The translations under genes and the position numbers were made by a program. A DNA stretch of 64,000 bases from Guillardia theta CCMP2712 (taxonomy: Eukaryota; Protista; Cryptophyta): contig NW_005434617.1 of assembly GCF_000315625.1 (NCBI RefSeq), positions 35,134-99,133 on the forward strand. Reading direction: 5' to 3'. The notes under the pieces are model-generated. The model ran no database searches. It was not told the origin of the DNA and saw nothing but the letters and a program-made list of their open reading frames with translations. Below are positions 1-64,000 of this stretch, piece after piece. Every line of letters begins with the position of its first letter. Positions within the stretch are counted from its first letter, which is position 1.

Positions 1-74
1 CCTCCTCCTCCTCCTCCTCCTCCTCCTCCTCCTCCTCCTCCTCCTCCTCCTCCTCCTCCTCCTCCTCCTCCTCC
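1..74. repeat. (CCT)n microsatellite
   Basis: Pure CCT triplet run, probably intronic in the K+ channel gene. Confidence 0.95.
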
Positions 75-76
75 TA

Positions 77-1740
77 CCCAAGGATGATCTCTCCCGGCAG
101 GTAGGATTGTCTCGCCTGCGCGGCGTCAGGAGCTCTCGAGTCTCCTCTCCTCACCTGGAGGGTCTGGCTGGTCGATGCCGTGCTGCCCTCCAGCAGGATG
201 ACAAACTCCGCCTGCTCCCAGCTCAGCCCCACCTCCTGCACCTCCCACACCCTCGCACCCGCTGCCTGTCGAGATCTCGCAGAGTCACCTCCCACAGCGG
301 ACTAGACTCGTCGATCCTGACAAGAACTCAGCCCCACCCTCCTGCTCCTGCTCCTCCTGCTCCTCCTGCTCCTGCTCCTGCTCCTGCTCCCGCTCCTCCT
401 GCTCCTCCCCTTCCCTTCCTCCTCCTCCCCTCCTCCTGCTATTCTTGCTCCTTCATTCTTTCCTCCTCGTTCTCCCTGCTGTTGCCTCCCCTTCCTTCCT
501 CCTCCCCTCCCTCCCTCCCCTCCTCCTTCGTCCTCCTCCCTCCCTCCTCACTTGTGTCTTATGATATAAGGCAACAGCAGGAAGACATCGGCGGACTCAA
601 GGGTCAGCTGCGAATTTCTTTCAGCTCGTTCCTCCCCTCCTTCAGCTGGGGACCTCCTGGACCGAAATATTGATGCGATCAACATTAGTCGAGCTGCACC
701 GAAAATCAGTTTCTCCTCCTCCTCCTCCTCCTCCTCCTCCTCCTCCTCCTCCTCCTTCTCCTCTGCTCCCTCCCTCCCTCCCTCCCTCCCTCTCCTCCTC
801 TTGCCCATCCCACCTTCCCGCGCCGTCAGCTGAGGAAGATTCTCGGCTGCTTCAGTCACCGTCAGCGCTCAGCCACCTTGAGGCTCTTAATCCTCTCCAG
901 TCTCTTCGCATCTCCTCCTCCTCCTCCTCTACTTCCCTTCCTCGTCCTCGTCCTCCTCTACTTCCCTTCCACCCCTCCTCGTCCTCTACAACCACTCCTA
1001 CTACTCCTCCTGCTCCTCGTCCTCGTGCTCGTCCTCGTCCTCTTGACCACTACTCCTTCTCTCCCTCCTCTTCATCTCCTGATCTTCACTTCTCCTCCTC
1101 CTCTCCTCCTCCCCTCCTCCCTCCCCTCCTCCCTCCTCTCCTTCCTCCTCCCCTCCAGAGTTCAAGAACCTGCAGGACGAGCACGAAGATGCCTGGGATG
1201 CAATCAGAGTCGATTGCGTAGTTCCCGAAGCCGATGGTGGTCTGAGAGTCGAGAGAGAGGAGGAAGGCGTCGGTGAAGGTCAGGATCTCCGATCGCTTGC
1301 ACCCTGGGATCTGCAATACCGAGGTTGGAAGGGGAGGTGGAGAAGGAGGTAGGGTGAGGATGATGATAGAGGGAGCAAGAGTAGGATTAGGAGGAGGAGA
1401 CGAAGAGAGGTGGAGGAGGAGGAAGATCTCACTCGCTCATTGTTGAAGATCATGTAGAGCAGAGCAAAGGACGTCCAGAGGAATAGGTACAGTGCGGAAC
1501 CTGCATGCTATGAAAGGAGCTTATCGAGCAATGGAGGGGCGCACCTATTCCCAGAATCCTCGACCACGGTGAGTCCGTGAGAGTGGTGAAGAGATCTTCC
1601 CAGAGGTAACTTCGTATCCTTCACACACACAGCCCGTCAGGAGCGAGTGAGGATGAGAAGATGAAATTGTCACATGCTCCTCCTGCTCATCTTGTTCTTG
1701 ACCTGCATGCCCCCTGCGAGCGGTTCGGTACGATGGATCA
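77..1740 (-). CDS. Inward-rectifier K+ channel (Kir/IRK family), multi-exon, 3' end runs off the window
   Basis: Minus-strand exons translate to Kir motifs in order: YLWEDLFTTLTDSPW (~1545-1620), M1 ALYLFLWTSFALLY (~1435-1500), pore AFLLSLDSQTTIGFG...CIPGIFVLVLQ (1170-1310), DVFLLLPYIIRHK, IDESSPLWE, EFVILLEGSTASTSQTLQ and ARQSYLPGEIILG. Confidence 0.85.
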
Positions 1741-2198
1741 TGGAGCGGCAGAGAGAGAGGGGAGAGGAGAGAGATGATGATGATGTGATGAAAATGAGGC
1801 AGGGCAGGAGGGTGAGAAAGTGGAGGCGGAAGAAGATGAGAGTCAGGAGGACAAGGAAGTATCAGGGGCGAGAAGACGGAGCGGACGGAGGAGCCCAGGG
1901 AGGAGCAGAGGGAGGGAAGGAGGAGGGAGCAGTCCTACCTGTCCTGCTCACTAGCCTCTGGTGGTCTGGTCGTTCTCCCCAGTCCTCCATCGCCCATGAC
2001 TCCTCCCGAATCAGCGGCTCCCCCGACATCCCCACCGCTAGAGCAGGATGCAGAACCCGTCCGATTCCCAAAGAATAGGGGGGTAGGGTGCTGTTGGAAA
2101 GAGGGATATTTGTTGCGTCCGGTGGAAGCGACGAAGAGGGAGGGGAGGGAGGAGGGAGCGAGTCAGGAGGGAGCGAGTCAGGAGGGAGCGAGTGAGCA

Positions 2199-3671
2199 AT
2201 GGCAGTGGATGTCTGCGTCTGGCTCATCAGGGTCTGTTTGCTCCATATGTGCCTGCTCAGTGCTCCTGCCATGGCTCTACGAGCTGACGGAGCAGCTACC
2301 AAGCGCGCCATGGTCCATTCGTTGTTGCGCCCGAGGCTGTTCTTGCACCCTCCTCGGGGAGGACTCGGAGCAGACCCATCGCAGGAACAAACGAAGGCAT
2401 TCGGGAAGCACACAGACGACAGGGAGACAGCGAGGAGATGGTTGCTGTTTCATATGACCTTCACACTCAGAGCCGTGTGCGATCGCTCCTGGGCGTTCTT
2501 CATCAGCATCATGCTATCGAGCCGCGTCGGCTCCCTGGTCTACCTCCTTCGGACTGCCATCCAGATCTCCTTCGGCCTCGTGTCCTGCCGGCAGAGCTGG
2601 GAATGGCTCTCGCTACGCAAGACCGAGCACGTGGCCTGGCTGTTTATGGTCCAGCAGGTGTCGCTCTTGGTGGTAGCGATCCAGCTGTACATGCTGGAGA
2701 AAGGAAGCGCTGCCATGCCCATGGTGCTGCTGCTAGGGATCTTCTCGGGGATGGAGATGATATCATCGCGGCACTTCAAGCGCGTCAAGGAGAAGAAGGA
2801 CGTCTACGACCTCGTCACCCGTGACGCCCAAGGAAAGCAGCAAGAGATCTCCTCCCGTCTTGCCGCAGCCAACTCGTTGCTGACGAGGATCGACCTCCTG
2901 GTCGCCTGCCTCTGCCCGCTCGCTATCAACTTCTCCATGTCAGTCTTGGACAGACTGGGCACCATGGCATTGCTAGTCGCTCTCCAGCTTATGTCCGTCT
3001 TGCTGCTCTCCTTCGCTCCCTCCTCCGACGTCTCCCTAGCGGGTCAGCCAAGTCCCAGCATGTCTGTCAAACAGCAAGGAGACAAGGGAGGAGGCGCGGC
3101 TGCCGGGAGCCTCAAGCTGCGAGTTCTCGTGCTCGCTTACGGGCTCTTGTACTTCACCGTTGTGACTCCGGGAGGGCTGTTCAACATGTACATGAGAGAG
3201 GAGGGCCTCGACGTGCGGCTGCTGGGGTACTTCGGGAGTTTGGCTCAAGTTTGTGGCGTCTTGGCCACGTTTGCTGTGCCGGTGGCAGCGAGGAGGCTGG
3301 GCATGTATCCCTGCGCCCTCTTCTTCTCCCTGTTCCAGGCAGCATGCGTTGCTGGGGTCGCTCTGCTCGCAGCTCGTGGCGAGCTGCCGTTGGCCATGTG
3401 CCTCTGCGCCATGTCGCGGTTCGGGCTGTGGGGGTTCGACCTCTCCCATCGCACCCTCGTGCAAGTGCAGTCAGACGCGAGGCTGGGACTCTTCTTGCTG
3501 GAGGCGAGTTTGGCCGAGACCTTCTCGATTGCCATCTTCACTGCTAGCGCCATCTCCAAGAGTTTTCGCTTCCTCTGTCAGGTCTCAGCCGTCGCCACGT
3601 GCTCGTCCTCAGCTCTTGTCCTGCTTTCCGCTCTCCTTCCGTCCGGCAGCAGCTCAAGCCGCAGCATGTGA
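2199..3671 (+). CDS. Ferroportin (FPN1/IREG, SLC40)-like MFS transporter, intronless, with hydrophobic N-terminal presequence
   Basis: 490-aa ORF with many TM segments. CDRSWAF resembles FPN GDRMWxF, and SRFGLWGFDLSHRTLVQ resembles ARIGLWSFDLxxxQLLQ. Confidence 0.8.
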   Translation: MAVDVCVWLIRVCLLHMCLLSAPAMALRADGAATKRAMVHSLLRPRLFLHPPRGGLGADPSQEQTKAFGKHTDDRETARRWLLFHMTFTLRAVCDRSWAFFISIMLSSRVGSLVYLLRTAIQISFGLVSCRQSWEWLSLRKTEHVAWLFMVQQVSLLVVAIQLYMLEKGSAAMPMVLLLGIFSGMEMISSRHFKRVKEKKDVYDLVTRDAQGKQQEISSRLAAANSLLTRIDLLVACLCPLAINFSMSVLDRLGTMALLVALQLMSVLLLSFAPSSDVSLAGQPSPSMSVKQQGDKGGGAAAGSLKLRVLVLAYGLLYFTVVTPGGLFNMYMREEGLDVRLLGYFGSLAQVCGVLATFAVPVAARRLGMYPCALFFSLFQAACVAGVALLAARGELPLAMCLCAMSRFGLWGFDLSHRTLVQVQSDARLGLFLLEASLAETFSIAIFTASAISKSFRFLCQVSAVATCSSSALVLLSALLPSGSSSSRSM

Positions 3672-4479
3672 AGGCTGCAACCCCCTTTGGCAAGCTCGTC
3701 GCTCAGCGGCTGCTGGTGAGCAGGCTTCAATCTAACACCCGCCGATCGTCGGAGCCTCTGGCGGAGAAGTTGCAGTGACCGTGTGAGAACCCTGAAACTT
3801 GCGAGAGTCCTGGTGAGCCTCGGAGTCCGTGGGCCATCGGCACTGCTAGACTCACCTCGAGTCCGGATGGCCCGGGACTCCGGTGGGCCGAGACCACTGA
3901 GTGGCATCCTGACAAGCCGCTGAGCCGTGCCCTCCCAAGTCGCGCTCAGCCGAGGCTCCGACAGCCTCAGTGAGTGCCCGGGCGCCGGGCCGGCATCGGA
4001 CTTAGTCCCGGCGATGACTCGTGAGGCCCTCCGAGCCTGAGTGAACTTGGAACTAACTACAGTGGTTGATAAGTGTTCCGCAATGTGAGGCTCAGCTGAG
4101 CCGGTACTAGGTGTGCGCTCGGGCTGCACTTGAGCGGCAACCCTGATGGTTGAGCAGCTATCAGAGGATTGCGAGGGGCTCAAATGAAATCAGCTGCTGA
4201 GCGCCACGATTGCAATAGTGATCTTGTGCATCTCAAAATGAATTGAAGATTTTACGTCGTCGTGGCAAGCGCCTGCTTGGCGCTAGACATTTGTTGCTCC
4301 AACCTCAACCATCTTGCGAGTGGAAGCGAAAAATGTTAAGAAGCATTTACTGAGTTTTCGCTTTTCTACTTCTTTGATCTTTAAAACTCTCAACAGCGAG
4401 ATTTTCATCTCATTCCCCGACCGAGGACGTCATGGTTTTAGACCGAGTCAGGCCAAGGCAGTTGTGCATGGGCGAGCTA

Positions 4480-5350
4480 GTAAACCTCTTCTTCTACTTG
4501 CCTTCTTGGGTGTTGAGAGATTAGACAGTAACACAATGAAAAATATGGGCTGGATGATCTGATACACTGAAAAACATTGGCTGGATGAACAGCGCACTTT
4601 GCTGCTGTGAAGCAAGATGTTCTGTCATCACAGTCATCACAAACAGCATTCTTGTCCTCGTCCTCGTCCTTCTCTTGCTTGCTCTCATTCCACAATGTTT
4701 TGCTCTCGTACATCTACATGGAGCTCAACTATCCTCCCTCTGTCGTCTATCTTTCTTGCTCGATCTCATCTCATGCATTAAGTCGAACTTGTACAATGAT
4801 GACAAGAGCAGACCAGCGCCTAAAGCAGAATGACGTTTACTGAAAATCAATCTGTGAGAGCAGCTGCATGTCCTTGTTCCGTACAAGACTCATCTCAGCT
4901 AGGCTCAGAACTGATGGACAGATTGCAGCTGACTTGCAGGGGCGGACTGTTGAGGGACGAATCCTCCATGGCACACGACCTCGCCAGTCTCAACGTTTGT
5001 ATGGCAGGTGAGAGCGACGTCTGGGACCGTCTCTCCTGTCAAGGAGGAGAAGCGAAGGCCGTCAGCTTGACGCAATGCGATGAAGGGGAACATCTGAGGC
5101 AAATAGTGTCATTGATCGTGCTCACAGAAGCAATACATGTGATTTGCACTATGGTCAGTATATGCTCCTTGCTAAGCGAAGTTTTCACTTTCATTCCAGG
5201 CTCAAGACGAAGAAGGGCTTGTGCTGTTTCTCCGCTTGCTACTCCTGGCCTTGTCTTGCTCCAAGCTCGCCTGCTCTATCCTCATCTCTCATGCGATCGC
5301 ATCTGCCCTGGCCCTCGCTCGCTCTTCCTGCAGACGTCGATCAGGATTTT
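4480..5350 (-). CDS. Possible multi-exon hypothetical protein
   Basis: Protein-like minus-strand segments (VALTCHTNVETGEVVCHGGFVPQQ; acidic/Cys stretch at 4560-4710). No clean gene model could be built. Confidence 0.3.
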
Positions 5351-5369
5351 GTACAGGGGGACATAACAT

Positions 5370-5720
5370 GTACCACCCCACCCCCAATGGAAGTTAACCT
5401 GTTGAAAGTCACCCCCCCGGGACCCTCGAAAAAATGGGGCAGGGTACTGGTGGGGTAGGCCCGGATTATCGGAGGGGACCTACTAAGTGACTGGTGGGGT
5501 AGGGATAGTCGTAGGGGGGTTAGGTCAGTCACCCGGTAGGGAAACAGGCCCCCGTAGGGATACTAAGTTGTACGGTAGGGGGATAGGTCGGTAGGTGTGG
5601 TAGGGATCTGAGTCGTAGGGGGATTAGGCCCTGAAGGGGTAGGGATAGTCGTAGCCAGGTGGGGTAGGTCAGGGTAGTGCCGATAGGGTGGGGTAGGGAT
5701 AGTCAGAGGTGGGGAGGTGC
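5370..5720 (-). promoter_or_regulatory. Strand-biased GGGGTA(G)/TACCCC tract
   Basis: Dense GGGGTAGG/GGTAGGG words. The same class of tract recurs upstream of several genes in the window. Confidence 0.45.
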
Positions 5721-5859
5721 CCTTTCGTCATTCATCACCAGATGGACAGTGAAGGCTTTTTTCGTTGGTTCTTGTTATAAATATTTGAAATGTTTCTCTA
5801 TTTTTTCAAAATCTTTTGAAGCGATTTCTTGAACTCAAATAAATCTGGCGCCAAGAGTC

Positions 5860-6310
5860 ACTGAGTTAACTTCGCCGAACCGTTCGGCGAGGCCCGAAGC
5901 CACTGAAGCTACAGCGCCTGCCTGGGCCGGGCAGGCTTCCGATGATACCCCGCCGGGCCCGGTGTCTCTCCGGCGACACTCTAATGAATGTCACTGAGTC
6001 TCGCCCCCCGGCGAGTCCGATCACGATCATCCGATCAGTAGCACAGAGTCCCGACAGTGAGTCCGGCCCGGCCCGGCCCGGCAGGGCTGGTGTGAGTGAG
6101 TATTCAATGATTTGAGGCTCAGAAACCCAGACTCTACAAGGCTCATGAAGACCGTTTACTCAAAGTTAAGTTACTTCCAAAGGCTTACTGAACTGATACC
6201 TTCACTTAACCGTGATGAAGACGTAACTTAGTAAAGTCTGGGGCGGCCCGGCCCGCCCGGCGGCCCCCGGCGGCTGCGTGCTCTCACTCAGCCTGTGTCG
6301 GCCGGCGTCG
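5860..6310. other. GC-rich palindrome-dense intergenic island
   Basis: CCGG, GGCC, GAGTC and GTCAC-rich noncoding stretch with AT-rich insets. Confidence 0.5.
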
Positions 6311-6761
6311 TTTCGAAGGATTGTGGGGTCGGGTGTCGGGCCAACCCTCCGAATTCCTTTATGCGTCTGACAATACATAGCAAGACACGCACCGCTTCGT
6401 CTATAAGTGTTTTAGAAGAGGAGGGCCGAAGCCTCCGACATGAAGGGAGGGGCATGGAGGCGAGGAGAAGAGGAGGAGGGAGAAGAAGAGGAGGAGAAGA
6501 AGAGGAGGGAGAAGAAGAGGAGGGAGAAGAAGAGGAGGGAGAAGAAGAGGAGGGAGAAGGCGGGGAAGGAGAAGGCGGGGAAGGAGCAGAGAAGATCAGA
6601 GAAATAAGATCCAGTTTGCCATGAGCTTGGCGGCTGCTCGTTCTATCGAGAGGTTGTTGGGAAAGTGGAGGAGACTGGATTCAAAGGAGATGTGAGAAGA
6701 GGAGGAGAGGGAGGGAAGGCAAGCAGATGCAAACTTCAATCTATATAGACGACTAGAACAG

Positions 6762-6861
6762 NNNNNNNNNNNNNNNNNNNNNNNNNNNNNNNNNNNNNNN
6801 NNNNNNNNNNNNNNNNNNNNNNNNNNNNNNNNNNNNNNNNNNNNNNNNNNNNNNNNNNNNN
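6762..6861. other. Assembly gap (N run)
   Basis: 100 Ns. Confidence 0.99.
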
Positions 6862-6894
6862 TCCTCCTCCTCGTCCTCCTCCTCCTTCTCTACT

Positions 6895-7052
6895 CACTTT
6901 CATCAAGGAATCTGCAGAGCAAGTCAGCGTCTGAAGTTGTTCATCATCGTGAGCCTACCCAGAGCTTCTCCTACGTTGCTCTCGTTGCTCACGTGAAGCA
7001 GGAAGGAGTCGTCTGCAACGCCACGTCACAAACCCACCAGCTTCATGGCGGA

Positions 7053-7083
<31 letters not shown>

Positions 7084-10000
7084 ACTGCTATCCTCTGCAC
7101 TCCCTCAACTTGCCATTCTCACCACCTTCTCCCCTCCCCTCCCTTATTCCACCCCCTCCCACTAACTTCCCTCTCTGCTTCCCTGCTGCTGCTGCTGCTC
7201 CTCCTCCTCCTCCTCCTCCTCCTCAACTCACTCTGGTAGAGGACCAGCTCTTGCTCGAGGGCAGTGAGGATCGTCGACTTGGTCGAGTTCTTCTTCTTCT
7301 CCTTCTCCCACAGGGGCCGCACGAGCGTCTGCGAGAAGACGATGAGGTCCTTGACGTCCTCCATGGCGAGCGAGGAGTCGCTGGGTAGCGACGCACGGAG
7401 GAGATGGTCCTGCATGGCGGGAGAGATGATGCGATCCTTGTGCTGCATGCGGTCGAGACGGAGGAGGAAGTCGGAGTGGAAGCGAGAGGAGTTGAGGGAG
7501 AGGAAGAGGGCCTGAAAGGAAGTCAGAGGAGGAGGAGGAGGAGAAGAACAAGGAGGAGGAGAAGAACCAGGAGGAGGAGAAGAACCAGGAGGAGGAGGAG
7601 GAGGAGGAGGAGGAGGAGGAGAGAATAGAGGAGGAGGAGGATAGAGGAGAAGGAGCAGGAGGATAGAGGAGGAGGGATTGGGCAGCAGAAGAATGGGTAG
7701 GAGGTAGGAAATGAAAAAAACAAACAGAGAGAAGCAGGGAGGGAGGAAAAGAGCGGGGGCAGGAGAAGGAACATAAGCCGCAAGATCAGCACAGAAGGAG
7801 CAATGAGAGGAGAGAGGAGGGAGGAGGGAAGGGAATGGAAGAGAGAGAGGAGAGAGGAGGGGCGAAGAGAGAGGAGAGAGGAGAGAGGAGAGAGGGAGGA
7901 GGGAGGAGGGAGGAGGGAGGAGGGAGGAGGGAGGAGGGAGGAGGGAGGAGGGAGGGAGGATCAAAGGGCATAACAAGGGCAGCTCTCACGTTGGCATCAG
8001 CCTTCTTCTGCTGGGATCCCTTGGCGGGGCATGTGGAGCCGTCGGTTTGATTGTGACGGGACGCGTTTGGGGTCAGGAGCGCCAGGAGCTGCCGCATGTC
8101 AACCTTGGTCTTCATGCTCTTGATTGCCTCCACGTCGAGCATGACGACGAGCCGACGGGCAATGGAGAAGGAGGCGGAGCTGAAGTCGTTGAGGTGCTGG
8201 CTGACGTTGAGAGCGTACAGGGAGGAGAGGACGGGAGAGACGGAGGAGGAGAAGGAGGAGGACAGGGAGGAGAAGGAGGAGGACAGGGAGGAGAAGGAGG
8301 AGGACAGGGAGGAGAAGGAGGAGGACAGGAAGGAGAAGGAGGAGGAGGAGGACATCTGCGAGAGCTGCTTCATGACGTCTGCCACGATCTTGCGGCCCCT
8401 CAGTCCCAACCTCTCGCTCGAGCTTTCCAGCTGCTGCCGTATCGCCGGGTGGAGCAGCGCTGTCCTCGAGGAGAGGAGGAGGAGCCCCACGAGGAGGAGG
8501 AGGGCAGAGCAAACGACCAGCAGCATCGCTCCTCTCCAAGCCGGCGCCTTGGACGGAGAGAGGCTCACGAACCTGTGAGGGGAAGAGGAGGAGGAGGAGG
8601 AGACCTTGACAGTCTGCGTGACATGCAGGGCGGAGGAAGCGATCATCCTCTTCGCCAGGTCCTCCACTGACTTGGCCTCCCTGCAGCTCTCTACCATCCA
8701 GCTGGAGCCCGAGGAGCAAGGATAGTCCCCGATCAGCTTCACATCCTCGTCCGACTGCACCGAGAGCACGCAGACGTCTGCCTTCACCTCCTCCTTCTCC
8801 TCCTCGCTCGCCCCCTCCTGCCAACCGCCGTCCTCCCAGCTGTACTGCAGCTTGAACCCAAGGTCGCAGCAGTCCAGCAGGGCAGTGAGCTGGGCATGAG
8901 GAGGAAGGGGGACGAGGAGGTGCTGCATTATGTCACGGCAGGTCAGCGCAAGGCCATTGCGCGTAGCAACGCCCCTTTCCTTGCCTTCCCCTCCCTGAGT
9001 CCCGCAGCTTCCTTGAAGGTACAGGAAGAGAGGTTTGCCCTCCTCTGCCCCCTCCACCAGCGTCGCGAAGGCCTTGATCACTTCCTCCCTCGTCGGCTGC
9101 TCGCTCTCCCCTCCTTCCTGCAGCAGGCAGATCGTCTCGTCCTCCTCCACTCCTTGCGAGCGAAGGAACTGCAGCACGTTCTCGCTGTCTCCTCCTCCTC
9201 CGCTGCAGAGGATCACGGCTGCGCGCTTCTTCTTCTCCTCCTTCTTCGCGACCTCCGAGGGCATCAAAACTATCGGCTCCTTCACTCCTGCCAGCGAAAG
9301 TTCAGAAAATGCGATACAAAACGACTGGAGAAAAGGCAAGGAAAAGGAAGAAGGAAGTAGGTTATGAGGAAGGAGGATGAAAAGGGACAGGGAGGAGAGA
9401 GGAACGAGAAGGAAGGGGGTCAAGGAGGAAGTGGGCAGAGGGCAGGGGAGAGAGGAGTAGGATCATCACGTTTCTCCGGCTCTTTCACATCAGGCAAAGG
9501 AACGCCGCGAGGAGAAGTAGACTACAAGACAGACGTCAGCAACCTTGTAGTACCTTGCATTTGTCATACACCAACACTTTCAAAGAACATCATGTCAAAG
9601 TCATGATCATGAACAACCGCGATCATCATCTCTCAACGTCTCTTTTATCACATTCATGAATCATCATAATCTCCATCATCTCGAACCATCAACTCGCTCA
9701 ACCCTCTTATTCATGTATTCTTCTGCTGCCCTTTGTTGCACTCCGCAAAACTCCCTTGTGCAAAGAAACGAATCGCTATGTCGCGACCAAACATCACAAA
9801 ACGATGAAAGAGACGACCAAACGAGATCCTTGTCTTCATATTCACATGCATTTTCTATCGGCGCTCTCACTCCCGCTCCCATTCTCTCTCGCTCTCTCGC
9901 CTTCCCTGCAGTCGTTACACATTGCTCCTGCTTTACGATTGCTGCCTGCCTGCCTCACAACTCTCGTCTCTGTCCTTCCTCCTCATCTCATCCCTTCCAT

Positions 10001-10102
10001 GATCCTTCTCCTCTCCATCACCTTCCGTCGCACATCGCTCGTCTTGTTCAACGTCATCATTTTGTTCCAGGTCTCCTGCGCCCAGGTCCCGAAGTCCGCC
10101 AT
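6895..10102 (-). CDS. Metacaspase (peptidase C14)-like protein with TM helix and long C-terminal region, multi-exon; may continue across the gap to ~6300
   Basis: Start MADFGTWAQETW at 10102. The main exon has PTREEVIKAFATLVEGAEEGKPLFLYLQGS and LTALLDCC (metacaspase p20 pattern), then the hydrophobic AMLLVVCSALLLLVGLLLL. Further exons at ~7230-7512 and ~6900-7015. Confidence 0.65.
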
Positions 10103-10134
10103 GGACTGTGAAACAACCCAGTTTTTAAACTGTT

Positions 10135-10690
10135 TCACCCCCATAATGACCGTTACGAGAGGGGGTAGGGGTACTCCAGTCGTAGCAGGGACCGAAACGG
10201 TGGGGCCGTGGAGCGAGGGGTAGGGGTACATAGAAAGATAGGGGTACGGTATGGAGATATGACATCGGGGTGAGGTACATTGTTACTACTACCCTACCAT
10301 GAGGTTATGGTCGTGAGCAATAGGAAAGGGGTGGGGTAGTCAAACCCTTCAAAATTGGGAGCGTTAGGGTGGAAATAGTGGGTGGGGTAGTTGATGGCAG
10401 GAACTTTGGGGAGGAAATAGTGGGTGGGGTAGTTGATGACAGGGGGTAGTGCGGAAAGGGGTGAAATGACAACAGAAGACGGTTGTGACCATGGACCACG
10501 GGGAGGAGGTGGGGGTACTAGAGTAGGGGTAGGGGTTATTTTGGGGTCCATGGGTGTCAAGATGGTATTCACTGGGTGGGGGTCCATCTAAGGAACAAGA
10601 AACTGGGACATTTCGTGGGTAATCGACTGGATATTTGGGGGTGGAGGTCATCATGGAAGGGGTCTGCATCGGAAGTCGAACTTGGGGTCG
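10135..10690 (-). promoter_or_regulatory. Strand-biased GGGGTA/TACCCC tract upstream of the metacaspase-like gene
   Basis: Dense GGGGTA words directly upstream of the ATG at 10102. Includes a 26-bp direct repeat (10371-10396 and 10413-10438). Confidence 0.45.
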
Positions 10691-10704
10691 GCACGGACGA
10701 AACT

Positions 10705-10860
10705 TTAATAGATAAACGCCACGAATCTATCTACCACGGGTACTCTCCCTCATGATGTGACGGAATATGTGAATACCCTTCTGAACGACGAACTAAGTTT
10801 TCGCACAGAACTGCCGTCGTATGATTGAGAGCCGCGACTCTCCGTCATACAACGGCAGTT
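10705..10860 (-). ncRNA. Candidate Fanzor omegaRNA scaffold
   Basis: Four consecutive stems: 10809-10860 (16-bp stem plus 5-bp inner stem), ~10779-10808, 10738-10778 and ~10706-10735. G-U pairs form only on the minus strand. Located at the element 3' end downstream of the nuclease ORF. Confidence 0.7.
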
Positions 10861-11077
10861 GTTTTTTTTGCCAAATTGTCTTCGGATGTTGTTGGAGCCT
10901 TACATGAATCCTACCAAATGATGCCAGTCAGTCACTTCAATGATCACTGGCATGTCGTAAACATCGGATCATAATGGAGGCAGGCACCGGGCAGGCAGGC
11001 AGGCAGGGAATTAGGCATCGAGTCCCGAGGGACGCAGTCTGGGTAGGGAGGGGGCGACAACAATCATTGAATTCACC

Positions 11078-13152
11078 TCAGGGGCGACGTAGGTGATTCG
11101 GTCTTTCAGGAAACACATTGAAACAAGTGAGTATATTCAGTGCAGCATTCAAGTCCCTGGATTTGATCGGCTTTCCTTTACAGCTGTCACGATAACAGTT
11201 AGATGAAAAGGTGAATTACAGGAGTATACAAAACTTGACATTACCTCGATGATCTGCAAAATTTCAATCCTCGTACTTCACTTTTCCTTGTTTTCAACCT
11301 ACAGGTCTCGTCTGGTTCTTTCCCTGTATTTTCAATCCGTCGAAGCACATCGAGCTCAGAACCACAATCGTTACAGCACTTGGTAGTACGGTATTCGTCA
11401 ACATCTACGACTCTGTAGTGATTCTCGAATCTTCTTCTTATCCACCTGACCGGTACAGGCCTTTCTCCTCGACGTCCTGTAGACGGGAACCTTGCATTTC
11501 CATATGCGATAACAGGTTCTATTTCTCCCTTTCCTTTCATTGTACGGATAAACCTGTCGACTGACTTTCGTTTCGAAATGTAGATGTCGAATTTCATCCT
11601 GGCGTATTTTCGCTTTGAATAATGCGAAGTTAACTCCTCCCAATGACTTGTAACTGCAAGAAGATAGTCTTCGAATCTTGATAGACTGCCGCCAGACTTA
11701 CTCGAGAACCCCTTGAGATAGTGCAATGTCGATTGAATATCTTGATCCCACGTCTTTCTTTTCTTTTTATTGCGATTCAGATGTGACTCGTGATAATATT
11801 GTTTTCTCGAAAACTGAAATCTTTTTCTGATTATTTGTTGATCATCTCTGAATTGTTCGACGGCCGATATAATGACGCTCCTCCCAGGGTCGATCGCAAT
11901 TACCCTTGGGCAATTTTTACATTCTTCGATCTCTCTTTGGTATTCTGAATTTTCATGTAATACTTTGTATGATATTGATATCTTCTTCGCCGATTTCCGT
12001 TCAGCCCTTTTTCTATCGGCAAGCCATTTGGTAGTGCGCAATGAAGGTTCCTGTTCGAGTCATGGCATCGATTGTTTTGACAATTAACGTGAAGCGAAAA
12101 CAAACCGATACACCGTCTGTCGTGATACTTGTAATCTCCTCTCTCTGATCTCTGAACAGATTCGAACAGTCGAAAATCCTTCTGAAATTCTTAGAGTTCT
12201 CCAAAGTTTGATCTATTCTCATGAACGATTTTTTATCTTCTCCCGGTTTCAAACTGTTCGCTTCTTTCAAAATGTAATACATCACATCATTATCGATTGT
12301 TAGATGTTTTCTGCCGAATTTCGACATTGGTGCTGCCTTGAATGTTTTTTTCGAGAGACCACGATCTTCGAAGAACTTCAACATGAACATGTGTGTCTCG
12401 ATTATCTCAAACAGATTTATCTGCAACCTATGATCAAATTTGTCATATTTGAAACTAAAAAGATCTTCGTCCCCCGATAATCCAATTAGTTGTTTCATAT
12501 GGTCGATGAAGGTTCCTATCTGCTGTGAATTATTCCTGTTAAACACTTCTGTCTTCAACTCGTAATCTTTCCTTTGAAACAATACATTCTTCACGTCTCA
12601 GCGATTTCTTGCTGATGGTTAATATGTAACTCTCCTTTGCAGAATTCGGCAATGAACTTTTCCAATCGGTTTGTAAAATTTGCTTTCAGGTCTTGGTAGA
12701 AATTCGTTCCATATTGATTTGCAGCGAATACAATAGCTTGCGAGTCTCCTCGAATTCTACATAAATCAACGAAAAGATGTCTTTTCTCTGACCAGAAATG
12801 TTGTAGAGTTGGATACTTGTTATCTGTACGGCTATGTTGTTCCATTCCAAGTGTAAAAACATTCCAGAAAAAGGTCGATTTGGCTCTCTTGATTTCATCC
12901 ACTACATATCGTAAATTCCCTGTATCCCTGCCACCCCATATCAGAAAACAGTTGAATATCATACTGCCTCTTGATGTGATCTGACTGATATGTAATACCC
13001 ATCTGTCGATCACGTCTAAAATCGATCTGTTCTCTACCTTGAGTCTCGAGTATAACCCACCGTGATTTGACGACTCTCGTGAATGGTTTTGAATAACTTA
13101 TTTCTTGACCGTTGTCTGAATCATCTGTAATTCGTTTTCTCTTCCTCGGCAT
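11078..13152 (-). pseudogene. Fanzor1 RNA-guided endonuclease (TnpB/Cas12 superfamily), ~660-670 aa reconstructed, apparently frameshifted
   Basis: N-terminal NLS-like MPRKRKR; ITTDGVSVCF; RuvC-I VIAIDPG; AYGNARF; RuvC-II VDEYRTTKCCNDC; RGLKFC. After a GT-AG intron (11244-11184) comes SCKGKPIKSRDLNAALNIL...RPNHLRRP* (RuvC-III). Frame breaks near 13056, 12594 and ~12050-12090. Confidence 0.9.
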
Positions 13153-13379
13153 GTTATAGTATGTTAGTCTGGCGAAACCATGTTAGATAGCAGGTAGTCG
13201 CTACATTTTTTTCATTACCATCGTTTCAGTGTATTGTCGGACCGCAAACTCTGTAATGGCGGGAAGATGAAACGAGCAGCCACAAACTTTCCGTCGGACT
13301 CCGGGAAGGCGGGAAGATTTTTTTTTCTTTTTTAAGACCCTCATACAGCCCCATTGGATGGGTGTATCAATGACCCCTG

Positions 13380-14500
13380 TCATGCTGGTCCAGGACTCCT
13401 TCGGGAGTCCTTTTGTCGATTAAAGGTTAAGTCAGCGGCCCGCGCCCGGCGGCGGCGGCCGGGCACTGCCACGGTGATCGGACCCGGGCGGCCGGGCAGC
13501 GGTACTGAAGTTGCCAAGTTGACACTCAGACGTTGCGCCGCGGGGTCCGCGGCCGCCGATGCTCCGGGCGGTGTGCCAGGACGGTCGGACTGTGCAGTGC
13601 CGGCGCCGCGCGCGGCCCCGGGGGGCCGGGCCGCCGGGCGCCGCGCCGGCGGCGCGGGGCCGCAGTCCGAGCGTGACGGCCAGGGGCCGCCGCTGAGTGA
13701 AGCTCCGAGCCCGACCCGGTCAGTGGCGGACGCACTGAGTCTTTTCACTCAAACGGTTACTAGTTATGTACTTGAAAATCAGTACCGTACCGTACGAGGG
13801 CGCCTCCGTACCGTACTGATTTTTAACTTCACTTTGAGTAACTTAGAGTACCGTACCGTACCGTCACTGCCGCAGTGCCGCCGGCGTGATCGCCGGATCA
13901 TAGCAGGAGAGCCTGAGAGTCCCGGAGGCCTGCTGACTCGGGTGGCCCGGCGGCCAGTTGCCTCGGACAGTGGCCCACTGGCAGGCTGGGCCGCGCCCGG
14001 CCTGGCACTGTTTCCGAGTCCGGCGAGGCCGCCGCGACCGTCTGCAGTGAGCCTGGCAGCAGCCTGAGCCTCAGGCTGCTGCCAGCCGGCGGCTGTCACG
14101 CCGCGCGGTACGGTCACGGATCGGACCGGCCCGGTACGGTACTATATGCGCCGGGGCGCGCCCACCAGTGCCGGCCCACCGTGACGGTGCCTGCCGGCGC
14201 CGCCGCCAGCAGGGCCACCGGCCCGCCGGGCCGCCGGGCCACCGCCGGGGCGGCCGGGCGGAACTTGTTGAACAGGCTGATCCTGCCGACTGCTGTCCCC
14301 TCGTTGAAACTTAACTGATACCTTCACTCACCCCCGGCCCGGCGCCGCTGCGAGCTGAGTCACGGACTCCGGCCGGGCGGCTCCCGGTCCCGAGTCACCG
14401 GGCCGTCCGATCACAGGCTCAGCGAGCTGGCCCAGGCAGTGGGCCGCGGCCACCGTGACTGGCAGGCCGGGGACCGTCTCCGGGATATGTGTAACGGTGT
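13380..14500. other. GC-rich palindrome-dense intergenic island upstream of kinesin
   Basis: Very high GC with CCGG, GGCC, GAGTC and CCGTACCGTAC words and AT-rich insets. The ORFs here are spurious. Confidence 0.55.
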
Positions 14501-14527
14501 AACGGAGACCGTTGGGGTCAGTTGGAA

Positions 14528-17229
14528 ATGTCGGCTGCGAAGGCGCGGGTGAAGGTGGTGGTGCGATGCCGGCCGCGAGCAGGAGGAGGAGAGGAGGGAG
14601 ACGAGGGAGTCGTGAAGGTGATGGAAGAGCAGCAGGGACTGATCTCCATCCGAGCTGGAGGAGAGGAAGACGCCACAGAGCGAGAGTTTCTGTTCGATGA
14701 CGTCCTTGGTGAGAGGGTGGGGCAAGAGGAGGCGTTCGAGCGGAGCAGCAAGGCCATGGTTGACCATGTCCTGGAAGGCTTCAACGCTTGTCTCTTTGCC
14801 TACGGCCAGACTGGTTCGGGCAAGACCTATACCATCTTCGGGGAGGAGGGCAAGCCGGGGGTGGCAGTGCAGGCAGTGAAGCTGCTGTTCAGCAACATAG
14901 AGAAGAAGGCAGGGAAGCAGAAGACGCTGGTCTACGTCTCCTTCCTCGAGCTCTACCTCGACAAGATAAGAGATCTCGTCCAGATCAGCTCGGCGGACGG
15001 CGAGGTCAAAGTGGAAGGCAACCAAGGCAGCAGGCCCAACTCCCGCCCGGGAACGGCGTCGAGTCGTCGGAGCGACAAGCAGGGGGAGGGCCCAGTGGAC
15101 CTGGAGATCCGAGAGAACAAGAACGGTGGAGTCTACGTGCAAGACTTGCGGAGTGTGCTGGTGCACAACGTGGAGGATGTGCTGGCGTTGGTCAAGAACG
15201 GGCTGAACCACCGGCAGACCTACCAGACCTTGATGAACGAGCACTCGTCTCGCTCGCACACCATCCTCACGCTCACGGTTGTCTCCGAGAGCGGCCGAGG
15301 AGACGGAGAGACGATCAGCGGGAAGCTCAACCTGGTCGACTTGGCAGGCTGCGAGAGGCTGAAGAGGAGCGGAGCGGGCGACGAGAGCAGCGGCATCGAG
15401 GACGCCGGGCTGCGAGCCAAGGAGGCGGTGATCATCAACAAGAGCTTGAGCACGCTGGGAACGGTCGTGATGGCGCTGGCAAAGGGGGACGCGACTTACG
15501 TGCCGTACCGAGACTCGAAGCTGACGCGCCTGCTGCAAGACAGCCTCGGAGGCAACTCGTTCACTACTTTGATCGCCACCATCCACCCCCGAGCCGTCGA
15601 CGCCGAGGAGTCTCTCAACACGTTGCAGTTCGCCAACCGCTGCAAGAACGTGATCACGCAGCCTCACATCAACTACCTCGACGCCGACCCCGAGGGACAA
15701 GCGAGGATCATCGAGAAGCTGATGCGGGAGATCGCCGAGCTCAAAGACGAGCTTGCAGCACAGAAGGAGCACTACGAAGAGAAGCTGCAGCAGAGGGCAA
15801 GCATGGTGGGAAGCAGCATCGAGACGGCTGCGTCCGAGGTGGAGGACGGGAAGCATGTTGCAGGAGGAGAGCACGAGAAGGGAGAGGGGTCGAGAGGAAC
15901 CAGCCGAGGCTCCAAGCGAGCCCATACGGCCGACAAGCACAAGCCGGCGGCTGCTGTGTCGGACAATTATGTCAGCGCTCTGGCTGAAGCTCAGGTTAGA
16001 AGAGGATGGGAGGATGGGAGGGCGCGATAATGAGATTGTGATGGCAGGCGATGAGCAAGGAGATGAAGGAGAAGTTCGTGCGCAAGAACAACGAGTTTCG
16101 CGCTGCGCAGGAGGCGAGCAGGAAGAATGAGGAGCGCCTGAAACGGGAGATTGAAGACTACAGGCAGAAGCTCTTCAGCCTGCAGGAGGAGTCGAACTCC
16201 AAGGTGCAGAGCCTTGAGATGCAGCTTGAGAGTCAGCAGGCGAAGTTCGAGGGAGAGATCGAGCAGCTCAGCCAGAACAACTCGAGGCTGATCAACGACA
16301 TGGACGCGGCCCTGCGGTCGGTACCAGAGAAGCTGAAGCTCGACTCGGAGAAGCTGCGAGGGATGGACGCGACGATCCAGCAGGCTTCAGCGAAGAAAGA
16401 CGCAGAGCTGACGGAGGCCCTGAGGAAGGCGGCAGAGAACAGCGAGAAGATGCTTGGGCTGCAGCGGGAGCAGTACGAGTACTGGCTGAACAAGAAGAAC
16501 GAGGACCTTAAGAACTTTATCACAGAGTTCGAGGAGTACAAGACAGAGAGGACGGCGCAGGTGAACTCGCTAGAGAGCCATGCGCTCTACCTCTTCGACT
16601 ACTGCAACGCCCTCGCCACCGTCATCGCCAACTTCGAGAAGGGCCTCTACCCCGTCTACGAGAAGTCCGGCATCAAGGCCGTCCAGATCCCCCAGAAAGA
16701 CAAACCGCAGCTGATGAGCCCTGAGGTGCTGCGCGACCTGTCTAAGTACCGCAAGCGAGCCGACGACTTCATCAAGGCGCACCCGACAGGCCTCAACATC
16801 TCCTTCTCGGAGAAGAACCCTACTGGCAGCGCCGGGCCAGACTTGATCGCCTCCCCGACGGGAGAGGGGGAGGAGCAGGCGAACCGCCTGCGGCTCGAGG
16901 TCTCCTCGCTCAAGGAGAAGCTCGCGGCGACGGAGAGGAAGTCAGCGCAGACGGCCGACGAGCTGCGCGCGCAGATCGAGCAGCAGGTGCTGAGCGACCT
17001 CGCTGACCACCCGACTGTGGAGTACATCAAGCAGATCGAGGACGAGCGGAACTACTACAGGGAGCAGCTCCAGGAGGAGGTGAGGAGGTGTAAAGACCTG
17101 CGGATCGCCCTCGACTCGAAGCAGCGGGTGATCGAGAAGCAAACGGGCACCCTGGAAGCCATGAAGGGCTTTACCAGAAGCAACGTCAATGGCAGTAGAC
17201 TGCCCAGCGTCGTTGGCAGGTCTCGCTAG
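14528..17229 (+). CDS. Kinesin motor protein with C-terminal coiled coil (2 exons; intron 15995-16047)
   Basis: VVVRCRP, P-loop GQTGSGKT, switch I NEHSSRSH, switch II LVDLAGCE, YVPYRDSKLTRLLQDSLGG. A 53-nt GT-AG intron joins the two ORFs in frame. Confidence 0.95.
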
Positions 17230-17239
17230 TTCTCAAGAC

Positions 17240-17340
17240 GGGAGCAGGAGCAGGAGCTGGAGCTGGAGCTGGAGCTGGAGCTGGAGCTGGAGCTGGAGCT
17301 GGAGCTGGAGCAGGAGCAGGAGCAGGAGCAGGAGGAGCAG
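17240..17340. repeat. (GGAGCT/GGAGCA)n hexamer microsatellite
   Basis: Tandem hexamers immediately after the kinesin stop codon. Confidence 0.9.
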
Positions 17341-17491
17341 GGGTGCACTTTCACAAGAGTGTTTATCACTTTAAGTTAAATCAATGCTTCGAAATGAAGT
17401 TTATCAAGGGAGTCGCTGGGAGGGGCAGCAGCGACCTAAGAGACATGTACACGAGTCGGGGGAGGAGAAGAGGGGGAGGAGGAACCACATC

Positions 17492-18622
17492 CTAGCGCCC
17501 CTGCCCCTGCAGCAGGTTGAGCTTGGGGAGGATCAGGCCGTTAGACAGGAGGTGCGGCTCATAGGGCTGGATGCCCTGCGGTACCTGGTGCTTGGCGAGC
17601 AACCCAGCCAGTGTCTGCAGTGAAAGCGGAGACGGATTGTAGCCCAAGGAGGAAGAACCGCTGAATCCGCAGGGGATCTTTACCACGCTGATGCTCGGGG
17701 GGACGGAGCTGGTGGGGGAACTCAGCGAGCTGCTACCGCTGCTGTAGAGGCTGAGCAGCTCAAGATTGATCTGGTTCTGAAGAGATAGAGGATCCCTCGC
17801 CTGCTGCGTGAGACGCGCGAGCGGGCTAGAGCACTCCGAGCCAGCAAGAGGGCTGGAGGGGTTCGAGTTGAGAACGAGGGATGCGACGGAAGGCAGCCTG
17901 ATGTGCTCCGAATCTCCTCCTGACCTGTAGCGGTCCCCGCTCGACGTTGTCCGCCGGAAGCAGTCCCTGGCACCTTGTTCGCTCCTGCACTCCTCAAGTA
18001 TCCTGCTGCTCTCTTGCACCTTGTTGCTAGGAGGGGAGACGCATGGCGACGCGCACGAACCAGGCGAGGAAACGTCATGGTTGACTGGGGAGATAACCTC
18101 CTCCTGTCCTGACAGCTTCCATGTGCTCCTGGGCCTCTTCTTCGCTCTGCCAGCGTTGGGAGCCCATACTTCGCAGAAGGAGGATACAACCTTGAGGAAC
18201 CTGTCAAGATCACAGTGCTGCATGTTCGACGGGAACTGAGCACAGAGCTCGTCGTGAGCATCTTCCAGCGCTGCCCTGTCCCCAGGATCACTAGGGTTCC
18301 TCCACCTGCGATAGCTGAACAGGTACATGCCAGCGCCCAGCGGGTCATCGAGCTTGTTGAGGGCCTTTCCTCTTCTGTCCCTTTCCCTCTCGAACCCAGC
18401 AGCCTGCAGCGCCTTGTTGAACTCGGTCTCGCTCAGCCCATCCTTCACTCCTCCTGTGTGCAAGCGCACGGCAGAAGGGCAGCACTCGCAGAGACAGGAG
18501 TAGAGAGAGAAGGGGCCGCTGCGAGCCACCATGTCGTTCAGAACCGGAGTGGAGGTAGTGATAGCCATGGCGAACTTGGGAGCGAAGTTCTTGTTCTCTC
18601 GCGATGCCGCCGGCCTTACCAT
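17492..18622 (-). CDS. Hypothetical intronless protein (globular N-terminal domain, basic NLS-like motif, Ser/Pro-rich tail)
   Basis: 376-aa ORF with coding-like composition, AKKRPR motif and a low-complexity C-terminus. Confidence 0.7.
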   Translation of the reverse strand: MVRPAASRENKNFAPKFAMAITTSTPVLNDMVARSGPFSLYSCLCECCPSAVRLHTGGVKDGLSETEFNKALQAAGFERERDRRGKALNKLDDPLGAGMYLFSYRRWRNPSDPGDRAALEDAHDELCAQFPSNMQHCDLDRFLKVVSSFCEVWAPNAGRAKKRPRSTWKLSGQEEVISPVNHDVSSPGSCASPCVSPPSNKVQESSRILEECRSEQGARDCFRRTTSSGDRYRSGGDSEHIRLPSVASLVLNSNPSSPLAGSECSSPLARLTQQARDPLSLQNQINLELLSLYSSGSSSLSSPTSSVPPSISVVKIPCGFSGSSSLGYNPSPLSLQTLAGLLAKHQVPQGIQPYEPHLLSNGLILPKLNLLQGQGR

Positions 18623-18829
18623 GTTGCCTTGCTCTTCGCTCGCGCCTCACAACAAGGAAAATCGGGTAGGTGGGGTTGTCTTTGGTTGAATGGGGGTCAT
18701 GAGCTAGCAAGACGGGTGGTCTTCAAAATTATTCCTAATATACCCGGTACTTGCAGTGAAATTGATGGGAAAAGCCAGGGTACTCGATGTGATAGCAGCG
18801 GGTCCACAACTTTCCAGCGTTCACTCCGA

Positions 18830-19440
18830 GATACGAGGGACAGGGGGTGGGGTACTGTGAGATGAGGGTAGGTGAATTGACTTTTCATAACCCCTCCTCG
18901 AGTGATAAATCAAATCGGTTTTAGGGGGTGGGGTACATGGCAGTGGCAGTTTGCAACTGATTGCATTAGGAAGGGGTGGGTAGCGAGAACACAATGAGCC
19001 CATTGGCCCCAGAGGACCCCCACCCCCTGAAATGACAGTAGAACTACCCCCTCCCATTACGTCCACCCCCTTGTATGCTTTCAACCTTTTTAAAGGCAAC
19101 ACCTCATACCCCCCCACTCCCTCCACCCTACCCACACCTCGGTATGTACTTAAAATCAAGGGGTACCAAGTATCTTTGTGAGGGGTGGTAGTCCGTGATC
19201 TATTGTAAAAATGTTAATCACAGGGGGTGGGTACTTGGACTTCCAAGGTGAGCCGCCCGATTAACTTTCATGAGTGACCCTAGTACCCCAACAAAACCTC
19301 ATATCAGTGTAGGTGGGGTGGTAAGTAGGCCAGGTACCCCGACTCAGTAGGCTTTTTGGTCCCCCTGGAAGTAGGGTCGTCATAAGGAACAGTACATTTT
19401 TTGAAGGGCACTGTGACTCGGCTAGTAGGGTGGGGTGGTC
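18830..19440 (-). promoter_or_regulatory. GGGGTA/TACCCC tract upstream of the 17492-18622 gene
   Basis: Dense GGGGTA/GGGTGGGG words with some mixed orientation, followed by a GC island at 19500-19770. Confidence 0.4.
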
Positions 19441-20435
19441 ATTATGACAATTGTCCTCGTACTGAATTTTAACTTAACATAAAGTAAAAGGCCAGTCAGT
19501 CTGACTCCGACAGGCGGCGGGCCGCTCCCCCGGCGGCCGGGTCCGATCCGAGTCGTCGGATCGGACTCGCCCGGCGCCGATGATCCGATCGGCCCGGATC
19601 GGAGTGACTCTCACTGCTCACGGGGCCCGGCGGCCAGTGACTCGATGATGAGGGTCACCCCGGGCCCGGTGACGGTGACCGGGGGCCAGCCCCGGGCCCG
19701 GGCCGACCGTCGGACGGTTCAAGTCATGCGGCCCGCCGCGGCGCCGCCCGGCCCCACGCCGCTCTCCGTGGCAATGTCTTTTCTCTTCCTGTTATACCGT
19801 ACTTTGAAACTAAAAGTTTGAGTTTGGAAGTTCGTCCGAAAGTCTGAACATCGTTGAACTGAAGTTTGAAGTTTCGAATATGAAAAGTTTAGGCGCGGGA
19901 GGCTGTGGGATGGCGGACGGGAGGAAGGGGAGGAAGCAAGCAGAGACAAGGAGCGAAGAGAGAAGGGTCGATGCTAGAGATTGAGAAGAGAAGGAAGCAA
20001 TGGTTCGAAAGCAGGGAGAGGAGGGCAAGGGAGACGGGCAAGGAGGAGGGCAAGGAGCGATAGAGAGAGTAGGGCGATGCCCCCAAAAAATGAGATAGTT
20101 AAGGGCACAGGGGGGGAGGGAGAAGTGATGAGAGAGAATGAGGAGAGGATCGGAGTGTATACAACAAAAGGATCAGGAAAATGAGGTGATAACATCTGAC
20201 AAGCATCGTAATTTGTGATGCTGTGCTGGAAGGGAGAGGCGAGGAGAGATGAATTTCTGCTTGAAGCTGTAACCATGAGAGGTTACGTCATCTGGCAGGG
20301 CCAAAAGGGCTTCTATGACGCAGACAGTAATTCAAACAGAACAATAGGACACAGGGAGCGCTGATCAAGAGAAAAGGCCGCAGATTGCAGCGATGAATGA
20401 GGATCTTTCCGTCTCTACGTGAGAATTTTGGCAGG

Positions 20436-23400
20436 ATGGCGGCGCAGGAGGAGCGGCTAGTACCCTCATCGCAGGCGAAGCTCGACGAACTATTCCTGTA
20501 GCCCTCCCTCCTCCTCGATGCTTGTCATCCCTGCCCTCTGACATCCCTGCCTCTCCCTCTCCCTCCCTCCCCTTCCGCGCGCCACACGGTTACCTGCCAT
20601 TGACTTGACCGCTCAGTCATTGGCTGTCTCTCCCCGACGCCCAACAGTTTGTGCTGAGCTTGCTGTCAAATGTTCGCAAAGGGAAGCCCATCGGCTCTGT
20701 GGGTTCAGGTGATACTCCTGTCCCCCCGTCTCTGCTCCTCACTTGCCAGCTCTGCTTCCAGGCTTCACCAGCCCGAATGCGGAGGACAAGGTAGGAGGGA
20801 TAGTTCCAGGGGAAACTCTCTCACCTTCACGCACAGACCTCGGGCAAGAATCTTGCCTCTCCTCCTCCGAGATCGCCGACGGGTGAGTAGACTCGTTCAG
20901 GTTGTCCCACCTGACGACTCCAAATAGGAAGATCGCCGAAACATTCGCCGGAGAACAATCGAGTATGTCTCGTTGCTGTGGAGTCACAGGCATAACGCTT
21001 GTCTGCTGGAACAGGAAGGGATGTGGATGGACACAAAAGATGGTCGCGCTCTCGTTGCTCTGACTGCTGGTCGTGCCTCTCACTCCCCTTGCTGCAGGCA
21101 ACCTAAGCAAGGAGTTGGGAAAGGACGGAGACTTACATCATGCCCCTCACCAAGAAGACGCTGTCATGCAGGACAAGCAGCACCCAGCGGCAAGGTCGAC
21201 TTGCTTCCACCTCTCGTCGTCGTCTGATCTTGAAGTCAGCAGGAAACCGGACGCATCGCTCAGCTTACCTCGCTTCTACAATCCGAAACAGCCTTCCGAC
21301 GATGTTCTCGGAGCTGCAAAGCTTGTACGTCAGGCTTGCCTGCAAGGGGAGGAGACTGAGTTGATTGACCAGGAATTGGAGGAGATGACACAGCTGTTCA
21401 ACTCAAACCCTGAGGGCCTCAACAGCGAGAACTTCATTTCGTTTGCTACCAAGGTATCAGGACAGCGAGCGGAGGCGAGAATTGATGAAGTCGCAATAGG
21501 TTTGCGGCTACCCTTCCTTCCTGGCCCCAACGCTCTTCGAGAAGCTTGCGGGCGATGAGACGAAAGTGTCGCAGGCACGCTGAGAGCTACTCGTTCATCC
21601 CTCCCGCTGAAACTTCTCGCAGGCGAAATGCAGGTTTTGGTGGGAAAACAGGTAAAGGCCACGATGCGTGTCACGTTGTGTGCTGAGCTGACGATGATTG
21701 GGTGAAATCAGCATGAAGCACAAGAAGCCGGAGGTGAGAGGAGCAGCTGGAACCTGTTGAGTCATTGAGCTGGGAGTGCAGGCGCGTCTCTTTGACCTCT
21801 TGAAGGGTCAGGGATCGAACTACGTGACCCGCGAGGACTGGATGAAGCACCTTCGTTTCTTGCTCGACACTCACCCTGGTGCCTCGTGCCGCTGCCTTCT
21901 CCTCCTCCGTATGTCTTATCGTCTTGCCAGGACTTGACTTCCTTAAGGGAACCCCAGAGTTCCAAGATAGGTCTGATATCCGCCTTATGAATTGCTTTTA
22001 GGGGAAGGGAAGGGGGGGTGAGGAAGGGAACAAAGGGAAGAAGGGAGGGAGGGAGGATGGGGAAATGAAAAAGAGAAAGGGAAGAAAGGAGGGAGAGAAG
22101 GGATAGCATTTGTCTGGTGCTTGACGCTTGCGCTATCAGATACTTGGAGTGTGTCGTGGAGAGGATCTTCTACGTCAACAATCGAGCTGAGAATGACAAG
22201 ATGACACAAGTGACCTCCCTCGATCAGAGTTGCGACCGTTGACGCTTTCCAGCTGGACTTTGTCAAGTCCAACCTCGTCAAAGTTCTCAAGTACGTGGAC
22301 GAGGAGCCGGACATCAACAAGGTGCTGGACTACTTCTCGTATGAGGTAAGAGCCTCCTCTGACCACGAGCTCGGCCTGACCCTCTACCTCAGCATTTCTA
22401 CGTCCTCTACTGCAAGTTCTGGGAACTTGACAACGATCACGATTTCCTTTTGGATAGGTGCAAAGACTCTGGGAGAGGGTGGTGAAGGAAGAGGAGGAGG
22501 AGGAGGAGGAGGAGGAGGAGGAGGAGGATGCACCGAGCGGGGAAGGGAGTGACTAGAAGGCTGGCAGAGATGACCTGGTCAAGCTCTCCAACTACGCCTT
22601 GACATATCGCATCGTCGATCGGATCTTCTCGGGAGCTTGCAAGCCGTTGTCATCGGGGACTGTGAGTGAGTCCTGACCTGCCGTCCCCGCTAAGAGATGC
22701 GCAGCCGGACAAGCTGGGGTATCAGGATTTCATATGGCTGCTCCTATCGGAAGAGGACAAGCACTCTGGTGAGGCAGCCAGGGGATCGGGAAGGATGTTG
22801 ACAGAGGCGCGCAGAGACTGCAATCCGGTACTGGTTCAGGGGGATCGACCTCGACGGAGATGGGTAGGAGGAGGGAAGGGGAGGGAGGGAGGAGGAAGTG
22901 ACGGCGAGCAGATACATCACCCCACATGAGATGGAATATTTCTACAAGGAGCAGGTAGCTAAATCATCCCCTTCCATCCCTCCCTACTCCCACCTCTCCC
23001 CCTCGCTCTTCCTCCCTCCCATCCTTCCCTCGCTCACTTCCCTGCTACTGTCTCGCTACCTCTCCTTGGTCCTGCTTCTCTCGCAGCCTCTGGAGGTCTA
23101 CGATGGATTGAGCTGCTTTCCAGCTGCATCGCATGGACTGCTTGGCGCAAGAAGTCGTGCAGTTTGAAGACATCCTGTGCCAGATGACCGACATGGTCAA
23201 GGTCAGCTGAGACTTAGCTGGGGAGGGAGGGAGCTGACCCGGTGACAGCCGGCGAGGGAGGGATACATCTCGATGCTGGACCTCAAGCGCTGCAAGCAGC
23301 CGGGAGTCTTCTTCAACGTGCTGTTCAACCTCACCAAGTTCATCCAGTACGATCAGGTACGTTGCTCTCGTGCTCTCCTCCTCTACTTGCCCTTTAAACA

Positions 23401-24055
23401 CCCTCCCGGTCCCCCCTGACCCTTTGCCCCGCGCGATCTCGCTGCTCCTCGCATTCGTTCCTATCTTTGTGGCGTTCCTCCTCCCTCCTCCCCCTCCTCT
23501 TCCATCAGCTCCTCATCCTCCTGTGAACTCCTCACCCTCTTCATCCTCATCCTTCAACCTCCTCCTCCTCCTCCTCATTCCCCTCACTGTCTCCTCCTCA
23601 TTCCCTCCTCCTTTTCTGACCGCAAGACTTGCAGAAGGATCCTGGTCAAATCTTCAACGAGCGAGCGACGCCCGAGCTCACTGACTGGGATCGCTACGCC
23701 AAGATTGAGTATGCGAGGTAAGACAGCGAAAGGAGACGAGAGGGAGGGAATGGCGGGGAGGGAAACGGAAGGGAAGGAGAAAGGGAGAAAGATGGAGAAT
23801 TGAAGGACAGGGGACGGGGGAGTCGAATACAAGGAAGAAGGGGAGGGAAGAAGCGGGAAATGCTGGAGAAGAAGGGGAAGGAGAAGGGAGTTGTGGGAGG
23901 GAGGAAGCGAGAGGAGAAATGATGTAACTTCAGGCTGGCAATGGAGGAGGATCAAGGGGAGTATGCGGATGAGGTACCTTATTGCTCCCTCTTCAAGCCC
24001 CTCCTCACTATCACTCCAGATCGACTTCGGCGGAGAGGGAGGAGATGACGTTTGA
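20436..24055 (+). CDS. Protein phosphatase 2A regulatory subunit B'' (PR72/PPP2R3 family, EF-hand), many exons
   Basis: Exons give [109 protein letters not shown] and [12 protein letters not shown]. Confidence 0.93.
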
Positions 24056-24294
24056 GCATCGTAGACAACGGAGGAGGAGGAGGAGGAGGAGGAGGTATCT
24101 GTCGGATGAAAATTTCATTTCTTTCCTTGATGGGCGGAGTATTTTATCTCCTGTTGTCAAAGAGGAGGCGGGAGCGAAAGGAGCAGGAAGGGGGGGGGGG
24201 AGGAAGCAGGAGAGGAGGGGATGTAGGTTGGGGGGATGATCAGGAGGAGATAGTTGGGGCAACGATGACGATCCAGAGGCTTCAAAGGGTACGC

Positions 24295-26740
<2,446 letters not shown>

Positions 26741-26869
26741 TGCGAGCTAAAAAGAAATGACTAGCCCTGACACCTCAAACCGTTTGACTTTGTAGGCTTT
26801 ATCCTCCCCCTCCTTTGTTTGCTCCGGTTTGTCCTTCTTTTTCAGTCAATAAAGAAAGACTCCCGCGTC

Positions 26870-27400
26870 AAAACTTTGTGCCGTCGGGCGCGGCCCGGCC
26901 GCGCACTCAGCGGCAGCCGCCCGGGGGGCACAGTGGCAGCGACAGAGTCTGATGGTCACTCAAAGCCTCCGAGTCTCACTGTCCACTGCTCGGCCGTCCC
27001 AGTACCGCAACGTAGCCCTGCCCGGCCTCAGTCACTGGCCCCGACTCGCCGAGCCTTGGGACTCGGATCATCCGATCGGATGATCGCCGGCGGCCGGGGT
27101 TGGGTCGCCGCCGGGACTTCAAAGAACCACCAGTCGGGCGCCGTCCGATAATGGCGGCATGAAGGCCGCGGGCCGGGGCCGGGGGCTCGATGGATCTTCG
27201 AGTCGGCTGACACCGCGGCGAGCCTCCGAGGCTCCCCCGGGCCCTTGATGCCTTGAAGTTCTTCACCGATCAGCCTAGTCAGTCACGGTTAGCCCAGGCT
27301 GCCTCGCCGGAGTCACTCGGAGGCGGCAGAAAGCCCGGCCCGGTAACTGAACGAGTCTAATGACACGGTCACTGCACTGGCGGCGGCGTTTAAGTGGCTC
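26870..27400. other. GC-rich palindrome-dense intergenic island
   Basis: Same word usage as the other islands in the window. Confidence 0.5.
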
Positions 27401-27634
27401 TGAGGGCGGTAGATGAGTGGAAAATGACACACGGGGCAGGCTCGGATAAGGATGGGCCATCGTTTAGGCAAAACAATAAACTGAAATCGTCTCTTGTACC
27501 AGACTTTCCACGAAAAAATCCCAAAACCAATCGCGTTGAAGCCGTTGAGGGGCACTGTCCGATCCGAGCGGCGGAGACCGGGGCCGCCGGACTCTGGGCC
27601 GACTAGCCGCAGCACTGCAATAGGATGACCGGGT

Positions 27635-30600
27635 TACCTAAGCTGGGGGTGACGTCTGAACGTGACGCTCATGCGACGAGACTTCAAGGGGGCGATCGCA
27701 TGCTGTACGTCATTGGCGGCCACGTCATCTGCTCGCAAGTTATGAGCCTTCGGCCTTGCATGCGCTCAACGGTTCGGCTCACCTGCTAGCAACACAGACC
27801 GGCGGGGCAGCTGGAAGCTGTAGCCGTCGAGCTGGCCGTTGGGGTGCAGCTCGATGCGTCCTCCGTTGTCCCCGAAGACCACATCAGCCTCCGAGAGCAG
27901 CGAGATTGTGCTGGGGCCACAAGTGTCAGCAGCAGGACCCGGTGCCTTAACAATGGCAGCCACCAGATCGGCCGGAGAAAGTCCTTGCTGTCCACGTGCG
28001 GCTGTAGCTGATCGCCTTCCTCATACACATTCACCACGGCAGTGTTGGGTTTCTGCGAAAGAATCATCCCGAGGAGAGGACAGGCTGCCTTGCTCACCAG
28101 GTTGGGTGGGATGATGCCCTCCGTGATAAGAGTGGACGACAGGTCCAACAGCACCTCAGGCAGAGGCTCGACATCCTTCCCCCCGGCCGAGTTCTGGAAA
28201 CAAGGAGTATCAGTCCCAAGTCTTGCGACACCGTGATCCTCTACATCGGCATAGTTGCAGAAGATGCCGTAGTGGAGCTGGGCGCCTCGTTTCGAGCCCT
28301 TGTGAGCTGGCACGTATGTAGCCCCTTTGAGCTCCTTCCTCTTGCCACTTCACGCCCAAAGGATTCAGAGCCGGCATCGAGAAGTGAAACAACCCACCGT
28401 GCCAGCTGCTCGTTGATGAAGTTGACCAGGAAGGATTCGTACCTGCAGAGAGCAAACGATCAAACCCACAAGGCTCGACGCAAGGAAAAGAGGTCTTACT
28501 TCTGATCGATAACATTGTGATAGAGTGCAAGGCCACGGAGCAAATTCCCGTTGATGACGTTGAGCTTGTCGCTAACATTGAACGTCTTCACCTGTGCAGG
28601 GTTTCACTAAACATAAAAATCGGTATATCAAATCTCTAAAGGCAGCAGTCACCAGCTTTTCATCGACGATCGAAGGAGCTTCCTTTTTCTTGGTTGTGTG
28701 AACGACTTCCCAGTCATCGCCTGCACCACAGCTCGTTACTGCATCACAAACACAATGGCCGGCGATGCAAGAGAGGAAACCAAGACTTTCCTGGTCGAGC
28801 GACGTTGTCGTTGGTCGACGTTCTTTGAGCCCCTTTCTTATTTCCTACTGGACACTCCGAGTGAATCTGACTGGCTTGAATTAGACTGAGATCACCTGAT
28901 TCCTGCAATCGCTTGATGGCGTTTTCAAGCTGTGCAACGCTCATGTTTTCCAAGTCGAAGTACTCCTGATGTCCCAAGCTCTTCTTGAGCGAAAGAAGCT
29001 CCCTCTTGCGTTGCTGCAGCATCGCATCTGAGTCAGCGGGAGCTTTGGCCATCGCCTTGGAGTTCTGGTTGTTGACCATAGTGCCCTGCAAAGCTCTTGC
29101 GCTGGCGCCAGCATCTTGATTGTTAATGTTGCCGCTCTTCATGTCCATCTGTGGGTCAGCCAGCGGGGCCCCTGTCGGTCTTACGGCAGGCTTTCCGTTT
29201 CCATCACCTTGCCAGGTGCCTTCAGACGATGGCACCTCGTAAGTGCTTGGAATGGGGGCTTGCGGCACGCCAGACCGAGCCATCCCCACCCCCGGCACGG
29301 AAAAAGTGATGCTGGGATCCACGTCCTGCGGGAGTTGCTTGTTCGGAATTATCTGAGGAGCAGCAGCTTGCGGCTGAACGCCCCCCTGGTTTGGCACCGG
29401 AGCCGAAGGCTGCGAGGCCTGGGGTTGGGGCTGAGAAGGCTGCTGCATGTGCTGCATGTGCTGCATGTCGTGGCCCTGTCAAGGCAAATCTCAAACAAGC
29501 GAACAAACAGACAGGCTGGTACCTGCATGTTGTTCATCGATTGCATCTGCTGATGCATCTGCTGCATTTGCATCTGCTGCAAGTAGGGATTCATCATGAC
29601 GTTGTTCATGTCAACCACTGGCCCTCGATTTGGGGGCGGCATGCCCATTCCGACACCGCCGGACTCCTCCATCCGCCCATGCATCATCGATTCGTTCATC
29701 TGGACGTTTGCTGGCATACCCATCTGAGCCATCTGCTCCCTCTGCCTGAACATTTGGAGGAAATGAGCTTGTTGCGGGTGCATCACCATACGTGACAACA
29801 TCTTCTCCTGCTCCAGCTGTTGGAAAAGTTGAAGCTCGCGTTCTTCAGCCACGCGCAAGGCTTCCTGCATTCTGGCCTTCTCAAGCTTCAGCATCTCAAA
29901 CTCAGCTTCCACCCTCTTCAGCAACATTTCGTCGGGGTTCACTCCTCCAGTGTTCAAACTTTTCTCATTCTGTTTTTGTTCCAGCAAAGCCTTTTCTCTA
30001 TGCCATGAAGCTTTCTCGAGTTCCAACTGAGCAAGCAATCATCACATTCTACAGCAAAAATTATAATCTAGCCACTTAGTACCGTTTTGATAGTGTTCTC
30101 CATTGATTCACGAACTCTTTCAGAATCCTTGAGTCTGTCCTGCGAGAAAAAACGTTGAGAGAAGAGCACAATCTCATGTTTTGACGCTAACAAACCTGGA
30201 GCGTAAAAATCTCTTGGCGCATGCTCATCTTGGTCTGATGGTCTTGCGCAATGAAAGCATGCAAGGCACTGTTCTCTGGTTGGGACAGGTACATCAAGAT
30301 GACCTCTGGCGCAATTGGGATTGGGTGCATCGAAGCGTTCTGTCCCATCGAATGCTGATTTCCTGGCATGTTCCCGGGATTTCTGTCCATGGGATGCATA
30401 CCCTGGACTGCTCCTGAGATTCCTTGAACCACCTTTAAAACAAACTTGAGTCCACCAAGGATGTCTACAAACTCAGGTTACAGATGCGATGCCGGAGTTC
30501 TGGTTGGAATTTTGCAAAGCACCAAGGGAAATTTGCTTGGAGACCTGGAGAATACAAATGAATTCTTGGTATCAAAACATGAATGATGGTGAAAAATCAT

Positions 30601-31990
30601 GCTTTTCAATCTGTTGCAATCAAAGCAGAAATTCGCTCACATGGTCTGCAACGTTGGCATTACAAACATGTAAAAACCCTTAAATCATGCACCTTCGTCT
30701 TGTCGAATGGGGCCGGCGGAATCTGTTCCCCTGTTGGTTCTAGTCAAACATGCACTACAAAGTTCCAAGAAGCAGCACTGAGTATCAAAGTGGCTTACTT
30801 GTTTGCTTTCCCTTCTTGTTGTCCGTTCGAAAGAGCGAAGTTGATGATGGCCGAGTCTTGCTGTGCACCACAAAACAAGTTCAATGCCGTATCTAAACCA
30901 TGATGAACAGCTCACCTGTGCTTGACCAACAATCGATGCCGCCTGCAATCATTTTGTTTCAGTCATGCTGCCAGATATGACAGCGGACAATGTCAATGCA
31001 AACAACCTGTGTGTTGCCTTCCTGCGGCTTTCCACTTCCTGTGCCATTGCTGGGTGGGAATGAAGGGACTGCGTCTGAGAATCTTAGAACAACATCTAGT
31101 GGAAGGGAGGCCGCCCATACCTTGTGCACGAGGCTCGGACAGTGCAGGGAAGGATGATGAAGTTGAGGCGGGGGGTCCCACGTCGACACCACCGACGTTG
31201 GGTGAAGGCGGTTCTTCATCCTCGTACTGATCAAACGATCTAGGTCAAACACTGACATCGTCCACCAGTTTGAGCTGATCATCAATGATAGGCGGCAAGA
31301 TAGTCTTGCCCATGGGATGGGACACAGCGCGCTGAGACTTTGCGCATGCAATCAGCAGAATGTTACCTCGCCTCGAGCTGACCGCCCTCTCCCAGCAGCT
31401 TTTCTGTACCTTTCTTCTTCGATTTCAGCTGCAAGCTTTTCAGCCCGTCGCTTTTGCTCTTCGGACAGCTTCTCAGGATCAAGTTTTGTGGTATACAGCT
31501 GTGGTCAACAAAACTTCAGTGCCATCGGTTGAAATTTTCGCACATGTCGCGCAGACGCAATCAAACATTGTATCAAAGCACAGGCAGACTGATCCTACCT
31601 CTTCCACGAAACCTCCTTCCTTCCTGCGTCCAGGAGTTCCATCCTTCCTCTGCGTGGCAACAGGAGCTGTTTTGCTGTTGAAAGGCTTCGGGATTCTGAA
31701 AGAGCACGCGGGTTCAGAGGAGCAGCTCATGAATTTCTCCTCTATAATCATATGAAAACACACAACAACATCATCTACAGCTTGCCGAGTACCTCAGCCC
31801 TCGTCTCCCTCCGTCCCCACACTCCCCCCAGACCCCAGGCAGAGATGCCGAGCACAGACACCTTCCTCCTATGCTTACCCGTTGGCTTGCTGCTGTCCCT
31901 GGTAGGCAGCCGGACTCATTCCTCGTCCTTCGGTCTGCATTTTCTGCGCTCCTCCCGTGGACTGCCCGCCGCCCCTTCCACCCCATGCCC
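27635..31990 (-). CDS. Multi-exon protein: N-terminal LsmAD-like motif, Gln/Met-rich and coiled-coil middle, C-terminal ALKBH5/ALKBH9-like 2OG-Fe(II) dioxygenase
   Basis: AlkB domain (27635-28590): NLLRGLALYHNVI, PNTAVVNVYEEGDQLQPHVDSKDFLRP (HxD), NDVQHAIAPLKSRRMSVTFRR. Upstream exons: FVEE|LYTTKLDPEKLSEEQKRRAEKLAAEIEE. The AlkB part is solid; joining everything into one gene is inferred. Confidence 0.7.
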
Positions 31991-32044
31991 CCTGGCCTCG
32001 CTTTCCTTCCATTGCCATCCTCGACGTCAGAAGCTTCGTTGATC

Positions 32045-32930
32045 CCACCCCTTTGACCCCTACCCACCCCCGATTACATTACCCTCACTAATCTTTACCC
32101 CTACCATGTCTTAGACTGCTTTTTACCCACCTTTTTATGATGTACTACAACCCAACCATTACCCACCCCTGTATATTCTATAACCCTACCTCATCATGTC
32201 TCCCTGAGCTCATGAAAAAAATACGCACCCTACCTTACTGTTCTTCCTCATGTCGCCATCACCCCACCTCCCTCGTTCTGAGAATTCAAAAGGAATTTTT
32301 GTGGGTACATCAGTAACCCCCACCCTTGCTATTTATTGACCCTACCCCCTCGATGCAGTTTTGACACTTTTTCATGGGTCAACGCGCCTTCTCCCGCCAA
32401 AAACATTAACTGAAAGTTTGTGGTTGCTTGAGAAGACCCACATGTAACCCTACCCCTTCTTTTACCTTAATATGACCCCATCAAATGAAGGCAAAATAAG
32501 GGGTAGTAATTTACTGACCACCCACCATCTCCCCCGCTAGAACCTCCTCGTGCGTTTGGTACCCTCATCCCCTCCATGTGCCATGTACCTCATCCCCAAC
32601 CAGACCATATTCCCTCATCCCATCTCTTTCCCACTGTCTGACGGTACCCCCGCATCCCCGCTCACCATCTGGTGCTTTTCCTTGGATGTGTCCCATGCAA
32701 CAAGGCCACCCCCACTACCCTACCCTGTCTTTTCACCCCCACCCTCACAAATACTTCTTGGTACCCCACCCCAACAGATTCCATTGACACACTTTGGTCG
32801 AGCCCTGCTATAGAGAAGCACACCCACCCATAGGGACTACCCACCTACCATCAAACACCACTACCCCACCTTCCCTACTACCCCCACCCCTACGTTTCAA
32901 GGTCACTACCCCCGGGACTTCCTGACTCCT
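32045..32930 (+). promoter_or_regulatory. TACCCC-rich tract between divergent genes
   Basis: Dense TACCCC/CCCCACC on the + strand upstream of the + strand HAT-repeat gene. Confidence 0.45.
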
Positions 32931-33207
32931 CCACCCCGCTGGCGCTCAATCATTACTACTATCCGTCCTCCAGCGCCCGCTCCCGCTCCCTGCGCGCCCT
33001 TGCCCCCTCCTAACCACCGCCTCTCTGTTCCTTCCTCCTCCTCCTCCCAGCTCTCGGTTTCTTGTTCCACATCCCTATTCCTCCTGTCTTCGTTCCCATC
33101 GCTCGGTGCAACCTCTGTCCATTCGCTTACCTTGTTCGGCCCCCTGTCCATTTGCTTTCCTTTCTCTTCGTCTTGGGTGTTTCCAAAGTCATCCGATACA
33201 CCCAGGG

Positions 33208-35537
33208 ATGAAGTCGATAGACAGGAAGGTGTTGCTTCCCTTCTATTGCGCTCTTTATGTCTTCGCCCTGGAGTATACCAGCCCGGCATTGTCCTCCTTC
33301 ATATCGCCGTTACCGGACGCTCACAACTTTGGGAGGGCGGCGCTCAAGAGTCGATGCGGAAGGAGAGACCCGCGAATACTTGAGGCGAACCAAGTCCTCG
33401 TGCGACTGAGAATGAAGACTCTTGCTCCGCACACCGTCGGGCCGGAGTCCAACAAGAACTCTGGTGGAGGCAACTCCGTGCTGCGTCCGCACGGCGCGGT
33501 TTCAGCCACGGCACCCTTCACGTCTAGCTCAAAGCTGATGAACCAGCGGGTGGAGGACACTCAGACTGATGATGTGAACGCGACTTTCGCGCTGGGTAAA
33601 GAGTTGGTGAGAGCTGGCAAGACCAACGAGGCCAAGTTGTTGTACCAGGAAGCCCTGTTGAGAAACTCGGGCAATGGCAAGATGTGGATGAAGCTGTTTA
33701 AACTGCACAGGTCGCAAGGAAGCCTGGAAGAAGCGCGCTCCTCTGTGCGGGAAGCACTGCGGCACAACCCTTGCAATGCTGTCTTGTGGCAGGCGTGGGC
33801 AGACCTCGAGAAAGACCTTGGAAGGCATGACGCCGCTCGGCAGTTGTTCAAGAAGGGCATCGAGGCGAACCCAAGACTGCCGTCCCTGTACAACTCATGG
33901 GGTAGGATGGAGCGCGATCTCGGCAACGTACAGACTGCCCGGCAGATACTGGAAGATGGACTGAAGCAAGCTCCCACATCCGCGCGCCTGCTCATTGCGC
34001 TCGGGATCCTAGAGGACGTCGAGGGGAACAACGAGGTAATGCCCAACAATATGTGTGTGACTGTTTCTGATTCTCTTGTTTCCGAAATCAAAGAATGCCC
34101 GCCATCTTCTGCTCCATGGCATCCAATCCGAGCCAAACAATCCCTTCACTTATCAGGCCATTGCAATGCTCGAGTATAAGTTAGGTAACGTGGCTGATGC
34201 CCGAGAACATCTTCGTCGTGCCATAGCGTGCGACCGGGACCATTCAATGTCATGGTTGAGTTGGGCCAGGCTGGAAGAGAACCTGGGAAACCTTGACAAC
34301 GCGCGAACAGTCTATTCCAATGCCTGTAAGTCGTGTGGCGGTAGGGGAACTGCCAATCTTTGGCAGTCGTGGGCAAGGATGGAGGAGCAGCAGTCAAATG
34401 ACAGAGTGGCTATAGACATCTACAAGAAAGCGATAGCTTTCTTTCCGAAGGACGCACAGCTGTTGGTTGAATACGGCAAGCTGCTGGAAAGACGTGGAGA
34501 GATCGAGACTGCAAGGAGAATGCTGAAGGAGGCGTTGAAAGCCGACGGCTCCAACATTTACGTCTATCAATGTCTCGGGCGATTGGAAGCAAGCCAGTTC
34601 AACTATGAGCAAGCTCGCGTCGTCTTTTCTGCTGGAATTTCTGCAGCGGAGGCCCAAGTACAGAGCATGTTCAACTTCTCTCGCTCTTCTGTGAGTAGCT
34701 AGCTTTCCCCCCACCGTGTGCTGCTTGCTGCTCTTGCGTGCGCCCTTTGTCCTTCTTCCTTTGGTCTGTGCGATGCGAATGGTTCTCCGAGGGATGCGTT
34801 TCTCCCCATGTTGGTGTTCCCTTCAAAACGTGGACTAGCGCTCTCGTGAAGTCGTACCTTCTAACTGTGTCCATCTCAGGAGAGCGGCAGGTCAAAGTTG
34901 GATCGAGCCATGGCGGATCTGCTCCACACATGGGCAATCTTTGAGGAGAAGGTGATTTCACTTTGTTTGGTGTTGTAATGGCTCACGTTGCCTCAGGTCG
35001 GCAACAACGTCAACCTGTCGCGATCTTTGTTTCACCGGTCTGTCTATCCTGTTGCTTGAAATATTCTCACACACGTTTCCTTAGGGCCATCGGCTGCTGT
35101 GAGACTGAGGGCTGGTTGTGGCGATCCTTCGCGGAGTTTGAGAGGAGACAGGTGAACGAAATTTGAGGTGGGAGGCAGGAGGCAAAAGCATGACCGAGTG
35201 TTACAGGGAAACACTCTGGTAGCGCGACACTACTTTGCCATGGCCGTCAACAATGAACCTCGCGATGGACTCAACTGGATTTCATGGTCTCAGCTCGAGG
35301 AGAGGTGCGGCTTTGCTCCTAGCCTGTCTTGACAGTCAGTGAGCGCGTTAGCAGCATGGGCGAGAGCCACCGAGCAAGTTTCTACTCCAGACGAGGGGCA
35401 GAACTTCAGGCAAGGCAGCAGATCCGTCAAGGTGTGCACCATCACTTATGCTTCTCAGTTTCTTGCCTCTGACCTCATATCGATTAGCCTTGGGTGACTC
35501 ACGGAAACCTCTGATGCGACTTTGGAACGCCCGATGA
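33208..35537 (+). CDS. HAT/TPR-repeat protein, HCF107/Mbb1-like plastid RNA-binding factor
   Basis: Signal peptide ending ALSS-F followed by a transit-like region. Repeats such as NAVLWQAWADLEKDLG...ARQLFKKGIEANP, LYNSWGRMER, WLSWARLEE and LWQSWARMEE. About 8 exons. Confidence 0.8.
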
Positions 35538-36041
35538 GGGAGCGAGTGACCTCCGGCGGCGACCGTGATGTCTGCCTGCAATGCCGGGACCTAGCCTCGA
35601 CGGTGAATGGCCCGGCGGCGGCGCGGGCGCACAGCGGCATTCAACGCCAACGCCCGGCCGGAGTCACGCCGTTGGCCGAATTGTACTACAATGATGTAAT
35701 AGAAGTCAGACTGTGCAGTGCAACTTGGTTACTTTTCGGTAAAGTTACTGAGTTTGATTCGTAATGGGTACCTGCTGCACTGCAAGCCCGACCGGTCGGG
35801 AAGTTGGCCCATCCGCGTGCCACGGTCGCCCGACTCTCAGGTCGGATCCGGTCAGTGCCATGACTGGGATGACGGGCCGCCGCCCGCGGCGGTAGGACCG
35901 ACGGCGGGCCCGGTGCCCGGCAGGCTGCGTTTGGTTCAAGGTTGCCAGCACGTCACGGACGGCTGGGCCCCAGCAGGGTCGTACATCGAACGTTACATGG
36001 AAGCGTAACGTTTGTTCCTCTCAAGGGACTATGGCACTGAT

Positions 36042-36694
36042 ATGGCGGGAAGGCTGTTGGTAACGGCGTTGCTCATGCAGCAGACGGTGGTGACATGCGG
36101 TCTTCAATGCTTATCGAACAATGGCAACTCCACCACTGCATTCCCCTCAAACACCTCTAAGACTTTGGAGTGCCAGAGCAAGTACGCATGCGGAGCTGTG
36201 CTGCTGTATGGAATTGACAGCGCTTACTTCAAGAAAGGCTGCGGAGACAACAAGTCAATGTATCCCTCTTGTGCTTCTGCAGACGCACGTCTGCGTATCA
36301 ATCTCGCGAGCTGATCAGCGACTGTACCAGGCCTTGCAACTGTATGCTGACTTGTTTACCGAACTGGGTGAGCACAGGAGAAGGTGCAGGCAGTCCCCTC
36401 GCTGTTGCACGATTAAGAGGCCATGGCAGGGACCTGGACGATGATGGTGGATAGGCAAAAGCTAGAGGGCAAGACCTTTACCAAGGTAGGATGAGACGGT
36501 CTTGTTCGTGAGCCTGACTGTGCGCAGCTGTGTACCTCAAACAATTGCAACATGGATTGCAGTGGAGCGGCAGACCTGACAACCTTCCAGCAGTTGGCTA
36601 TCTACGTGAGTGCATGAGGTCATGTTGACAGCTCTTGACTGTCGGTCTGCAGGCGGTTCTAGTCACCCTGCATCTTCAGAACGTCTTTTGTTGA
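36042..36694 (+). CDS. Small secreted Cys-rich protein with hydrophobic C-terminus (Ly6/uPAR-like Cys spacing)
   Basis: Signal peptide, then LQC..., ECQSKYAC, FKKGCG, exon LCTSNNCN, and C-terminal LAIYAVLVTLHL. Confidence 0.55.
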
Positions 36695-36839
36695 GACGAG
36701 TTTGCGCATAAGAATGGAATGGTGGGAAACCAATCCCTCGAATGGCGAGGGAAATAATTATATTGCGAGGATGATGTGATTGTGTAGTTTTTAACAAGAA
36801 GCAATACATGTACATGCATAGGTTGAAGTCCTGACAACT

Positions 36840-38691
<1,852 letters not shown>

Positions 38692-38859
38692 CTAAAAGTA
38701 CCCCGTTGAATGATATGTATTTCTCTGTACCCTACCCCCACAATACCCTACCCCTATTCAAAGCCTGCCTTGACACCATACGGGCCCAATAGCGCGGGAA
38801 GCTGCTTGTCCTTTGAAAGTTCCGAAGTTCAGAGGCGGACTCGATTTTAAAGCTTCCGA

Positions 38860-39390
38860 GTCCGAGGGACTCTGGACTCGTTGATGATGCCGCTGAGCCT
38901 TCCGAGCGACCGTGCTGAGTCGGCGGCCGGGCCGGGCCCGGCTGGCAGAGGCCGCCGGACTCGGAAGGCTTCGGAATATCCAGGCTCATAATGGTGTTGA
39001 ATGATGAACGAGTCGGATCATCCCGGGCAGCGTCTGACGCCGCGGACGTGACGCCGCAGCCCCCCCGGGCCGACGCCGGGCCGCCGCCGGCCGGGCGCCG
39101 CGGCCACGGTCCATGCCGCCGTACGGTACGGTACTAAGTCACGGCGAAGGACGGCCGCACTGCTCACCAACCGTGGCATCGGAAATCACGGTGCCGATAA
39201 GTTACCAACACAATTCAGAGTCAGATCAGAGTACGGTCAGACTTCTGTTCCGAGAAATTACCATGAAATGTGCCGATAAGTTACTAGCACATTTCAGATT
39301 CAGATTCTGTCCCTTATTTAAAGTTCCCAGCACGACTCGTGGCCGTCACCGTCCGGTGAGCACCGTGACTGGGCCCCTGGCATGAAAGTT
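38860..39390. other. GC-rich palindrome-dense intergenic island
   Basis: CCGG, GGCC, CGTACG and GAGTC words. Confidence 0.5.
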
Positions 39391-39479
39391 GCAGTGGCTC
39401 TGAACGTGTGGAAACCACCAGCCTGTTTCCACTTGTTATCGGAGTGGACTCGTCATTCCATCATGGAAGGAAAGATGTA

Positions 39480-40751
39480 ATGTTTTACATTGTACAATCC
39501 CCAAGCCTCTGGCGGCCGGTATTCAGCCCGGCATCATCGAGATGGGGACAGTTGTGAGAGACAGCCACCAAGACCTCCGCAGGTCTCTAGAACGTGAGGA
39601 GGTAATGTGGACCCCGGCCGCAGGAAGTGATCACGAAACCACCTGGCCAACGCAGCTTCTGATGCCCTCCATCATCAACTTCACCAGGGGCAGGTGTAAG
39701 AGCATTTCTTGTTCTTGGTGCTCTGCCCCAATGCATTGCCTCAAGTGCCCGAGGAAGAATGATGGCACGCCTTGCACGAAGCTGCAAGCAAGGACAAGGC
39801 GGATGTGTGTTTTGAACAGCAAATGAATATTTTGGGTGATGAATAAAGGCAAATTTGCCGCGTGATTGTATTGGATTGTTGCTTGGGTTCCCGGAGGCAG
39901 GCGTATGTAAGGGAAAGGGTGCAGTTTGGGTAGGGATTTTGTGTTGTACTCTTTCCGAGTTCGCAGCGTTTCGTGTTGCACGCGCTGCGTTTGACCGCTG
40001 CACGCGCTTCCTGTTCCGTGGGAGCAATGTACTCAAGATTACCTTCAGCAGTGATTTGTCGACTTCAACATCTTGAACGTACTGCTTCATTTGATATTTT
40101 CATCTTGTCCATCGGGGTCGAAACCTGTCAAGGAAATCATTTCGTTCATCGACTTCTTTAGACATTCATGTTTACCTTTTGCTAACCTTTGCAGCCTGGT
40201 TTCAATTCCTACACATTTGCTCAATTTGGTCAATTCGTTGATTACATTCACATTTTTCTGGATTGTCATCTATTGTGGATATTGACAAAAACTTCCTGGT
40301 TCTTTAGACAACTGTTTCTATCCTCTACCTGGAGCATCACTTCTCAATCGTGTACATTTCAACCGATACGCCGCTTCGTTATTTGCACTGTCAGAGTTCA
40401 AATTGAAGCATAAGGATCTTCTTTCTGATTGAGATCTTGACGGAATTCGATCAGTTGCTCAGACTGCGTGGTGGCACAGTAAGGGGAAATGCGCCTACTC
40501 GCCACTTCATCAAGTTTCGGTGGTGACGGCGAGAGCGAGGGAACGGCGAAAAGGGAAGCGTGAAGATCCGCTCTCACTTCCATCATCACTGTGAGGCAGC
40601 GTGACTGGTGCCGCTGCGGCACTGTTACTGAGTCAGCACCATGATGCTGATGAGCCTGTAAAAGCATCCACCTCGCTGCCGATAAGAGACATAGAGAAGA
40701 CGGAAGGCAGTTCGGCGCTTCTGATCTACCTACGGCGCTAAGCAAGTCCAT
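39480..40751 (-). CDS. Hypothetical multi-exon protein
   Basis: Several protein-like minus-strand exons flanked by GT/AG. No recognised domain. Confidence 0.4.
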
Positions 40752-41305
40752 GGTGAATCAGCGCCGGGGAGAGTATCCGGGAGCTGTGAATCAATTACAT
40801 GTAGCTTCGGAAGATTTCAATTAAAACGGAAAATTTGTACCAGAAAGATTGGAAAATCTCAAGATTGGACGTCGCGTCAGGCGGTCCTAGTAGAAACTAC
40901 GACCCCCAACCCGGTGCTGACCGAAATAGATAGCCGTTAGAACATTGACTAAACATTTGTAACAAGTCTTCTCTCTAGTCCTAGCTAGCAGGAGACCCAG
41001 GGTCACGTTACCTCGCGGAGGAGTTTGAAAAAAAAAGACAAAGTTCACCTAGGAATTGGGTCCTACCAAAGCTTTAAAACAGCCACGGTAAATAGGGCCC
41101 CCTACTACCTGATGGCGGACGTGGGGGGGAGGACAAGGGCATATATTGTAAGACGAGAGTAGGGAAGAAGGCACGGGGAAGGGAGAAGATAGCGGCAAGG
41201 AGGACGAAGAAAGAAGAAGAGAGGAGAAGAGAGGAGAAGAGAGGAGAAGATAGTCAAATCTTATCTTTTATCTGGACGAGCGTCATAGGTCATTGCATTG
41301 TCATT

Positions 41306-42595
41306 ATGTCATCGAGCGACCAGGTAGTGGTTTTCAACGATTCTGAGAATGCATCACAAGGACGTGAGACGCAGACATCACGATTGGCGATGAGTAGCAT
41401 TTCTGTGGATGAAAGCCGAGAGGCCATGGTGGAGACCCCAGTTTCCTGCTCCAAACCTCCTCGACTGCATTACTTGGACAAATTGCGAACATTTTTAACG
41501 CTTCTTGTGGTCGTGCATCATTGTTTTTGGGTAGTTCAAGCAGGCTGGGTGCCCTTCCAAAGGCCATGGCAGACTGATAATGCAACGACAGTGATCCAGT
41601 ACATGATCCTGGCGGGAAACCAGGCGTTCTTCATGGGTCTCTTTTTCTTTTTGGCTGGCCTCGTCACTATTCCGTCTCTGAAGCGCAAGGGTGCGAAGGT
41701 GTTTCTGAAAGACAGATTTTATCGATTGATGGTTCCCGCTATCCTTTATGACTTGATCGGTTTCCCTTTCCTCTGGGTTGTCGTTGAAGCTGCATGGAAT
41801 AGTCCTATGAAGGGCTCAATCTTTTCTTTCGGTAAGGTGTGGACCGACTACTTCATGTTCTATAAAGACCGCGTGTTTGTTGTCAATCATATGTGGTTCA
41901 CAGTGACTTTGTTTGCCTTCAATTTGACATTGGTGTGTGTACCCGAGAAGTATATTTTTGTTGAACACTCCATCGAATCGATGTCAAAAAAGGAAATCAT
42001 GATTGTACTGATGAAGATGTCTTTGGTACTGTTCGTTCTCAACTGTGTGCCCCGTTTTTTATTGCCTGACGGTTACATATGGATTCCTGTGTACGGAAAT
42101 CTTGGATTCCTCATGCAATACAGTTCCGCCTTTGTTGCTGGCATTCTTGCGAACTCTTACCAATTCTTAGATCACATTCACATGGAACATTTGTCCCTCA
42201 CACTCACATGCAGCACAGTCTTCTACTTTTTATTTCAGATTTTTCAAGTGTACTTATTTGAGGTCATCCGTGGAACAATGGGTTTCTATCCTCAAACGCT
42301 CTTCTTGACCCTCTTTGAGCAATCTTTTGCTGTATTTTGGGCATACTCGCTGTTGGTACTTTTTAAAGAATATCAGAATGGAAATCCAACTCAGATCCAG
42401 AGTCAAATCATCGGCTCCGCTTATGCAACATACATCATTCATCAGTGGATCATCGTACCATTGGCAATTGCTTTTGCTTACACAAATTTGTACCCGTTAG
42501 TTGTTAGCCTGATCTTGTCTCTAGTGTCGCCGTTTCTGGCTTGGGGAGTCGGAATCGCGCTCAAAGCCATTCCTGGATCATCGATTATTCTCTAA
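41306..42595 (+). CDS. Acyltransferase-3 family membrane protein (OpgC/MdoC-like), intronless
   Basis: RLHYLDKLRTFLTLLVVVHH, NQAFFMGLFFFLAG, SLKRKG..FLKDRFYRL..P, HMWFTVTL and AYATYIIHQ; about 10 TM helices. Confidence 0.9.
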   Translation: MSSSDQVVVFNDSENASQGRETQTSRLAMSSISVDESREAMVETPVSCSKPPRLHYLDKLRTFLTLLVVVHHCFWVVQAGWVPFQRPWQTDNATTVIQYMILAGNQAFFMGLFFFLAGLVTIPSLKRKGAKVFLKDRFYRLMVPAILYDLIGFPFLWVVVEAAWNSPMKGSIFSFGKVWTDYFMFYKDRVFVVNHMWFTVTLFAFNLTLVCVPEKYIFVEHSIESMSKKEIMIVLMKMSLVLFVLNCVPRFLLPDGYIWIPVYGNLGFLMQYSSAFVAGILANSYQFLDHIHMEHLSLTLTCSTVFYFLFQIFQVYLFEVIRGTMGFYPQTLFLTLFEQSFAVFWAYSLLVLFKEYQNGNPTQIQSQIIGSAYATYIIHQWIIVPLAIAFAYTNLYPLVVSLILSLVSPFLAWGVGIALKAIPGSSIIL

Positions 42596-42771
42596 TCCCT
42601 CCTCCTTACCCTTGTCCTGGCGGCAGGGCGGGCGGAGGCTTGGACGAGTGGCAGCCTCGTGGACCGTGGAGTGATGAATCCAGCTTCCGAGCTTGGAGCG
42701 TTGAAGGGCTTGGGCTCGGCGTAGAGCAGGGGTCTGATTGACCACGGGGCGGATCAGCTTTGACGTGCCTC

Positions 42772-42773
<2 letters not shown>

Positions 42774-42829
<56 letters not shown>
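42774..42829. repeat. (TG)n microsatellite
   Basis: TG dinucleotide run. Confidence 0.95.
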
Positions 42830-42830
<1 letters not shown>

Positions 42831-43663
42831 TTGGGAGAGAGAAAGAGAGTGGGGGAGGGGGGAGAAGAGTTATTTTGCTTTAGGAATAAATGAATTGGTT
42901 TGACAATTCACAAGAGAAAGAGCTGGCAGGATGGACTTCTTTATCACTTCTATTTCTCGCGAGAATCCGTATTCTACATCGAAACGAAGCCAAGACTACT
43001 TATCTTTGCTTTTGTACCGTAGGTGTTGTACGGAACGGGATAAATAAACGTCTCTGTGTCATGAGAAGCGATACTGTAACCCCACAAGACATCTCAGAGT
43101 CATCCCTTCGGCCAGTGGCCGAAGCAGAAAAATGGTCAACTGGGCTATTCAGCTTCACTTCGCATCCTGGTTTGGATTTCTTTTGACCTCAATTAAAGTG
43201 GTTGACTTGTCGATCTCGTCACTGTGCAGGAGGTTGTCTGGAATCTGCCGCTGACCGTCAACCGGGCATCCGGCGGCGCGGCGCCGGGGGCCCGCGGCCC
43301 GCGGCCTCATATCGCGGCTCCGAATCCCGGAGCCGCCGCTCCGAGTCGGAGGCGGAGATGCACGGTTCTAGGCTCGCCGAGCCGCCCGACTCCAGTGAAG
43401 GCTGCGGCACGCCGCCGCATCCGAGTTCGGTACTACAGTCACTCGCCGCGGACTCCGGGGCGGCGGCCCGCCCGGCCAGCCTGCAGTGACTCCCGCCGGG
43501 TCACACTGTCAGTGGCCCAGCCTCCATGACTCAGCCGCTCGGCGCGGCCTTGAACTCAGTGCTCCGCTCTCTCATCAGTGTGGCATATTGCTCCGGGCGC
43601 GGCGCTCACCGGGGCTCCGCTCTCAAATACTGTTCTGAGTGGGGACGAGGGCACATGCGGATT

Positions 43664-45030
43664 GTCATGGCGGGGCCGGGAAGGGTTTGCATCATGCTAT
43701 ATGTTGGACTGCTGCCTCCCGTCAAACCCCCAAACCCATTGTCTCTGTCCTCTCTGTCCTCGTCATCCTCTCTGTCCTCTCTGTCCTCGTCATCCTCTCC
43801 GTCCTCTCTCTCCTCGCTATCCCCTTTCTCCTACCTTTCGCCTCGCCCCCTTCTCTCGCCTGTCTCACCGCTCGCGTCTCTCTCGACATCCCCGTTCTCC
43901 ACCCTCCGCTCTCGACGATCTCCCATCACCTCTCTTGTTCCTCTCCTTCCAACTTCTAACGTCAGACGTTCCTTGTCCTCGCTACCACTGAGGCTCAAGA
44001 ACGAGAAGCGACGACCCCCGGCCGAAGACCGCTTCCTCCTCCCTCACTCTCGCTTCGAGGGCCGTTTCTTTCCTACCACTGAGTTCGCCACCTTTGAGGC
44101 TGAGATGGAGGCCCTGGACCAACTCGATGAAATGGAGCGAGCAAAGGCCTCTTCACTGCCCCCAATCCGCTTCGACGAGAAAGGGGATGTATCCTTTGGG
44201 ATCCATTGGCGGGAGCAGACTGAGTGGAGCCGACGGTCTGTAGCGGCCAAGGAGCGATGGAAGGACCCAATGTGAGCGATCCTTCACAAGGAGAGTCGCC
44301 GCTGACGTTGCAGCAGCGAGAAGTCGGATGCTCTCAAGAAGCGGATGGAGTCGAAGAGACAGGCGCAAGGGAAGAAGAAGAAAGCGACGAGAAAGCAGGA
44401 CAAGGATTCAGCGGTCGCGACGCAAGGCAAGGAGGAAGGAGATCAAGACCCAAGGACGGAAGGGAAGAAGCGCAAGTCAGACAAGCTTCGTCAGCTTCAC
44501 CAGGATCAAGGCACATGGTGGCGATTTTTCCTTGTCGTTTCCTCCCTGACTGTGGCAGTCAGGCTGACTGAAAGGCTCCTCTCCGACTCTGAAGTGCGGA
44601 AGGGAAGTCTGGAATGGCGTCTGGCGAAGCGAGAGCGGTGAGAGGCAAGCATGCTCAGTCTACGTTGTTGACCGTTGGCAGTTACCGACAAGCGGCACTG
44701 GCTCGACTACAAAAGTCTGTACCACTACCTGGGATGATGAATGTTTGTCCTAACATCACCCAAACAGGAGCAAGTCGAGTGATGAAGCAGAAGGGACAGA
44801 GCTGGATGTAAGAGAAGAAGAATACGGACACCCTCCTGATGCTTGTACAGCAGGAGCAAAAAGAAGCCATGTTGCGAGCCAGGAAGCGAGAATACATGCG
44901 GAGGTAATTACCTTACCTTGTTCGCAAGACACCAGGCTGACAAGACGGAATGCTTGCAAGGTACCGTGAGAAGAAAAGATTGCAAAGAGACGGTGAAAGT
45001 GTGGGGGAGATTGACCCTAGGGATGGAGAG
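43664..45030 (+). CDS. Hypothetical basic, Lys/Arg-rich multi-exon protein
   Basis: Exons RRSVAAKERWKDP, KRMESKRQAQGKKKK and EWRLAKRER. Ser-rich transit-like N-terminus; true start uncertain. Confidence 0.45.
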
Positions 45031-45114
45031 GGGCAAGGGAAAGAAACAGAATGAAAAAGATTTCAACTCAAGCTTGACCAGGGTATCTGCTGTCTTACTC
45101 GTTAACATCGCATT

Positions 45115-46071
45115 GAACTCTCAGTATCGGCTCCCATTGCCGCGGCTGCGGCTGGACTTGAAGAATGTTGACTGCCATTACCTGACGCTCGTTAGCGCAG
45201 AGCAGAGGGTAACAGGGGAGGACAGTGGTCAGACGAATTGGGCAAAGGGTGGAGGAGAGGGGCAGAGCTTAGAGGAGCGGGGCAGAGAGTAGTAGAGGAG
45301 GAGCAGGGTTCAAGGATCAGGCTTCAGAGGGAGGAGCTCACTTCGACGAGGAAGGAGACGGATTCCTCCCCAAGGATGTTGACCTCCGAAGTCTTCGTCT
45401 TGGAGCACTGCCGTACAGTCACAACAAGATCATGGAAGAGCAAGGCCCACCAGCTCCACTTCCACTCCCTCAGCCGCGAGCTGCATCCTGACATGCATGG
45501 GATGAGTCTTGCGGGAGGAGCAGAAACTAAAGGGGACCTCCTAGCCGCAGCAGCCGCTTCATCCAGTTGGACGAGCGCGAAGCGGGAGGGAGCTTCTCTC
45601 TGAATCCCTCCCTTAGAGATGGACTTGAGCATCCTTTTCTGGTTGCTGTCGACGATCTTGAACGTCCTTGTCTGCCCCGGCGCGATCATCTGGAGAATCG
45701 GTAAGGGCCGAACTTGCCGCCGCCACCGCACCTCCTCTCGCCCCACTACCATGCCATACAGTTCTCTCATGCCCTGCCACTCGTTGATCAGATGCCCATT
45801 GCAAGGGAAGGCTCGTTACCATGGTTATGACTGGGCTCCTTCGGCGCAATGAGGGGGAGGATCGGGAGGAGAGGAGAGGAGACTTGACGAAAGGAGGGAG
45901 AGAGAAAAGAAGAGGGAGGGGCTTCACGTTGCATGAGGGGGAAGAGAAGGAGGAGAAGGAGGAGAAGGAGGAGAAGGAGGAGAAGGAGGAGAAAGAGGAG
46001 GAGGAGGAGAAGCCGTATACTGCGACGGCTCGAGCGAGCAACAGTAGCCATGGCACGATCGGATCCCGCAC
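45115..46071 (-). CDS. Hypothetical protein with signal peptide and Phe-start transit-like peptide
   Basis: MVRDPIVPWLLLLARAVAVYG-FSSS... followed by an exon at 45340-45790 and a short terminal exon. Confidence 0.5.
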
Positions 46072-46185
46072 CATGGTCTGTATATCAAGTTGGGTCCGCC
46101 TCAGGGAGAGCTTTTAACTAATAAAATAAAGACTGATTCTGCTCTCCTCCCTTCTCATTATTCCCTCCACTCCCGGCTTCCGAAC

Positions 46186-46333
46186 TCTGCTCTGCCCTGC
46201 CCTGCCCTGCCCTGCCCTGCCCTGCCCTGCCCTGCCCTGCCCTGCCCTGCCCTGCCTTGCCCTGCCTTGCCCTGCCTTGCCCTGCCCTGCCCTGCCCTGC
46301 CCTGCCCTGCCGCCCTGCCCTGCCCTGCCCTGC
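46186..46333. repeat. (CTGCC)n pentamer microsatellite
   Basis: Tandem CTGCC/TTGCC units. Confidence 0.95.
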
Positions 46334-46509
46334 TCCGAGGCTCTGCTCTCAACGGCGTTCCGACCGTCTGGACAGTGATGTACTGAGGCGGCCCGTGACT
46401 TGCATCGGACCGTCCGACCGACGTCGATACCCAGGCTGTGATAGGAGGGAGTGGAGGGTTGACCTTATAGTTTAAGCACTTTGATAACTTGAGCTCAGTA
46501 AGGGACTCG

Positions 46510-49500
46510 CTAGTCCAACAGCTTCAGGATCGCCTTGAGCTGCCAGACCTCAGCAGCCTGCGAGGAATCAGCGAGCACAACGACACGAGCAAGAGGAGGA
46601 GCAAGGGGAAGAGCAAGAGGAGGAGCAATGCTTACCTGCAGCTTCCTCACGATCTGCTCGCAGAGGTCGCGCCTGTCTCCCTCCTGACCAGCTTCCTGTC
46701 GCCTCTGCCCCGTCGCCTCCCCCGTCGCCTCCCTGCTCTTCGCTATGATCTCTTCACCCTCACTCGGTACCGGGTCCTTCACCTCCTTCTGCTTTGCTGC
46801 CTCATTGTACCTGACCTCCAGCTCGTCCGCCTCCTTCCTCTTCTCCTCGTGGGCAGTGGCAGGTGGGCGCATAGCTCGTGGCTGCTGCTTGTCCCAGCTG
46901 GGGTCGTCCTGGAGGAGCTCGACGGCCTCGGGCACCAGCGGCTCATCCATGTCAGTGTCTCGTGGGTCACTGGCGGCGTCCCAGTAGTTGACGCCTCCTC
47001 GGAGGAGGATGGGCTTGTTGTGCCAGACAGAGAGGAAGAGCTTGCCGAGGTGGCCGGGGGATGAGAAGGCGACGAGGAGGTAGGGGGAGTCGATGGGCTC
47101 GAGGGTGACGGCGAAGTTGAGGCTGCACTCGCGGTCGAGCTTGAACTGGATGGGCGGGGGGTTGAGCATGTCAGAGCGGGAGAGGTCGATCCCCTTGTCC
47201 TCGATCGTCTTGCGCTTCAACAGCACGAAGCCGATCGGGTTCGCGGCATCCGCGTCCTGCAGTGGCTGGGGCTGGGCGAGGGAGATGAAGCAGAGGGTGC
47301 GAGGCTCCGACACGTGAAGCTCGAACTGCGGGTTCAGCAGCCACTCGCCGCGCGTGTCGTCAGGCTGGAAGGGAGGACCTTTAGCTCCTCCTCTCGTCCA
47401 GTACGCCTTGGATCGCGTGATGGTCCACGAGGAGGGGAAGAGGCGGTTGACGAGCAGGCAGCCTGACTGGAAGGTGAGGTACATCTCTCCCTTCTCCAGC
47501 GTCCCGTCTTCCCCGTCCGCCTTCATCCAAAACTTGTTGGGGTCGTCGTGGGGGCATTCAGCAGCTAGAGCTCGATACTTGCTCCAGTTGCTGCTGCTGT
47601 TGCCCCAGTCCCCGCTGTACTGCGAGTCACCTTGCCAGGGGTTCCACAGCTGCACCATCCTCCCTCCCTCCAGCTCCTTCAGCGCTAGGATGGGATACAC
47701 TCGCCCCTTGTGCAGCGACACACAAGCAGCCGTGCTGGCTCCTCCGCCGAAGTAGAAGCCGAGCATGCAGCCGCTCTTGAGCCAGTCCACCATCTGCCGC
47801 CACAGCGACCCGTTGACCACTCGCGTGAACACGTCGGGAGCTCGAGACTCGTCGAGGAGGAGGACCTGCGGAGCCCCTGCGCCCCCGTCAGACGAGCGAC
47901 TCGCCAACTTCCTCACCTGCTGTCAGGTCCTTGAGCGCGTGCTGGATCCTCCCCTGCGACAGCCGCTCGTAACAGCCGAAGGCCTTGGCGTAGGCCTTCT
48001 CAAGCAGCGGAAGCCACATGATCCGCTGCGACCGCATGTCCTCCTGCCCGAACGAGCCTTGTGCGTCCACTCCCGCAGAGAAGAGGAGAGCCCTCGAGTC
48101 TTTTTTTGCGGGGAGGCTGCGCCAGCAGGTCAGGAGCAGGAGCGGAGGGAAGGAGCAGCAAAGGCTACCGGTCATCGATGATCACTTTCTTCCACTTGCC
48201 CTTCTTGAAGACGCGGATCACAAAGACCCCGCACTCCGTGTTCCACTCCACGAAGAGCGACTGCAGCTGCTCGAGCTTCGTCGCTACCTGCCGGTCACCC
48301 TCGTCAGCCCCCCCCCTCCCTCGTCAACGACCGAGACCGCAGAAGCTGCTGCCAGAAACCAAGAGTTGGCGATGCTGCCCTGCTTGATGACAGAGCTCTT
48401 GCCTCCCTCGGGAAAGAGGATGGGAGGACTGGTGGGGGGCAACCTGCGAGCGGAAAGTGAGGGAAGGAGAGTCAGGAATTCGAGCGAGGATCACCCGCAG
48501 TTCAAGTGCTCGCGCAAGTCTGGCTGGCCGTGCCAGCAGGGGCGGAGGAAGGAAACTTCCTCCACCTTCCACCTCTCCGAGTCCGACGAGCGATTGAGCA
48601 TCTTGCTGCCGACAGGGAAGTCCGGGTCCTCGTACTTGCACTGCAACTTCTGACAGCACGCGATGATCTGCTTCGCGCTCCTCCTCTCCTTCCCTGGCCC
48701 CTTCTGCTGGCTCCCACCCGACGGGTTTTCTTGGAAGATCTTCTCTTCGAGGTCAGCCGCCTCGAACTCGTAGTCCGACTCCTCGTCCGACTCCTGCTCG
48801 TCCTGCACGCCTCCCTTGGGTTGGATCAGGTTGTCTCCCCCTCGCGGCTCCAGCTGCACCGGCTTGTTGGCTGTCACGGTCAGCCAGAACTTGAGCTCCC
48901 CGACGACTTGGCTGGGGTCGAACACCATGGGGATGATGACAAACTCGTCGCGCTCCTTGCCAGGGTCGAGGATCTTCGGTGCAGATATGACAACGTCGCG
49001 ACTCCTCTTGAAGGGCTTCGACATCAGCTCCACGTCTGCTCGCTTCAGCTGAGAGCCAAGCTTCTTCCCCTCAAGTACTCTCTTCCGCACCACCGCCACC
49101 CCGATGGCAACATTGTACTCAGCAGGCTCCTTGAACGGCTTTCGGAAGGAGGGGGTAGATGCCCCTCGCTCGTAGTCGGGGTTGAACCTCGAGTCCTGTT
49201 GCGTCACCGAGATGAACACCTGCGTCTTCTCTCCCGTCGCCAACTTTAGCATCACCTGCGGGTTCTGCCACCAGTTGGGGTTTCCCATCTTCGGCAGGCC
49301 CCCGCAAAGGCGCGCCGTCTTCCGCCATGCTCCCTGCACCACCAGCGGCTCGGGCTGTGGGTGTGTGGAGCGTGGCACATACCAGGAGGGAGGGAAGAGC
49401 TGGCAGATGTGGAGGACATGGAAGTATCTTGTCCAGTCTTCAAAAGTCATCCAGAAGCTGCCGCCCATGGATGCCTTATCATAGTCCAGCGCCTTAGCTA

Positions 49501-50887
49501 TCTCCGGATTTGCCACCCACTCCGGCCCGTCGTTGGACCACATGCCGCTCCAGGGGCTCGAGTTCGTCTGCACGTTGGGCTTCAGCTTCATGAACCGCAT
49601 GCCCACCGCAGGCTCCTTCACGTCCAAGATCGAGTACACGCAGTGACTCTTGAAGTCACCGTCGAAGTCCGTAGTTCTCCCCTCCCTCTCCACTTCCTGC
49701 CAACACCCCAGCAGACCTTGCTTGCACCAGAGCAGCAGCTGCTGCCACAGGTACCCATTCATGATCTGGTCCTGCACATTCTCCTCTCGCAAGTTGATGG
49801 CCTGTGCGGCTCCTCCTGTCAGGTCCCTCAGCGCATAGGTCACGCTCCCCGTCACCAGCGCTTCGTAGCACCCGTGCATCTTCGCGTACGCTTTCTCCAG
49901 CAGCATCGGCCAGATCTGCTGAGGATCGCTACTCCGAGTGTACAGCGGGACGTTCACTTGGTCGCAAGGGATCCTGTCGTCGATGACAACATTGTGCCAC
50001 TGCCCGTACTTGTAGTAGCGGACGGTGTAGATACCGTACGCCCTCCCGTTCTCGGTGGAGGGGATCAGAACTTCCAGCAGATCGCGTCGTCCCACGAGGC
50101 ACCCAAGGGCCCCAACAAACCAGCCGTTCCCTAACGACCCCTCCACCAGGGGCGCTGCCTCCCCAAACACCACCGCTCCTCCGCTGCTTACGATCTGGTG
50201 GGGCCGGATCCACTTGACGGCATCATGGGGGATGTGATGCCTGGAGGGCTTGCGAGGGTCCATGAAGAGCGAAGAGGCAGCGGCAGGGAAGTCCGGGTCG
50301 ACGAACTTGCCGCCCTCATCGCGGTTCGCCGGGTCCGCTAGCAGCTCTTCCTCCCTCGAGCCTGAAGTGAAAGGGATCAGCATCTCCCGCTTCGCAGACT
50401 TCTCCCCCTTCATCGTCATGTGCTGCTGCTCCTTTCCCTTGAGAGCCGAGGGATCGGAGCTACCCGTGAAGGCCTTCGCCTGCGGGAGACGCTTGATCTC
50501 TCCTGGCCCTTTCGACTCAGTCGCCACCTCCACCTCGCCTGGCTGCTGCTTTCCCCACGATCTCGTCAGCTTCCGAGGCACAGGGTTTCCTCTCGTGGTG
50601 CTCTGCGGAAGCCGAGAGCCTTGCTGGGCATGCAGCTGCTCGAGCTTGGAGGCCTTCTGTCTGACAGCCTCCTGCACGCCTCCTGCACCGCTCCACTGTC
50701 GGACGCCATCGCCTGCTTGACTTCGAGGGGCTCGGCTCGCAGCGTTGGAGGAGGCAGCGGGTTCAGGAGCGAAGGAGACAGCAGGTCTGCCATGAGAGGA
50801 AGAGGAGGATCTGCCTGCCCTCGCCATCGCCTGGCGATCCTTCATCGCCAGGTACTCCTCCAGCTCCTCGTCCTCCATCCCCGCCAT
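46510..50887 (-). CDS. Calpain-like protein with two tandem CysPc + domain III modules, both catalytically degenerate
   Basis: Module 1: [62 protein letters not shown]. Module 2, across introns at ~48445-48493 and ~48110-48165: [47 protein letters not shown]. Confidence 0.9.
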
Positions 50888-51289
50888 TTCCCTGGAGAGT
50901 GAAAGTTTTACTCAACCCCCAACCTAAAAGACAGCAAGTTATGAATACAAGTACTAATAGACCTTCAGGGTATGAGCGTCGGCCCGGCGGCCGGGCCCGC
51001 CACTGAGCTGCCCTGAGGGACTCACCCAGCCAGGCCGCCGTGTTGAGAGACTGAGGCTCAGTCCGAGTGACCCGACGGGGTTGGGGGGCCGGGCACTGGT
51101 CAGAGCGCAGCCGGCGGGCCGGTCCGGGCCGGCCGGCACTCACTGCCGCCGGGCCGCCGGGCCGGGCAGACCGTACGGTCGCCGTGAAGGCTGTGACTCA
51201 AAAGTTTGGAACTTTGGAAGTTTGAAAGTTTCTTCTCGCCATCCGAATGTTTGAGCGTAAAGTTTGTTTCACCGGGCGTCACAAACTGA

Positions 51290-51500
51290 CCACCCCCACC
51301 CCTCCTGCCATGGACCCCTACCAGTAATACCGTGAAAGAAGCAGCGAACACTACCCCACCCCACTCAAATAGCGTTCTATACCCAGAGTTTTCTAGGTAC
51401 CTGACCACCCCAACGACAATATACCCCTGGGTGAACTACCCCACCCGATCTAGGAAATTGAACCCGTCTTTCAGCCTGCTGCTCCACCCACCCCACCGCC
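51290..51500 (+). promoter_or_regulatory. TACCCC-rich tract upstream of clpS, next to a GC island (50980-51200)
   Basis: TACCCC/CCCCACC words on the + strand before a + strand gene. Confidence 0.4.
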
Positions 51501-51739
51501 CCTTATCGCATCTTCGCTTGCCATGCCCCGCCTCCTCTGCGGTCTCCTCCTCGTCGTCGCCGCCGCCGCCTTCGCTCCCCCCCTGGTACTGTTCTGACTA
51601 GCCCCTCCTTCTCTTCATCATCCTTCCCGCATCCCTTGCTCCTGCCTTCATCATCTATTTGCTTGCCGCGCAAGACTTCAACCAACTTGATGACGGCCCC
51701 CAATCTTGTACTTACTTTGTTCGTTTCCTATAATTCGAT

Positions 51740-52601
51740 ATGGTTGTCGTGTTCAGGCGCCTCCATCATGCCCGAAGGTTAGTATCCTCTTCTCCCCTTC
51801 TTCTCCTTGCTTGTCTGTCGTGTCTCGCCATCTTTGACGCTGTTTTATCGCAGGTGTCTGGTGTGTCGAGAATTGGAATGCAATTGGCTTCTCCCCAAAT
51901 CGCCAAGCCCAAGGTAAGCAAGAGGATGATTGCAGGAGGGCAGAAGGATGATGATGACTAGAAGCAAGAGGTGGAGTAGTGGTTTCTGATAGCTGCATCT
52001 CAGGTAGATATCGGCCATCAGCTCGGAACCACTCAGCCTGAGGCTGGAAAGCCAAGTAAAGCGCTACTGGTTGCTGTAGTTCGCTCACATGAATCTGTCA
52101 GAGGTCGCGAAACCTAAGGCAGCGCCCAAGCGAAAGACTCAGGACGACGAATGCCCCATGTACAAGGTACGCCAGGAGGACAAGTGGGGTGTGGGATTTG
52201 GGAGAGCGGGTGAGACGTAGGCAGGAGCATCTTTGAACTTGAGGCAGGTGATCCTCCTCGGAGACAACGAGTACGAACAGTCGCACGTGGTGACACAGAT
52301 TACCAAGGTGATGCCGCGACCTGCAGGACAGCCCATGTCCCCGCGGGCTTCCCTCTCCCATCCAACTCAACATGTTTACAGCTCATCCCCTCAATCAGCA
52401 AGGAAGAAGGCATCCGCATCTTCGTCGAGGCACAGGTAAGGAGCAGCAGGAGCTGCATGGGAGCTGCATGTTCTGACGTTAAGTCTCGTCTAGATGACAG
52501 GCTCCTCCGTCATCATCGTCTGCACAGAAGAGCACGCAGAGCACTACGTGCAGCAACTTAAAAGGCAACAGATTTACGCGAAGATGGAGAAGGATGAGTG
52601 A
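51740..52601 (+). CDS. clpS: ATP-dependent Clp protease adaptor ClpS, plastid-type, multi-exon
   Basis: Signal-like N-terminus; PMYK|VILLGDNEYEQSHVVTQITK, IFVEAQ|MTGSSVIIVCTEEHAEHYVQQL. Confidence 0.75.
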
Positions 52602-52649
52602 TTGTTTGTATGGTAGTAAACGAAATCAAACTGAGAGGCTCCAACCTCT

Positions 52650-54787
52650 TCAGCTGCTGATCGAGACCGATGCCTGCGCCAACTGCTTGTCGTGGGCCTC
52701 CTCGCTCGCCGAGTGGACGTACCTGCAGTAGGTCAGACCAGAGTCATGCAAGGGCGAGGAGTCAGAAACACCAGAGGGAAATGGCCTTGGCGAGCTCAGG
52801 GCGGTCGATGACTCCATCGCCGATGACATCCGCATGATCGAGGACCCACTGGACCTCCTCCTCCCTGCACCACCGTCAGCGGACACAGTGAGTGGTGATG
52901 GTGACATGGCAGCTCTACCTGGGCATGATGTTGTCGTTGAGCTCCATGAGAAGAGACGCGAGCTGCTGGCGATCCAACGCGCCATCTCTGAGAGACATGA
53001 TGAGAGGAGAAGCATGTTCACTCGCGCTCACCCATCCTTGTCGTGTCGGTTAAACACTTCATCGATCGTGTCCTTGCTCTGGCAAAAAGTTACTTCAGAC
53101 GACAGCTGAGATTACCAGCTACCGCAATGTAGGACATCCAGGCCTCTGCCGCAGGAGCGAAGAATTCTGGGCTAGGAAGACATTATGATGAGCAAGCATA
53201 CAGAAGGAGACGAGCAATGGGGGAAGAGACGGGCATTACTGGAGTGAGAGGAGAGTATAATCCTGTTTCTTGCTTGCTGCAGCCATGGACATAACCCACT
53301 TCACCTGAGCACATGGACAGTCAGCTAGGGAAGAAGGAACGGAGAGGAACGAAGAATACCTCAGCATCGGTCACAGGGTGTCCCTGGGCGATGGACTGCA
53401 GCCAAGTGCGCAACTCCTCGAAAGTGAGCGAGCCTGTTTGCATCGATGAATATTGAAGGCATTGACAACACTGAAGGAACTTTGACCTGTTCCACTCTTG
53501 TTCCATTTCAACAGGATGTCCTTGACAAACTGGTTCCAAACGTCTTCAGTCACATGCAGGGAGGGAGAAAATCAAGTACCTGTTTCTGTTCGTGCTTGCG
53601 ATCGATGAGCTCCCTCTTCTTGGCCTGAGAGCAGTAATTTAAGAAGCCAGCATTGAGCAGCCAGAGGCCGACAGACTCTCACCGAGTGCTTCTTGACCAG
53701 AGGGTTGGTCTCATGCAGACCAAGGCTGGCAAACATGTGGTTGACATCTCGATGATTAGCCTGCAATCAACCCGATGAGGGGCGAACCGCAGAGAAGCAA
53801 GCATTGACCTCGTCAGCTCGAATCACGAGGAACAGGTCCCGCATGGTGGCGTCTGGCTTCATGTGCCAGTAATCGATGGCGATCTGAGGAGCTCGCTGCA
53901 GACAAGCGAGTCATGCCAACACGAATCCTGGGATCTGCACTCACGGCGTTTCGGAAGGAGGCGAGCCGACCATCGTCGATCGCATTGAGGATGTCAGTGT
54001 AGGTCTTGACAGCCTCTTCCTCCAGGTAGCCTACGAATCGATGGCAGATCTTCGGGTACACCATGTAGGTCAAGAAGAAGAGGTTCATGAAGATGCCCTG
54101 AGTGCCGATGACCGCGAGCCTGAAGATAGGGCCAGGCTTCTTGATGGTGACGAACGTGAGGAGATGCATCCTCTCGTTCTCAGCCTCCTCGAGGAGCGTG
54201 TGGATCCATCCATGATCGCGGTTCATGGTGCGCAGGGAGCGCAAATGCCTGAGCATGCCCCCAACCATGCCAGGCACACCAGCGACGGTCTCAAGGAAGA
54301 TAGCACGGTTGATGACTTTGCTCTCTGTGATGTTCCCGATCTTGTAGCCGGAGAGGGTGTCAAACGTCCACCTTGCAGCCTGGACGGCAGAGAGTGCCAG
54401 TGAGTCTGCGCGATCATGAGGGTCGACGTGGGTCTTCTTCACGCCATAGACTTCTTCTTCAGTCCAGACCTGCGACGCCATGTCATGCGCGCAGGGGGAA
54501 AGAGCTCAGCGCCAGCACCGAGTGCTGGAAGGGATTGTCCCAGACGTCGTCTTCCACTCCCTTCTTCACTTTCTGCACTCCGAGCGAATGGCGATTGGGC
54601 GATGTTTTGAAGTGCACCTGTCGCGTGCGTCATCGCCATCTTGGTCAAGCATGCGCGCAACAACCATGTCATGGATGATCTCTGGGTTTGGCGGCAGCGG
54701 GTTTGGACCATGAATCCATCGTCCCGCAGAAAATTGTTTGCCCGAGCGAACAAATACCGGAGAGAGCTTCCGAAGGCTGTAAAGCAT
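52650..54787 (-). CDS. AOX: Mitochondrial alternative oxidase with C-terminal EF-hand extension, multi-exon
   Basis: [39 protein letters not shown] and IRADE|ANHRDVNH. In-frame spliced downstream exons contain [14 protein letters not shown] and [16 protein letters not shown]. Confidence 0.92.
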
Positions 54788-55289
54788 GATACCTGCTGAC
54801 TTCTTCAGCTTAACCCAAGAGAAATGCTACGAATATGCATCCAAATACAATCTTCTTGTATCCAGAAAGAGTGTTTGTTTCTATGATACACTGATACACT
54901 ACTAAACTTCAACATCATGAAGTATCAGGCTTCTTTTGCTCGCAAGACTTCCATTCGTCCTCTTCTCAGCCATAAATCCCAAAGCTGTCCTCCTGTCTTA
55001 TTCTTAAACCATCTTTCTTTCCTCTCATTCTACTTTCCACTCTTTCCTTCACACAACCCTGACGTGTGATGTTCAACTTTCCGCACCCTGACATTTTGTA
55101 ATCCTGACACTCGCCTTCACCTCCGAACACGTCTCGACTCAAGTAATCTCCTATCGTCTCCTCTCTCCTCGTATCCTCATATCGTGTCGTCCCATCATCT
55201 TTTCTCTCCTCTCCTCTCCTCCATGATCCCATCTCTTTTCTCTTTGTCACGCCCCAAATCCACCATTAGAGACGCAAAATTGAGCCGTA

Positions 55290-55545
55290 GAGCCACCCTA
55301 CCCATTACACTAAAATACAGGTACCCTACCCATCAAAATAGAACAATTCTTCCTGTGATTGCGGGGTTCACAGATACAGGGGTGGGTATTCAGATTGCTG
55401 GGGAACCAAGGATGATACCGGGGCCAGGCTAGAAGTACAATATGGGTTCAAACTGATGGGGTAGGGTAGTCCCAAGGGCAGGTAATTAAGTGGAAAATAG
55501 GGGGTAATTTCATGGGGAGTCAGGGGTAGGGGTAGGGTTGCTTAC
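55290..55545. promoter_or_regulatory. GGGGTA/TACCC tract between divergent genes
   Basis: Same motif class as the other tracts, mostly GGGGTA on the + strand upstream of minus-strand AOX. Confidence 0.35.
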
Positions 55546-55786
55546 TTCTGCTTACGGACTCTTGGGTGACGGGTCGCCTTCTGTCAGTCACTGAGTGAAA
55601 GGCCGGGTGAAGGTGCCGGCGACCGGCCCTGTCAAGCGGGGGGATGAGGGGGGAGCGATCGGGGTGCCAAGGGTCGCGGCATGCAGGAGTTGTCGCCAAC
55701 GGTGCGGGGAAACCCGGTGAGGATGGCATGCTGAGAGGAAGAGAGGAGAGGAGAGGAGAGGAGATAAGCAGAGGTGAGAGGAGCGG

Positions 55787-55829
55787 GTATGGTAGGTATG
55801 GTATGGTATGGTATGGTATGGTATGGTAT
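55787..55829. repeat. (GGTAT)n pentamer microsatellite
   Basis: Tandem GGTAT units. Confidence 0.9.
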
Positions 55830-56244
55830 TAGAGTCTAGACAATTGCGCGATTCGATGTTTTGAACCGAGTAGATGAATTCATGAAACTTGTGTGCTGTT
55901 GTAGCATCATCACGATAATCCTGTCAAGAGTGGAACTTGTCTTTCTATCTTGAAAGTCTCGTGCAGAGATGTTGATGTGCTTGTCTGAAGGGTGCATCGT
56001 TTGTTGTGAAATAATCCGAAACAGAGCGATCAATGTTTGACGGAGACTTGCTTTGATCCCCCGCAACGCTCTCCCTCTGATGTCCATACACACCACATTG
56101 ACTGATTCAAAATCATGATGTCATGAATTACTATGGGAATCCTGGATTCTCTCTCTCCTCATTTAGCTAGACAAACCTGTTTAATCTATCCCGTGCTAAT
56201 CGAACTTTCTTCTCGCAGCTCCTGAGGCTGGGCCGAGCACAGTC

Positions 56245-59024
56245 ATGTCTCCTGCCCATCCTTGCGACGAGCATGTGTGTTCTGCTAGCGGTCTACCATG
56301 TTCGCTATCCCTCGACTCCTCAGGTGAACGTTGTCCCGTCGTCACCTGTGCTTTGCATTGATTTCAACCTTGCAGATCCTACATAGTGTTGCAAGCCCAA
56401 GCAGGCCGATAGGCCAGCCTGCTCGCGTGGAATACGTGAAGGGAGATCGTGACAAGCCTGTTGGAACTTTGGGAAGCTCCAAGGAGAGAAAGGTACATGC
56501 TGCAGTCTACCTACTTACCCCCTGAGGGCACTGACTCGTGGTAGTTTCTTAATGACTTCGTGGCTGGAGCGAGGAGAAAAGCGAAGATGATGGAGGCTGA
56601 GAAAGAGCTGGACCGATATTCTCTGATGGCAGAGGAGGCTGTTTCGAACTTGCGGGGGAAGCAAGCTCCGGCTGGTTCGGAAGGGCCTGCTGCGGATGGG
56701 TCATCGGTAGCCAAGAAGCTGCTGTCCAAGACCAAGGACGAGATCAGGACCATTGAGAGTGACTTCGAGAAGTCTATCGCCCGGCATGCTGGCTCGGAGC
56801 GCAAATCGTCAGAGTCACATGCTGTCCAGCCTCCGAAGCAGCAGCTCGAGAAGTTGCTCATGATGGACAAGCTTGCCTTGTCTGACGAGATTCACATCAA
56901 GATGCCGCAGAGCTCCCAGGGTGATCCGTAAGTTGAAGTTTGCGGTCGATAACCCTTCCTGAATTTGCTGGTCAGGCTGAGAGAGCAATGGACGGACGAA
57001 GGATGGAAGTCAGCGTCTTCGTCACGGCAGCCACGGGGGTCAAGGATGGGTGCCGTGCGGAAGTTGCCACAGCAGGCGTTACATCAAGGGATGATAGAAA
57101 ACTCAGTGGGCGAGAGCAGGAGGGCGCCGATGAAGGAAGGGAACTTCAACGTGCCTTATGCTCCGATAGGAGGCTACCAGGGGGCCATGGGACTTGGAGG
57201 GAACTTCCACACCAGCGGAGACTCTCCTGCCTTGTCTCTGAACGAGGAGGGGGGGGCTGGTTGGGTGCCCTATGTGGACGACGAGGGAAGGGACAAGTAC
57301 TACACGCAGGATGTGATCGGGGCAGGGACGTCGCACTACAACGTGCTGAACTCGAGGACGCCCCTTCTTGACCAGGGGGTGAGGGGAGAGTCAGACTTGA
57401 GCAGCGGCATGAGCGAAGAGGGAGACAAGGGGCTACTGGACCAGAACGACCACTTCATCGACTACGTCGACAACGAGGGGCGGGAGAAGAAGTTCAGGGA
57501 GCTGGGAGTTGTCACTTCAGTGCACAGAGGGAAGACTGTCTCTTGCCTCAAGAACTGTGATGAGGAGAGGAACACAACTCTCACCCCCGTCGGAACCTTC
57601 GAGGCTGCCCCCAGCTCAGACGACTGGCCGCAGATGACATCCCGGTCCGTCAAGGCTGAGAGCGAGTCGGACACGGACGACATGGACTCCGAAGCTCCGG
57701 CGACGGAAGTTGAGGCAGAGACCAACAAGCTGGGAAGGGACCTGGCTGACCTGAGAAGAACAGCTCAGGTCAAGGCGGACGACGAGCACGAGGAGCAGCT
57801 GTCGAAGCTCGACGATTCGCACGCCTCCGCTCTAGAGGCTCTCGACCTTGCGAAGAAGGTTGCGGACGACCAGGTGGAGGAGATCGATCTGAAGCACTCG
57901 ATCAAGGACCTTCAGTGGCAGCTCAACGCCTCATCTGAAGCCTTGGACTACGCGCAGAAAGACGACTTCAGCTATGTCGGCAAGATTCCGCCAGGGGGGC
58001 AGGAGGGGAACCTGGAAAGGCTGTACAAGGACGAGGATCCGTTGCTGCTTGCTTCCATCCGCCGTGGCGATTTCGTGCGAGCAGGGCCCAACGGGGAGGT
58101 GGAGCCTTATGTAGACAGCCAAGGGAACGAGATCTCTGACGAGAACCTTGAGAAGCTGAAGAAGAAGACAGGAGACGACCTAGAGGTTAGACGACCTTGT
58201 TGTTTGTTCGCGGCTCCCTCCTCGTACTCTGCTCCTTCCTCTTAACTCCCCGTCCCCCTCCTTGCTCTCCTTTCTCCTTCCTCCTTCCTCCTCTCCATCG
58301 TCCTTCCATCTTCATCTCGTTCTCTCTTCGCCCTTGCTTGACTCTCCTTCCAGCATCTGGACTCGCGCGCCAAGGACCTCTTCGATGCCCTTCCGCTCGT
58401 CGACAGTCACATGCTGGGAGACGACAAGGAGACACCCACCTGGGGCTTCAAAGACATGATGAAGGCGGGGAAGGAGGACCCCGTCCCCAACGAGAAGTTG
58501 GACCGGTTGTGCCTGCTCTGCGAATCCCTCTCCGATGACGGGAAGCTAGAATCCGTCCCAATATGTCAAGGTGACTCTTGGCTCTACCCAGTCCTTCCTC
58601 CTCCCTGCTCCTCCTTCTCCATCGTCTTCCTCCTCCCTTGCATCTCCCTTTGTTATGTCCACTCGCCTCCTGCTCACGGCTCGACCAGGGTTGAGCTGTG
58701 TGACGGGAGCCTGGCAAGACAGCATTGACAATCACCCGTACGACGAGCATGTGCTGCAGGTAAGACTTCAGCGACGTCCACTTCCTTTTCTTTCTCGTGT
58801 CTCCTTCCTCCTTGCGCTGCCTGCCGTTTTCCACCCTCTTCCTCCTGCTTTTTCCCTCCTCCTCTGCCTCTTCTGCATCGCACCTGGCTTGTTCGTCCCT
58901 CATGTTGTTCCAGGTGGCTCTCCATCCTCCCACGAAGGAGCTTCGCAAACTTGGAGTGCTGGACCGTGCGGAGCATCCGGAAGCTTACAAGGAGTATCCC
59001 GAGGAGAAGATCCGAGCCGGGTAG
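56245..59024 (+). CDS. Hypothetical acidic multi-exon protein
   Basis: Long coding-like exons (56545-56927, 56975-58185) plus short 3' exons ending YKEYPEEKIRAG*. Internal repeat YVDDEGRDK/YVDNEGREK/YVDSQGNE. Start uncertain. Confidence 0.55.
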
Positions 59025-59236
59025 ATGAAGGAGGAGACGGAAGGGGAGAGGAGTGGCGGTGATAGGGAGGCAGGATGGAAGGGATAGAATGCAAGACTCA
59101 GGAGGAGGGCGAGGGAGAAAGATGGAGGTGGGGACGTTGCGGGAGTATGAAGAGATGAAGGAAGGGAAGGGGGAGGGGAAGGGGAGAGCACGAGGGTGAG
59201 GGAAGGAGGGGAGGGCTGAATGTGGACAGTGGGAGG

Positions 59237-61273
59237 ATGAAGTTTCAAGGTCGAGCTGACAGTCTGCCGGGCAGTCTCATCGCTTACTACGATTCGACTC
59301 ACAAGAAGCCGAGGGGTCAGGAGGACTCGATGGCAGGGCAGACGACGAGCCTGGCGCAGAACTTCCCCCAGAAGCAGAAGAGGAGGATGAGTAAGGGGCA
59401 GGTGCGGGCGCTCGCGTGCGACTACCTATCGTCCTCTCCGTCTCGTGGCCATGTCGAGGAGCTTCAACGTCTCTTCCTGCGCAAGTTCGGGGAAGGCTTG
59501 AAGTGCACTGGGGAGGAGCGAGGGAGAGCACATCAGCAGGTGAAGCAGGTAAGCTTGTGAGGACGATGACGATGGTGGTGGTGATGAGGTGCAGAACTTG
59601 GCGATGAAGCCTGAAGAAGAGGCGAAGAAAGATCAGGAGGAAGAGAAGCTTGAGGAGGAGCAGAAGGAGGAGGAGCAGAAGGAGGAGGAGCAGAAGGAGG
59701 AGGAGCAAAAAGAGGAGGAGGAGGAGGAGGAGGAGGAGGAGAGGACAGTTTACCTCTACGTCGGGCGGGACGCGCGAGCAGCCTTCCAGTACAAGGTCGT
59801 CAGTCATGCTGGCATCTGTGAGATGACTAAGAGGTCAACAGGTCGAAGACATCCTCTCAAAACNNNNNNNNNNNNNNNNNNNNNNNNNNNNNNNNNNNNN
59901 NNNNNNNNNNNNNNNNNNNNNNNNNNNNNNNNNNNNNNNNNNNNNNNNNNNNNNNNNNNNNNNCCAACCTGCAACTCCTTCTCCACCACCACCACGTCCT
60001 CCTCCTCCTCCTCCTCCTCCTCCTCCTCCTCCTCCTCCTCCTCCTCCTGCTCCTGCTCCTGCTCCTTCTGCTCTTCGTCTTGTCTTCCGACTTCTTATGT
60101 ATTTTCAGAGCATCAACAAGGAGGCAATCAGAGCTGTTGTGTGGGCCAAGGATTGTTCTGTCCTGATGTTTCCTCCATTCTTCAGCTTCCCGGACTTTCA
60201 TGAATATGTAAGAAAAGTAGGAGGAAGAGGAGGCGGGGGTAGGGAGTGGGGAAGCAGGTGGGGGGGCAGACGAGGGAAGCAGAGGAGGAGGGAGGATGAA
60301 GAGACTGAAACGCCTGCTGTGCAGGCTAAGAGGGATATTCGCAACTTTGTGAGGAAAGGAGGAAAGCATCACGGGACGGTCCTCTTCGTGGGAGGAGGTT
60401 TAGAAGTCTCCGTCATCAATCACATCTTCGGCTTCGAGGTCAAACCCTCCCTCTCCTTCTCCTCCCTCATCCCCCCTCTCCCTTCCTCTTGCTCCTCCTT
60501 CCCCGTCCCTTCTCCTCGCTTTGCCTCCTCTTCTCTTCCCCTTCCCCCATCATCCACTCCTTGATCTTGCTCCCCTCCCTCTTCCCCTCCACGAGTGCTC
60601 ATCTCGCTGCAGATTCATCCCAAGTACGTGGCTGGCCCCTACTACAAGAACAAGCGCTACGTGAAGGAGGGCGAGAGCTTCTCGGAGCTGCCTGACCTTG
60701 TGCCTGAGGTGAGACGAGGGGATGAAGACGAGGGTTGAGAAAAGGAGATGTAGACGATGGAGGAGGGAGGAGAGGAGAGGAGAGGAGAGGAGAGGAGAAG
60801 AATTTTTGACAGTTTGATCAGGTGGGGAATGTTTATGGGATGTGGATGCCATCGCTGCCTCCAAACTCTAGGTCCTTCTCTCCTCCCTTGTCCTTCTCTC
60901 CTGCTCCTTCCCTTTCTCCGCCATACGCCCTCCTCCCTCTTCCCCCCCCCCTCCTGACTTCCTTTCCCACAGGTCATTCTACGACTCCTTCGGTGTTAGC
61001 GTCGCCTGCTGCATACGATATGACCTCGGAAGAATCTGCTTCCTGGCACAGGTGTAACTTATCCACTTTCCTCTCCTCCTCCCTTCCACCCTTCCCCACT
61101 ATCTCCTCCCCCTTCTCCATTGCCCCTCGTCTCCCCCCGATCCTATCCTCCCGCTCCTCTCCTCCCGCTCCTCTCCTCCTGCTCCTCTCCCCCCTCCTTG
61201 TCCTCTCCTCACTCTCCTGCAGGACTTCTTGGATGTTCTCAAGGACGAGGTTGGTCCCTGGGCTGCTCTGTTA
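59237..61273 (+). CDS. Hypothetical multi-exon protein(s) interrupted by an assembly gap
   Basis: Coding-like exons RTVYLYVGRDAR, AVVWAKDCSVLMFPPFF, GTVLFVGGGLEVSVINHIFGFE and YVAGPYYKN. N run at 59864-59963. Confidence 0.45.
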
Positions 61274-61561
61274 GCGGCGATTCTCGACTACTCGTGAGGG
61301 GGTGTAAATACGATGAGTGTAGACTAGGAGCGGGGGGAGACTGCAGGCCGTGAGGGTTCAAGTCTGAAGAGAGCGAACGTAAGTAGCGCTGGAGATAGGG
61401 GGAAAGAGGAGGAGGAAGGGGAAAGAGGAGGAGGAGGGGGAAAGAGGAGGAGTAATCGAGACGGGCTATTCATCTTTTGTAAATATTTCACCGAAAATTG
61501 TGTCGAGAGTGGAGGAAGGGAGGAGGAGGAGGAGGAGGAGGAGGGGGAGGAGGGGGGAGGG

Positions 61562-62198
61562 CTAGCAGCATGAGGTGTTATTGTTGAAGGAGTGGCTTCG
61601 CTTCGGCTTGGACCCTACCTTCTCTGGGTTGGGGGTGCCGAACATGCCCTGGTGGACCCACTTGGGGGTCATCATGACCTCTCCCTTGGCCAGCACGGAC
61701 TTGAGCTTGAGAGTGTTCTTGTCGAGGAGGAGAACGTCGGCGTCAGAGCCCACGCTGATCTCTCCCTTTCCCTTGAGCTTCAGGAACTTGGCCGGGTTCT
61801 TGGTTACGAGCGGGAGGATCCGATCGAGGGGCCACTGCTCCTGGAAGTACATCTTCCAAATGAACTGCAGGAAGGCCTTGGGGTGGCCGTAGGTGTAGCG
61901 GACGAGGTTGCCGTCGTCGTCGAAGGACGGGAGGGAGCCGTAGGAGTCGGAGGAGACCATCACGTGGTCCATGGGCAGCCCCTCCTGGTGGTACTTGCGG
62001 AGGGCGAGACGAGCCTTGACGGTGCGGCAGGTGAAGTCGACGTAGCCTCCCTTGCGGATCCACCTTGCTCCGTCCTGCGGGGTGATTGAGTGACAGGAGA
62101 GGGAGGGAGGCGGGAGGAAAGACTGAGGAGAAGGTTGGGGAAGAGAGATCAAGACAGGAATGAGGAGGAGAGGGGAGGGGCAAGAATGGTAGTGATAA

Positions 62199-62235
<37 letters not shown>

Positions 62236-64000
62236 GGCAGGGGCAGGGGCAGGGGCAGGGGCAGGGGCAGGGGCAGGGGCAGGGGCAGGAGCAGGGGCAG
62301 GGGCAGGGGCAGGGAAAGGAGGCGCAGGATAAGGGGAGGGGCCCCTAACCTCGATTAGGGCTTCCGATCGCTCCATGTGGGTGGGCAGGAAGGTCGTAAT
62401 GGGTATATCGCTCTCCTTCATCGCCTTCCACAGCGGCTGCAGCAGCCCATCCCCGAACCCCATGTGGCAGTACATGACTCCGGCCTTCCCGCTCAGCAGC
62501 CCTCCCACCCGACAGTCGGACGCAACGTCGAGGATGCGCTCAGAGGAGGGCTGGGAGCCCCTGTGGTCGGAGATGGCACACTCCCCGACCCCGATGCACT
62601 GCTCCAGCAGGCAGATGTCTCGTCGTACGGAGCCAGTGATGTTGGGCGCGGGGATGCGATAGGCTCCTGTCCACATGTATGCGGTGATGCCGTCCTCGTT
62701 GAGGCCCCGGCACTTGGTCAAGAGGTTCTCAAGGCTCCTGCTAACGCAGTCCGTTCCCAGCACGCCGACGACCGTCGTCAGACCTGCCGGGGGTCTCAGG
62801 GGCAGGAGAGAAGGAAGGGGGCGAGGGGGGTGGAGGGGGCGAGAAGGGAAGGGTGAGGGACATATCAGCCATCCAGTTGAAGGAGAAGCAGATTGAAACG
62901 AATGCAGCTGCAGAAGCCAAGANNNNNNNNNNNNNNNNNNNNNNNNNNNNNNNNNNNNNNNNNNNNNNNNNNNNNNNNNNNNNNNNNNNNNNNNNNNNNN
63001 NNNNNNNNNNNNNNNNNNNNNNGACAACCTGCAAGCTTCTGTCAGGAAGGCGGGGGAAGAGAAGGTAAAGTTGAAGCGATGGCGCTGGTATGTTGATCAT
63101 GATGGGGAGAGGAGGGAGGAGGAGGAGGAGGAGGAGGAGGAGGAGGAGGAGGAGGAGGAGGAGGATAGGTCACCTGCGTACCACCGACTAGAATGTGTTT
63201 GGCGTTGATGACCTCGGGAGCAAAGATCGCCTCGGCGTTCTTGATAAGGGTGAGCTTGAAGCGGGACTGCATCTGCTGAGAGACGACGGGGAGAGGAGGG
63301 ACCGAAGGCTTCAGCAGGTTGTTCGCCTTGTCATGCAGCGCCATGCATGCGTGCTCGTCTCTTCCTATCGCTATGAACATCCCAGCCACTCCTCGCAGAA
63401 ACTGGATGGGAAAGACTCCGCTGCTGCTCTGACCCGGCACGAAGTTACATCCTGCATTCTTGAGGCGCTTCCAGAAGGTCTGGATGTCAAGATCCTCTGC
63501 AAGAGCAAAGTCAAGATCAGAACACCTTTCGTCTTCCTCCTCTTGCCGCAGCCCCCGTTCTCCTCTCCTTTCTACCTCTCTGTTCTCCCTCCTCCCCGTT
63601 CCCCCTCCAATCCCTCTCCCCCTCGCTCCCCCTCCTCCTCTCTCCTGCACCTCTTCTCCCCCTTGCCTCACTTCCTCCCCCCTGAGGCACGCAGCTCACC
63701 TGTCGGCCTGTGCTCCCAGCAGTAGTAGGTCTTGTCGTGTGCGTACATCTGCAGGAAGAGCTTCGGGAAGTGACCTGAACGGAACCGCCCCGCCTTGAGG
63801 CTGCAGAGGACGGGGTTCCCTCCCACAGAGACGAAGTCCATCCCCCCCGGCCCCTTAGGCTTCATCTTGGACACGATGGACTGAAAGTAGCGGTTGGCCG
63901 ACTTCTGAAAGATCTTGGACGCGATCGACTTCCTCCAGCCCATGCACGAGTAGCCGACGATGATCTGGTCCACGAGCCCCTTCCCCAGCAGCACCCCTTC
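61562..64000 (-). CDS. iadA: Isoaspartyl dipeptidase (IadA, amidohydrolase) fused to an N-terminal ATP-grasp-like domain; 5' end outside window, gap at 62923-63022
   Basis: GLTTVVGVLGTD, LLTKCRGLNEDGITAYMWTGAY, GVGECAISDHRGSQP, RVGGLLSGKAG, FLPTHMER, GGYVDFT, SSDSYGSLP and NPAKFLKL..KG.I.VGSDAD. Confidence 0.9.
62199..62314. repeat. (GCAGGG/GCAGGA)n hexamer microsatellite, intronic
   Basis: Tandem hexamers. Confidence 0.9.

Follow-up and report, generated by a model that had tools for sequence, protein, structure and literature searches.

A probable omegaRNA scaffold of four abutting hairpins at the right end of a multi-copy Fanzor1 element in Guillardia theta CCMP2712

Four abutting hairpins on the minus strand, at 10706-10859 of the 64,000-nucleotide stretch of Guillardia theta DNA analysed here (hereafter the window), are probably the omegaRNA scaffold of a Fanzor1 element. 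The element occupies 10705-13430 (2,726 nt), is multi-copy and carries its Fanzor gene on the minus strand. The stems share the strand of the Fanzor gene, follow its stop codon (11078-11080) and reach the element end at 10705. The scaffold is conserved between copies, and the sequence just beyond it differs from copy to copy. The layout of the hairpins at the element end is the one expected of a guide RNA, and the locus is a new example of a known system.

The minimum-free-energy (MFE) fold of the minus strand at 10706-10859 consisted of four abutting hairpins with an energy of -68.5 kcal/mol, and the mean probability of its pairs was 0.95. In this fold SL1 (10810-10859) has a 15-bp outer stem, a 2x2 internal loop, a 6-bp inner stem and a 4-nt loop, and SL2 (10780-10809) has 4+4+3 bp interrupted by a U-U mismatch and a 1x2 internal loop. 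SL3 (10738-10778) is an 8-bp stem with an apical part of 3+3 bp, and SL4 (10706-10736) is an AU-rich stem of 12 bp with a 7-nt loop and four G-U pairs. SL1 is preceded by a spacer of eight adenines (10862-10869, minus strand), which counts nine in the majority of copies. A single base, the unpaired A at 10705, stands between the end of SL4 and the start of the predicted guide. A preliminary description of this DNA had proposed four stems without gaps after the A8 tract, and its minus-strand sequence and coordinates for 10685-10870, including the 20 nt at 10704-10685, were found to be correct. The proposed stems were borne out by the MFE fold and by its significance. The 186-nt stretch 10685-10870 gave a z of -6.3, and none of 200 dinucleotide shuffles folded equally well. 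A sliding scan of both strands over 10237-13746 (segments of 156 nt, step 39 nt) gave a z of -8.1 on the minus strand for 10705-10860 against -5.6 on the plus strand. All scan segments off 10705-10860 remained at |z| <= 3.3, and the hairpin region is thus the sole strong structure of the element.

The strand preference of the structure was also evident from its energies and pairs. The RNA fold energy of the hairpin region was -68.5 kcal/mol for the minus strand against -51.0 kcal/mol for the plus strand, a bias of 17 kcal/mol. Eight G-U pairs are distributed over all four stems, and the opposite-strand counterpart (a C-A mismatch that would become G-U if the strand were flipped) occurs at one position. 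The strand bias to which the preliminary description had pointed was borne out by both the pair counts and the energies. Searches of Rfam, which holds no family for such RNAs, gave no match at E <= 1 in 10000-14000 and no match at gathering score across the whole window.

The limits of the element were taken from the alignments of two ENA metagenome contigs (L001 and L002), from a step in the depth of a DNA run with the same species label (X1) and from the loose ends of contigs at both edges. L001 and L002 aligned to the window at 98% from 13431/13434 to exactly 10705 and then continued into unrelated sequence. The contigs of X1, mapped on 10375-13674, had a depth of ~60-80 in the right flank and ~650-1600 within the element, the step falling in the bin that begins at 10705. 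In X1 and in another run, X8, contigs left the window sequence at 10704, 10705 or 10706 for several distinct sequences; the copies together show at least five right flanks, which differ from one another and start at 10704-10706. The departures on the left side fell at 13430-13432, with at least five different left flanks. The junction of the window's own flank with the element end was confirmed by X1 contig 1. The copies in the two metagenome contigs and in the contigs of two organisms' runs are ~98-99% identical. The depth gives a rough copy number of 10-25, the summed contig depth not being a copy count, and blastn and the covariance model revealed no further copies inside the 64-kb window. 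The summed X1 depth over the terminal 110 nt (10705-10814) was 1623, compared with ~650-1250 elsewhere in the element, a possible sign of additional truncated copies in which the RNA end alone is kept. The sequence CACCTAAAGT was present in the right flank of one copy (X8, at 10704) and in the left flank of another (X1, at 13430), an indication of insertion into another repeat or of copies that are nested or in tandem.

These junctions define the place of the guide. Because the likeness between copies ends exactly at 10705 and is followed by variable flanks, the first 20 nt of locus-specific flank (10685-10704, minus strand) stand where a guide is expected. This is the guide position given in the preliminary description (about 10704-10685), and the drop in conservation between copies that it had anticipated at about 10705 was seen to the base in L001, L002 and the contigs of X1 and X8. 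An end of the copy homology far from 10705, which it had named as evidence against its reading, was looked for, and the homology ended at 10705 exactly. The scaffold itself (10705-10860) showed no base difference among the window, L002 and the contigs of X1, X8 and a further run, X15. In L001 the sole change was a 6-nt insertion in the apex of SL3, with which the four-hairpin fold was kept (-67.9 kcal/mol). There are 11 variable sites per ~2 kb of coding sequence, and an unchanged 156-nt scaffold is therefore not significant alone.

Both edges of the element carry TTAA in most copies, as would be expected of the duplicated target of a piggyBac- or Kolobok-type TTAA transposon. The right-edge TTAA (10705-10708, minus strand) has three bases (UUA) paired within SL4 and reads TTAG in one X1 copy. 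The left-edge TTAA (13427-13430, minus strand) is followed by CCTTTAATCG, is the candidate TAM and reads TTAT in one copy. The left end and 5' untranslated region (13153-13426) contain a 7-bp hairpin at 13393-13410. An inner TTAA at ~13335, about 95 nt inside the true end, was discarded as the left end, the copies being alike up to 13430. No terminal inverted repeats were found (the end-to-end local alignment score of 14 was reached by 20% of shuffles), and no transposase ORF, DDE type included, was found within the element. The TTAA edges fit a piggyBac- or Kolobok-type transposon, but the inverted repeats and the DDE transposase of such an element are lacking. The insert has 46-48% G+C, and the 2-kb bins of the window run from 46% to 64%. 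Another AT-richer patch holds an acyltransferase-3 ORF (41306-42595). The host genes of the window, in the regions 46510-50887 (minus strand) and 2199-3671 (plus strand), include a ferroportin-like ORF and two calpain-type cysteine protease ORFs, one of them of 798 aa and uninterrupted. A near-perfect palindrome of 33 nt is located in GC-rich DNA at 14053-14085, ~620 nt outside the left end of the element.

The main rival to the omegaRNA reading is that the hairpins work at the DNA level, as single-strand end signals for a transposase supplied in trans (of the IS200/IS605 or Helitron kind), and that there is no guide RNA. An element that has neither terminal inverted repeats nor a transposase of its own, and that has a subterminal hairpin at its left end, would suit this explanation. 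The right-end stems also remained significant when folded as DNA (-31.7 kcal/mol with a z of -5.3 for the minus strand; -23.4 kcal/mol for the plus strand), and the strand bias could also arise from strand-specific transposition. Known end signals, however, need far less than 155 nt and four hairpins, and the left and right hairpins are dissimilar. The terminal SL4 falls from 12 bp to 6 bp when folded as DNA, and this loss of half its pairs favours an RNA over a DNA hairpin. The right end is moreover the omegaRNA gene in all studied TnpB and Fanzor elements, and a role of the DNA is compatible with a role of the RNA. A purely DNA-level signal was judged unlikely on this balance.

The preliminary description had also placed a Fanzor gene on the strand of the stems, and the same-strand gene upstream of them was recognised as Fanzor1 by its profile matches and RuvC motifs. 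Its main exon (11245-13152, minus strand, ATG at 13152) is followed by a 61-nt GT..AG intron (11184-11244), whose spliced joint is present in X8 contigs, and by the last exon (11078-11183), which encodes the zinc finger's second half together with RuvC-III (RDLNAALNI) and ends in the stop codon. A second GT..AG intron, of 166 nt (10911-11076, minus strand), starts 2 nt past the stop codon in the 3' UTR and is spliced in some transcripts, as indicated by an X8 joint. The distance from the stop codon to SL1 is ~217 nt unspliced and ~51 nt after removal of this intron. The protein starts with a basic stretch, MPRKRKR, which looks like a nuclear localisation signal. The RuvC-I aspartate is the D of VIAIDPGR and aligned correctly with SpuFz1. 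The RuvC-II glutamate stands six residues ahead of the zinc-finger CxxC in DEYRTTKCC (DEYRTTKCCNDC), at the position that matches the SpuFz1 alignment; this placement of the RuvC-II glutamate is a rearrangement by which Fanzors are defined (PMC13565253). The second cysteine pair of the zinc finger spans the intron (FCRSS/SC).

Searched alone against solved structures, the protein gave a single match, SpuFz1, at 1e-6. A profile built from the protein and 17 relatives and searched against the PDB gave E-values of 7e-32 for SpuFz1, 1.6e-28 for PpFz1, 4.7e-16 for GtFz1 and 3e-4 for the mimivirus Fanzor2 (L79), and the Pfam TNB domain was matched by 16 of the 18 family members in the profile. The assignment to Fanzor1 follows from the matches to three Fanzor1 structures and the far weaker match to Fanzor2; judged from its sequence, the gene of the element is that of a Fanzor1 nuclease. 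L001 and L002 both encode, in one unbroken frame, a protein of 632 aa (P0004) that showed full identity to the window within the searched part, and the consensus protein of the majority copy has 666 aa.

The reading frame is intact in most copies, and the window's own copy departs from the majority by indels of 1-9 nt more than by substitutions. The indels are located at 13364, ~13299, 13061, 12931, ~12599, 12062, 10947 and 10861. Those in the main exon are +4 (13061), an in-frame +3 (12931), +2 (~12599) and +4 (12062), and three of these insertions shift the frame of the window's Fanzor, the ATG frame closing after 85 codons. Additional small indels fall in untranslated parts. The window-specific indels were seen in no run, the mapped contigs carrying the majority form alone, and they are either errors of assembly or changes confined to this copy. 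If they are real, the window holds a nuclease-dead copy with an intact RNA end, like the 'ghost' loci of Spizellomyces (PMC10432273), and any role of its RNA would require Fanzor protein made by intact copies.

The nearest non-self relatives of the protein share 38-45% identity over the RuvC half and come from the cryptophyte Hanusia phi, which gave the closest of them, from uncultured eukaryote-like metagenome contigs and from giant-virus-like contigs. Scans of IMG/VR and of JGI metagenomes seeded with peptides gave no relatives, and the exact 22-nt SL1 pattern was absent from the JGI metagenomes. A word-index protein search of 90% clusters returned the protein itself and relatives at 25-39% identity, and nothing else. 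No relatives between ~45% and 98% identity were found in IMG/VR, in the JGI metagenomes, or in the 90%-cluster and exhaustive 50%-representative protein searches. Three relatives of 39-43% identity (L004, L010 and L011) lie on long gene-dense contigs with giant-virus markers, namely an RNA polymerase subunit 2 with an intein and a YqaJ exonuclease.

A sister family (P0008), itself a multi-copy Fanzor1 family and with 44% protein identity in the RuvC half, comprises 19 near-identical proteins (>=90%) on separate contigs of 2-3 kb, and five of these contigs (L003 and L005-L008, ENA metagenome, GROS21-1 samples) were examined. In L003 and L005-L007, ~118 nt past the stop codon are shared and are followed by two unrelated flanks; L008 is rearranged, an inverted copy of the 5' region of the sister family being joined inside its SL2. 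The shared 3' piece consists of an A-rich spacer and four abutting hairpins (z = -3.6). Its SL1 is two-tiered (7 bp, a bulge, 4 bp and a 4-nt loop), SL2 is interrupted, SL3 is short, and the AU-rich SL4 ends one base before the copies diverge. The hairpin order, the linkers of zero to three bases and the position relative to the element end agree with the RNA of the window, and the sequences are unrelated. A covariance model of the window RNA gave no match among nine loci of relatives, the sister region included. The 3' regions of L004, L010 and L011 (giant-virus-like) and of L009 showed no comparable layout, these loci being compared without mapped element ends. The recurrence of the predicted layout in the sister family supports a conserved RNA architecture in this Fanzor lineage, as evidence of a weaker kind than true covariation.

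Transcription of the element was examined in RNA-derived contigs and raw reads. The runs X8 and X15 contain RNA, as their contigs carry spliced joints. These contigs cover 10705-11360 and have zero depth in both flanks. One of them, X8 contig 16, extends from 10912 through 10704 and then for 193 nt into the flank of another copy, which is the read-through that a flank-derived guide requires, in contigs that carry no strand. RNA over the stems is represented in both runs, and no discrete small RNA was seen in the RNA data examined. Plus-strand GT..AG joints (11127-11183, 11514-11581 and 11650-11887) were found in X8 and X15 contigs and in single raw reads of X21, and belong to antisense RNAs that are spliced and run over the Fanzor gene; one of these introns (11127-11183) abuts the sense intron acceptor at 11184. 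X21 is the sole raw-read RNA run, of which ~6% was sampled. It gave 95 reads, all within 11365-12684 and in a single orientation, and two of them cross plus-strand GT..AG introns; these reads appear to be antisense to Fanzor. None of the 95 reads of this ~6% sample fell on 10705-11364, where the stems lie, and no pile-up of RNA ends was present in the RNA data examined. A poly(A)-type library is not expected to retain an RNA of this kind. Transcription through the hairpin region is likely.

The same data bear on two other explanations. The hairpins may be an ordinary structured element of the 3' UTR or 3' end of the Fanzor mRNA, with a part in the stability, termination or localisation of that mRNA and no guide function, as the region lies downstream of the stop codon in a transcribed region and the RNA contigs are continuous from the UTR into the hairpins. 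The structure nevertheless stops exactly at the element edge, one base before the variable flank, the layout recurs in the sister family and in published Fanzor1 loci, and there is no reason for a UTR element to adjoin the end of a transposon, all of which make this account still harder to sustain than a DNA-level signal. The other explanation is that SL1, or the overlap of sense and antisense transcripts, feeds small-RNA silencing and that the structure is a Dicer substrate and no nuclease scaffold. SL1 taken as a 21-bp near-perfect hairpin would fit, as would the spliced antisense transcripts across the element in three runs, but SL2-SL4 and the exact abutment to the element end are left unexplained and the SL1 of the sister family is short (7+4 bp). 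Silencing was regarded as the least probable of the readings, and very improbable in itself.

Under the favoured omegaRNA reading, the closest match in form is the RNA of GtFz1, the Guillardia theta Fanzor1, which is 150 nt long with four stem-loops and has the TAM TTAAN (PMC11423790, PMC10432273). In both systems a Fanzor1 gene has at its 3' end a scaffold of ~150 nt and four stem-loops, and the guide follows the last stem directly on its 3' side. Both have a TTAA-type motif, TTAAN in GtFz1 and TTAA at both edges of the window element, and the nearest protein relative of the window's Fanzor comes from a cryptophyte like Guillardia. The two RNAs, however, have no recognisable sequence similarity when the window's is compared by eye with the published sequence, and the proteins are remote, the profile match to GtFz1 being weaker than that to SpuFz1. 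The GtFz1 RNA overlaps the last 17 codons of its gene, whereas the scaffold of the window starts well past the stop codon, and the supplement of the paper gives a single G. theta locus against the many copies of the window element. Three peptides of the window's Fanzor were absent from the portions of the supplements of Saito et al. (PMC10432273) that were searched.

SL1 departs from the known systems in its length. The three Fanzor1 RNAs whose structures are solved have an SL1 of 7 bp (Xu et al. 2024, PMC11423790), against a far longer predicted SL1 (15+6 bp) in the window. The inner 6-bp hairpin of the predicted SL1 could correspond to the published 7-bp SL1. The apex of SL3 is disordered in GtFz1 and touches neither protein nor RNA (PMC11423790), which fits the 6-nt insertion tolerated there in L001. 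According to a recent review, the 3' copy of the target-site duplication sits inside Fanzor1 scaffolds (PMC13565253), and the UUA of the right-edge TTAA is likewise paired within SL4.

SpuFz1 of Spizellomyces punctatus (Saito et al. 2023) is the top match of the window's Fanzor among solved structures and resembles it in being multi-copy, in having a variable extension of 14-15 nt past the conserved part and in having 'ghost' copies that retain the RNA end without a working nuclease. The Spizellomyces scaffold, however, has 75 nt and two stem-loops, its TAM is CATA, and it forms part of a 3' inverted repeat whose last letters are CACTA, whereas that of the window is 155 nt long with four stem-loops, no inverted repeats and TTAA edges. 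The omegaRNA of TnpB (IS200/IS605, ISDra2) likewise combines a right-end scaffold with a flank-derived guide, the motif adjacent to the left end being the TAM, and ISDra2 shares the lack of inverted repeats, the hairpins at both ends and homing to the empty site. It differs in being prokaryotic and in an RNA that overlaps the 3' end of tnpB and forms a pseudoknot. Insertion sequences of this kind do not have the TAM as the last bases of their right end, whereas the right end of the window element itself ends in TTAA, and the window gene has spliceosomal introns and an N-terminal basic stretch. Besides the long SL1, three features set the window element apart from the known Fanzor systems: its scaffold is parted from the reading frame by an intron-containing UTR, it has no inverted repeats despite its TTAA edges, and the Fanzors characterised so far are all remote relatives of its protein.

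In the proposed mechanism, transcription would follow the Fanzor direction and continue beyond the right end of the element into the flank. The RNA may then be cut back to a point upstream of SL1 and close to the A-rich spacer, on the model of TnpB and its processing of its own mRNA. The product would be a scaffold of ~155 nt followed by 14-20 nt copied from the flank, from 10704 downwards, published Fanzor1 guides being 14-20 nt long. The Fanzor protein would bind the scaffold RNA and be guided by the flank-derived part, as GtFz1 and the homing of TnpB suggest, and in the case of the window's RNA the protein would be supplied by intact sister copies, because the window's gene is frameshifted. 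The target would be matching DNA adjacent to TTAA, that is, the empty site left by excision, given the TAM of GtFz1 and TnpB homing. With TTAA right before the guide as the TAM, the occupied locus would itself be a target of its own guide, and this was counted against the reading. The lack of X21 reads on the stems and of a pile-up of RNA ends, a scaffold so uniform among copies that it shows no covariation, the lack of a covariance-model or Rfam match, the long SL1, the frameshifted gene and the antisense RNA over the element were counted against it as well.

A wider version of this mechanism is a dispersed multi-guide system, in which nuclease-dead copies and truncated 'ghost' ends would be under selection as stand-alone guide genes, loaded by the Fanzor of intact copies and each guarding its own site. 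The occupied loci would have to be spared somehow, for example by complementarity of the scaffold to the DNA upstream of the target. This version is put forward tentatively and is rather doubtful at present.

The general architecture of the locus is as predicted by published Fanzor work, and the analysis adds a well-delimited Fanzor1 locus with base-exact edges, a likely TTAA TAM, a four-hairpin scaffold of ~155 nt and a consensus protein. The nearest relatives being only ~40% identical, it is a distinct candidate for studies of guide RNAs and genome editing. How Fanzor1 elements escape cleavage at the sites they occupy becomes a sharper question with a right end that carries TTAA, and the near-identical copies with different flanks form a natural set of guides with which the role of Fanzor in its host can be asked.

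Follow-up and report, generated by a model that had tools for sequence, protein, structure and literature searches.

A Fanzor1 element of a family distinct from GtFz1 in the cryptophyte Guillardia theta

Results

A Fanzor1 gene in five pieces

The window, a 64,000-nucleotide stretch of contig NW_005434617.1 from Guillardia theta CCMP2712, carries on its minus strand five coding pieces that span positions 13152-11078. Piece A (13066-13152, residues 1-29) opens with the NLS-like sequence MPRKRKR, piece B (12603-13058) covers WED and REC sequence, and piece C (12067-12597) covers REC and WED sequence with the strand ITTDGVSV. Piece D (11245-12059) holds the RuvC-I aspartate D417 in the motif IAIDPG (11891-11889), an inert glycine, G547, the rearranged RuvC-II glutamate E582 in VDEYRTT (11396-11394) and the zinc finger, while the last exon (11078-11183) supplies the RuvC-III aspartate D642 in SRDLNAA (11155-11153) and the stop codon. 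The zinc-finger Cys pairs are CCNDC and CRSS/SC, the second of which is split by the break. A sequence-only reading of the window had proposed four minus-strand pieces and a hidden last exon, with this N-terminus, these catalytic residues and these Cys pairs, and all were recovered where it had placed them. It had also described an AT-rich island free of a transposase; the coding region is 39.7% GC compared with 55.4% across the window, and no transposase lies within the element.

The sole protein identical to all of piece D is the 632-aa P0001 (residues 361-632, 100%), whose residues 1-29 are also identical to piece A. Two metagenome contigs, L001 and L002, carry the P0001 gene and are 98% identical to the window with gaps included; only three substitutions separate the window from both. 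Comparison with these sister copies showed that three of the four junctions between pieces are frameshift insertions, and that only the last is an intron. The first is a 4-nt insertion (13061-13064) missing from L001, L002 and the majority contigs of runs X1, X6 and X8, the second a net gain of 2 nt (12599-12601), and the third a 4-nt insertion (12062-12065) that 3 of 3 RNA reads lack; all three frameshifts are absent from the majority contigs of X1, X6 and X8. A 3-nt insertion in piece B, at about 12933-12935 relative to L001 and L002, stays in frame. Very short introns were ruled out as the cause of the first three breaks, which are 2-4 nt insertions relative to the intact sister. The pieces had earlier been joined into a protein of ~660-670 aa, a length that holds for the intact sister (666 aa when spliced). 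With three frameshifts the full protein cannot be made from the window copy, which is a pseudogene; the open frame is found in its sister copies.

The remaining break is a 61-nt GT-AG spliceosomal intron (11184-11244, minus strand) in phase 2, with a CTAAC branch-like motif, that lies within the second Cys pair, occurs in all copies and is spliced in two X8 contigs. Its splicing is required to reach RuvC-III, and its removal from the natural intact copy yields the 666-aa protein including D642. The nearest-relative loci with DNA are all intronless at the zinc finger, the splice point being empty in L003, L011, L012 and L014, so that this family has probably acquired the intron; Fanzors were already known to gain introns. 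A second GT-AG intron, of 166 nt (10911-11076, minus strand), begins 1 nt past the stop codon in the 3' UTR, and its joint is present in two X8 contigs.

Insertions are commoner than substitutions in the element, occurring at 13307, 13064, 12601, 12065 and 10951 in the window and at window-equivalent position 10759 in L001. Six of seven form short palindromes with a single central C on the left side or G on the right (P ~1.5e-4 against random letters, for a pattern set after inspection), and two come with a duplicated 2-3 nt site, as in TCC-C-GGA-G-TCC. They resemble what is left when the hairpin ends of a transposon with C...G termini are opened, or the product of fold-back end joining. The element sits at the edge of a 72% GC island (13431-14480) that contains 34 odd-centred palindromes with arms of at least 4 nt, compared with 8 in shuffled sequence, all of them centred on C or G; this island was probably made by the same insertion process.

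Profile and fold place the protein among Fanzor1 nucleases

An exhaustive protein search returned 1489 relatives. A profile built from 82 full-length relatives retrieved exactly the three solved Fanzor1 proteins, namely SpuFz1 (E 6.5e-35), PpFz1 (7.9e-33) and GtFz1 (8.5e-26). When the pieces were compared with a profile of 81 relatives from which the query family was left out, they matched in order: piece B at 32-162 (E 1.2e-30), piece C at 188-324 (E 1.7e-24), piece D at 336-547 (E 8e-77) and the last exon at 550-581 (E 2.9e-13). As a sole query, piece D reached SpuFz1 at E 9e-7, PpFz1 at E 2e-6 and GtFz1 at E 0.29. An AlphaFold model of the intact sister P0001 (pLDDT 85.5, pTM 0.86) matched the folds of SpuFz1, PpFz1 and GtFz1 (E 1e-19 to 1e-15, TM 0.53-0.64), with SpuFz1 as the best match (E 2.4e-19, TM 0.62, 16% identity) and GtFz1 at E 2e-15 and 13% identity; Cas12 and Cas12f proteins ranked far below. 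The sequence-only reading had called for profile and structure searches against Fanzor1, TnpB and Cas12, and had made its assignment depend on a profile or fold match and on colinear pieces, all of which were found.

D417, G547, P563 and E582 are invariant in the family alignment. The RuvC triad is D417/E582/D642, with G547 at the canonical RuvC-II site and E582 placed 6-7 residues ahead of the zinc finger (C589/C592). A glycine at the canonical RuvC-II site together with a glutamate just ahead of the zinc finger is a Fanzor signature (PMC10530073; PMC13565253). The intact sister further shows a WED domain, an enlarged REC, a RuvC domain and a zinc finger within its 666 spliced residues, and as a mobile element the family is multi-copy, with differing flanks and target site duplications (TSDs). 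A Pfam search of the element returned only a weak TNB match. The profile, the colinear pieces and the fold support assignment of the locus as a Fanzor1 element from a family distinct from GtFz1; of the two options left standing earlier, a Fanzor1 copy or a distinct subfamily member, it is the second that holds.

Thousands of Fanzors are known, including intron-bearing and TTAA/TTAT-flanked members. Among proteins in the 0.55-1.75 length range, P0001 was the only member of its family found; a literature search that took in neither Repbase nor the Jiang et al. supplements found no paper on this Fanzor1 family, and no publication was found for study PRJEB17505. Within this scope the family is new, and the kind of element, Fanzor1, already known.

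Ends, target duplications and copy number

The element extends from 13426 to 10709 (2.72 kb) between TTA(A/T) duplications, all features being given here on the minus strand. At the left are the TSD TTAA (13427-13430; TTAT in a sister copy), which is the predicted TAM, a piggyBac-like terminal repeat of 17 nt, CCTTTAATCGACAAAAG (13410-13426), and a subterminal DNA hairpin with 7-bp arms (13393-13410); at the right is the TSD TTAA (10705-10708). The flanks of four other copies (L001, with TTAT, L002, X6 and X8) diverge at the left edge, and those of L001/L002 and X8 diverge at the right. Repeat contigs of the DNA run X1 cover 10706-13426 with sharp edges, which means that bases 10705 and 13427 vary among copies, and hence that TTA(A/T) is found in one orientation at the two flanks, as a 4-bp target duplication. 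The bounds first proposed, a TTAA at either end of 10705-13335, were right at 10705-10708, but the left TTAA is 13427-13430 and not 13332-13335: sister copies align 95 nt further outward, and the TTAA at 13332 is internal. X1 depth was 645-991 over the element versus 48-59 over unique flanks, a rough figure of 11-17 copies, or about a dozen or more.

At each of its ends, the relative on contig L011 carries this 17-nt repeat, with TTAT/TAA flanks. The window repeat matches the two L011 repeats at 14 and 16 of 17 positions, the right one (16/17) being the inverted copy, and the left ends agree at 31 of 38 nt from the TSD inward, with the hairpin kept. Because L011 has the repeat inverted at both ends, the left end in the window is a terminal inverted repeat (TIR). 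L011 1-2276 is itself a complete 2.27-kb Fanzor1 element that is intronless, encodes P0011 (670 aa, 29% identity) between its 17-nt TIRs and has just 73 nt from stop to right end, making it a clean assay candidate.

The left end (CCTTTA) fits the piggyBac terminal consensus C[CAT][CAT][TGA][TAG][TGA], and TTAT/ATAA are minor piggyBac target sites. The right end keeps an 8-nt repeat core with the outer CCTT replaced (TAGA-TAAACGCC), matching the left repeat at 8 of 17 positions, and in the sister family on L012 and L015 the core is likewise kept and CCTT replaced (TAGC-TAAACGAC). An offset alignment of the two ends through an internal TTAA (13/16) was dropped in favour of this in-register one, which three families support. 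PiggyBac excision depends on a terminal C/G, and the right end starts TAGA without a terminal C, so formal membership does not follow: the TTAA duplication is present here, and TIRs of 12-19 nt at both ends occur only in L011. The element nonetheless looks piggyBac-derived. Kolobok termini are purine-purine; although a TTAA duplication would suit that superfamily, the termini here are CC and TA, and it was rejected.

No transposase was found inside the element, nor in or beside any locus examined. An autonomous partner would be expected to show CCTTTAATCGAC ends, and a search by end pattern gave chance matches only, including an archaeal eIF5A gene in a metagenome (L010) and a phage structural gene in a viral contig (L013). 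Some X6 and X8 contigs share part of the left-end region (13305-13430, 13362) and then continue into other DNA; these are rearranged copies or different elements that share this left end, possibly including the autonomous partner. No empty site occurred in any run examined or in the window. An X1 joint of 10388 to 13816 was rejected as one, having the wrong edges, a side of 22 nt and ends in a high-copy repeat. Nearby, a short inverted-repeat element (13716-13899) has an X1 depth of 26,000 versus ~60 for unique sequence, corresponding to some hundreds of copies.

A candidate omegaRNA and transcription on both strands

A structured 3' RNA had been anticipated from the sequence, and the last ~150 nt of the element contain the strongest fold anywhere in it. 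This candidate omegaRNA scaffold (10709-10860, minus strand) comprises four stem-loops and folds at -63.9 kcal/mol (z -6.85) in the sense direction versus -49.4 (z -4.75) in antisense. Its last stem closes on the final base of the element, the decayed right terminal repeat forming the 3' arm. X8 contigs cover the region; an Rfam search with it gave no match. The 3' end of L012 is also folded (z -4.9), and the short 3' end of L011 folds no better than shuffled sequence. One X8 contig that lacks 48 nt at 10841-10888, with non-canonical ends, has lost one arm of the long hairpin and represents a copy whose RNA scaffold is damaged.

In Fanzor1 elements the 5' duplication lies in the TAM, the 3' duplication in the scaffold, and the flank serves as guide. 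By this rule the TAM is predicted to be TTA(A/T), and the candidate guide to be the copy-specific host flank at 10704-10685 (minus strand), for which no second target was found within the 64-kb window. Upstream of the gene, two TTCCCGCC motifs (13258-13315, minus strand), which we take to be E2F-like, are a possible promoter; the L012 family has seven copies upstream.

X8 contains the sense splices together with three plus-strand GT-AG joints, which define introns at 11127-11183, 11516-11583 and 11650-11887 within an antisense transcript region (11127-12795, plus strand). In X22 raw RNA, nearly all of the 121 reads have first mates on the plus strand, and some carry these joints; we read this signal as antisense transcription, from whichever copy of the family. 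No ORF of note was found on the spliced antisense transcripts. X8 contigs at 11301-11441 come from diverged sister copies that are expressed (8 differences in 147 nt), which indicates that older subfamilies exist.

Relatives and spread

The nearest sequences, at 29-32% identity over full length, are P0002 of Hanusia phi, L011 (P0011), L012 (P0166) and the giant-virus contigs L003, L004, L008 and L014. In a quick tree, P0001, P0002 and P0011 form a clade (SH-aLRT 98). Several relatives at ~30% identity are intronless and sit among giant-virus-type genes, a distribution consistent with transfer between cryptophytes and giant viruses in either direction; the giant-virus relatives examined have no terminal repeats of this kind. 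A search for related loci in viral and JGI metagenome contigs found no relatives. A second intronless Fanzor1 family, from the same metagenome study, is present on L012 (1099-3195) and L015. Its protein P0166 (642 aa, 32% identity) has an intact triad, and the element has a folded 3' end, a right end of ...CGTTTAGCTA+ATAA and the seven upstream TTCCCGCC motifs noted above.

In the freshwater metagenome X6, the host sequence beside the element has diverged by 2-3% from the window, whereas no substitution was seen across 1255 nt of the element itself, which is present at 5-8 times the depth of its flanks; this identity reflects recent spread or homogenisation across strains. The element also occurs in other freshwater, runoff and lake metagenomes (X7, X9-X16), and the 97-98% identity of the X6 flanks to the window points to a close relative of the host alga in, or reaching, fresh water. 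The gene beside the element in the window, at 14522-16030 on the plus strand, is an ordinary host neighbour, a kinesin motor gene (PF00225, E 3e-96) that is 91% identical to that of Hanusia phi over residues 330-470.

Comparison with known Fanzor1 systems

SpuFz1, carried by Spu-1 of Spizellomyces punctatus (Saito et al. 2023, PMC10432273; PDB 8GKH, 9CEU), shares the Fanzor1 fold, a length of about 630-670 aa, multiple copies without an internal transposase, the right-end position of the omegaRNA (here a candidate) and a TSD within the TAM (here predicted). The window element differs from it in sequence (16% identity), in a 4-bp TTA(A/T) rather than a TA duplication, in asymmetric 17-nt ends rather than 30-nt inverted repeats, in having introns, and in a candidate RNA of ~150 nt that lies 220 nt downstream of the stop.

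With GtFz1, from Guillardia theta itself (PMC10432273, PMC11423790; PDB 9CER), the family shares the fold and a TTAA at the right end, and the TTAA(N) TAM of GtFz1 agrees with the TAM predicted here. GtFz1 is intronless, its RNA overlaps its last 17 codons, its two listed loci are without inverted repeats and, as we interpret the supplementary sequence, an IS630/Tc1-like transposase frame precedes it. The sequence-only reading held that a match to GtFz1 could not be judged from the window, and suggested an alignment. The comparison does decide the matter: the fold is the same, but 13% identity, a pairwise E of 0.29 and the canonical D642 where GtFz1 has N658 reject identity with GtFz1 (XP_005840014) and place the two in different families.

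The insect-virus Fanzor1s HAgv-1, HAmv-1, PUgv-1, SFav-1 and HVav-1, and MCi-3 (Bao and Jurka 2013, PMC3627910), have 4-bp TTAA/TTAT duplications, short terminal repeats and Fanzor as the sole gene with no assigned transposase. They differ in host, in visibly different proteins and in symmetric 13 bp repeats, the ends being compared by description only. PiggyBac-associated Fanzors in Repbase are cited in PMC13565253. Both Fanzor1s flanked by TTAA/TTAT and Fanzors linked to piggyBac were known before.

Discussion

The family has a Fanzor1 fold with a complete triad, near-identical copies at different sites, an open majority frame and a spliced intron, and its copy in the window is broken. RNA binding, the TAM, cutting and the transposase are inferred. 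We consider it likely that this is a non-autonomous TTA(A/T) transposon, mobilised by a transposase in trans, in which the Fanzor1-omegaRNA complex of intact copies restores the element at emptied sites. Intact copies would produce the 666-aa nuclear protein, which would bind an RNA of ~150 nt transcribed through the right end with 15-20 nt of flank. The complex would recognise TTA(A/T), the left duplication, as its TAM and cut the empty sites left by excision, whereupon repair from the sister chromatid would restore the element. Movement itself would be supplied by a TTAA-targeting, piggyBac-type transposase, and the broken window copy may still donate its guide in trans, as SpuFz1 ghost loci do. 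In Fanzor1 the TSD is part of the TAM. We count against this proposal the TAGA right end, the absence of a transposase from the loci examined and of an empty site from the runs, raw RNA reads that appear mostly antisense and the inactivity of CrFNuc, an intron-bearing algal Fanzor1 that showed no cleavage in vitro.

That this family and the one on L012 and L015 both keep the repeat core at the right end and have lost CCTT could mean that the terminal hairpin of the omegaRNA overwrote the right repeat and that piggyBac-type movement was lost, with spread then due to another TTAA recombinase or to Fanzor cutting followed by copy-in repair; the near-identity of the copies, unsubstituted in X6 despite the divergence of the host flanks, would suit such a route. 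Yet the left repeat is intact, imperfect repeats are not unusual (as in Pokey), homing alone makes no new sites, and 4-base duplications whose variable last base agrees between the two ends speak for staggered cutting by a transposase, so we regard this alternative as doubtful. Similarly doubtful is the more elaborate possibility that, in two families, the hairpin replaced the bases cut by the transposase while copies went on reaching new TTA(A/T) sites and remained identical between diverged strains, that the Fanzor complex or an unrecognised recombinase sets the right end, and that introns and antisense RNA control the nuclease.

It is more improbable still that the Fanzor gene is a silenced or nuclease-dead passenger, amplified recently by a transposase and cutting nothing in its host. 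The spliced antisense transcripts over RuvC, the CrFNuc precedent and broken copies such as that in the window would fit, but the majority sequence keeps an intact triad and zinc finger, sense transcripts undergo splicing, and of seven changes listed for one diverged expressed copy four are synonymous and a further two conservative, although these numbers are small. Least probable, and touching only the state of this copy, is that the frameshifts are assembly errors and the window locus intact: the window-specific insertions occur in none of the examined runs, but Logan contigs remove bubbles and so lose minority repeat variants, such that the reads neither support nor contradict them, and the form of the insertions (2-9 nt, all outside homopolymers, mostly C- or G-centred palindromes, with a comparable one separating L001 from L002) argues that they are real.

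The window copy is dead as a gene, and intact sister copies exist elsewhere. The alga that supplied GtFz1 holds a second, unrelated Fanzor1 family, which could go straight into a TAM screen: it has a natural intact sister, testable as a genome-editing nuclease, its ends are mapped, its TAM is predicted to be TTA(A/T), and it has a 150-nt candidate RNA. The family could also be used to study the mutual constraint between piggyBac-type ends and omegaRNA structure. Young, multi-copy and transcribed in a culturable host, it offers a system in which the role of a Fanzor in its own genome, such as the cutting of empty sites, may be addressed.
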